A DNA stretch of 62,418 bases, filler included, from Sluysia triapertura (taxonomy: Eukaryota), in the NCBI GenBank assembly GCA_046118255.1. It is 5 parts of 5 records of this genome, joined end to end, with 100 filler letters (N's around TTAATTAATTAA, not from the genome) between each part and the next. Parts side by side here need not be neighbours in the genome. Positions count along the whole stretch, not along the records: positions 39,972 to 51,360 come from JBJNIA010185224.1; 4 more parts are not named here. One strand, written 5' to 3'. Positions 1-62,418 of this stretch are shown in pieces; the first letter of the stretch is position 1; each line of letters starts with the position of its first letter. The translations under genes and the position numbers were made by a program. Under the pieces are notes generated by a model, which was not told the origin of the DNA, searched no databases, and was given only the letters and a program-made list of their open reading frames with translations.

Positions 1-71
<71 letters not shown>
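1..71. repeat. (AAT)n microsatellite
   Basis: Perfect ATA/AAT trinucleotide run at the window start. Confidence 0.98.
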
Positions 72-72
<1 letters not shown>

Positions 73-565
73 TGGAAAACGATGTAGTAAAATTTAAGAA
101 TTACAATATTACATGATGTTACAATATAACATGAAATTAGATGTTAACCTGTTAAGTAGTATTTTTGAACAATTCTGAAAAATAACTATTAATGAAGATG
201 GATTAGATTCTGTTAACTTTTGCTGTTACATGAATTAAGGTGGGCTTCACCCTTAAAATCTTTGTGGAATAAGGTAAAATTACTTTAAGATCCGGAATTG
301 TTTAATATATTTGAAAGAGAAATTAGGAGTGGAATGACTTTTACCGAAAGAAATCATGTGAAACGGATGAGACGACATCATCAATAAGCATTAATATTAA
401 TAATTAATTTTGGCGGGATTTGCGTCAACCTTTGCCGCATAATGATTTTAAATGAATTTATGATAATAAATGTCTGAATGATTTGTAGATTGTCACTATT
501 GTAAAAACAATTTTGGGTATACTTTTGAAGTTTATTAAATCATTTCACCTCATAAACATGAACCG
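73..565 (+). pseudogene. Degenerate protein-primed DNA polymerase B fragment (Polinton/Maverick/adintovirus type)
   Basis: Manual translation across stops and frameshifts gives YNMKLDVNLLSSIFEQF*K..EDGLDSVNF / LRWASPLK..VKLL*DPELFNIFEREIRSGMTF / ININN*-FGGILRQPLPHNDFK* / GYTFEV. These match, in order, the Polinton pPolB motifs YLKTDVLLLADVFENFR, GLDP, ERGIRGG, DANNLYGWAMSQPLP and GYILEVD. Confidence 0.8.
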
Positions 566-584
566 CAACCATTTTGATTCTATA

Positions 585-920
585 GTGTAGTGACCATTTT
601 AGTATTGCGATTATATTGAATTCAACGATTTGGTTATTTATTTCAAGCAGTTCTATCCATCCAAATATTCGTCACAAAACATTTTGATCTCGAGCATTCG
701 ATTAGAGAGATCACAGTTTCTAATTATCTTATTTATTAAGTAGTAAGTTTATTTTAGATAATCTGTAGACTCGCAAGAGTTAAAATCTCGACTTAAACTA
801 TTTAATTTTCAGTTGGTCATTAAGGCCAATTATAAAATAATACCAAAATCAATTTTTCGTTGGTTCGTAAGGCCAATTATAAAATATAAATCCATTTGAC
901 CGAGTCCTTAGGCTAGGACA
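585..920 (+). repeat. Dispersed repeat family C, ending in three bulged hairpins (second copy 43440-43885, minus)
   Basis: Shares the blocks ccatttt(a/g)gtat(t/c)gc, cattcgattagag and agttggtc(a/c)ttaagg(c/t)caatta with the reverse complement of 43440-43885. Confidence 0.7.
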
Positions 921-1334
921 AGTTATTTAAAAGTATTATTGTTATTATTATATAATCATTGCCTATATTGTTATTTTTATAAATTTGAATTTACATATTT
1001 TATTTCCTTGTTCAACGAATTTTGATATAATATACTTTCGATAATTTTAAAGTTGTGATTTATTAGGATTTAACGTAAAAGTTACAATACTAATTTATTA
1101 AAACCATTATATATGAAAAAACTTAAAGTTATATTATTTTAGCTTTAAGAACACGTTTACTATCACTATCATTTACTGTGTAAACTAAATTATTCTTAAA
1201 TTTATTTTTGACGATAGTGTTCATTAAGGTAATAAATATATATTTGTAAAATTGATTTTCGTTCTAGTAATTTTTAGTAAATAATTGAAATTTTAAAGAC
1301 ATTGGAGAAGCACTTTCTTTCTTACCGTTATTCC

Positions 1335-1460
1335 TAGACTTATTTTCACGTTACTTACAGATACGCCATTGGTAAGTTGTATACTGTAGGCGGACTTTGA
1401 ATATTAATTTATTTTGCTCTTAGGTAGGCTTTAGATTTAAAAGTAGAAAGAAACCCAGCA
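1335..1460 (-). repeat. Dispersed repeat family A, fragment
   Basis: Reverse complement reads ..caaaataaattaatattcaaagtccgcctacagtatacaacttaccaatggcgtatctgtaag..; near-identical blocks lie at 42880-42990 and 51960-52085. Confidence 0.8.
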
Positions 1461-2402
1461 AAACTAAAAATTGTACTCTTAAAAAATTGACGAACAGATT
1501 ATTTTGTTTTTTATTTTTCTTTTCAAAGAAAATCGGTTAAGGGGTAGATGTATTCTGTTTCCAAGGAAAAGCATTCTTTTATATTCCATCAAACTGTAAT
1601 AAATATATTCTGATCTTTGTTGCTACCAAGTTATCGTTTAAAAATTTGTCTTATTTTTGTGTGAATATCTTGGTTTTTTATGCATTTATATATGGTTTGA
1701 TTCAAGATCATGTTTTTCATGTTTTAAACAAAGTTACTCTTTATCAAAAAATTATATTTCATTTCTTTTTTAATAAAATTCTTTTTTATTATCTATATTA
1801 TCAACAAAATAATCCGCATTTAAAATTAAATGAATTGATAAAAACATTACATAAATTAAATAAATAATAAATATTTAAAAATAAATACATAAAATTTATA
1901 ATATAAAACTATACATATAAATATAAAGTACTAGTCATAAAATATTGATTTTCAATAAATTTGGAAGAAAATGACAGTATATATATTTGTAGATTTAGAA
2001 GATTGACATTTTTAGATTTAGAAGTACTTTTTAAATTACTGATGTAAATTTTGAAAATAATTCGTATTAGTATAGAACATAAAATCATTTAATTTAATGA
2101 GATCTCTTGTAATGAAAAGACAGAATAAGTAAAACGCAAAAAACTTGTAAGAAATGAAAAATTATAAAATTCACCTGCTTCTAGCTTGTACAAAATTAGC
2201 CTCAATAGTTCCAAACACGGCTTCTCGGTAAAACACGACATTACTTTGGTTGAGTGATTGTAGTAGAACTTTATATTGTGCATTATCTACAAGCTTTTTA
2301 AACATAAACCGGACTTTAACAATATTAATATAAAAATGTCCACACATTATGATCACTTCACGATAATTTTAATTTGGTGGTTGGTAAATCATTCTTAGAA
2401 TT

Positions 2403-2480
2403 TGTTGGGATTAGTGAAGGGTAAAGGTAGATATAAAGGTTTAAGACTCAGGATAAGAGAATAAGGTGAACTTTATTGAG
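2403..2480 (+). repeat. LTR-like repeat start (TGTTGGGATTAGTGAAG...), second copy at 62342-62418
   Basis: tgttgggattagtgaag..gatataa.ggt..aa.actcaggataagagaataag..gaac.ttatt aligns with 62342-62418, and both copies begin with TG. Confidence 0.7.
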
Positions 2481-2619
2481 GAATTGTAATAGTAAGATAA
2501 ATATATAAAATACTTGAAATAAGACAAAACAATGAAAAATACGAAATAACCCTTTACAAGGTTTTATTTATTTAATTTAATTTATTTACAAATTTATTTA
2601 ATTTGATAACTCAATAAAA

Positions 2620-3110
2620 ATGTTTGCTTGAGTTATTAAATTTAGTGTAAAATGTTGAGTTTTATTATTGATTTTAGTGATGAAGTGTTACTAAGCACAT
2701 CGACGTAGATAACGTAAAATTGAGCTATTTTAATTAATTTTGTAATTTAAAATTAAAGATTAAATATATTCCAATGTCTAAGTATTAATAAAATATGTAT
2801 CAAATTAAAGCTTGTAAAGAAACAAGTTAGTTATTGATATTGACGTGTGACGTTCCGTTAACGTGTTACGTATGATATAAGTATTAAAAGAAGTTATTAA
2901 AAGAAGTATAGGTAAATTAGGATGATGTATAATTCAAAATATGATTTGATTCTTTTAAAGATATATGGGTTTGTTCTTCACAAAACTCACTATCTCCAGA
3001 TAATTTTCGGGCAATCTAAAGTCGGAAATTCATTGGAAACTAATATTGAAATTTTATCGCAGTAATTGGTCGGCATAAGAAAATAGTATGTATAGTAGAC
3101 ATGCAAAATA
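2620..3110 (+). repeat. Dispersed repeat family A (unclassified non-autonomous element)
   Basis: Blocks cacatcgacgtagataacgtaaaa, gttattgatattgacgtg, cacaaaactcactatct and aattggtcggcataa recur at 38400-38660 and 51510-51950. Confidence 0.8.
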
Positions 3111-4299
3111 ATTAAATTGAATTCTCGACTATCTGACAGTTATCTGGATACTGCATAAAGAGCTAACTTTTTACAAGCGACAAAATAGTCAAGAACTATT
3201 GAAACAACTTCTTGCTGTAAAGACGCTGGATTCAATTAAGGTGTGGATAACACTCATTGAAACTTTTTTCCAGTAATAATATTAAAATAAAAATAAGTTT
3301 ACGTGGTTATTGGAGAGTTAGGATTCATTTTGTTTTTATTATTATTTTATATTTTATTTGTGGTAACAGCATTTATGTTGTGTAACCCCTGCGATTTTTA
3401 AAAAGTTGGACAATTATTTATTAAAAAATTTGATTTAAAGAATTAAAAAGTTTGATCTATAGAACTATAATTTTAATATAAAGAGGTTGATTTATAGAAT
3501 TATATTTGTCATATAAAAGATTTGATTTGTGTAATTTTTATATAAGAATATATATAGATTTAGTTTTATTTGATTTTTAGTTATTAAAGAGGGATATTAG
3601 TAAACAAAACAAAAACACAACAGTTGTAATAAACATTTTTGTGTTCATTTTATTAGTTTTAATAAATTTTTGTAACAGTAATTAAAATTTCTGTTGAGAT
3701 AAGATCAATTGATAATTAAGAAGTTAAAAGACCCTCTGATTAGAGTAAGAAAGAATAATCGTTAATACTCATTTATTTAAGATTTTTTGTCAAATTTCAC
3801 ATTAAGATTTATTAACTTATAATTACAGGACACCTTCTTCATGACATAAGACATTTACTGTAACCAGATCCTGCTCAATTTTATTTTGTCGTAAGTTAGG
3901 AATTAAGAAAAACACAGCAAAACAAGTAAGCCAATAGGATCGCAAATTTTCGCTAGTGATTTGTTTACTTTAAGAAACGCTATGGACGTGAGTCCCTTAC
4001 AGTCTTAGTCTTATACACTTAAGGGCTAAGTTGTAACTAGAAATCAAAAGATAGTAAATGGAGGTTATTATTAACTATTAATATCTAATGAATATTTTTT
4101 GTAAGGTAATTGGAATTATAAAGTCACTAAGCAATTAGAAATTTTGTGGATTCAATTAATGTTAATAGGTTTACTTGGCAATTTAGTTTTGTAGTGATTT
4201 TACTACCGTTTTTTTATTAAAAACGGTTTTCAATGAAATTTACTACCGATAAAATCGGTTTCTGTTTTACTCTAATTTTAATGAATTTAAGTTAACAGT

Positions 4300-4800
4300 T
4301 TATGACCGAGTATAAAATCAACACCCTATAATTCAATTTTAATCAATAATAAAATAAACTCCTAAGGTGTATTAAACAAACGATGAAAATGTTACATAAT
4401 GGATATAAATAAATAAAACAAATTTTTTTCAATTATAATATAATTGTTCTTTTCAAAATTTTATGAGGATTTTTTGAAAATATCTTTAAAATTAATTAGA
4501 AAATGTTACGCAAATTTTACAATTCTCAATAAAATGAAAATAACACTTATTTAAAAATAACTAACGAAATTTTTTCAAAATGTAATATTTTCTTATGCTT
4601 GCCATTGTAGAAGACTCTGGTAAATATTTTGTCCTGATAAAAGTCTGTGAATATTTTCAAAATATCGATAATACTTTTAAAAATATCGATAATTTGAAAA
4701 TATCTTTTGTGACTTGTTTGCTATATATTTTTTCTTTTAACTTTGAATGTATTTTAACAAAATGTAGCAATTTTATTTTAAAGTGTGATCAATTTATGTG
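4300..4800 (+). repeat. Dispersed repeat family B (inverted copy at about 13560-14050)
   Basis: tcaatt.taatataattgttcttt..a.gaggattttt and aaatattttgtcctgataa match the reverse complement of 13950-13990 and 13720-13755. Confidence 0.6.
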
Positions 4801-5676
4801 ATAAATATTAATTTTTTTAAAACGTGCTCAGTTTATTTTATTTATTATTAGTTATTTTTTATTTATTTTATTTTAAAACTAATAATAATGATAATGATAA
4901 TAATAATAATAACAAATAATGACAAATAATAACAGATATTAACACTAAACACTTATAATTTTCTAATTATTGATTTTATACATATAATATAACATAATTT
5001 CTATTAGTAATTTATTTTTAATGTTTTAGTTAGGTTAGTCTATTTGTATATAACAAACATAATTTCTATTTTTAGTAATTATTTTTAGCAATTTATAAAT
5101 ATTTTAGTTAGTTTATTGACAAGATATATTTCTGCAAGGATAGTTTTTTTTCTATGTCCAAATAGGGACATAGTATTTCTAAGTGTCAATTAAAAATTGA
5201 CTAATAATAATTATGGCTTTGTATCAAGAGATTTCCGATTAGAATCCTGGTCAGTTCATTTTGTGAAGCTCAACCTTTGATTGTTGCATTTTGAATTTGC
5301 CTTATTTTCTCTTCATCATCATCCAATCGATTATTATTATTTGTGATATTTTATGAATAAATATCGTTATCATATTCAATTTAATATGTACTCTTTACAT
5401 CACAAGCATAGATAATAATACGATAATAAAGTTCAAAATCGTGTTAAATTACAAATTTGGCAATTATCATTTGTTAACTAAATAAAAATATCTAAATTTA
5501 AAAAATATTAAGGTACATAAATTGAATTTAAATTTCAATAATATATACACAGTGACACATTTATTTGTCACTAAATCAACCTATGTCAATAAAATATGTT
5601 TTGATAATTAATTTATATATATAAATTAAATTAGTTTATTTTTATGAAAAATCACAATAAATAAAGAACAGTAATT

Positions 5677-5959
5677 ATGAAGGCAATTTTCGTATTTTTT
5701 ATAATATGGTAAATTTAATATTTTAATTATTTAAAATTGACAATTTTTGATGATTTAGTATTATAGATGGTTTTAGTTTTCCAACAACTCCACCAAGAAG
5801 ACCCAGACCGGAAATAAGTAATTCTATTATTTATATGAAATATTGTTTTCCATTGTAGACTTAAAATATGTCTATTTATTTGTTAATTACGTTTATTTAA
5901 GCACATTTATTTGCCAGATCAATTTTAATCATATAGTCATAAGTTTTTACTGCTATTAA
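5677..5959 (+). CDS. Candidate small secreted Pro/Arg-rich peptide gene (exons 5677-5708, 5759-5817, 5859-...)
   Basis: ATG plus two GT-AG introns of 50 and 41 nt keep the frame: MKAIFVFFIICIIDG-FSFPTTPPRRPRPEINLKY... The N-terminus looks like a signal peptide. The 3' exon structure is uncertain. Confidence 0.45.
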
Positions 5960-8900
5960 ATATTTATTTTAATTGTATTGCTATTATCAATAATCAAAAG
6001 TAAATTTTTTTTAAATATTTTATATCTCTTTGTCTTTTCTTGTTTAAGTGCTGTTACCATATAAATTTAAATTATAGTTTTATTAAAATTTAACAAGCTG
6101 TTATTATGTAATCCTATTTTCAATTTATTAATTACAAGGTTTTGAACAAAAATTTCTAAATTATAGAGCTAATAATAATATTAATATAAATGTTTTATTA
6201 AGTTTTTGTTTTTATATTCAAATGTGAAACAAACGTAATGTTTTCCATTATTATTGTACTGATAAATTTATGTACAAATAAGAGAAACTTATTTATGTGT
6301 GATCTAAATTTTGTCCACAGCGTTTTAGAATAATGCGCAAGCATGAAAAGTATCGAGGTCAATGAAAATCTATACCGAGTCTTCAGTAGTCAAATCTTAT
6401 ATTCAAAGAATAATCACTGGAAACTCATTTTGCAGACATTTATTAAAGACTTTTTATTATTTGTAGACATCATTTTAAAACCTCGTTTTAAAATTAATTT
6501 ACTTTTAAAATGGAGATAAAAGATGTTGATTTTAGTTTAGAATTTAAATAACTCCGTATGATTTAGAATAAATTAAGTAAAATTTTGAACTACAAATTTA
6601 ATATTTAAATCAAATTGATACAACTTTTATATAATAATATGCAACAGAATAGCAATGAAGAAAATAATATTAAATATCTAAAGATATATCTTAAAATATG
6701 GTATAAATGATTTTAATATCGATTTTGCGGCTTTTAATCTGCTGGCGAAATAACGGTGAAAAACTTAGTGTAATTTGATTATCTTACAAAAACATATTGG
6801 CATGACGTAAATTTAATGAATTATATTAACATTTTACTAATGAATTACTAACATTTTATAAAATATAATTTTTTTTAATTTATGGATGATCTGTAAAATG
6901 AATTTGTTTAGTGAAACTTTATTATTGAAATGATTTGTTGAATAAGGTGAATTAATTAATTTTAAACATTGTGACATATAGGACTATTAAATGACTTAGG
7001 AATTAAATGATTGGGAATTTTGTTAAACATGAGTTAAACATTATTAAGTTATGTTTTTATAGTAGAATTAGTCCTTATAAATCAAGCCACCACACATATG
7101 ATCAAGTAAATCATCTAATCACTGAGTTATTGACAAATCGATTTTATTTCCTTTCGTAATTTATTTATGTCCCACTATTGCTTAATTTTGACTGAATTTT
7201 TATTGTTTATCTACAGTAATATTTGATCTAAGATAATATTTATAAGAAAACTTTTTTTGCTTTGGTCGACTTATTAAAATTTGTTAGCTTTTATAATGTG
7301 CGCTGTTTTAACTCTTTCAAAAACTCAATCAATTTTTAAAAATAACTTTTCAAAATTTATAATATTAATATTTCAAAACTATAATTTTAGAATTTTAAAA
7401 TTTAATTACTTTTTAAAACTAAATTACTAACACCGACATGCGTTCTATAATAATTCCAATTATATTTTAAATTATTAACAATTATTTTTAAATTATTANN
7501 NNNNNNNNNNNNNNNNNNNNNNNNNNNNNNNNNNNNNNNNNNNNNNNNNNNNNNNNNNNNNNNNNNNNNNNNNNNNNNNNNNNNNNNNNNNNNNNNNNNN
7601 NNNNNNNNNNNNNNNNNNNNNNNNNNAATTATCGTTAGTTTATTATCTTTGATGTTGTGGTGGTGACAGTATTATGCTCAATAAATTTTTTATTCTTTCA
7701 TATAATAATGTTTCTAGAATTAATCACCCCACATAGTTAATTTTATTGTATGGCCAATCTTTTATCGATAAATTGTTCTAACTTAATATATCATCTTGTT
7801 TGGTCATAATCGTTCGGTAATTATTTGCTGATTTGTGTTTGCTAATATCTGTATTTTCGTAGATTATTTTTTTGATGCTACACTTGATTCGTAACTTTGC
7901 CAATTAAATATAACGAATTCTCATCTATGTTTGCAGTTTATTTCGTTCATTTCTGATTGCATAACATTTCAAGATTCTTATACGATTTCTAAGAAATTCC
8001 TTCACAATTATTAAGATATGTTAGTTTTATTTTAAAAGTATTTGTTTTTGAAGCTATTTTTAATTTAATTATTCTACTAATAAAAACATTACTACAGCGT
8101 GAATTTAATATTTTCATTTTTATACATGAAATTTGTTTGTTAAAAGAATTTTTATTTAGTTTATTACGATACTTGTCAGATGCTTTGTTCGGGAGTATGT
8201 GTCAATGAAAGATGTTTACTTCACGGGGAAAAAGTAACAACGCCTAAACTACCACCTGGATTTTATAAATAACCCTAAAATAAATACATAAAGTATTGTA
8301 TTTTTTGTATTAGTGTAATTAAATTTTGTTGAATTTTATTTTCTACATTAAATATAGTAAAAAATCGAATGTTAGGTATAAAATATGTATACAAAATATA
8401 TTTTCAATGAAAGTAAAACTAAAAATTAAGAATAAATGTTTTATTATTGAAGTGAAATAAAAAAATTAATGATTAGGACTTTGAATTGATTTAATATTAA
8501 TATTCACAATCACTATTTAAAAAATCAATAAATAATTTTTAATTATAATCAACAGGCTTTTGTATATAAATTCAAAATATTTCCAATTTGTTGTACTTTA
8601 AAAAATTTAACGAAATTCAATGAAGCGAACATTTTTATATTTTTTATGTCTTAAATAAATTTCAATAAAAAGTACAAATCGATAAGTGTATAATTGTGAA
8701 GATTATCCAATTGTTGGACATTGAATGAGTAAAGTTAATGTCGCATTGGATAGATATGTGAAGACGTGATATAAAATAATAAGCAAAATGTGATAAAACA
8801 TTATTAAAGGAGGAATAATGATAATGATAACATCTAGAATCTTTTTAGACAGTTAAGAATATCATAGAAATTCCAAAGAACTTCGTAGTACTTTGAGATC

Positions 8901-10793
8901 CTTGAGGAGCTTGAAATTATCTTAACTCTTAAAAGTATTAAAGCACCTTTAGACTTGTAGAAATTAAAAGATCTGATAAACTTTTAAAAATTTTTGGAAT
9001 TTTCATAACAATAACACTAAGGTTTAGATCATTGGACAATCTTGTAAAATAAAATGTTACCGACAACAGAGACAAATTTGATAAGTTAAGAATTAACATA
9101 AAGATGTAGAAAGGGTAATCGGAGTAGTGGTGTAAACATCTAGAATTCCTGAATACTTTACTAAATATGAATAACTTTAGAACCTTAATAAATCCTTTAA
9201 AAGTAAAAAGGGATAAATTATAAAAATTGATTAATTAATTAAAATCTTAATTAACTTACTTTAAAAAAAATAGTTGGAAATTCCCTAATTTTGGAACAAG
9301 AAATAATAAGTAAAGAAGACGTGGAATTAGAAGCGTAAGAAGAACTGAACCACGAACAAAACAATAAAACATTGTTGGAGTAAGAATGATGAAGATGAAA
9401 ACATCTATAGTAAAGTTGATAGCTGAATTCAAGACCTTTTTGGGGGTGTTTAGAGGGTTTTGGGAAACCTCTAGAGGCATTAAGATACCCTTGAACTTGA
9501 GATCGCTTTAGATCTTATTGACCCTTAAATAATCTTGGAACATTGATAAGCATTTGAGACCTTTGAGTAATTTAGTAAAGTATTTGAAATCTATAAAACA
9601 TTTGAGAAATTGAAATATTGTTACTAATAATAAATTTAAATTAATAATTAACATAAATAATTAGAAAAAGGAATGGTATGTTTTGGCCAAGTTAGTACAA
9701 AAAACGCTTTAATATTGTTCAATTTCTTTATAAAAATCAACAATTATAATTTTAAATAAATGGGTCCGTCTGTATATTGCGGTTTACGTCTGAACGCGGA
9801 CGCAATTAGAAATGCTAAAGTAAATTAAATCTTTCCTACAAAATCGAAAGATCAACAAGAGGGTCACTAATTTTCTTTTTAATCAGTGTTATACAATTCT
9901 TTAATGCAATCTGCTCTTTACTGGTTATACTTTTCTACAAACTCCTAAAATTAATTTACTTAATCTATGCAACTTTTAGTTCAGTGTATTCCCTGAACTC
10001 ACAATTATTAACTTGATAATATATTCTACGATAAGTCGTACAATAAACTTCCTATCATTATTATTATTTCAGTATTTGTTCTTTAAAACTTCAACGAAAG
10101 AAAAGTATGTTGTTGAAAATTGATGATGATTATGATTGATTGATTGATTATTGTTATTTTTAAACTTTAAATTTAAATTATCTTTAACTTTACGAAATTT
10201 AAAATTAACTTTTATTAAAATTTTTTCATTAAAATCTTTTATTTGCGAAATAATTAGCATATCTTCACAATACAGAAATTGAAAATAAAAACGTAAAGAT
10301 TTTTTTTGAAAAATTTTAATTTAGATATTTGACTGCCATGTATGATACTTCTTCTCGACGTTCCACCTATAAATAAAAAATAATAATAATGAGTGTTAAC
10401 ACACAATGAATAGAAGTAAATATTATTTACCTTAACGTTGCTGTCTAATAAATTATTGCCACCTGAAATGCTGGAAACAACTGCAATATTATTCGGTAAC
10501 TCTGTAATTCGTTGCAAGTTTAAGTGGAAAGTTGTTTGATTTTCTTTGCTGCTCTTTAACTTGTGAACAGAGTATGTCTGAAGTACAATCCACGCAATAA
10601 ACAGATACCATTATTATCAGTAAGAGCTTGGCACATAACAGACCTACGAATAAATTTTCGTCTATTTAACATGCAATAATCACGCTCATTATCTCTGCGT
10701 CGAAAGTCATTACAAATACTCATTGTCATTGTAATATCTTAGGTTTATTTTTATCAATAGAATAAATATTATTTTTATCATTAAGAAAATTAA

Positions 10794-11447
10794 TTAATTT
10801 ATAATAATAAAGTTCGAAAACATATTATTTTTTATAAATATTAAAAAAATCGACTTTATAATGTTTAGGTTTATAAAATCTGTCTTCACAACAACGTGTT
10901 CTTCTTTGTTGCTGACTTGATAATCAATATATTTCTTCCTCCTAATTTGTGTAACCTCATATCCAGCATTGTTATCTCTATTGTCATTAGGGTTATAATT
11001 GTTAGAATCACAATACTCGACTTCGACATTAATAACTTCGACCTTGTCATCTTCAAGATTGTTATTTTGTAAATTGTTATCTCTACTAATGCCACTCGCG
11101 TTATACTGTTCTTCAAAATTATATACTCGAAAGTGATCATCACTAACTTTATTCTTATCGTCTTTAACATTATTAACTTTATTATTACATATTTGATAAA
11201 TGTTATATTTATCTTCATCAACTTTATTCTGATCATCTTGAGTAATCATAGCTGGAACATTGCCATCTTTTCTATTGTCGATCAAGTTAAACTTAACCTT
11301 ATAATTGTATATTATATAATTGTTATATTTATCATCATCAACTTTATACTGATCATCTTGAGCAATTATAACTGTAAGATTATCATCTATACTTTTGTCC
11401 AGTTTGTTAACATCACCTTCATTGCTTTTACAATCGTTAAATTCCAT
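10794..11447 (-). CDS. Asp/Asn-rich hypothetical protein with internal repeats
   Basis: 217-aa ATG ORF with the duplicated motif I(A/T)QDDQ(Y/N)KVD(D/E)DKYN; the DNA duplication is visible at 11190-11250 and 11310-11370. Confidence 0.35.
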   Translation of the reverse strand: MEFNDCKSNEGDVNKLDKSIDDNLTVIIAQDDQYKVDDDKYNNYIIYNYKVKFNLIDNRKDGNVPAMITQDDQNKVDEDKYNIYQICNNKVNNVKDDKNKVSDDHFRVYNFEEQYNASGISRDNNLQNNNLEDDKVEVINVEVEYCDSNNYNPNDNRDNNAGYEVTQIRRKKYIDYQVSNKEEHVVVKTDFINLNIIKSIFLIFIKNNMFSNFIIIN

Positions 11448-14400
11448 TTTAGTTCAATTAGCTCAGGCTTTTTAATTGATAAAATTTCCGCCAAAATGTG
11501 TCTCTTTTTAAAAACAATGTTCAAGATTTTTTATTACTGCCAATTGTTTTTATCTATTTTAAAAATTTTTTTTATTGTATAATAAAAATTTTTGAAATAG
11601 AGTATTCAGTGATTGGCCATCCAACCAGGTGCGTTATAAAAGAAACAATAGTAATACTTATTCTGATTGAATGACCAATATAAAAGCATAAAATAGATAC
11701 AGAATCATTGATGAGTAAACCACTATCAGTGGTGACAACGATTAGAAATGAATTTTAATGAAATAGCCACTGATAGTGGTAGTTACTGAATAATTCATTA
11801 GTTTAATTGAAAATAAAAATAAAATGTGATAATAATAATAATAACAAAATATTATTATTATTATTACTAAACTCATAAAGTTCTTTATCTTTACTAAACA
11901 TGATCTTTCTATATTTCTCTTTACCTTCTGAACATATTAAAATCTTAAAACTTGAAGTACAATTATTCTTTTATAATGTAAAAATGAAATATAAAATGTT
12001 TTAAGTGAATATAGGTTATAGTCTGGCTTTTAATATGTTCAAAAGGTGATTATACGATGTTGAAATGTGATTTATTTTCTTGGTATGTTTTTAAATAGTG
12101 ACTGCGCCTTGTGTTGTTAAGACTCAAATGATGTAGATCATGAATTCAGAGTGTTTGGAAAGATTTGAAAGTGTATGACAATTAATTTTAAATGTGGTTG
12201 TGATTGAATTGTTTTGAGATAAAAGACAAAATACTTTCGATGAATTGTTAATGTAATTTAATGGTTTAGAATGTTATGAGATTATGTGTTTAGTTGATTT
12301 TAAGGGATGAAGATGCTTTTAATGGATATAAAAGAGATAATCATGAGAGTGTTAAAATGTTTAAGAGTATGGTTTTATGTAGAATATGTTGATTTAATTT
12401 AATGTTGTTTTCTGTTGATTTTGGGTGTAATTTGTAGATTTTAAGAATGAATATTTATGTAAAAGAAATATTTTTGATGAATATTGTGCTATTATGGAAA
12501 GTAATTTTTAATAAAATTTATTAGGAAAATACGTTGGCCACCACAAAGTACAGAAAGAAAACAAAAGTTTATTAAATAAGAGTGGAATTAATAATACAAC
12601 TAATATAGAAGTATACAGCAATATATATAACAATAAAATAAACAGTTTAAAAATAAAAATTTTATTCTTTATTTATTTTAAATTTTTAAAATTAATTAAG
12701 CCAGGTGTGATACTTGGCGTACATGAATGAAATTTTAAGTCAGATTTTAATACAGAAACAAACTTACAGTATAAACTTAACAATTATCAACTTACTTAAT
12801 CGTAAAGGAATTTGTTCAAGTTAATCCCAAATTTCGATTCCAAATTAATTATACGATTATTAGCTTCAAATCAATGTCTCGTTTCTCAATAGATCAAATT
12901 AAGGCAACGTCGTCTCCAAAATAATATATTTCAAATCGAGTTTATAATCAAATCTAATTTGTAACCAAATCGAATTTATAACCAAATTTGAATTGAATTT
13001 TATGTTCAGATCAATATACTCCAACAAATATCTTTTCTATCAGCAACTTTTTTGTGTGTCCGACAAAATAATTTCTTTTCTTATATATGATTTTGATAAT
13101 GGATTTTTACATATTTTTATTATTTTATTTATTTTATTATTTTAAAACATAAAAACTAGATAAAATTTGTTTTTGCGAACATAAAAATTACAAAATTCTT
13201 TTATTTGTTTTCGTACAATATTTTATTTGATTAATTAAAATTCTATTTATAAAAATAATTTAACAAAATATTAATTTTATTTACGAAAAATTTTTATTAA
13301 AAATTAAATTAAATCGTTTCATATTTTATTAATTAGTCAAAATCAAAAATTATTTACAAAAATTCAGCATTTTACAAATTTACAGACAAAGATTAAACAA
13401 AGATTTTATTTTTTGCAATATTGAGTGTCAATGTCTAATTATAAAAATTTGTTCATGTTTATGTTTAAAAATCAATGATTGTATACAAATTATATTTAGA
13501 AAAAAAGTTAAAAATAGTAATATCTAGTGTTATTATTTGTTGTTATTATTATTATTATTATAAATTGCTACATTATTTTGTTAAAATACATTAACTTCAA
13601 GGACAAAAGAGAATATATATACATATATATACACAAACAAAAATTCACACAAGATATATTTTTAAAAATATTCAACTACAATATAGAACACTCGAGAGAC
13701 ATTTGTTTATCCAAAAAGTGTTGAAAAGAACCTTATCAGGACAAAATATTTTTTGGAAAGATTACCAATAAATTTCATTGGCGATCATATTTGCGGAAAT
13801 ATTGCATCCACTTATTAATATACTAAGAAATTAGTTAGTTAATTTTATATAAGTTTTAATTTCTTTTTAATAAGAATTATAAAATCCACTTAATATTTTT
13901 AATTAATTTTAAAAAATATTTTTTAAGTTATCTAGCAAAATCTTCTTTAAAAATCCTTAAGAAAGAACAATTATATTAAAATTGATAAATATTTCTTTAC
14001 TTATTTCAACAGTGTAAATTTTGTGTCTTAAATCCAAATTATTAACAAAAACTCAATAATTAAATTAACCCAAAAATTATTTTTATTTTCAAATTATAAA
14101 GAACAAATCAATCTATATTAACTACAAAAATCAAATATTAGAACAGGAATAAACTAACAAAAAATGATCAAATCTTAACATCATCAATTTAAGTGTTTAT
14201 TATCAATGTTAAACACGTAATAATATGTCAAAAAAGAAACCAGAGGTAACGCAACAATTATTAAAATATCAATATCTACAAATAATTAAAGTCAATTACA
14301 ATTATATATATGTTTTGTCAAATATCTTTACTTAACGTAATAACCAAAAAGTATGAAAATAAAATTTGAGCAGGGAGTCGCCCACAATGTAATTAAAATT

Positions 14401-14687
14401 CAGGCTTAAATATATAACTTAAGTCAATTTAAAATAATCTGAACAAGGTGTCTCCCTAACTCAATTAAAACCACTTTATCGAAAGCTAAATTTAAAAACT
14501 TAAAAAGATTCTCAAAATTAAAAAGAAATAAAGTTATAAAATCAATTTATCGATTTACCTTATTCAAAAATTAAAGATATAAATTATATCTTTATTTTAA
14601 AAATATATAATTGTTGGGGTAAAAAGGCCTAAAAGTGCCATTTGGGAAAATTGAATATAATAAAAATGAAATTGTTAGACGGGGCTG

Positions 14688-14787
14688 NNNNNNNNNNNNN
14701 NNNNNNNNNNNNNNNNNNNNNNNNNNNNNNNTTAATTAATTAANNNNNNNNNNNNNNNNNNNNNNNNNNNNNNNNNNNNNNNNNNNN
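14688..14787. other. Artificial contig linker (44N-TTAATTAATTAA-44N)
   Basis: Exactly 100 nt with a six-frame stop palindrome in the centre; identical at four places. Confidence 0.95.
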
Positions 14788-15340
14788 CCAAATTAAATAT
14801 CCAACTAATTAGTGTTTTCTTCAAATATTTCCAAACGTTGAATTAGTGTTTTCTTTAAATAATTCCAAATGTTAGCTGCTAAATTCTAATTTTCTCACCT
14901 TTTTTCAACTTGTCTATAAAATTCTGTTAAACTTTAGTTTATTTTAAGCCTTATATACCTTGTTATAAAACGTTAAAATAAATATCCGATATTAGAACTT
15001 CCACTTTTTTGTAAATAAAAATATTATAAATTATCTGTTTATAACTGAATAAATACAATTTTCTAGTTAAAATAAATAAATAAATAAATTTGTAAATAAC
15101 AATTTTCTAATTAACTAAAACGATTTCCTGTATAAAACTAAATTAACGATTTCCTGTATTTACTAGTTAAAATAAATAAAACTAAAAATTAACAACTTCC
15201 TTTTTAAAATAAAGATTTTTATTAGATTATTATTTATTATTATTATTATTACAATTACCTATTTACAATTATTCTATTTAATATTATAACAATTATTTCT
15301 TTAAAACTAATTAGATTATAATTAATTATTATTATGATTA

Positions 15341-16220
15341 TTATTTACAAAAATTTAGATTATTATTTACATATAAATCAATGTTTTCTATTGAAAATAA
15401 GATACTATTTGGATATGTATCAGATTTAAATTCATAAATTAATACAGATGCCAATAATAATTGATTGTACTGATTTTTCAGTGTCATCATAATTGAAGGT
15501 AAGTAAAGTATTTTACCGATCGAATTTATTACATAATCCAAAACAATTACTTCAGAATAATTATTTACTAAAAAGTTACTAAACGGTTTTCCTTCTAATT
15601 TTTTTCTTTTAGCATAATTTTAGCATGTTTATTTGCTTGTATTATTTTAGATGATCTTCTATCGATCAGTAGTAAAGTTTTGTATGGATTGAAGTGACAT
15701 TCTATTTCATGTTTAAAATGTGACAATAGTTTTCTTATTGATATTTTACAATTCCACTGAACTGGTAATTAGAATTTGTCACAATTAAGTACTTGGGTAA
15801 AATATTCGGATCCAAATAAACTGACTTAGCATTTCTTCTAAGTTAATTTATTTTCAAATAAACATATTTCTTTAAGAACATCTTTAGATGATTCTACATT
15901 TTTTTGTTTCTTCAATAAAGGTTTCTTTGACTTTTATATCTATATTTTTATTATCATTAATCTGGTTATCAATAGCGGCCTTAGTAGTATGTATTTCATT
16001 TGACTTAACACTGTTTTTTTCAAACTTTCGCAAAAAGTATTCTTCAACTAATTTTTAAATTTCTTCCAAATCTGAAGAGTTATCAGAAGTAGAAAAATTT
16101 GAAAAAGTAACATCTGAACTTGATGATAACGATGAATTTGACGAACTCAGTGATCCGATATCTTGATTAAGTATTTCATCTGATTTTATTAAACATTTAG
16201 TTTTGAAATTGCTCATTGCA
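15341..16220 (-). pseudogene. Long disrupted ORF of unknown family
   Basis: The ORF-track pieces 16055-16315 and 15341-15541 are linked by mostly open, protein-like sequence with scattered stops (…FKHEIECHFNPYKTLLLIDRRSSKII…). Confidence 0.35.
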
Positions 16221-16614
16221 CAACTACGTAATTTGTCACGTCCATTTGTTGCGCGATAATTTAAAATGCGATAGATTAGTGATAAAGATAAAAGGAATAG
16301 TAATAATGATGACAATTACGTGGTTATTATGTTTATTAATGCAGAATTATTGAAATTTATTATGAAATTTTATCATGAAAATTATTATAAAAGTTATTAT
16401 AAAAGCTATTACTATATGATCATATTATATAACAATAATGACTATAATTATTATATATTTTAATATGATCTGAATCGTAATAATAATAACGATAGTTCAT
16501 GATAATTAGATGTGATGGTCATGTTTGTTTTTTGAATGAGTTTAGTAGTTTATTTAATAGTCTGTGTATATGTGAAGTGTTTTTGTGTGATGTAGTGTGA
16601 TGGATTTTGTGTGA

Positions 16615-18911
16615 AGAATTCCCTACACAGATGCTAGTGAAAAAGAAGATGTTCCCAATGAAGACGAAAATGATGATGACAATGATGGTCCAGATGCAGA
16701 AGAAGACGCCAAAGAAAAAGATGATAATAATACCGATGATGACACAGATCCTACTGCTGCAACTTCAACCCGAAGAGAAGAACAACATGGCACAAGTCAC
16801 ACTAATGGCGATGGAGATTTCGCTGTTCGTGGTTTCCAGACAGTAGTTGTTCCTGTACCTGATTGGAATGAAGAAAGTACTGTGGATGACACACCTAGTT
16901 CTACCAGTGTTGCTGCATTTTTGGAACCAGAAGATGGTTACCCTGATGTTCGAGAATTCCGGCGCTGGGGTCTAGGCCGAGACTCAACTGCTATAGTTTC
17001 ACAAGTTGCATATTTTTAACATCTATTGTGATCCTATCTTTATTTCTGGAATGTTTGAACTTTAATTGTTTGTATGCTGTTTTCATCACTTATGCATGCA
17101 AATCATTTTTATTTTTATTTATTTATTGTCGTTCCTCCTTTATCAAAGATATAACGGTTTGTCCTTTGATCCCATATTTATTCTCCCATTTTAGAGGAGG
17201 TTGTTCTACCAGTAAAAACATATATCCTTTCGCCAATTCTAAACCACGCCTAGGAGGAGGTCCTGAATCAAAGCACATGTGGCTCTTTGAAGTCGAAATT
17301 GAGTCTTACTTTTCTTCCTTTCGCACCACTAACGTTGCCATTATCACTTCTTTATGCGAAACCTACTACAAAAATCCTTACTCTTTAAAAGATCAATTTT
17401 AGCATATGTCCCCGGTTTCCCCACTATCTACATTCGAGCTCATTTCTCTCTCCTTGTTATTGATACTAACGACGGTTATTGATATTAATGCCTATGTTCT
17501 CTCCCCTTATGGCGGCACAATGATCAAAATATAAATGCTATAGGGAAAGGACTCTGTCAGCGCATTTGAACCCTACTAAATCTTAGGGTCATCACATTCC
17601 TCCCAAATGCCCCATTTCCATTTCAGTTACAGACCAATTCATATGATTGCGGTGTCATGGTCTATGGGTATTTGGAGGCCCTTGCGCTAAAGTACATACT
17701 TCTAAAAATGGATCCTCAGGCAATTCTTCGACCTGAGCCGCTTTTCTCTAAAGGAAAACTGAAAATTGGTCCCACCCCACTTTTGGGATTTCAGTCGGCA
17801 CCTCAGTCATGCCATGAAATACAAAATAGGGGTTTTGAAACCAGTGTCAAAGAAAGCAAGATTTGCCGAGGTTATAAGAACTGACGAACCCAAAGAACTG
17901 ACCGGACTGCATTCACAATCGATGGATATAAAAGGGAAAATAACATTTGTCTAAATTACAAAATTAATGAAACTACCCACCCTCATTCCTCTCTTGACTG
18001 TCACACCTGCGCCACGACTAGCAACTTCGGCCAAAGTTGCAAAGTCTAAGAAAGACTTGCTACCTACAGGGTTTATACAATGGACCCACCACCAATTGCT
18101 GCATACAACAAGCGTCCTAAAAAGGTCAGGCGTAATCGACCTAGACTTCAATTACCACGTAGTGATTATAGTAATCGTCAGGTCTTACTCCATCAAAATG
18201 AATGGATAGAGAAACCATTCAAACACAATAATTTGCAGATAAAATTGGCGTCTCATACTAAAGCAGTGATGAAACCTCCCCTATGTATTACTAAGGGTTT
18301 CTTCACCAATAACCTTATTTTTCACCAATAAATGATAATACATATTTCTGTTCCAAACTCAATGTCACAGGACCTTTGCCTCTTCCTCTTCTTCCTCCTT
18401 TTCCTCCTCTTCCTAAAGATCTTGATACTCCCATTCCTCCTACGACTACTGTTTTACCCCAAATTCCTACTGTTTTACCTCCTCCTATTTCCCCAAAGGT
18501 AATCCTAGAAAGCTTTTGCGTTACAGAAGACACACCACTACAAGATTCTGATGTAAACTTATCCTGAACTACGATCGGTGAGGACCCTTCTGTTGAACTT
18601 ATCCATAACGAGTTTCCTGAAAGTTTCTACTTGCAAGAACAAGCCGCTACCACTGAGAAGCAGTCAATTTCTGCATCGGCTGACCTCGATGGCTGCACCA
18701 CTTCTATAACTAACTCAACATTTGTATCACATAGATTTGACTTCCACATCTTTATCTGCCGTAAGGGTTGCATTAAATGTTCCTTCTTCGACTGTAACAT
18801 GAAGGGCCTTACAGTTAAGAACCGCAATGATTGTAGTTAACTCCGTAGGCACTTTGAAGGAAAAACACTTCATCACATACGAACATTTCTTACATACACA
18901 GAACGCTAAAT
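16615..18911 (+). mobile_element. Decayed 5' portion of a Ulp1(C48)-protease/zinc-finger element, NeSL/Utopia-like non-LTR retrotransposon
   Basis: Island visibly richer in GC than its flanks. In order: acidic frame 16615-17019; WLFEVEIESYF (17280); PTIYIRAHFSLLVID (His 17441); FQLQTNSYDCGVMVYGY (Cys 17648); Pro-rich linker 18376-18500; CSFFDC..LRRHFEGK(H) finger (18778-18870). Several in-frame stops and frameshifts; no RT seen. Confidence 0.65.
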
Positions 18912-20538
18912 AAACTACTTGAATCATTCAAAAACAAACATAGTCATTGTACGGTTATTGTAATCATGAATTCCATTGTAATAATAATTCTTATAATAAT
19001 ATCACAATGTCATCAACATCATCATATTAAAATATGATAATTATATTATTGTTATCATGCAATTACTATTGTTAATATTGCTCGTCGTTATCTTTCATCA
19101 CTCTTATTCGTTTTTTTCTTTTTATATTTTAGTATTTATTGTTATTTTTATATGAATGTGATCAAGATCTAACCAAAACTTTTAAATAAAAAATTTTTCA
19201 GAAAAGAGCTTTGATGATAATGAAAAATGTTTAGATGACAAATATATAATAGATTATTTGCAAAAGCATTCTGTGAATGTTTTGTGGAAACTAATGTATA
19301 GCCTAAATCACTTCTACATGTTTATCTCATTTATAATAACAATATTCTTGATGTTGTCAACTTTCTATGTGTCATATTTCATTATTTCATTATTTCCAGA
19401 AGAAAAAAACATCATTCGACACTGAATTATTCAATATATATCAACGAATTATTTCGGAATTCGGAATTGTGCTATAAAGTATCTTAAGAAAATAAATTGT
19501 TTTATTGTCAAATATTTCGATGGTTTTATTTTCAAATTAAGTATTATTTATTAATATTAGTTGTGGTTCACAATATTTTTTTCGTATTATGGCTGATGAT
19601 ATAGATGAACATATAATGTTTGTACTATTTGAAATTTTAAAAAAATTAATTTGATAAAATATCGATTTATAAACTCTAAGCATTTAAATGATTCAGTTTT
19701 ATTATTGGAATAAAATTTTGAACAAGATGTGCAATTGTTTAATCCGCTATTAAAGGAACATTGTATTGTTAAATTTGAAGATTTAATTATTTATATAATG
19801 TTTAATGGATTATGCAGTGATAAGTTGAAGTTATTCAGTAATAACAAATAATTTGTAAAATCAACATTTTATAACTTCTATATATGTCTGCAATTATCAT
19901 CATCATTAATTTTACAAGTTAATAATGTATCAGATTTTAATAATGAGGCATTATGACCCATGGTTGGATCATAAAAACCAAATTTATTTGTAACTAATTT
20001 ACCATTATCGTACTTCATAAGTACCATCAATTATAGTTAAACTGGTAATGTAATGCAATGATGTCGCTTTGCAAGGAAGTACATATAAAGTATTGTTATA
20101 AACTTTGGTGTAACCATTATTACTTTGACTTTGGTAAAAAGTAAAATCTGAGTATAGCGAATATTTTTCTTGTGAAAGGTTTCACTTGAAATGCATTTTT
20201 ATTTCGTATACAAAGCACAACATGGGCAACATAATGACTGGAAGATTATATTCGAAGTATTCGATTCACAAATTGTATAATTTCCCAGTACAACCAAATT
20301 GGTATTATTATTATTATTATCATTATTATTATTATTTTATAAATTATGAGTAGGTAAAAGTTAAATAATATAGTATTTATTGTTATTTTCATTACATTAC
20401 TCCTATCATTACTATCATTGCAACTATCATCACTGTTGCTTCTGGGCTACGGTTGCCGGGATATCCGAAATTATAAAATAATAATTTAAGAAATTAATGA
20501 GTAAATCTGATGAAGTTAAATCGATTATATAAAAATAC

Positions 20539-21411
20539 ATGAGGTTGGATAAATGTGCAATGCTAAACTTTGGTTATTTGCATGATTTGTTCCAGTTTTT
20601 GTCGGAAGAATTCGATATAAAATATAATTATAATGAAGATTCTGTAGAACTCCGAGTTTATAATGTAGCTGTTCGTTATAAAGTATTTTCTATAATTCAA
20701 GTGCCAAAATTGTCACTTCATATTGAAAAATTGTTAAATTGTTACGTGACGTCACGTTGGAATTTGGAGGAAGGTTCTGAAACTGAATCATCACACCAAA
20801 ACATTATGCAAGCTATCGAAAAATTTATTAAAGAATATACTGAGCATTATTTTCATGAAATTCCTGTATTATTCATTCTTTCCGCTCATAAAAAAGCAGT
20901 GCTCAAATTTATTTCTAAGGATCCCAGTAATCCGATTACATTTGAATCTAGAATTCAAGTTCCAGTAATTCCCTTATTATTATTGTTATGATTGTATGTG
21001 TATATTCAAAAACGCTTTTATTTTTTAATAAAGCCGCACTAAATTTTGTTGGTTATGTTTTAGTATTTTGTTTAAAGGCCTTAAGCTTATCTTTTTAATT
21101 GGTTTTTTAATAATTAAAAATTTTAACCTCTTTGTAAATTCGTTGAATAGGTTAATTAAATAGATCCAAATCCACAAGCCGTCCAGGTGTTTCATCCAGA
21201 AATACAATTCACCAGCCCTATGAATGAATTAAAGGTAAAATGCACCTGTGGTGCAATCAAAACATGGAAAGAATTCATCATGTCTCACGCTGAGCACATT
21301 AATATATTAAACAGTGACATCCGCGGCGCAGTAAAAAGAATCACTGCCATACCCTGTGTACCGGATGTTGGATTTGGCACACAGCACAGCATTCATAGCT
21401 TTGGACTTTAA
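20539..21411 (+). CDS. Hypothetical protein or pseudogene (two ORFs, 150 aa and 74 aa, possibly exons)
   Basis: Two protein-like ORFs separated by an AT-rich intron-like spacer; the second has a CxC..H..H pattern. I could not find an in-phase splice join. Confidence 0.3.
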
Positions 21412-24400
21412 ATGATATTTTAATGGATTCGATGATTATTCATTTTATCATTTGATAATTATTATCTTATTACATTTGATTATTTATTAATTGATATTAT
21501 AATTGATTTTATTATTTAATTACGGTTGACTCTTCATTTTATTAATTGACATTATTATCTCATTAGTAATATTCATTTTATTTATTTAAAATATTATTAT
21601 TATAAATTAAAATCAAAATTAAAAGTTAAAATTTTTGTTTTAATGTACTATTTTAAAATATGGAGGCGAGTAATTTAAATTGTATATAAATAACATTAGA
21701 CAATCTAGACAAAACACACGGAAAACAATCTAGAAAAATTCAGTAGGCAATATAATATAATCGAAATTTAGGCGCTGATCTTACAATTTTATTGAAGAAA
21801 ATTTCAATCATTGTTCCATGAAAAAGTAATTAATTTCTGTATAAGATTTTCTAATTCTAATTGTAAAACAATAGAACATAAAATACCACTTAACCTTTAT
21901 AATATATGTCAGACCGTAAAAAGGTTGACTTAAAATCTTTTAAAATAAATTGATCTAAGTGCTGAACTTAAGATCTAAACTGCATATTTTTATTATACAT
22001 TATATAAGTAATTTTACTAGTTTAAATTGTCTTTGATTTAATAATAAATTTTTTCATTTGTATATTTATTTAAAATCTTCATATATTGGCCAGACCGTAA
22101 AAAGGCTGGTTCAAAGCTTAATATACAGTATAATTGACCAGACCGTACGAAGGCTGGTTTAACCAAGTACTTTAAGAGTTCTACGAAAAAGATTTATTCA
22201 TTCACTGAACTATATTTTTAAGGAACTAGTTAGTTTAAAGTCCTTTAAATTCTGTTTAATTATCTTTTTAAATCTAATTAGGACGTCATCTTTTGATATA
22301 AATCGTGCCTAGTTAGTCGGACGGACTCCAGATCTATTTTGAATAAGAGGAAATATCTTACAGAAATGGAAACAAAAAAGTGATAAAAGGTAACATGCAA
22401 CAAGTATGAATTAAATAAAAACAGTACACTTTTTGCCCTAATCTACTTTACACATTGATTTATAAACAACATACGTAAATTAGAAAGAGAATGTAGTGAG
22501 AGTTATGTAGGTGCTCTCGGAAGTGATGTTGAGGAGGAATAGAATAGGCGATATCCACGGTACCAATTGTGATATTGATATGATCGATTATGGTGGTTTA
22601 ATGTTGATTTTATTTTTAGTTCTGCAGTTTGTTAGTGAATGAATTTTATTAAATTTGTAATTGCACGTGGTAACAAAAGTACCGTATACTATCTGGGACA
22701 CCACATCAATTTTGAAATAGCATTTAAGATTTTAACAAATTAGTCCATTTTTAGACTTCATCTTATTTTATGTTTAAAGGTTTATTGAAGTTCTGTTTTA
22801 TTTCTTTGAAATTTTTTTTTGAAGATCATTATCTTCATAGATGATATGGAATTTTATTATCATAATTTTGTTTTGTATTATAACACTTAACTTCGAATTG
22901 TAATACGAAATTTTATATTAAACTGTTTGAAAATGCAGCTTCTAATTTACTTTGTTCTGTGTGATATTTTGTTGTTTGTCAAGATTTTGAATATAATTTT
23001 ATCCGAAGAGTTAACACACCACAATGTGTGTTCATGCAATAATGGAGTCCAGCACACCCATTAAATTAATGTTTGGGTTGTTTTATAAGGGTGTGAATCC
23101 ACTAACAACAGTTAACTTCACATCACAAGTAAAACTTCAAGGTAGAGTTCATCAAAGAATTTAATAAATTTCGAAGGAAAAGCAAACAAAGAAATATCAA
23201 TTAATTTATCGAAATTTCGCATTCTATTTTACTTGGACATTAGGTTTTTGGGCTTCATGAATGCTGGAGAAATGTTCCGTTGAACATCGAAAGCATCACG
23301 AATATGATATCTACCACCGAATTGTGCTTGAGTATTCATGATTTCAGTGGCAATGTTCTTGAATTCACCTATGTACGACTTCATGAGATTCAACAGGTCA
23401 ACTTCAACTTTATAGTTCAAATTAGACAGCAGTGGTTCAACTAGAGTTTTCTGAAGATGCAATATAAATTTGATAGTGATAAATCATTTATCAATCTATA
23501 ATAAATTAAAATAATTATCAATCGTATAATCAATCGTATTTATTGGTTATAACGTAGCCACAGTTTCATATTCAGACCCCTGATACTAGATGGTGTAAGT
23601 CGCTTACTATCGAATTCTCATTCATTTTGCAATTTGAAAATTAAAAACAACACTTGAAAATAGTGTACTTTGACTTCGTAAACATAATAAATAATTTCGA
23701 TCTGACAATGCAAATAAATAGATATATCACTAGGAACTTTGATCAATGCTCATTTATCATGACTTCTTTCATATTCAGACACGACACTAATGATGATACA
23801 AAATATGGTGTTTATTAATTTCTGACCTTACTTTATTAGATAAATTAGTTGATCCGATTACTTATTGTCGATTTTTAAACTCAATGTTTATCTGTAAAAG
23901 TGCCAACTGTTATAATTAATTATATTAATCAACAATGACAAATCATGTATGTGACAATAGGAATCCATGGTCAAATTCTTAGTAAATTGATATAACACAT
24001 TTTAGATTTAGTTCCTTTTATCTACTTAATTTGTTAATCATGCATTCAATGTCTTCATATCTTCATAGCATTTGATGATATTAATATATGTTGTGCATTT
24101 CAACATTGAATAATCAAATATAGTTTAATTTTAAAGTGACAGAATTATTTCAATTAATTGGTATTAAAATAAACCTATTAGCCATTCTTGTAAATCATTA
24201 AATTTTATAAAATATTTTATCATAACTTATCTATATAAAGATATCAAAGAACTAATAAGTATTACTTAGAATACGATTCCAATACAACTCAAAAGAGTTT
24301 ACCAAATAAAAAAGGTACAAGTACAAATTCAAATTCAAACAACGTGAATATTCATATCATGATTCGCAACAGTCATATTCTTCTTACTATTTTTTCAAGC

Positions 24401-25204
24401 TACCTTCAATTAAATCCACTTAATTATAATTCATTCGAAACAGTAACACCATCTTAGTATATCAATCTATTGTATCGGCCATACTTTCTCAATATTTAGT
24501 ATCTTCTTATAATTACCATTTCTTGTGGTTTACGGATCATTTTCTCGTGTTAACGATTTCTTCATGATACTCAGAATCGGAAAAACAACAAGAATTCGCT
24601 CATTCTTTTTTGATTTACAAATAATTTTAAGAATATTCATGTTTTTCTAAAATTGCTGTAGCTATTCTGACACTTAACCTACGGCAAAATGCTTTTGAAC
24701 AGAGTCCGGTCACTGTAAACGTATTATGTCGTGAAGGTGTTTCTGTAACTATATAAAGTAACATTTTATCTGAATAGTAGTGCTCTTTAGTTAGGATCTT
24801 AAAAAATGCTCGTCTATTCAACTCTTTTAATAATTTATTCTATAACTTTCAATAATTAAATGGAAACAAAAATAATAACTGTATTATACAAAATGATAAA
24901 TTTTAGAGCAAGAATAAGACTAAAGATGATAAAATGAAAGAAAAATATTAAAGATTAAAGCTCCAAGAACGTTATTATTTTAAGTATATATTGAGTCCCT
25001 CAATATATCGAGACTCAATAATTAAATGTAATTGAAAATTTGAATAAGATTTTATAATTTTAATTTCAAAAGTTGAAAGTGATCTTAAAAATATATAATT
25101 TACCAATTGAATAATCGTTGCTTGATTAATGTTGCCAAATCGTAGAATGTGTTGCGATAATTCAGGAGAAATTTTCAAAAATATTGTTGGGATGCAGGCC
25201 TAAA

Positions 25205-25646
25205 GTGTCATTTAGTACACTTGACTGTAACAATCTAAAATTGTTAGATGGAGCTGAGAGCTCAGCGACTAACTTTCACTTTCATTAACCTCATTAAAAT
25301 GGAGTGTCAGGTAGATACAAATGAACATTTCCTTTTCTATTTTAATCAACATTTAAACGCTGCAGAAGCCACCAGAATGATGTGTTGCATTTATGGAGAA
25401 AAGGCAATCAGTGAACGAACAGGACCAAGCTTCTTTAAACGTTGGATTGACAAACTGCCAGAACAGTGGAAGTGATCGATTGTGGCGGAGAATAACTCAC
25501 CAATTTAGAGACTGAAATATTTGCTTTTTCTAATGATTTAATAAATTCATTTTGTTATCTGTAATTTTTTGCATGGTTTTTATTCTTGATCAGTATGCAT
25601 TGTTCATAATTGTAAAAACCGTACCAACTTATGCACCAACTCAATA
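25205..25646 (+). mobile_element. Internally deleted mariner element
   Basis: MECQVDTNEHFLFYFNQHLNAAEATRMMCCIYGEKAISERT (mariner N-terminal HTH) is fused directly to FFKRWIDKLPEQWK (mariner C-terminus). The 3' TIR aaaaaccgtaccaacttatgcaccaactcaa is followed by TA. The 5' TIR was not found. Confidence 0.85.
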
Positions 25647-26036
25647 TTATACATTTTCCTAATGTTATTCTACATGTACTTTCTCATTTATTTGGCCGTT
25701 TTCTTCATACAATAATTATTCACATTACGTAAAAAATTTTGATAGTACACATACATTTGTATTATACACAAGCACACTAAAAATAATAAATCCATATACA
25801 CACAGAGATTTTCTTTTCAAATGCAATATATTTTAGAATATTGAAATGATTTAATGAATTAAAATGTAAAATGTATGAATACACAATGTACAAAGAGATT
25901 ATTTGATGATCTACGATTAAAGATTTGTCGATTATTTTGCGTTGTAAAGTAATTGTGTGAATAAGTGTTAATTATATATTTATTTCTTTTATATAATTTA
26001 AAGAAATTACTCATTGTTATTTACAATAATATAATA

Positions 26037-26301
26037 CAGAGGTGGCCAAGCTCCTTGATAGTCCGAGCCATTTAAATAAGTATTAAAAATATTTTTTCAT
26101 CGAGTCATATCATTCTTAACTTGGACGGAAATGAAATTTATTACAACGTCGTACTTAGTCTTTCATATTTGTCAGTAATTTAAAAGATATTTTGAAACAC
26201 GCATACGGAACGATAATATTTTTTAAAATGAAAGGGATCTCGAGTACATTTATCGAGAGCCACAAATAATCCTTCAAACAGACACAGTTTGGTCACCCCT
26301 G
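26037..26301. mobile_element. hAT (Charlie-like) MITE
   Basis: TIRs cagaggtggccaag / gtttggtcacccctg; 8-bp TSD atataata / gtataata; subterminal gagcca motifs. Confidence 0.8.
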
Positions 26302-26494
26302 GTATAATATAATATGCTTTACAATAAAATAAAGTTAACCGAACATATCAAATATTATTGTTTATTTAATCGATATTCACATTTCTGTAGATCGATGTTT
26401 TCTTTTTCTCCATGTTTAATCTTTTTTCCGCAAATATATCAATAAAACACGTTTTCTTTCACACCTGCTCATTTTCTCATCTTTGAGTGATTTA

Positions 26495-27046
26495 CAGGGG
26501 TGGCTAAATTATTAGACTAAAAACTATTTTTGTGATAAAATTCAACATTTTTCAAAGACACTATGTAACTATTAATCAAAAGTGATTAATATATTACATT
26601 TACAGAAAATGTAAAATGTTGGAAAATAACTACTTTCTCCAAAAAATTCTGGTGAAAATAAAATAATAGATAAAAATACTGACAACCAAAATATACAGAA
26701 ATTTTATTCATGTGAAATGTGATAACACAATTTACTACAAATCAAATATGTGCAAACTATTGCATCAGTACTTTGTTTGGCCTCCTTTGTTGTCCAATAA
26801 TTTCCTGATCCTTAAAAGCGCATGCCACAGATGAGCTTGGGGCACAAGTTTTAGATCTCGTCATCGCGATGCCACACTTTTATCAGGGTTTCAATAAGTT
26901 TATGGGTAGAAACTCTCCTTTTGACAATCTCCCTCAGATTTTCTATGTGATTCATGTCTGGAAAGTTTCCAGGCCGAGGTATCAAATATTAAGAAAACCA
27001 AAAAACACATTTTCCCTGTTTTAGTCTAATAATTTGGTCACCACTG
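26495..27046 (-). mobile_element. Internally deleted Tc1 element
   Basis: 28-bp TIRs cag(g/t)ggtg(g/a)c(t/c)aaattattagactaaaa flanked by TA. The minus strand encodes RPGNFPDMNHIENLREIVKRRV..LIKVW..RIRKLLDNKGGQTKY* (Tc1 WPGNSPDLNPIEN...KGGxTKY). Confidence 0.9.
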
Positions 27047-27406
27047 TATTAAAAAAATAATTCAAAATATATCTAGAGAAGAAACAGCTGAAATTGTTTA
27101 CGAATATATGATTATCTTTTATTATTATTTTATTGCAGATTTTTATTTCTGCAATAAAATCTGCGTTTACTAAATAAAAATCAAATCTAACCTCGAGTTC
27201 ATTTTTACTGGTGTTAATTCGAGCTAGCAAACAAAACATGCCGTACAAATTGGTCATTATTTTACCGATGTACAAAAGGAAAAGCTCCGAGTTTTTGTTC
27301 TAAAAATTAAACGAATGATAATATAGGGTTTAACACTTATTTCGAACTTTTTAAAAATCCTGTACTATTTTTTGAAGTTTGTAAGGTATATATTATCCTA
27401 AATTAA

Positions 27407-28050
27407 ATGATTAAAAACAATTAGTAATGAAGTACGAGAAAATATCATAAAATCATATATTTCACGTGGATGTAAAATTATCAACGGTTTATTCAATTTC
27501 AATTGTGGATTCTTATATTAAAACTTTGGAAGATTGTAGAGTGTTTCCGAAATTAAATAAAGACTGGATTGATCAAGATGGTACCATATCTTTGAGAGAT
27601 TTAGTTGATAAATGTGAAGATGTTTTTAATATCGCTGTTTCTACAACTACAATCGAACCTTATATTTATGGATGAGACTGGATTCAAGAGAAAGATCGCC
27701 TGCGGTTATCACTGTGCCACAAATAAAGTCGATAAATGTATCGATATGCTGTGCAATTTCCCAATCTGAGATACTGTATTACAAATCCCAAGTTTTTAAT
27801 TCCACGTCTTACATTCAATTCCTTAATAACTTGATCAACAAAATGAAAGAAAAAAATAGCGAAACAATATTGTTAAAGGCGTTGTTATGAGCGATAAATG
27901 TTGAGTTTGATTATTTACCTCAGTCTCCATTTTTAAATGGAAAAAGGAGAAAACCGAATAATGAAACAGAATTGATAGTGCGTCATTTAATGTCGGACGA
28001 GAACTGAAATGATATTACATGAATATGGTGCTATCGCATATGTTAAGATG
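27407..28050 (+). mobile_element. Degenerate IS630/Tc1-type (DD34E) transposase
   Basis: Fragments WIDQDGTISLRDLVDKCEDVFNIAVSTTTI (HTH), VPQIKSINVSICCAIS..FNSTSYIQFLNNL and FDYLPQSPFLN (cf. YLPPYSPFLNPIE). Confidence 0.75.
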
Positions 28051-28574
28051 TAGAGGTTTATAGTGATTATGGTATATAATTTTAAAAAATAAAGGTTGCA
28101 AATTCCAAATAATATCATGACATAAATTAGGTAACTGAAGTAACTAGCCAGTATGGCTCGTCTTCAATCCATTAAAATGAAGAATATTTACAGAAACATC
28201 AAGAAGAACTAAAATAGAAATGATCAATGTAAAGAATGACAAAGAAAATTGTCATTCACAAATTAATAAAACTTGAGAAAATAGATAAAAAGTGAATAAT
28301 AACAAGATAGATGTAAATAAACAATAAAAAGTAACCGAACTGCAAACTTAAATAAAAATAATATATATCTAAATATTGATGAGATTATTAGATGCAACTG
28401 GTCACAGAACTGGTTATATTTATAGATATGCACCAATTTTGATTGATCGAGCCAATTCTAAACATGATGATGGTAATTTGGCGGATAAAGAAGATGCTGA
28501 CGCAGACGATGAAGATGAAGATGTTGAAGTACCTCCATCAGCTACATCAATCTCTATGGCTTTGAATTTAACAC

Positions 28575-28674
28575 NNNNNNNNNNNNNNNNNNNNNNNNNN
28601 NNNNNNNNNNNNNNNNNNTTAATTAATTAANNNNNNNNNNNNNNNNNNNNNNNNNNNNNNNNNNNNNNNNNNNN
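28575..28674. other. Artificial contig linker
   Basis: 44N-TTAATTAATTAA-44N. Confidence 0.95.

Positions 28675-28743
<69 letters not shown>
28675..28743. repeat. (TAT)n microsatellite
   Basis: Perfect trinucleotide run at the contig start. Confidence 0.97.
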
Positions 28744-28744
<1 letters not shown>

Positions 28745-29334
28745 TATTATTTATTTTTTGAGTTTTCATTAAAAGCCCTTATAATTTAGATGAGTGTAAA
28801 ATAAATTATAATTATATAAATAAATAAAAACCTAAGTATATAGCAAAAATTTTTGGCATCATTTAATATGGTTTATTTTATTTTTACAATTCTAAAATGC
28901 AACTAGAATTTTAACAATTTTAATTTCATTAATCATGTTGGCCAAATTAAATTTTATTTTATTACACAATACAAGCAATTCATTGAACTCACAATGATAT
29001 TTTGTAGCTATAGTGAGAAATTTTGCATTTATTTTTTAATTTTTGTGTTGAACAATTAAAATATTTAATTTGATAAAATAATATTTTTGATATAATGAAA
29101 ATATTACACATTGTATTAAAAAACAGCAGCTAAACATATTTTTATTATCATGCTACAACTATATCAATAAAACTAATTTCTATATAATAGGTTATATGCT
29201 ATTAATGTTTTCTTTATAAATTATTTTATTTTTATTGGTTATTCTTTAGTGCTTAGAAATAATTTTATTTTTAGAAATTGGGTATTTCAGAAATTTTATT
29301 TAAATTTATGCTGCTTAAACAAGTCTAAATATTT

Positions 29335-29802
29335 ATGTTGCTTTGTGGTGGTGATAAAGTTCTTTTTGGATTTTATGCATTTGGAATTGTTTTGCTACTT
29401 ATCGGTGGTTGCCTATGGGGTCAAGGAGTAGATAATAATTTAATAGAAAGAAGAAATTGTGGAATAATATTGTTCATTATTGGCGGTTTCGGATTTATTA
29501 CAGCTATTATACTCAATGTAATTAAAATATATCAAGAGTGGCGCACTGAAATTGATGCGAAGAATCGTTCAAAAATTGTTTTAAATCAACAAATTTTAGC
29601 TCACGAAGTAAAATTATTAAAAGCTCAATCAATGAAATATTCAACATTGAATTCATTTAAAAATCAAAACTATTTTTTATCAATGCGTACTCCAACAGAT
29701 TACAAAACTATGGATATTTTGAAGAACGGAACAGAAAACAAATGTTATAATGAAAGTGACGAATCATTTAATTTTAATAAGTTTAATGTAACAATAAAAT
29801 AA
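29335..29802 (+). CDS. Small two-transmembrane protein
   Basis: 155-aa ATG ORF with two Gly-rich hydrophobic helices (VLFGFYAFGIVLLLIGGCLW; GIILFIIGGFGFITAIILNVI) and a polar C-terminal tail. Confidence 0.7.
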   Translation: MLLCGGDKVLFGFYAFGIVLLLIGGCLWGQGVDNNLIERRNCGIILFIIGGFGFITAIILNVIKIYQEWRTEIDAKNRSKIVLNQQILAHEVKLLKAQSMKYSTLNSFKNQNYFLSMRTPTDYKTMDILKNGTENKCYNESDESFNFNKFNVTIK

Positions 29803-30075
29803 TCAAAAGTAATGTTTTTTACAAAATTTGTATATTAATATATGTATTTAGTCTTTATATTAATTATGTATAAATTTTATTTCAAATATTGTTTTAATGA
29901 TATAGAAATACAAATAAATTGAAGACATTTTATATAAAATATTTATGTTTGGTGGTTTTTTCGTAACTAAAACAAAATTTGAATTTATTATTTAATAAAA
30001 TTACTGAATGTAATATATTTGAGAAGAATTATAAAATTTTTCATAAATTTTAACTATATAAAATTAGAATTTAAA

Positions 30076-33000
30076 ATGGTAATTTTCTTAAGTTCAGTTT
30101 CTTATGTTTTCAGGAATTTTATCAATATTATCAACCTGGGACAATGATATCTAACAGTTCAAATGGAACTGTTTATTATGTTTATAATGAACCTTCAACT
30201 GTGAGTTACTATCCTAGATACAATCATTATTACACCGCCTATAGTCCTTATCAAGTTATATGTAATAACTATGCTACTTTTACTACTGGTCCAACTCGAA
30301 GGTTGCACTATCCGGGATATGAAGTTATTACAAAAACTCAAATTAGTCAATTAAAAGCACAAATTAATGTCTACAAGTTGCTTTTAAAGTCCAGTCCAGT
30401 TTCGGATGAATTATTATATGCAGCTTATGGGGCAAAATATGATGAATATAAAAAAATAGGCTGTGAAAATGATGCAGATAAAGAAAGCGAACCTAGTTTT
30501 GTAAATGTTGATAGTTTAGACTATAATTACATTCAAAACATATGCGAAATGATAGTTTCTGATGGTATTCAGAAAAGAATTGAGGATATTGAAAATATCA
30601 ATGAAAAAGATATTAAACTACAAATTGAACTTAAATCATTAAAATTACTTAATTTTCAAAAGGACGTACGTAAAAATGTTTTAACAGAATTTAAGCAATT
30701 TTATCATCAAATGGACATTAATAAGTATCGTAAAAATAAAGTTCAAAACTTAAAGGATGCTAGATACTGTGAAAAATTGGAAAACGCTAAATTTATGGAA
30801 GAACAAATGTTTAGTAAAGAAACACATAATAAATTTATTAGTTCTATTTTAGAAAATTCAAAAGTTTTAAGAGAGTGTAGTCATTTAGGATTTACTAAGT
30901 TAAGTAAAATTAATAAGGCCATCATTAATTATTTTTCTAATAATCAACGCACAAAAAAGAAAGAACAAGAACGAATTGAAAAAGAACGTATGCGTCGTTT
31001 AATTGCTGAGGACGAAGAAGGTTATCGGAAATTAATTGATGAAAAAAGGGACTCCAGGTTGCATTTTTTATTGTCACAAACTGATGAGTTTATTGCTGGT
31101 TTGTCGAAATTAGTAAAGCATCATAAAAATGAACAAATTCAACAAAAGGAATTTCAAAAATTACACTTTAATATTGATTATATATCAAAATTGCTTCACG
31201 ATAAATACAATTTAACTGTCGCAGACAGTGCTAGAATTTGTACGTATTTGTCAAATGGGAAAGTTACTCCATCAAAGGCTGCTTTTTTGGAAAATATCCA
31301 TGTTGACGTTATTAATTACGAAACCAATGAAAAAAGGTGCGGGGATCAAGGCCCTCTACTAATTGATATCTTTCAGTGGTTAAAAATTAATAAAAACTGG
31401 AAATTAATGGTCGAAGAACCAAGAGAAACTTCATCAGCAGAAAGTTGTGAAAATAATGCAATCAATACTATTACAGATCCATCAGAAATACCTTTAACAG
31501 ATGAAGATGAATATGACAAGAATCAAAGTTATTATTCACTTGCTCATTATATCCAAGAAAAAGTTACAGAACAACCTAATCAAATGCGAAATGGAAAATT
31601 AAAGCAATATCAAATTCAAGGTTTAGAATGGCTTGTTTCTCTTTACAATAACAATTTAAACGGAATTTTGGCAGATGAAATGGGTTTAGGTAAAACTATA
31701 CAAACAATCGCGTTAATTGTATACCTAATGGAGAAGAAAAAAGTCAATGGTCCTTACTTGATCATTGTACCGTTATCGTAATTATTTATTTTTATGAGTT
31801 TTAAGAATGACAACTAATTTTATGTTTAAATATCAATGTTATTTTTTAAATATTTCAAACTTTTTTTCAAAATTCTGTTAATGATTATTAATTGTTTTAA
31901 ATGTTAACTATTTCTCATAACTTATCAATTTTATGATGTAATATTTGTACTTAGTACAAAATCAACTAAAATTTAAATTTTTTAAATTAAACCTCTGCGG
32001 GACGAATTTTTTTAAATATAAAAAAATTTATTTTGACATTTCAAGTTGATGGTGTTGCTAACCGTCATCAATATTATTGGTTATTTCAGAGGTATTATAT
32101 ATCATTGTCAAAAAACTAAAACTATTTGGTAAAATGTGGATATATTAGCAATTTGGTTAATGTGCAGAAAATGGTCGTTCACTCAACATATGAAATAAAT
32201 TAAAAATATAATATTCATATATACTAAGAATGAGTTTTTTAAAAAAATTATAGAAAAGATATGGTGATCATAGTTTTAATCATTTTATTAAATTTTATTT
32301 AATCATTTTATTGCAATTTTGTATCTAAATAGGTTGTAGAGGAAATGTAACATCTGGATTCTCTAATAAATATACATTATTAGAGACTATCAAAACAGGT
32401 AGACATCTGGTTCCCTTTTGAATTCTTTACCCTTCAAAAAACGTGGTAATCGGAGGTTGCTGTGTCTGAGGAACATGCTTGGTACGACAGAACTTCTGAG
32501 CCTACCTCTGATTTTTTGTCGAGTACCCAGTGCAGCATGCGGCCTAGCATTATTATGATGTAGTATGTTCTTCTTTCTCTTAAACATTGTCGGCCTCTTT
32601 TCTTTGATATTTTTGTTTAAAACATCTAATTGCTGACAGTATCTCTCCGAATTGAGTTCATTCGGTTTCAAAAGCTCATAATGTGTTGTTCCACGAATAT
32701 CTCACTATATACACAACATTTTCCAATTCAGGCTCAAGCTTGGTTTAGACATGGAGGATGCAGGTTGTCCGGATTCAGAGTACGCTCTTTTTCTTTCGAT
32801 GTTTTCGAGGTCACCTACATTTCATTCAAGAAGGGTTCGATTTTGTTTCAAGCAGGCAGAGATGTGCATGGGATGACTCGATCATTGAAAATTTACTCAT
32901 TTAACCCATCTCGAATATTTTCACACCAGTCGTAGTTTCCGAATATGGTCCGAAATGGTGTGCTGATCTGAATTAAGCTTTTTCGCAATCTGCGACGTCA

Positions 33001-36000
33001 AAAATGATTTTTGTCTTTTATATCATCATCATCGAACAGAGATGGCGGCCCAGAGCATGGTTTATCAGTAAACTCGAAATTTTTCGAACAATTTCCTGCA
33101 CCTTCACTCAGAAACTGTATCTTCACCAAACACTTTCACATAATTTTTATAAGCTTCTGTAATGTTGCTTCCTTATTGGAATTCGTACAAAATACAGTGG
33201 TGTAAATGAATTTTATTCATATTACACGATTGAGTCACATCTAATACAAACATAATCATCTTCGTTTTAGTTAATTTATAAGGTCACTTAAGTATACATA
33301 CCGTGATAAAAATAGAGCAATATTTCTTAAATTAATATGCACATTTTTTGTTGAAATTTGATATTGTATTATCGGACAGAATTTTCTGGTAGGCCTAAAT
33401 ATATTAAAATAGTTTCTAACGCATTTATGAACAATAATGAACAAGTTTCCATTGAGTAGTAAAATATGTGAAATCTAATATAATCAAAAAACTATTTATC
33501 AAACAGGAAAAAATGACATTCAAGTAAACACTAAATGAAAAACCATTGCACTACTATATTTTTCATATATTGAGTAGCTGCTTCTGTAATTTCGATGAGA
33601 AATAACAAACAAATTTATGAAACACGAGGTTTACATATAAAATATTGGTGTCACAAGTTTGATCAGGTTCATAATTATTTTACAGGATTTTATATTTGTC
33701 ACTACTAATTTATTGTTACATTCTTTAACTTATTCAGTTACTCATTATTTATCGGTTATCCATTAAATCACGTATTTCAAAATTTCCAACCTGTAAATCT
33801 AATAATTCTAACAGAACTTACAGTTTATGTCACTAGCACATAGAATTTTAAATAACAAAGTATTTTTTCGAAGTACAATTAACATAATAAAAATAAAAAC
33901 AAAAACTCAGTTTTTTACACCAATTTTGCTATATGTGTCTCAACTTTTTGATTTCAGATATATTTAATTATTTTTTTATTATCCATTAACGTATGAGATT
34001 AATTACGTATAGATTAAAGTTGATGTAATTTTTTGTAATTTAAAATAGAACTAAAAATCTTAGTAATCTCAAAGAAAAAACTTAAAAAACAACTGTAATT
34101 AAGATTAAAATATTTCTAAAACGCACTTAATTTAAGAAACAAAGATATAATGTAGAAGACATTGTGGGTCTTGCCAAACTTAGAAAACAGATTAAACGAA
34201 ACCACCATAAGAATGAAAAAACATACGCTTTTAGTAAAATAGCAATGAATAAACAAATAGTAGCAAGTACAAACTAATCAAGCCAACACAACTATTAATT
34301 GTATGTAAATGAATGAATGAATTACAGTAAGCTAAACCAAATTAGATATAATTGAAATTAACTGTACAATGGAATTTTTAAATTAATGGCCAAGGTATAA
34401 TATTCATGAAAGGTACAATATGAAGTAAAGTTTTCTCATGGTATTGAAATTTTGATTTTTGTTTGGAAATGAAAATACAATTTTACCTGATTGACACGTC
34501 GTATCATTGTAAATACAATACCTAAATAAAATAAAAAAATTTGATTTTAAAAATTACTATTAAAATATATATTCAGTAACACCTATAAATGTTTATGCAA
34601 AAATGTATTGAAACTTATGTAAAAATATATCATAATCAAATTACCTCTTATGAGTTAAGAAACAAATGATGCAAAAATAAGGAAAGATGCCAAATGATCA
34701 CCATCGATATGATCAAGAGGATTAAAAAATGATTTAATGAAAATGCGGGAATTTCATTACCTAAAGTTCTAAAATTTGTGATGAAAAGTGATCGTAAAAA
34801 GAGGAATTGTCTCGGGTTTTATTAAGGTACTTCAGTATAAAATCAGAATTAAAAATGATTTTATATCCAAAATACAATTTCTTAAAGTATACTAGGAAAC
34901 TATTGGTAAAGGTTCCTGAGAACGTAATAGCCAAAGAACTGGACATACGACAAGCTTATTACCTCGAAATTGCGGACTAGTGAAATTTTGTATTTTCTTG
35001 ATGATACTGGCATACATCACAAGCAGATTCGTAACTTAGGATATTCTTCCAAAGACACTAAAGCATTTAAAATTATGGAAAGACTGTTAGCTGTATGGTA
35101 GCAATTAAAAAGACAGGAATAATTTTCTGTGGAATTAAGGATGGGAATTTTAAAGGAAAAGGCTCATAGAGTTTATTGCTAATAAATTATTTTTACATTT
35201 CGTAACAAACTTAGTGATGTTTTAGTAATGGACATTTGTAGGTTTAACCAGAGAAGGATATTACAGATTTGTTACTTTTGATAAACAAATTATTGTTTTA
35301 TTTCATTGTATTTTCCCCAATTAAATCCAATTGAGAAATATTTAGTCATTTTAAATCAAAATTTCTTTACATTATATTGCAAATGAATTTAACCCTTAAA
35401 TGCATGATTTTTCTTAAAAATGATTTTGTATGACCAATTTCATTTTATAGTTAATAATCATGTAGTTTTCGTGATTATAAGGCCAATTTCTTTACAAAGA
35501 GGTAATTTTGTTTCATTAATACAGTTATAGCTATATAATTTATATATTAGTTTGTATTCATTTAGATATAAATGTTCTGTTTTATTAAATAGAAATGCTT
35601 TTCGTTTCTGAGGCCTTTCCATTTAACCGCAGCTTTTTTAATTTTCTAATTATATTTGAAAAGTCCCAATTTGTCTTTTTCATCCTATATTTTTCTTCTG
35701 ATTTGTTTTTTAAAGACGTTCTTTTACTGCTTATTGAGATGCTTTTAAACTATTTTCAAGATACACTTTATTCTTGTTTACGTTTTAGATTTAATAGACT
35801 TTAAAGTTACTGAGTTTAAATATGAACGCATTAAATAAAAGAATATATTATTCTTATTTTATATTTTAATTTTATAATCTTATATCTTAATTATAATTTT
35901 TTGCTGATTGCATAGTATTTATTTATTTAATTATTTTTTTCAGAACAATTTCAAATTGGTCAATTGAATTCGAGAATTGGGCACCTCATGTAAATAGAAT

Positions 36001-36719
36001 AATTTATAAAGGATCACCATTTTTTCGAAAATCTCTTCAAACTAAATTAAAATCAGGAAAATTCAACGCGGTGCTTACAACATATGAATACATAATAAAA
36101 GATAAATCACTTTTAAGCAAGGTATAAATTTTAGAAATACAAGAATAATTATTGTAATATTTTTTAGATAATATGGAAATATATTATAATAGATGAAGGT
36201 CATCGAATGAAAAATCATCATTGCAAATTAACTCAGGTACTGAATGTTCATTATCAAACATCTTATCGCATTTTGTTAACTGGTACACCATTGCAAAACA
36301 ATTTACCTGAATTATGGGCACTTTTAAATTTTTTGTTGCCAAGCATTTTCAATTCAGTTACTACTTTTGAACAATGGTTTAATGCACCCTTTGCAAACAG
36401 TGGGGAAAAGGTTAATTCATTTAGTATGCATATTTTAAAGTTAATTTTATGCTTGTTACAAATAAACATAATTATGTAAAAATGTATTTTATTACAGGTT
36501 GAATTAAACCAAGAAGAAACTTTGTTAATTATAAGGCGTTTACATAAAGTATTAAGACCATTTTTGTTGCGAAGATTAAAAAAAGAAGTTGAAAATCAAT
36601 TACCAGATAAAGTAGAATATGTTATAAAATGTGAAATGTCTGCTCTTCAAAGAACACTTTATATTCACATGCAAAACAAAGGCGTTATCTTAACCGATGG
36701 TTCTGAAGTTGATAAAAAA
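30076..36719 (+). CDS. brm (SMARCA2/4): Brahma/BRG1 SWI/SNF ATPase, 5' part (exons 30076-30078, 30114-31777, 35944-36121, 36168-36410, 36498-36719)
   Basis: QLQ ([15 protein letters not shown]), HSA ([24 protein letters not shown]), [62 protein letters not shown]. All introns are GT-AG and in phase. No helicase-C or bromodomain exons were found before the contig ends. Confidence 0.96.
32330..33398 (-). mobile_element. Degenerate mariner transposon inside brahma intron 2
   Basis: [37 protein letters not shown] (HTH), [30 protein letters not shown]-like ttaggcctaccagaaaattctgtccg lies at about 33373-33398. Confidence 0.88.
34650..35370 (+). mobile_element. Degenerate IS630/Tc1-type transposase inside brahma intron 2
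   Basis: Fragments ILYFLDDTG (first Asp), VLVMD (second Asp) and [11 protein letters not shown] (ccccaattaaatccaattgagaaatat). Confidence 0.7.
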
Positions 36720-37075
36720 GTTATTAATTTATTTCATATATACATTAATTTTTTTAATTTTCATAATTTTGTCAATTAATTCAATTTCACATTATTTAAT
36801 CAATTTAATTGAATAGCTTGAATTTAAAGTGTTATGTGTCTGGTATTTAAGTCATATATGAAACAGATGTAAAATAAACAGTTTTACCAACAATGAGTGC
36901 ATTTTTTACAAGAAATTTCATATTTAAATTTACGCAAATGCAAGTAGTATAATAAATGAATGTGACAAGAAAAAATTTTCTACCCAATAAACAATAAGTG
37001 TTGAAAATAATTTTAAAATTTGAAATATACCTCAATGTATTTTAACATAATTTAATGCAAATAAACGTTCTTTAA

Positions 37076-37212
37076 CCCATTCGCTGCCAAGCCCAAATTA
37101 TATGAAATCATCCTCATTGCCATTTATATTTATAATTTGCTTATTCAAAAGCCTGCATGTTATAATACATTTAAAGTAGGACGAGTATACTCGTCTTGGC
37201 AAAGCGAATGGG
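37076..37212. mobile_element. piggyBac-type MITE
   Basis: TTAA on both sides; TIRs cccattcgc-tgccaag / cttggcaaagcgaatggg; internal perfect palindrome gacgagtatactcgtc (37180-37195). Confidence 0.88.
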
Positions 37213-38399
37213 TTAAAATGCTTTTCTTTCCAGAAGGAAATAATATAAGCCAGAATAATTATCAATTTAATAACACTATTTAATGCTATATTAACAAATA
37301 TTATTCAATTATTTTTATGTGTAGATAAATTTTACCAAAAATATTATGGAATTCAAGTTATTATTTTAATAGAACATCTTGAAACAAAATCATTAAATGA
37401 TTTGTTTATTACCTAATTCACAGAAAAATCCAACAAAATCTAACTAAAATGTATATTAATTATTTTCTAAGTTTGAGCGGGACATGCACACAAAAATGAT
37501 GTATTTAATTAAATTGATAAAAGATTAAAAAACATATTGAAGGAAATTAATCATAGTTCATGTCTGAAAATTATTTTCCATTTCCTTTAATGACACACTT
37601 AAAATATAAGCTTTTACTTTTTTTTGTTTTATATAAAAGAGATAAGAAAATCCATTTTTTTATTATTGCATTTATTAATGAATTTCAATAAAGTAGTTTT
37701 ATTTTATCAGTATTATCACTTTTATATTATTTTATTTTATAAATCACAGGAAGTAATCAGATACAACTATTATGTATAATAATTGTAAATGTTGTGTCTG
37801 GTTCTTTTAAGTTTTGATATATAATTTTCAATTTACTAAAACCTTATCAAAAGTTAAAATAACTAGTCAGAAACTTTATTATTTTATATATTCTAACTTA
37901 AAGTAGCGATAGTAATAATAATAATAATATAATAATTATTATTATTATTAACCAAGTCACTGCCAAGCACGAGTATTAGGCATTGCCAACACGAATATAC
38001 TCAAGATACTTTCAGTATATTATAACATAAAACTTGCAAACATTTTATGGCCACAAACATAAATATAGAAGTGTAAAATTTTGAAAAAAGCTACAAATAA
38101 ATTGTCTTCACAAATATTTTACTTTATATATTAATTTTTTATGTTTATTTATGTTGGAATTATTTAGTAATAATATGAAACATTAGGTACATGGCTCATG
38201 ATACAAAATAAAATGAACATCACTGAAGAATTAAGATAAGATATTATGACTAAATAAGCGTATAATATATTTGAATCAGGACAAAAGTATGAAAAAATAT
38301 GAAGAAATGACCATTTACAAGGTTTTATTTGTTAAAATGTTGAAGTACATTTGTCAATTAACTTAATGAAAAGTTGTTTCATTTAGTAACTTTAAAAAA

Positions 38400-38660
38400 T
38401 GTTTGCTCAAGATATAATGATATTAGATTTAGCCTGTAGTTATGAGTTTTATTAGTATTTTTATTGAAGTATTACGAAACACACCGATGTCGATAGCGTA
38501 AAAATAATTTATTTTAATTAGTTTTTATAATTTAAAATTACATTAAATATGTTCCGGTGTTTAAGTATATATTAAATTGATGTTTATAAAGATACTAATC
38601 TAATTATGTTATTGAGCTTGACGTGCAACGTGCGATTGACGCATAACGTATTATACAAAA
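38400..38660 (+). repeat. Dispersed repeat family A
   Basis: Colinear with 2620-2880. Confidence 0.8.
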
Positions 38661-39871
38661 ATTCCGATAGAAAAATAAATTTATTATTTCATTAATTTTA
38701 CCCTCAATTTAAGTTAATAAATTGAGTTTTTAATAAAATAGTTTGTAATAATGATATTAAATTATAATTTAATGATATTAAAGGATGCGGTTCTATTATG
38801 ATATATATACCGTAATAAGCATTAAGAGATAATTTATAATATATAGTTTTATAAAATTATAAATATTTATGATTTGAATGGTATATTGTGCAATAATTGT
38901 GTAATTATCACCAGCAAAATTTTGAAAAACACCTAAAATATGTCGTTCATTATATTTTTGAAGTAAAAGTATTTTCTCTTTTTTACATAACCTATCACTG
39001 TATATTATGTAAAATTTGTTATGAATTATATTTATTTTAGTTCCTGAAGTATTTAATATTTCTAAGAGATTAAAGACATCCTAACCTAAGCATTTATAAA
39101 CAAATATAATGATTTTATAAGTAAAATTAATGTGTTTCTTTTCAACTGAAAAATTATTATAGATCGATCTAATATTAATTGAATCTTTCACACTTTTATA
39201 TGGAATTGTGTATAAAAATCCATTATAAATTATATTATTAGTAATAAAAATGGTTAAATTTATTACATTTCAAAATACTAATTTGTGTAAATTTAGTAAC
39301 AAAATAAAAGAATTATATCATGCAAAGCAATAGTCATATACGTATTACTTTCACATTATGTAAAATAAACTCAAAACAATGTACAATTAAGTTTTTTCAA
39401 TATTTTAAAACTTTTATTATTCTGGTTGATATTCTGTAAACATTAATAATAATTGTTTACCATGTTTTGAATATAGTTAAATTCCACTAATCGCTATGGA
39501 ATATTAGAATAAAGAAATATAAAACTATATGCATCAAAATGATAACAATAAATCACTATTTTTAATGAATAATTAATGCTATTAATAGAAGATGTACAAA
39601 TATTATTTAAATGCATAAGAGATATTCTATTAAATAAAATTGTAAATAAATATAAATAATTAAGTTGAATTTTTAATGTATTATTATTTTATTAATAAAA
39701 CTCAGAAAATTGAACTAAATACATAAATACCTCAAAAAATAAATCTATAATAACTTTCTAAATTATGGGGTTATTCATTTTTATATTAACCACGATTCAA
39801 TTTTATATTAACTAATATTCATTTTTATATTACATAATTAAGAATGAATAAAAAATATTTCCAAAAATGAA

Positions 39872-39971
39872 NNNNNNNNNNNNNNNNNNNNNNNNNNNNN
39901 NNNNNNNNNNNNNNNTTAATTAATTAANNNNNNNNNNNNNNNNNNNNNNNNNNNNNNNNNNNNNNNNNNNN
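39872..39971. other. Artificial contig linker
   Basis: 44N-TTAATTAATTAA-44N. Confidence 0.95.
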
Positions 39972-40292
39972 TCTTTTTTTGAAGTGGCATTTCAAATGGA
40001 TAAAGTTTTCTTAAATGAGAGCCATAAAAATTACAAAATTTAAATTCAGTATGTTCGAAAACATCAATGTCTTCTCTAACACAGATCAAATCTGGTGGTT
40101 TCTTCAAATAGCTTTCATTTATTCTTTGTACACATCGTTGTCTGTAAAGCATAATAAGTCTATTCTACTGAACAACGCAGATTCTGGATAATGTGATCTT
40201 CTTTCTTTAATTGAAGGATTTTTCTTTATAACTAGAATACCTTTTGATCTTTTGGCATCTCTAAAAGATTTTTTTGTAATCACTGTACTCAT
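39972..40292 (-). CDS. 5' end of an unidentified gene truncated by the contig end
   Basis: ATG ORF MSTVITKKSFRDAKRSKG... and an overlapping frame QRCVQRINESYLKKPPDLICVREDIDVFEH... can be joined by a possible 32-nt GT-AG intron. Confidence 0.35.
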
Positions 40293-40817
40293 TACAAATT
40301 GCGTTGATCACTTTTCGTTTAATAATTGTGACCCAAATTTTTGAAATTTTTAGTAATTAAAACTAAAGTTTTAATTACGATTTAAAATAATATAATAATA
40401 ATAGTAATAATAAAATAAAAATAAAATAATAATAATAAAGTAATAATAATGTAATAGTAACAATAAAATAAAAATGATAAAATAATAATAAATTAATAAT
40501 AATAATAATAGTAGTAATAATAATCTTACACATGCAACCAAATTGTACATTCAAACTAAGACAATGAACTTGAGAAGGACGTAACTAACATATAATATTA
40601 AATGATGACAATTATAATTAAATTAAAATTTATAAATTATTTAATAATTATCAAAAATGAAAATTGTAACTGTACATTCTTTACAAAACACTATTTATTA
40701 AAATAATTATTGAGGTTATTTATCAAATTAAAGTTAAACTAGGGAATAATTGCCAATAAAAAAGCATGTGTTAGATAATTACCAAAACCAGAAATTATGC
40801 AAATAATAGGTGTTATT

Positions 40818-41482
40818 TCATTTTTTACATTTATGTTTACCAGAACTTTTCATTTCTTGTTGGCTTAACTTAATAGCTAATTCCAGATCAGCCTTTTCTC
40901 GTTTTCGTGCTTCTTCGATAGCTCGTGCTTCTCGGACAGATACTTCTTTGGCTAATTGCAACTGATCTGATTCCGATAATTCATTAATTTGAAAGTTTGA
41001 ATGGGTTGAAGATTTCTGATTTTGATTATAAGTATCAGTACTAATACCGAGTTTTTTATTGTTACCTTTAGTGCTTGTACCAGTGGGTGTTTTCGAGGGC
41101 CTTGGAGGGAGATGAGAACTTGTGGTTTTATTGTTGACTGTATTTTGTTGTTGATTGAGACTATCGAATGAAAAGGGATCATCAAATGCATCATGCACAT
41201 TAGCATTTTTAGTTATATTCGACTGGCTTGAAAAGTCGCCCCAAACATCAAAATCACTATTAATATTCTGTTTATCACTGGTTTCTTTATTATTAAACGA
41301 CGATGGCATATTTTTAAATAAATCTTCAACATTACTGTCTAGTAGATGAACATAATTACAACTTTGAGAGCGCTTACATTTTCCTTGTAAAAAATCTTTA
41401 CATACTGGTAATGTTTCTAAGATTGTTCCTTTGTCATTAATGTACGCAACACTAGTTTCTTCAGCCAACCTTTGTCGCACTT
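40818..41482 (-). CDS. CCCH zinc finger fused to an Eps15-like C-terminus (DPF, PPRP, tandem UIM)
   Basis: VCKDFLQGKCKRSQSCNYVH (C-x7-C-x5-C-x3-H), then DAFDDPF, LPPRPSKTP, SESDQLQLAKEVSVRE and EKADLELAIKLSQQE. There is no ATG at the 5' end; a possible acceptor CAG lies at 41483-41485. Confidence 0.75.
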
Positions 41483-42879
41483 CTGGATTAAACACATTCA
41501 AATTTATTGGTAAAAAGAAGTAAATAAGAAATTCAAAGCTTTAAAGTTTACAATAATAAATACAATAAAAAGGTAGTGCCGTAGTGATGACGAGATGGCA
41601 TCAAGCGTTACGTAAAAAAATGTTAATAAAAAATATTTTATTACGTGTTTGTGATTCGCCGGGGAAAAAGTGTGATAATGCAAATATTGTAAATGTGTTT
41701 TATTTTGATATGATTTTTGTTTGTGATGAGGTTTATGTGATTGATGGTGATAGCGACTGAGGTGTATGTAGTATAGTGAAGCGTAACACTACAGATGTAT
41801 TATAAAAATATTCATGTATTTCCACCGGCATCTTTGGTTGTTAAGTTCATGGTTCCCTGTTGTGATAAAAGAGGTCATTGTCGCATTAAATTTAGTTTAA
41901 CAGAGAAATATTAAATGCTTATATTTATTTGAAAACCAAATTTTCTAAAATTTTATCGGACATTTCAAATCCAATTAAATCCAATTCAAATATAAATAAA
42001 GATGGAAGCAAAAGGAACAAAGATTTATAATAGGTAAAAATCATTCGAAATCGCTGATAAGAAAGAAAGAAAATACATTAGAAAAATGTGTTACAAAATT
42101 ATAAAGAGTGTGTTAAAAACGAAAGTCAAAAGACATCATCGATAATATTAGACTCGTTTTATAAATATTTAATGCTTTTAAACAATTTATAATAATTTTT
42201 AATCATTAACCAAAAATGGATGTTGAAAATTGTAAAAATGGCTGCCTAATTGTATAAAACTACTTCAAATATGGAACAAATTGCTAGTGAATCATTAATT
42301 AATGTATATGGCAAAGATATATCTACGCATTCATGTGATGCCTAAAATTCATTTAATAATCTCATGTACCCACATGCGCAAAGACTCTGATGACGATTTG
42401 AACAGACAAGTTAATGTTGATTCAAAGTTGTTAATAGTTGTGTTGAACCTAATTTAGTGCCTCAAATTAAAACCAAATTAATTGTGTTTGAATTAACCGT
42501 GTGAAAATTCACAAAATTTACCTATCATAAAATTAATCAGGAGTTTGCTGAACATTTTACAATTATATAAGATATGCAAAGATAATTTTCCTTAGCTCAT
42601 TCGACCTATTCACAGAATATGATCAAAAAACTCATAATTATGGAATTAGAAATTTCTACTCATGCGTTCTATCTTAAATGAATCGATAATAATAGACCAA
42701 TCTTTAACTGTAAGTTTCTTATTCATTAAACAAAGTTTTTTATGTTTATTTGTAATTTTTATTCTAAAATTTTTTGTAATTAAATGTTTTGTTATGTAAA
42801 AAACGAGTTCAATTTTATTGTCTTATGAATTTAACTTTAGTAAAGTAAAGGTCCTTAAGACCGATGTTTATGTTAAATA

Positions 42880-42990
42880 ATTGGGGTTTTTCTTATTAGA
42901 AAAATAAATTATTATTTTGAGTCAGTTTACTGCATACGACTTACCAATGGCGTACCTGTAAAAATTACGTGAAAACATTTATTAAGATTA
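42880..42990 (+). repeat. Dispersed repeat family A
   Basis: ggggtttttctta..aaaataaattattattttgagtc..tacgacttaccaatggcgtacctgtaaaa is shared with 51960-52085. Confidence 0.85.
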
Positions 42991-43439
42991 ACCGTGTAAA
43001 ATACTCTTTGTCTTAACAAGAATGTGCAAAATCGTCTTATACCAAATTACTTAAAAATAATTGCGACCAACGTTGGCGTGTGTAATATTTGATTTTATAT
43101 AAGAAACAAAGTTAAAACATATATTGCCATTTTTATTTATGCTATTATTAAATCTTATATTAATCGTTAGACTTTTCTAAGTGTTCTAAGAAATTAGCAA
43201 ACTTATACTATAATCAGAATAGTACTTATAATTGTTTGCTGAAATAAATTAAAATGATGTTACTAATTCAATATTAAAATTATAAAAAAAGCTCATATAC
43301 AACAAAATCCAAATTTTATTATGTAACAAAATGACAATTAGAATAAAATAAGGTTAATTTATAAAAATCCAAAAAAGAACAATTATTAACAACAAAAGTT
43401 TATGAATAAAATTATAAGTGATAAAAATTAAGTTATAAT

Positions 43440-43885
43440 AAAGGTCTAGCCGTTATAATGATTTTGTAATTGACCTTAAGGACCAACTAAAAATCAGAGA
43501 ATTTATATTTTAGATTGATTTTATGATTGGCCTTAAGGACCAACCTTGAAACTTGATATTTTACATGTATATTTTAACTCAAAAGATGAATATTCAAATT
43601 ATGCATAACTTACTAATTTAATTAATAAAACTGTTAATCGGCCTCTAGTAATATTGTTAAATTTTTTGACTTGATGGATTCGAGCTTCTAATATTTGGAG
43701 AGTGCTATTCCTCTAATCGAATGTGCAGGATTTACACGACAATTTGGAGGTTGAATTGGAAATCTATGAGAACGGGTAATCTAATCTGATAATGAATTTG
43801 ATGGTGACGAGCCGGATAATGTCGATGATGATTTTTGTAGTAACTTTCTTTTCCTTGCGATACCAAAATGGCGTATTCTAATTTC
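43440..43885 (-). repeat. Dispersed repeat family C
   Basis: Inverted copy of 585-920, including hairpins at 43468-43488 and 43526-43544. Confidence 0.7.
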
Positions 43886-46800
43886 TTTGTGACTTCTTTA
43901 TTTAATTAATGCCGTCTTTCTTTATTTGTGTTTCTTTATATAGTTTTTGTATACATATTTAAAATTTTGATTTAATAAAACAATTTTATTTCTGGAAACT
44001 TCTTTTTGAATTACTCTTTTAATTTATAATTTTTTGTAATAAAAATAATAATTTTTTAATATTCTTTTTACAAAAATTTAAAAAATAAAAATTACATTTT
44101 CAAACTAATAAGGAAATTTGCATAAGCGGTCACAATTTTGGAGTCTTTAAACTGCATCTTTTCAATCAATCCTACCTTAATTCTATTGATTTCACAATCT
44201 TAGACTAATCTATAATTCATTTCATTAAATCTAAATTTGAAATTTATTTCTGCAAATTTCCTATTTCAACTTATATCATTGCTGTGTTCTATAAGACATT
44301 TTACATTCTATTACACCTATTTTCACAATACGTAAATAATGTTTTGCTATATTCATATTTCACTCGTGATCATTGTTTAAATTTCTGGGTAGATTGATTC
44401 CTACTTCAACTAAATCTGTGACTATTAGACATTCATCTTATTCAATTCATGTTACTTCTGTAATAAACCATTATTTTGAAATTTTAAAAACATTCATTTG
44501 TACGTAATACACAAAAATTCATTTTAAATGTAATTAATGAAAAGTAAACCTTTTTAAATTATAAAGAAAATCTTTAATACAAAACCAAACAAGGTTTTTA
44601 AACCTTTTCATTTCAAATTTCAACTTCTATATTTAAACAAATTTGCTAAATATTTTTAAAATACATAACATAAAAATGAACTAATTATTAAAAGAAATAA
44701 ACCATATGAAGTTAGAAAAGCGGTATAACATACAAAATAAGACATCGTTGAATCAAAAATTTGGGATTAATTTAAAGTTGAACAAAATTACTAAATTTTT
44801 CTATATGATCACTTATAATACTATTTTAAATCCTTTTTTATTTAGTACCCAGATTTGAAACTTAGATATAAATATATTAAATGCAAAAGCAAAAATGAAT
44901 TACTAAAAATAAAATATAAAAATCTTTCAAATGTGATATGTTAATGTAAAAATTATGACATGTCTCCGTTATCATTTTGCATTATTTTAATTATTTCATA
45001 CTATTTCATAATTTTTTCATGTTAATATTTAATTAAATGTTGAATAAATCAATATTTAAATTTATTTTATTTAATAATACAAAATTAAAAAAATTGACTA
45101 ATTGTATTAAAAAGCATTGTACACCAACCATGTTAATCGTGAAAATAAAGTTATTATATTTTCAGAGTAAAATTTATGTAAGAGATAAGATTTATAAAAT
45201 GTTATAGGATGTCGAGTTTCCGATGGTTAGACCTTCAACTATATTAAGTAATTTTTGTAATAATTATTTAATTATTACATAGGAATTTAAGACATTTATT
45301 ATAGTCGAATCCAATACTAGAATCACATTTTGCACAAAGTATTAATAAGTTTTTGATAATATAAAAGTTACGAAGTTAGATTATCAATAAAATGTTAATT
45401 AAAACTGACAATCAAAAACTTCATTGTTAATCGACAATAAGTTACTCTACATCGATCCTAGTCAACTTTTCGAAAATAATTTTGATTAACGAGTCATTAT
45501 ATAAAAAGCAAGATTATTAAGCAACCGCCAGAAGACTTTGTGCAGAAAACCAATTCAAGAAATCTAATTTTTGATTATGGCCTTTTTGCGTAAGTTTTAT
45601 TACTTTTAATTGTTCTAATTTAATATTAGGAATATAAGTCATACATTAAAATAGTTTATTTTCTAGCTAAATTAAAGTTAGTTACACAATCACATTAAAC
45701 TATCGAAAAAATAATTAATATTATAATTATTAATTACAATTATTAATAATATTATTATTAACATTAGCATTCCGAAGTTAATCTTTAATTACCACCTTTC
45801 AATACATTTATTGTAGTCGCTTATTGATAGCATTTAATTTATTTTGTCGTTTATTTATTCATTTAGTTGTTTTATTCGTTTATTAATTATGAAAGTAGTT
45901 TTTTATTATTGAGTTATCATTGTACATCCATAGCGTCTTATGTGTAGATAACAATTCTAGCATAATTTTATTGTTCATATTAGTGAACGCATATTGGTTT
46001 TACTTATTCTCTTTTTATTTAAAATAGAAATAAAGATTAACTGTAAAGATCAGTTGGCTGAATAACTAAGTAGCATAGTAAATATTGTCTAACCTGAGAA
46101 AAGTTTTCCTTTTTAATTTAGAGTGAAGTTGAAAGATGAGTCAACCGAGCTTTGTGAATTGAACAGATCTAAAGTAACACATTAACTAAACTTAGAAGTT
46201 TGCAAAATATAAGATAAATAAATTTTTGAATTACAAAGAACCGCATCAGATGTCCAAAAGAAACATGCGAGTACTAGTGAAGCCGTGAATTAGATTAACA
46301 GCGATTAAATTTTATAAACATACTATTGGATTAAATTTTACGATGATACTTTCCTTATCCTATAGGTACACCTCTAAAGGGAATATAAACCTGTAGTGTA
46401 AGCAAACCCAAAGTTTAAAAATATTTGTGGGTCGTTTTTCCAAGAGAAATACTTACATAATGTACTACTATTAAAAATTAATTTAAGTTTCATATGTAGC
46501 ATTATCTATTGTAAGAAATACTAATCTCAGTTCCATTGTAACTAATGGTGTCATATCGAAGACAAGTGAAACGCATTAAAACTTATAAAGTTTAAGAAGT
46601 ACTTTTAACATTTTGAAATATATTAACTATAGCACACAATATATAATACGTAAAATGAATGGCTTTTCGTGTACATGATAACTAAATAGACTAATTAAAT
46701 TAATATTTTTATTTCAACTGAAATTTCATAATAAATTTGTTCAAAAATAATTTAAAGTTGAATAATAATTGAAATTCATTCTAGTTTAAGTTTTGTAATT

Positions 46801-49242
46801 AAATTTAATGATATTTTGTTTTAATTTTTATTTATAATATTTTTTGAAAATGTATTAATTATTTAGGAGTTTTTTGATTATTCATCGTCTATGGAACTAC
46901 TCGATTTTTTATCAGGTAAAAAATTATGATTAAAAGTTGACAAGTGAAAGATTATTATTATTATTGTTATTATTGAGAGTTATTTAAATTTACTTTTTCT
47001 CACAAAATGAAATTTAAATGGGCTCACCCATAGCAAACAACTTTCGACCTTAAAGGTGAGTACTCCTGTAAGGTTTTAAACGAATGGTATCTTAATAAAT
47101 TTTACAAATTCCTAAATTCTGTTGGTTTGAAGAATTTTAATGCAATGTAGGGTAAGGTTGCTCAACAAACTACGGCGGCAACAGCATATACGTCGGCAAT
47201 TAAATATACATCTGAGTGAGTTAAGTTGTGCGACATATTACAATTTACCGTAAGCAAGCCACGTTGTAAATTTTCTCATCAAGTTAGTTTATTTCAATTT
47301 TCTTATAATTTTCTGGATATGTTTGGTAGTTAATTCTTGCTAATTATTGATAAAATTGTTTCATATTAAACATAAGTTCAGTAGAATTTGGTCGAAACGA
47401 AATCCTATTAATTTTATTCATTATTAAGTGATGTTTAGTTTGAAATAGGTGGCACGACTTAAGAAACAAGTTGACTTAGTTGTACCGAAGTAAGTTTTTA
47501 AGGAATTAGTTTACGTGAAAGCATATAGATTTTTCTAATTTAGTTATACATGATACCAATATTAACAAAGTGTTGAATAACACATTTAATTTCTATTTAT
47601 TTGATAAATCCTAAGTTTTATACAGTTCTTTTCTTAAGGGCTATGACTTGGGCAACCTTATCCTATTATTCCAAATGGAATCTACCGTATTCCAAACTGT
47701 CTACCAACGACCATTTAATTACTTATAGCTATTTAAATACCAATCTTTGTTTTTAGAAACGAATAATTCTTCAGAACCATATTTATACTGGTTCCTTAAA
47801 AATGAGACATTGACTGAAACAATAATAATCTGAAGAATAAAGATCTGGATTATCAAGATCATCTAATAATTTCTTTGTTTTTTTTCGACTTGTGAGGTTT
47901 CACATTATCTGTTAATAATTTTAAATAACGATCAATAATAATATATTCCAATTCTTGATTGCTTACAATATATGTAAACCGAGTAGTATGCATCATTTCA
48001 AATTGTATTGTATCTTCAAAATTGCAAAAACAGTTAATAATAATGTTTCTCACATTTCCCTCTTAACGAGTTAATCAATTTCACTTTTACCTAAGCAAGC
48101 ACTCTTTTTCACATTTGTTTGCGATAATATTTTTGAAAGTCTTATATTGTTGGGATGTTCTAACAAATGGAAATAATAATTAATTTTAGCGATTTCAAAG
48201 TCCAAAATAGAGTCGATCGAAAAAGTTGAAGCTCATTTGCTAGTTTCTGTTGACCACCTCTATTTTTGTCTTTAAGCTTCAATCATCCATCATTTATTTA
48301 CAATATTTTCATTAGTGATTCTAGCATCCTACTTCGCATATCATTCTACATGCATCTGATGCTGAGATTCATTGTCTTAATAATGCCTGAGCAAGCCACA
48401 TTTTACAAATATTTCTATCTTCATTTTATTAAAATTCAATTAATTTAAAAAGAGGAGTAATTGAATCATTAAAACAAAAATGTAAAACACCATCTTTAAA
48501 ACTGTGGATTAATTTTGATGATAAGTTGAATTGTAATACAAAAAGTTATATTAATTACGGGCAACTGAATAAACATTTGCATTGTAATACATATTTAATC
48601 CTTACCAAAATAAACCTATATTATTTTTGCAAAAAAATAAATTATTTAAAATAAATTATATAAAATTTTACATTTAAATTAAACATTACAAATATACATA
48701 TTATTTTTATAGTTTGAGGTATAATTCTTCTAAATTTAAAAATTAAAATTAAAACCTATTGTTTTGTATTAACATTGGCATTTTAGGAATAGCAATTAAA
48801 ACTAATGAAAAATTGTTCCATTTATTTAATATTTTAATATTGTACGTATTACTAATTTTACGTACAATTATCATAGGTTTATCTAACTGAAAATTACTCT
48901 AATAACTTCTAATAATATCTCTTAGATAATTTCATAAATAATTTGAGCATGTAGGAGGAAAATATCGAAAAATATTTTTGAAATTGTAATAAGTGTTCAA
49001 ATGAATGTATTCATCCATTTTGAATATTTTTCTTTTGTTATTAATTCAATAAATTTACGACGTTCTTTAATTTTTCAAGAAATAACATTTACAACATTTA
49101 TTAAAACCTGATAATTGAAAGTTAAGAGAAAATATTTACGTAAGTAAATTTGGTTAGTATAAATTTGGTTAATTATTAATATTTAGGAATATTTTTTAAT
49201 AAAAAATACATTTAATTTTATAAGTTAAATAAATTTATTTAG

Positions 49243-49424
49243 ATGAACCAAGTTTACATAATTTATCAAATCAAAATTTTAACAGAAAACAAAACAATCA
49301 GAAGCGTCCATGTTGCTCACCAAATACATATGATGATATAAAAGTAATGGCACGTATGGCTAATAATAAAGTTCGAAAGAGTGTTATTCGTGGTATTTTA
49401 GCTGGATCTTGCACATGCTTATAA
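49243..49424 (+). CDS. Terminal exon of a TGF-beta superfamily ligand
   Basis: After the acceptor tttatttag: EPSLHNLSNQNFNRKQNNQKRPCCSPNTYDDIKVMARMANNKVRKSVIRGILAGSCTCL*. This is the PCCxP...CxCx-stop cystine-knot C-terminus. Upstream exons are unresolved. Confidence 0.75.
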
Positions 49425-51360
49425 CATTTAAATGCTAAATGCGTATAAAACTCACTCGACACTTTAATAACGTAAAACTTTTGTTCTCAAAAACTAAATC
49501 AAATTCCCTTTTCAAAAATTTATATTTTTTTTATTATCATTTTTCGTTATCGCTCCATTTACTAAATACAATAAGTTTCTCTCTTTGTATTTTTCAACTT
49601 TGTGGTTTCATTTTTTTTTCATATTTTTCATTATCATTTTTAAATGAACATTGAATATTTATTATTTACGATATATAGTTAGAGATTAATTTATTTTATN
49701 NNNNNNNNNNNNNNNNNNNNNNNNNNNNNNNNNNNNNNNNNNNNNNNNNNNNNNNNNNNNNNNNNNNNNNNNNNNNNNNNNNNNNNNNNNNNNNNNNNNN
49801 NNNNNNNNNNNNNNNNNNNNNNNNNNNNNNNNNTATCCGTAAAAATATGAAGTTTAAGATTTATTTATAAATAAAAATATGTTTCATTGCATATCAAATT
49901 TGAAAATTATCACTGAAATATATGCTTCAATTTGATTTATGATAGCGGTAAAATTGTGATTTTATTTCATATATTGATTTTGTCAGTTCTACTTTAACTA
50001 CAATAAACTGAAATTAACTGTAATAAACAAAATGTCAATGGTAAAATAATTTGTTATATCATCAATGTAATGTTAGTTCCAATTTTATTTTAAAGCTGAC
50101 AAAAGTTCAAATATGTTAATAATCAATATTTTACCTAAGTTATGATGGGGCGGTGCATATAAATTGCCGGTGTTATAATTTGTATTTATAATAAAATACT
50201 TTTGAAGTTTTTGTTGTACAATAATTATTAATATTGTGATTGTGTTGTGAAACTGAAATGATTATTAAATTTGAAAATAAGAATATTTAAATTTGTATTA
50301 TTTTATAGTTTAAAAATAAGTATAATAATTATTATTATTATTATCAATTTAACATGCAAATTTAAATTTTCAAACGACTCTTTTGTACGTTTTATTTAAA
50401 TGTTATTAAAAATAGAATTTGCAAAATAATTGAAAAATTAAATACATTTGGTAACGAAATATAAATTGGAAAATGTCTTTTTAACTTCATTCATATTACT
50501 ACATTCGAAAAACAATTGTTTTATAAAATTAAAATATAATATTGAGAAAATTAATTGAAGTTAAACGTTAATAGAATAAAGGTTAAAGATGTGAGTTCAC
50601 CAACGTACTGGACTTACCAGCGAGGGCCAGCCGTTGGATTTGGTAAATTAAAAGTTATGGAGGTTAAGTCAAAAAATTTATTAGATTTCTTAGATATAAG
50701 CTAACTTCTTCAATTATTATATATTAATTTAATAATTACAAATTATTTAAAGGTTTAAATGTGATTTTACGTGGATTCTGTGAAATAGGATCAAAATGAT
50801 TATATTACAACGTTAGAATTACACTCTAACCAGAATTTTTTAACTATCGTGCGATTTTTTCTTTATTTTGTAACTATAAAAATTAGATTCGATTCAAAGA
50901 TAAAGAAAAGTTTAAATTTACAAAATATATTATAAAAATGTTCACGGTTGTATTATATGTATAAAATATTATTCTAGAATTAATCAAAATTATTTTTTAA
51001 CTTGAAAAATATTAATATGATTTTACCAGGAATCTATTTACATAAAGGATTTTTAGTGAGATTTTGCGAATGATATCTTGTTGATATCGAGTCTTATAAA
51101 AAATAAACTAACTATACAACTCAGATAATTTATATGAAAATAATGCTTTGAGTCGCTGGATAATTAAACTTCTCGTCGAAGAGAGCTACAATTTTAAAGA
51201 GCGTCTTTGAAATATGAATTCTGTTCCAAATCAAAAATAAATAGAGTGTGGAATACGATTCTGTTTTAAAGTCAGAAAAACAGTAGTGTGAGCAATAGCA
51301 AAAAATTTTGTCTATTTATATTTGTTTTAGTCTGACCTTGGTCAGACTAAAACAAAACTA

Positions 51361-51460
51361 NNNNNNNNNNNNNNNNNNNNNNNNNNNNNNNNNNNNNNNN
51401 NNNNTTAATTAATTAANNNNNNNNNNNNNNNNNNNNNNNNNNNNNNNNNNNNNNNNNNNN
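51361..51460. other. Artificial contig linker
   Basis: 44N-TTAATTAATTAA-44N. Confidence 0.95.
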
Positions 51461-51509
51461 TAATAAAATACAATCATGAAATGTATCAATGCTATGAATA
51501 CCAAGATGG

Positions 51510-52085
51510 TATGAAACACGTCAACGTGGATAGCGTACAATCATTATTTTTAATTAATTTTCTTTATTATAAAGTTAAATTTCTACGTATTATAATGAGA
51601 ATACATAATAAAAGTAAACATCAATTAATGCTCATTAAGCGATCATTCTAAATATGTTATTGATATTGACGTGAGCCGTACGTTACTGTTATATCAAAAG
51701 TTATTATTGAAAATTAGTTTTATAATTGATTAGATTTTTTATTCAATTTAAGTTAATCTATTGTTGTATTTGATAAGTATTATTAAAACTGTGATCTTAG
51801 ATTTTAATTTTATTATGTCCAAAAGATAAGCGTTTGTTTGCCACAAAACTCATTATCTTTGGATAATTGCTAGATAATATTAAGACTGAAATTCGACGGA
51901 AATTTATGTTCAAATTCGATTAATAAATTGGTCGGCATAAAACCGACATGCACAATAATACTGGGGTTTTTCTTAATCTTGAAACCTAACCTACAGCAAA
52001 ATAAATTATTATTTTGAGTCCGTTTAAACTATACGACTTACTAATGGCGTACCTGTAAAATTACTTGAAAATATTTATTAAGATT
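51510..52085 (+). repeat. Dispersed repeat family A (longest copy)
   Basis: Joins the blocks seen at 2690-3110 with those at 42880-42990 and 1335-1460. Confidence 0.85.
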
Positions 52086-52087
52086 CT

Positions 52088-52626
52088 ATTGTTCACTCAT
52101 TGATAACTAGCAACATAGATTTAAACAATGGTTTGCTGTAGTCAATTTCAGATAGAAAAGTGAAAAAATTACAATTAATAATTAATCAAGCACCAAGACT
52201 AATTTTCCAAGTTTGAAGAAGATCTCACATAATACACTATCTCAAAGAATTACATTGGTTGCCAATAAAAGTAAGAATTAAATTTAAAATTATGACAATA
52301 ATTTACAAATGGTTACATTATCTTTTGGAAATAATACAAAATTGGAAATGAAGATGAATATTTCATTGAGACATAATAATAATCTAATAATAATCTATAA
52401 TAATCTATATAACAAGCTAGGTGATAGGTTGTATACTGTTTATGTCTCAAAAATATATAACTAGTTACCAGATAATGTCAAATTGCTGGAAGATTATGAA
52501 ATATTTAAGAAAAAAGCAAAGTTGTTTCTGTTTCAGAAATATTATGGTGAATGATTTACCTTAAGTGCTTTTGAGTACTTTCGCAGTAGATATGAGCGCC
52601 ATATAAATTAATATATTATTATTACT
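52088..52626 (+). mobile_element. 5'-truncated L2-clade LINE (ORF2 C-terminus and 3' tail)
   Basis: VHSLITSNIDLNNGLL..KKLQLIINQAPRLI..HIIHYLKELHWLPIKVRIKFKI; GDRLYTVYVSKIYN*LP..FKKKAKLFLF; 3' motif aagtgcttttgag...gagcgccatataaat followed by (att)n. Confidence 0.9.
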
Positions 52627-53096
52627 ATGCTTAATAATCGTTAAACCTCTGGAGGCCATTACATTTTATTGAAGCAACAAATTGTTAAATACAAATATCA
52701 AAAACACTAAATATTTGTTTACTCACAATATTCAACAAGTCGATCTGTATTCCCTAATTAAATGAGGAGTCAAATTCCAATAAATTTAACAGTCTTCTCG
52801 TAACTATCGACATTTGTTATTAATACATTACTTACTTGTTTCCAACATGATTTTGAAGTTCATAAATCCTATCGAATGGTATCGTTTCATTAAGGGAACA
52901 AATAATACCACACCAAAATCGGCACTTTATCATTAATTGATGGTTGTATCTATATAATCAAAATAAGAAAAATTTTAGAAACTAAAAATTTCATCCTGAA
53001 ATAAGTGTATTAAACAATTTCCAAAAAAACTTTTATAAAAAACAAAATATGTAATATCAAAAAACCACGATAATTTTAATTCATTTTTACAATTTA

Positions 53097-53906
53097 TCAC
53101 AAAAAATAAATGAAAAACGATGCACAAATAAAAAGTACGATAAAAAATCTTAATAATAACTTTCTATTAGTTCGAATATTCGAATAAAATTTCGTTAAAG
53201 ATGTATGTGCATCTTCAATATCTAAAAAAGCACTTTCCGTTGAATTTGAAATGTGTTCAATTAATTCTTCTTGTTGTAAAAGTACTGTTGAAAATTGATC
53301 AAACATATCCCCCAATTTAACAATTGTTGCTTCAACCTGTTTTACTGATTGATTCAGAGGACGCTGACGAACTTGTTGAAGTAGTAAACCATTACTCGAA
53401 ATGGGTTGATTGTGCGAAATCTCATCCTGATGGTTATTAGCTAGTTTTGTTAAATTTAAGTTAATGATCATATCCTTTCTTTTACAAGTATCTCTTAATT
53501 TATTTGTAAAATATTTCAATTTTTTTTGACTGAACACACTTAGAGACAATACGTGAGCACGATACTGAGATTTATCTACAAAATTACTGTTAATTTCATT
53601 AAGTTTTTGATTCAAATCTGATAATAATTTGCCGTAATAATTCAAGTCATTGCCAATTAGTAGAACCAAATCATTTATACGTTCACAAACTTGTTGATTA
53701 TTCTGGAATTCAAATAATAATTCATCTATTTGATGAAATTTAAAATCAATTTCTGTAGTTTTATCATAAATTGGTTTCATGAAATCATTATAGTTGAATA
53801 AATTCTGCGACTTTGAATTAAACTTTAATTGTGGTATTTTACCTAAAACACCAGACTTAAACCGAAATCTTTCAGTTATAGCATAAAATTCTCTTGTACG
53901 TTCCAT
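53097..53906 (-). CDS. STX5: Syntaxin-5 (Golgi Qa-SNARE)
   Basis: N-terminal ERTREF (cf. DRTxEF Sly1-binding peptide); SNARE motif VEATIVKLGDMFDQFSTVLLQQEE..IEDAHTSLTKFYSNIRTNR; C-terminal TM anchor; intronless. Confidence 0.9.
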   Translation of the reverse strand: MERTREFYAITERFRFKSGVLGKIPQLKFNSKSQNLFNYNDFMKPIYDKTTEIDFKFHQIDELLFEFQNNQQVCERINDLVLLIGNDLNYYGKLLSDLNQKLNEINSNFVDKSQYRAHVLSLSVFSQKKLKYFTNKLRDTCKRKDMIINLNLTKLANNHQDEISHNQPISSNGLLLQQVRQRPLNQSVKQVEATIVKLGDMFDQFSTVLLQQEELIEHISNSTESAFLDIEDAHTSLTKFYSNIRTNRKLLLRFFIVLFICASFFIYFL

Positions 53907-56900
53907 TTAACTACATATAGATTAAAAATAAAAATATGTCCTTTGTGAAATTTAATAAAATTAACATAATAATGATTAATTTGGTATTAAAAATTCAAAA
54001 AATTAAATATTAATTAAATATTAAACAAATTAATTACAAATCTATCAACGAAGTTGATGTTATATATTAAAACAAATATTTGCACACTTTTTTTGCATTA
54101 ATTTCTTCTAAAATACACTAGATAAGTTCTTAGTTTTTTGATGTAATGACTTGATACCAATTATCTATGTACGTGCATGATACCATTTTTCTCGTGGAAC
54201 TAATTTGAGTGATGTTATTGAATGTTTTATAAATGTGTTCGATTCATTAGAAAGTATATTGACGTTGATGTCGTAAAAGAAATATAGTTCAACCAAGTGG
54301 ATTTTATTGAAATTTGAAACATTTTCATGTAAAAATTTTCGTAAGGATACTAATATCATTATGAATTATGAAATAAATGGTGATATTCTTTATTCTTATG
54401 ATATATTCGTTAAATTTTCTTGGTGTGAATTAAAGTAAAATTTTATAATTTCGTGAGATTTTGTTCATATGTGAGTGTTCATTGTATGAAAATCTATTTT
54501 CAATCACTTTTTATTACTTTTTATTACTTTCAATCACTAAGTTTTATAACTTTTATAATATTTAGTCTTAAAATTAAGAACTCTTTATTACTTATTAGAT
54601 CGTTATATAAGTTATCATTTCGGTTAAGATTTATTATCAATCTAAAAACTGAATAATGTACATCGGAGAGAGTTAACTTCAGGCTATCCCAAACTTAAAT
54701 TCTATGGATTTTAAAATTATTTTTCCTTTATAAATTTTAGTAAAATCATCTTTGATTGATATTAGGGGCACACAATCAGAAATTTGACATTAATGGGATC
54801 TTAATCTACCCTGAACAAAACAAAATAATAATAACTCGATCAATTATAATACAATAATAAGGTTAGTAATAAAAATACAACTCATTAAGAGGGTTGTATA
54901 AAATTTTAGTTGAAATATGGGAATTGTCATTTAGCCGTTTTTCGTCGGTATAATGCGTATCAGTTAAAAGGTGATATTGACAAAACTTATCAAAGTGATA
55001 AAAATAATGAGAATATTTCCATGTAAAAACTAAGCTTGAAAAGTATTGTGCCGATATATAGTCAAAATAAAACAAATCTTATCGTTCTAAATCGTGGAAT
55101 TACACCTTTAATATTTATTGATTAAATTTTAACATTGAAATCATCGAATATAATGAGATTCACTTCAAGGAAGTAAAATTCATTTTGAAAACTTTGTTAA
55201 AAGATTTTAACGATCATGCTAAATTACTTTATTTTTATGTTTTTATGTGAAACGAATAATTTTTAGAATGACTGCTGACGTGACGTTACAGATTTCCTGC
55301 AGCTGCATCAACCAAAAGATCCATTTTGGTTGATCCGAAAATTAATCAAGATATCGTTGAATTAATTGCATCAAAGAATTTTCAAAACGACTCGGCTTGA
55401 AATTATTCATTTAGTTTTAAATTATTATCTTCAAATAATTAAATTAGTTCATATATTTATTCAGTAATATGAATTAGTGTATGGAGTTCAATTGAATATC
55501 ATCTTCGGGCGACTGATGTTTTACACAGTGCAGAACATAAACAGTGAGGCATTATAAAGTTTTAATTAAGAGACTTAAGTAATTGAAATTGCTTTTTAAC
55601 ATAACTGATTATATATAAATGAGTTAAATGAAACAAATTTGAATTTTAATATGAAAAGTGAGCTAGAATGTAAGTATATTCGTGTTAAACGTCTTCAAAA
55701 GAGCTTTTTGTCATCAATCATAGTTATATCAAGATATAACATACCAAAGAAATAATTATAAAAGAGGATTTAAAAATAATAATAGAGGAACAGTACACAT
55801 GTAAGAGGTTATGAATGAAAGAGTGGAATTTCAAAAATATCAAATCACTGATTATGATATAAAAGCAATAAAGAATAATATAATGCATAATATAAGGTCA
55901 AAGAAGATTATAAACAATACTACAGATAATGATTATAGTATTATTAGAATTAATATTGATGAACCCTTATTTAGCATTTCCAAAATGTTGTTCTTTTTGA
56001 TTAACCTACATTGAGTAATGTGACCAAGTACTAATTTTAGCTTGTTTCTTGACATGCATAAAAAATAACTCTAGATTCTGATGCCAGTAAATCATTACAA
56101 ATTATGATATGACCTGTCTATGAATTATTCATAAAATGAAGTTAAGTCGTACTTGCGTTTCTGTATCATATTTATAGAAATCAAAATATTTTTATATATA
56201 AATGCTTCGATATTAGAACTAGTAACATTACATTCTTCCTTATTTTGTGGTTTTACACAAGTTATTCTGGGTCTACAGTGAGTAGTACGGTAAATATCAG
56301 AATAATATATCGAATTATTGTATATTAATGTATTGTAGATTTTTCTTTATTAATACTGGTATTTTCCTTACCTATTATTGTCATTGTTGTTGAAATATCG
56401 GAAGTACCCGGTGAATTGCATTGCTAGTCCTTTCGCAGCATTTCCTTATAATTTCTAATAACTGTCTACTATAATTATTGCAAAGAGAAAATCCTTCAAT
56501 AATTGAATGTTCACAATGTGAAACGTTAAAATTATTTGGAATTCCATTTTCAATATCAATTTCCACATTCCGATAATGGTTACAAACGTTTGTGTCTGCC
56601 TTTAATATAAACAAATTTGATATATAAACAAATTTCATAAAACAAAGTATAAAGCATCACCATCTTTAACTAAGTGATCGAATTCTATAGTTAAAATCAC
56701 TTTTTCTAACTCTTAACCTACGGCAAAATATGTTTGAGTAAGGTCCTGTTACAGCAAACGACTTATAATGTATAGGCTTTATAAGCTAATATTTTATCTG
56801 AATATAAATGCTCTGTAGTTAGGATCTTAACAAATTCTCAAATGATCAAATTTCAATAACTTATCCTACATCTTTTAATAATTAAATATTTCCCAAATTT

Positions 56901-57051
56901 TGAATTGACTGTGAAATGTGAACAATTACTCAAATTTCACAATTCCTCCAACAAAGACTCTGCAAAATTGCAAATGGCAACTAACTTCAAAATGGCTATT
57001 AAATTAAACTGATGCTAGTTTAAATACTTTCATTATCCAATAGGAATCGAT

Positions 57052-57076
57052 GGAATGTTCTAGAACATTCTAGAAG
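57052..57076. promoter_or_regulatory. Heat-shock element, five alternating nGAAn units
   Basis: gGAAt-gTTCt-aGAAc-aTTCt-aGAAg; CCAAT at 57037-57041; about 390 bp upstream of the U-box ORF. Confidence 0.6.
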
Positions 57077-57465
57077 CATCTATTCTATTTTTAGAAGCGA
57101 ATTTTCTTTTTTCGAGAATAAAATTTCTTTTTTGGAAAATAAATTTTCTTTGTTGGAAAATAAACATTTAAAAACTAATTTAAAAGACTTATGAATAATT
57201 TTAGAGCATTTTACATGATTTTAGACAACCTAACAAAAACTTCATCTTAAGCCTGATTAATGTAACTTTAATTTTGTCTTTCCTTAATTTTGTAGCTATT
57301 TGGAATATGTAAAATTTATTTGCATTTTTAAAGATTTTAACATTAATAAAAATCAAGTTTCAAAAATGGTTTTAAATTACAAAATTAAAAAATTTCTTGT
57401 TAAAATCTTAAAAGTTTAAATAAAGTCAAAAACAATTAGAATATATATTATATTAAGAAAATAAT

Positions 57466-60258
57466 ATGAAATTCGAATTGGATAATTATATACAAAATGA
57501 ATTTGAAAAATTAACAAATGAAAATGGATCATTGATATCATGTTACCACAAATGTACGGATAAAATAATACAAGAATCAATATATTGTACTTTATCTGAT
57601 GAATTGTGCAAATCACATATTGTTTTCAATATCATTTTGAGTTTGTACAACGAGACGAATGAAGTGACAATAAAAGATATGTGTTTTCAAAAATTAATTG
57701 AATACTCATTCTGTGATGATACATCAGTTATTTTGCCTTATTTCAAAAACAATTTACTATCCGTAGAAATTCAAAATTATTATATCATTGAATCTGTAAA
57801 AACTGATGTAGGTAAAAAGTCACAACTTATTTTATTAAATGACATTTCAAATATCATTGCTCATTTAAATTTAACTGATCATCAATGTTTATTATCGCTG
57901 TATGTAAACATTATAAAAGTAAATAAAAAATTACTTATCGATATGGCCAAATCAAATTATTGGTATCTCAATGATGACAACATATCTTTTAAAAACAAAT
58001 ATCATTTGTCCAGAATGATTTTCGATTGTACAGATAAATTGAATCATGAATGTGTACGTTTGGTTGAAAATATTGTATCTAGATATTTGAATGAACCACA
58101 AATTCAAACAGAGATTATAAAATTTCTAAATGATGCTCTTAAAATTAGTTCAATAAGGCTGAAAAGACATTTTAATGTCACAGAAACAACAAAGTTAATG
58201 TTTTGTTGTAATTTATATTACTGTTTAATTGAATATGTAAATCAAATAAAGCCTGAAAATATTGATCCAGACTTTTTGCTGCACAAAGAAATCGATGAAT
58301 ACACAGCACTAAGAAATATTTATAAACGTGTGTCAAATATTAATGCGATTCCAATAAATCATCATTTAAACGAAACTATTGAGCCACATAACATGTATAA
58401 TTCGTTCATGTTTTACGCATCATTAATGATGGATGGAATAATATCAAAGTGCATTTACAAAATGAAAGAGCAAGATGACGATATTGATGAACCGGAAACA
58501 GATACGAATGATAATTCAAGTAGTGCATTTTCAGATAATGATGAAACAGATACAGAAATGAGTGATTATTCAAGTAGTGCATTTTCAGATAATGATGAAA
58601 CAGATACAGAAATGAGTGATAATTCAAGCAGTACATTATCAGAATCGGGAACAGAATTGAGTGATAATTCAAGTAGTGAATTATCAGATAATGATGAAAC
58701 AGATACAGAAATGAGGGATAATTCAAGTAATACATTGTCAGATCATGGTGAAGCAGATACAGAAATGAGTGATAATTCAAGTAATACATTGTCAGATCAT
58801 GGTGAAGCAGGTACAGAAATGAGTGATAATTCAAGTGGTATATTATCAGATAATGATGAAAGGGAAAGAGAAATTAGTGGTAATTCAAGTACTAATTCTG
58901 ATATTGCTAATGCAACAGAACCTGTGGCTACACCAAATAATTCAAGCACTGAAGAAAACAGTGAAAACGTTCAAAGCCTTGGAAATCAGTTCAACTTGCA
59001 AGAAAAATGGACAAACTTTATTGAAGGTGAGTTGTATTTGAAATCTAAAACTTATAATGAAAAGAAATACCAATTTTTAAAATATTTGCAAAGTAATAAT
59101 TGTCACTGTTGGGAACATCAACCAGACCTATTGCGAGATAACATTATTGATTTTATGGAATACATATGTGATGAATGTATTGCTTCCTACGTAGATGAGT
59201 GCGCAGAGATATTTATTACGTATTGCAATTTTTGGATAAATAATTTTCGCAGCGTATTGAATTTAAATTACATGGACGCATTATTGGATGTGTACAATAA
59301 TTTGTTAACAGAAAAACTTAATTTGTCGAAAGAATCAATTCAGACAGTTTTTTATTCATTAATGGATTTCTATAATCTTGTAGACAGTCATCCAAATTTT
59401 CGGCATGATGATGAAAGAATTTTTGATATTCACCAAAGTATCAATATGATAATTATGCATATTTCAAAAATGGATTACATTGATAATGAAATATGTAATG
59501 GCAATATAGATTTAGTAAAGTTTTTTAGCATTAATATCAGTCATATATTACAAAGTTCAGATTATGTATGCATGAATGTATTTGTGCTTACCTTATTAGA
59601 TTTTGTTATTCTTGGATGCAATGCTCAGATATCACCAGTAGTTGTTTCCAGTTTTTCGATGATGTTATGTAAATTATTTTATATACTGATGAAATTTTCG
59701 ATTGATTTATCAGATAAAGTATTAGAGCGTGATTATTTATTTAAATTTTGGTATAATGATTTTAATGCTGTAATATTATTATTAAAAGAAACCTGGAATG
59801 ACAGTAAAATAGAAAAATTTATATTAGAAGATGAAGTTTATTTATCTGATGAATTTATTAACAAAAGTTTGGAATATATTGAACAAAACAAACATGGTAA
59901 AAAGTTGCATAAATTATATCGCAGAGCAACTAATATTTTAAAAACAATAAAAGAAAAACGAAATAAAACAGAGACAGTTCATGTTGATGAAATACCAGAA
60001 CAGTTTTTCGACAAAATAACTAATGAGATTATGGAAAGTCCAGTTAAATTGCCATCAAGCAAAATGATAGTGGATAGATCTACAATCATGAAGCATTTAT
60101 TAAACAATTCTTCAGACCCATTTACGAGAGTGGAGTTAAAAATCGAAGACGTGATTAGTGAAGAAAAATTAAAAAATGGAATTAGAAAATGGAAAATTGA
60201 AAACAAACACAAAAGAATTTTAACAAAATCGGTTCTTGTGAAAAAGAACAAAAACTGA
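57466..60258 (+). CDS. U-box ubiquitin ligase, Ufd2/UBE4-type U-box with a divergent body
   Basis: 930-aa intronless ORF ending in DEIPEQFFDKITNEIMESPVKLPSSKMIVDRSTIMKHLLNNSSDPFTRVELKIEDVI..KLKNGIRKW. Confidence 0.88.
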   Translation: MKFELDNYIQNEFEKLTNENGSLISCYHKCTDKIIQESIYCTLSDELCKSHIVFNIILSLYNETNEVTIKDMCFQKLIEYSFCDDTSVILPYFKNNLLSVEIQNYYIIESVKTDVGKKSQLILLNDISNIIAHLNLTDHQCLLSLYVNIIKVNKKLLIDMAKSNYWYLNDDNISFKNKYHLSRMIFDCTDKLNHECVRLVENIVSRYLNEPQIQTEIIKFLNDALKISSIRLKRHFNVTETTKLMFCCNLYYCLIEYVNQIKPENIDPDFLLHKEIDEYTALRNIYKRVSNINAIPINHHLNETIEPHNMYNSFMFYASLMMDGIISKCIYKMKEQDDDIDEPETDTNDNSSSAFSDNDETDTEMSDYSSSAFSDNDETDTEMSDNSSSTLSESGTELSDNSSSELSDNDETDTEMRDNSSNTLSDHGEADTEMSDNSSNTLSDHGEAGTEMSDNSSGILSDNDEREREISGNSSTNSDIANATEPVATPNNSSTEENSENVQSLGNQFNLQEKWTNFIEGELYLKSKTYNEKKYQFLKYLQSNNCHCWEHQPDLLRDNIIDFMEYICDECIASYVDECAEIFITYCNFWINNFRSVLNLNYMDALLDVYNNLLTEKLNLSKESIQTVFYSLMDFYNLVDSHPNFRHDDERIFDIHQSINMIIMHISKMDYIDNEICNGNIDLVKFFSINISHILQSSDYVCMNVFVLTLLDFVILGCNAQISPVVVSSFSMMLCKLFYILMKFSIDLSDKVLERDYLFKFWYNDFNAVILLLKETWNDSKIEKFILEDEVYLSDEFINKSLEYIEQNKHGKKLHKLYRRATNILKTIKEKRNKTETVHVDEIPEQFFDKITNEIMESPVKLPSSKMIVDRSTIMKHLLNNSSDPFTRVELKIEDVISEEKLKNGIRKWKIENKHKRILTKSVLVKKNKN
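58510..58890 (+). repeat. Coding 54-bp minisatellite (18-aa Ser/Asp/Glu unit)
   Basis: Units start at 58510, 58564, 58618 (45 bp), 58663, 58717, 58771, 58825, with a partial unit at 58879; consensus DNSSSxLSDNDETDTEMS. Confidence 0.95.
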
Positions 60259-62341
60259 TACTTTCTCAATAATAGCATAATACATTATATATTATTTTAT
60301 TTCTTATGTTTTTTGTCCTCAAAAGCGTAAAATTTCAAATAAGCTTTTAGATTAATAATATGATCCATGAAATCAATCAATAAAATCTGAATTTTATTCG
60401 TATATATTTTTTATAAATAATACATTTCACTTTGCATGAATACCTTTGATACGTATTATTTATTTTATATATTATATTTATATTATAATATATTTTATTT
60501 ATTATATTATTCAATAATGCAAGTAAATTATATTATGCTGATTTATTGAAATTGCTGTGGTTTTACTAATTCAACCTACTGCAAAATATTTACAATGTGT
60601 AGTTGGCGATTCTGCAACTTGATAAATTAGCTAATATCTTAAATTTAATCTTACAATCAATTTAATACTTAAGGGCCTATGTTATGAACACAACGTTAAT
60701 TTAACGAATAAAACTAACAAAATATATAAATCTACGAAGAATATGAAAAAGAAATAAAACTCAATTGAATTATAATTGTTAAAGTTAAAACTGTTTTTCA
60801 GTCTACAACTTATAATAAAATGGAATAAGTATATTTTATATCTATTTTATACCAATATATTCTTTCTTTAGAAGTTTAAAATTTTAGTGTATTTTATGAT
60901 ATTAGTCTTATTGATCAAGATTATTATCTCCTTATAAAAAATAACTTACTAATGACATTTCTTTTAACAATCTTAATTTTGAAATGATTGTCCTCGGAAT
61001 TCCAATGTAATAATTTTTGAGGGTTGTGATGACAACCTAACATATTATATTATGTAATATTATATTAATATTATGTATTCGTACAATGTAAAAGTACAAT
61101 AATATAACAATTAACTCTGAATGAAAGTTATATTATAAATTCTATTTATACTAAGTTCAACAGTAATGAATAATGACCAATAACTTAATAGTAATTCTAG
61201 TACTAGCTTTCATGATACAAAGTCACATAGTAACGACAAAAAAGTTAACTGATATCACATTAAAATTATTTAAAACATTATCAATTAAATAATAATTTTT
61301 GTAAAAGATAATGAATCATTCTTCCTTTTGTTAATTAATCATTCTTCACCTGAAACTAAGGAATCTAATTTGTAGTCGTTTGTTTTAAACAGAATTCCGA
61401 CTCAACTTTTTATATTTCAAAGTTATTTAGATTCTTTCATAATCTAAAATACTCTTAATTATAAAATACTCTTAAAACAAAACTAAATTTGAAATGATTA
61501 TAAATTATAATATTGATAAAATTTTTAAAACATTATTTTTTAAAAAGCATATTTTGAATTTTTTAACCATTTTATTATTAAACTAATTTTGTCATTGTCG
61601 ATTGATCGATTAATAAAACTGTGTTTTTAATTAATTGAAAATTTTCATTATAATAAATTATGATCATTAATGCGAGTATCTTTGTTTTAAGAATAAGTTA
61701 ATGAAAATGGAAAAATGTTTACTAACTTTTTGATTGGTATTTTCATTTTTAATGACTAAGCATTTTCAACGGATTTAATTTAATATTTAAATTAATTTAT
61801 AATAACTTACCAAGTTAATAAGTTTCTGTGTTATTTTGTTTAATACAAACAATTCGACTTAAAACTTTGAGCAAGATTGATAAATGCTATTTCTATATTA
61901 TTGAAATTATTAATATAAATATTATTATTAAATATTAGTAAAATTTGTAAATTATGAGATGATTCAATGAAGATAATTTACAATTTTCGAGATTTATGTT
62001 TTGGAAAAAGAGTAATTCAAAAAAAGAAAACGTTTCTGTAAATGGAAAAGTTATTTCTGCTAATAAAGAATTAGAAACACTAGCTGAAGAATTCTCTAAA
62101 ATTGAAAATAGTGAAAAAGAAAAGGACGAAACAATCAAAATTACAAATCAAAAATCAATTGAAAATAAAAATTTTAACAACATTAATCAAAAACAAATAA
62201 ACTTAATAAAAACGGCGAATGTGTTCTAAAAGTTCCATGATAAACCATTACAAAAAACAAAGAATGTCAACTTATAAATCGAATTTGCTAATAAAGAAAG
62301 TATAAATCAGCTAATGATGGCATTAAACAAAATCTTAAATG

Positions 62342-62418
62342 TGTTGGGATTAGTGAAGAATAAGGGTTGATATAAGGGTCAAAACTTAGGATAACAGAAT
62401 AAGTGGAACGTTATTAAA
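62342..62418 (+). repeat. LTR-like repeat start, copy of 2403-2480
   Basis: Direct sequence similarity; it interrupts the disrupted ORF starting at 61996. Confidence 0.7.

Follow-up and report, generated by a model that had tools for sequence, protein, structure and literature searches.

A muscleblind-type CCCH finger and a candidate tandem-UIM tail in one open reading frame of Sluysia triapertura

The window analysed here is the whole stretch of 62,418 nucleotides, filler included, from the genome of Sluysia triapertura (GCA_046118255.1), and the region of interest is an 11.4 kb piece of it (positions 39972-51360, record JBJNIA010185224.1). This piece is AT-rich, with a GC content of about 24%, and contains a single long open frame, which lies on the minus strand, runs without stops from 41540 to 40821 and ends with the stop codon at 40820-40818. 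The 240 open codons exceed the maximum of 147 reached in 200 simulations (first-order Markov, 11-kb sequences, composition of the piece) and also the simulated maximum of 192 obtained when the Markov model uses the ORF's own composition. A reading made earlier from the sequence only had described one uninterrupted frame from a CCCH finger to a UIM tail, and a length beyond all simulations bears this out. The GC content of the ORF is 0.33-0.34 as compared with 0.24 in the surroundings; it is alike (0.34) in the finger part and in the tail, and in each of them GC1 > GC2 > GC3. In-frame stops are absent from the finger part and from the tail, and the other frames contain 2-30. Because the length is beyond chance, the GC and codon-position patterns of the two parts are alike and the frame is free of stops, the ORF is a genuine coding sequence of one genome.

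Upstream of the finger the frame contains no ATG. For the "start" that the ORF tool proposed at 41501 the codon is TTG, and the first in-frame ATG is codon 65 (41307-41309, minus strand), which has an A at -3 and lies six codons past the point where the homology described below ends. Because no ATG precedes the finger and a good putative splice acceptor lies upstream of it, the ORF is probably a 3'-terminal exon, not a complete gene, and the gene model is incomplete. The exon most plausibly begins at position 41482 and is entered in phase 1 after this acceptor. An AATAAA located 119 nt past the stop is a possible polyadenylation signal; such a motif is a weak indication in AT-rich DNA, and from the stop codon to 40400 it occurs once only. 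The 9.9 kb upstream yielded neither an upstream exon nor a start codon, no ZnF1/2 pair was found in 41500-51360, and no further muscleblind exon was detected in the piece by tblastn with 17 muscleblind relatives or when 20 other open segments were scanned with Pfam; upstream exons may lie outside the piece. Rfam and tRNA scans of the piece gave no match, and NCBIfam returned noise only. The features of the locus are collected in Table 1.

Table 1. Features of the finger-UIM exon and its flanks, in positions of the window.
Feature	Position	Strand	Basis
Probable 3'-terminal coding exon (finger, tail and stop)	40818-41482	-	Open frame to 41540, GC, codon-position pattern
T-rich tract ending ...tttaatccAG (AG = 41484-41483), likely 3' splice site, phase 1	41483-41530	-	Sequence inspection
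Block homologous to muscleblind/MBNL ZnF3, including the N-terminal strand and the inter-finger linker start (TSVAYINDKG...HLLDSNVE)	41325-41456	-	phmmer, tblastn
CCCH finger CKDFLQGKCKRSQSCNYVH, C-x7-C-x5-C-x3-H	41346-41402	-	Pattern and Pfam
Site of ancient phase-1 intron, absent here; A/GT is the Ser codon of SNVE	41335-41336	-	Paragonimus and Cloeon genes
Homology break GAA/GAT	41324-41325	-	Relatives go on with Val (GTN) and finger 4; here DLFKNM...
Disordered middle with short motifs of the clathrin-adaptor-appendage-binding kind	41097-41243	-	Motif scan, AlphaFold pLDDT
WGDF	41243-41232	-	Motif
FDDPF (contains DPF, fits FxDxF)	41186-41172	-	Motif
PPRP	41108-41097	-	Motif
UIM 1 core SESDQLQLAKEVSVRE	40929-40976	-	Motif; helix pLDDT above 90
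UIM 2 core REKADLELAIKLSQQE	40854-40901	-	Motif; Pfam UIM below cut-off
AATAAA, possible polyadenylation signal	40694-40699	-	119 nt past stop; weak in AT-rich DNA

The finger was found where it had been placed. Muscleblind/MBNL fingers have the spacing C-x7-C-x4-6-C-x3-H, within which the present one falls; all of its zinc ligands are intact, and it scores 21.8 bits against the Pfam zf-CCCH profile (cut-off 20.5). When phmmer was run exhaustively against 1.84 billion representative proteins, it returned 283 matches with E up to 0.001. Most of these are multi-CCCH proteins in which the single finger was matched repeatedly. A distinct group, with one match each over query residues 9-52 at 55-68% identity, consists of muscleblind/MBNL proteins; its members come from the trematodes Clonorchis, Paragonimus and Schistosoma japonicum and the monogenean Cichlidogyrus and, more remotely, from a cestode, a nematode, a mayfly and a sponge. 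The block is 61-68% identical over 44 amino acids to the proteins of the four named flatworms, and Clonorchis and Paragonimus gave a phmmer E of 3e-11 with 68% identity over residues 9-52. Local tblastn to the muscleblind relatives gave E values of about 1e-16 to 1e-17. The best matches in the PDB were the 2e5s finger pair and MBNL1 ZnF3/4 (3d2q), with E between 5e-5 and 7e-5 (6.6e-5 for 3d2q). Besides the finger, the aligned span takes in the strand ahead of it and the first residues of the inter-finger linker; this exon reads TSVAYINDKGTILETLPVCKDF...CNYVHLLDSNVE and the trematodes read TNVAYINDKGHLLETLPICRDF...CRYVHLVDENVE.

Clonorchis sinensis KAG5447517.1 has in common with this exon a ZnF3 block with the VAYINDKG-x-LETLP strand, the same spacing and the D-x-NVE linker start. 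The same holds for the Paragonimus "Muscleblind protein 3" (KAF7233796.1), the S. japonicum "Muscleblind-like protein 3" (KAH8852135.1) and the Cichlidogyrus protein KAL3315298.1. In these flatworm proteins finger 4 follows as V-N-Q-G-R-V-x-V-C-R-D-A-A-K-G-R-C, and the end is short and rich in Ala and Ser, whereas the exon described here is without finger 4 and has a 168-residue UIM tail in its place. ZC3H10-type proteins, represented by two from insects and by a metagenome locus (L003), have a nearly identical core in one finger, and PVCKDFLQGKC is common to this exon and to L003. Their flanks, however, are unlike, and the best ZC3H10-type match reaches 48% over 36 residues as compared with 68% over 44 for MBNL ZnF3. 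In addition, ZC3H10 consists of three fingers and a coiled coil, none of which occurs in this exon. The label "muscleblind/ZC3H10-like" first given is correct, and from its alignments the finger is identified more precisely as muscleblind finger 3. The metagenome locus (L003, 35-838, plus strand), on a 1.4-kb JGI contig, is a eukaryotic gene for a complete ZC3H10-like protein of 267 residues; it has three CCCH fingers and a coiled-coil tail, and the PVCKDFLQGKC core is in the third finger.

All tblastn alignments to the muscleblind relatives stop at ...SNVE (41325), within one base of the switch placed at about 41324 by the sequence-only reading. That reading had also expected a second finger at this point, and finger 4 follows in 16 out of 16 relatives with the NVE motif, in the form V or I, x-x-G/N-x-V-x-x-C-R-D... 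The sequence past the break is DLFKNMPSS... and is not finger 4. None of the relatives joins the finger to UIMs. The ZnF3-ZnF4 tandem with its NVEV-x-x-G-x-V linker is missing, and no second CCCH was detected when all six frames of the piece (11.4 kb) were scanned. A frameshifted finger 4 in another frame was ruled out, as neither a tblastn match nor a CCCH pattern was obtained.

The switch had also been taken to look like an exon-exon junction of the parent gene, and exons were mapped in three muscleblind genes, from Paragonimus (L002), the mayfly Cloeon (L004) and Cichlidogyrus (L001). In Paragonimus and Cloeon the finger core is in a small exon between two introns. The downstream intron is in phase 1, with ...GAT G/gtgggt...ag/AA AAC GTT GAA in Paragonimus and ...GAG A/gtaagt...cag/GT AAT GTG GAG in Cloeon. 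The present exon reads A-GT-AAT-GTT-GAA, the equivalent of the spliced junction at 41336/41335 with no intron, and the Cichlidogyrus gene is likewise without both introns. The introns that bracket ZnF3 are identical in position and phase in Paragonimus (L002:19792-27285) and Cloeon (L004:1001-4592), and both are missing in Cichlidogyrus (L001:4224-4658) and here. The phase-1 intron, common to a trematode and a mayfly, is hence old, and the intron pair of the ZnF3 core is an old one that was lost in particular lineages. The break lies 11 nt downstream of the ancestral intron site, which, judged from the three mapped genes, puts it inside the ancestral finger-4 exon and not at a parental exon boundary; the junction suggested earlier is to that extent not supported, the intron of Paragonimus and Cloeon being 11 nt upstream.

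The break directly precedes the invariant Val codon (GTN) of the relatives, and it may be speculated that the GT of this codon served as a cryptic donor in an ancestor. Because no GT or GC follows 41325, the break is without a donor in the present sequence. Both GTs nearby are poor donors: the one at 41335 would put the conserved SNVE into an intron, and the one at 41330 (GTTGAA) fits the consensus at the GT only. A donor A/GTAATG at 41336/41335 was ruled out, since SNVE would then be intronic and its match to the relatives a chance event, with a probability estimated at about 5e-4. SNVE is contiguous with the finger, as in the spliced junction of Cloeon (A/GT AAT GTG GAG), and the coding homology therefore runs through 41325.

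The weak donor AAT/GTTGAA (41331/41330) could nevertheless belong to a canonical mbnl gene, in which it would be spliced to a finger-4 exon beyond 39972 and the UIM tail would be translated only when the donor is skipped. Muscleblind genes use many alternative 3' ends (PMC3315501), a phase-0 donor is always read through as Val so that only the next Glu would be coincidental, and the edge of the piece is just 846 nt beyond the stop, which leaves room for a later exon. The donor consensus, however, is met by GTTGAA at the GT alone, no finger-4 remnant was found in the 846 nt downstream by tblastn or CCCH pattern, and two perfect UIMs with 168 open codons would be unusual for intron read-through. 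Such a composite terminal exon is considered quite unlikely. A conserved composite exon of this kind in Paragonimus was ruled out, as read-through of the donor there hits a stop after a few codons.

The tail after the break comprises 168 residues. The DPF, the PPRP and the two UIM helices described for it are all present, as seen in the motif scan and, for the helices, in the AlphaFold model. The UIM cores are 25 residues apart, and the protein ends 11 residues beyond UIM 2. Both fit the PF02809 consensus (acidic-x-x-hydrophobic-x-x-Ala-x-x-x-Ser-x-x-acidic), and two such cores arise by chance in 6e-5 of composition-preserving shuffles of the tail. The Pfam UIM profile (PF02809) gave 15.9 bits (E 0.012) for the 60-residue end, below the cut-off of 21, as is common for so short a motif. 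Single-sequence AlphaFold modelling placed ORF residues 177-219 in one helix with a pLDDT of 93-97 and gave a pLDDT below 50 for residues 66-154. The tail is predicted to bind ubiquitin and perhaps AP-2.

Eps15 ends in an appendage-binding DPF-type motif, a proline-rich patch and two UIMs at the extreme end, in that order. The tail resembles Eps15/Eps15R in this motif order and in the two C-terminal UIMs, a likeness judged at the motif level only, but Eps15/Eps15R carry a long DPF array as compared with one DPF here (within FDDPF). No significant similarity of the tail to Eps15 appeared in the phmmer, word or PDB searches, and no EH domain or coiled coil of Eps15 was matched by Pfam in the ORF or in the 20 other open segments. 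The match to the Eps15/Eps15R C-terminus claimed at first is reduced in this way to a likeness of motifs, as no search returned Eps15 or any relative of the tail. Among the best 150 of the 283 phmmer matches none is a relative of the tail, all of those with E below 1.4e-5 being finger-based. Word searches with the whole ORF and with the tail from Met65 gave no match, in an index that also missed known relatives of the same length. Both look-ups in the ESM Atlas were without a match, and no tail-like sequence was found in the muscleblind loci of Cichlidogyrus and Paragonimus. The sole solved structure that aligned to the two-UIM segment is the tandem UIM of AIRAPL/ZFAND2B (PDB 4xkh), with an E of 0.56 that is not significant; the alignment takes in both UIMs with one gap in the linker. 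AIRAPL/ZFAND2B is a zinc-finger protein with C-terminal tandem UIMs, but its fingers are of the AN1 and not the CCCH type, and its CAAX-type end is absent here.

The position of the first ATG raises the question of whether the two parts are separate units that are in frame by accident, namely a relic or separately spliced fragment of a ZnF3 exon ending after SNVE, followed by an independent intronless UIM gene with Met65 (41309) as its start and a disordered protein of 163 residues as its product. It is consistent with this that the first in-frame ATG has an A at -3 and comes so soon after the break, with none before the finger. Only nine codons separate the end of the finger from this ATG, and the chance that they are stop-free and in frame is roughly 0.15 as estimated from the stop frequency; moreover, the tail is without relatives under either reading. 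Against two units, the finger block is intact with all its ligands, and its 72 open codons are to be compared with 2 and 9 stops in the other frames. The good acceptor before the finger suggests that it is still spliced into a message, and any transcript containing the finger would have four out-of-frame ATGs ahead of Met65. No small homologue of the tail was found in the databases searched. Two independent units are regarded as unlikely.

A further explanation is that two unrelated loci of the same genome were misjoined at about 41324 during assembly or amplification. The source scaffold is of draft quality and contains an N gap, the piece is short, and the junction is without an independent copy in the collections searched, the metagenome scan having given the ZC3H10-like locus L003 only. 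GC content and codon-position pattern are, however, alike on both sides, the 16-mers at the junction each occur once in the window so that no repeat is available to drive a misjoin, the join is in frame, and the N gap is 8 kb distant. Such a chimera is judged very unlikely. A chimera between species was rejected because the composition is the same on either side of the break. Human origin of the contig was also rejected, its GC being 24% and its closest relatives MBNL proteins of flatworm type. The N run itself consists of 134 bases (49700-49833), either a gap or masked sequence, and marks a scaffolded draft.

That no protein of this architecture was known has held up. A muscleblind finger with UIMs was not encountered by phmmer in the 1.84 billion representative proteins, and a literature search gave no description of UIMs in a muscleblind or CCCH protein, the papers returned for CCCH with UIM being mostly reviews of the PARP family. 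No orthologue with the finger-UIM architecture was found, and for this reason conservation cannot be shown. The exon stands about an even chance of being the terminal exon of an mbnl-like gene of the muscleblind family, or of an isoform, in an AT-rich invertebrate, most likely a flatworm, in which finger 4 has been replaced by a UIM tail. A lineage-specific muscleblind paralogue or isoform is the most economical and the best reading of the locus; the join may have come about by exon shuffling or retroposition. Against a fusion count the lack of an orthologue, the failure to find an upstream exon or start codon and the gapped draft scaffold. In addition, one finger of a tandem pair may on its own be poor at folding or at binding RNA, and the ATG in good context six codons past the break resembles the start of an independent tail gene.

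Drosophila mbl proteins have been reported to share their N-terminus and to differ in their C-termini, some of which are truncated (PMC3315501). Planarians have been reported to possess four mbnl paralogues, in which the finger pairs number one or two (PMC4978528). Anchoring of MBNL1 at membranes through its unstructured C-terminal tail has also been described (PMC10256740). A fusion fits the family because C-termini vary, planarian paralogues exist and the MBNL1 tail anchors at membranes.

On the fusion reading, the exon carries finger 3 of the ZnF3/4 tandem pair and, 11 nt into the ancestral finger-4 exon and just before the invariant Val (GTN), switches to an unrelated tail of 168 residues. 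This tail is predicted to be disordered, has adaptor-appendage-type motifs (WGDF, FDDPF) and ends in one long predicted helix with two UIMs. The protein would keep one GC-recognising finger and whatever the upstream exons supply, so that it may bind RNA, perhaps weakly, and its C-terminus would gain ubiquitin binding and probably endocytic-adaptor binding in place of finger 4. Through the tail it could attach to ubiquitinated proteins and possibly also to the appendages of AP-2. The ORF, the finger homology with its end point, the lack of finger 4, the UIM motifs and the comparison of intron positions are observations, whereas we infer the splice acceptor, the expression as one protein, the RNA binding and the ubiquitin or AP-2 binding in this model. 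A more specific proposal, that a paralogue of the flatworm lineage with finger 4 swapped for AP-2-type motifs and a tandem UIM directly links GC-containing RNAs with ubiquitinated cargo, or with clathrin-adaptor hubs, at membranes, is tentative and somewhat unlikely.

Muscleblind proteins have been studied mainly as splicing regulators and, according to recent work, also act in RNA localisation and in membrane docking through unstructured C-terminal tails. If tethering were true, the tail would be a hard-wired form of the membrane anchoring ascribed to the disordered MBNL1 tail. The variant would be a clean case of domain swapping in an RNA-binding protein and could be used to test whether a single MBNL finger delivers RNA to sites of endocytosis or sites marked with ubiquitin. 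If the locus were instead a misassembly, or a relic exon next to a small orphan gene with UIMs, it would be of little more than annotation interest.

Other features were observed in the same piece. A ligand domain of the TGF-beta family is encoded in its C-terminal half on the plus strand at 49278-49424 (…RPCCSPNTYDDIKV…GSCTCL, then a stop), with a Pfam TGF_beta score of 31.5 bits (cut-off 27) over profile positions 57-104 of 104 and with ...ttttaacag preceding it. This segment resembles the final exon of a TGF-beta/activin/BMP-like gene that runs on the other strand, some 8 kb upstream of the finger-UIM exon; the piece did not yield the N-terminal half of the domain. Downstream of the finger-UIM exon, a 64-codon open segment without a Pfam match (39973-40164, minus strand) runs into the edge of the piece and may be due to chance or belong to the next gene as an exon. 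At 40383-40524, about 300 nt past the putative polyadenylation signal, lies a microsatellite based on (AAT)n, with higher-order periods of 28 and 53 nt, and a similar A/T-rich stretch at 46941-46999 is a 75% inverted match to it.
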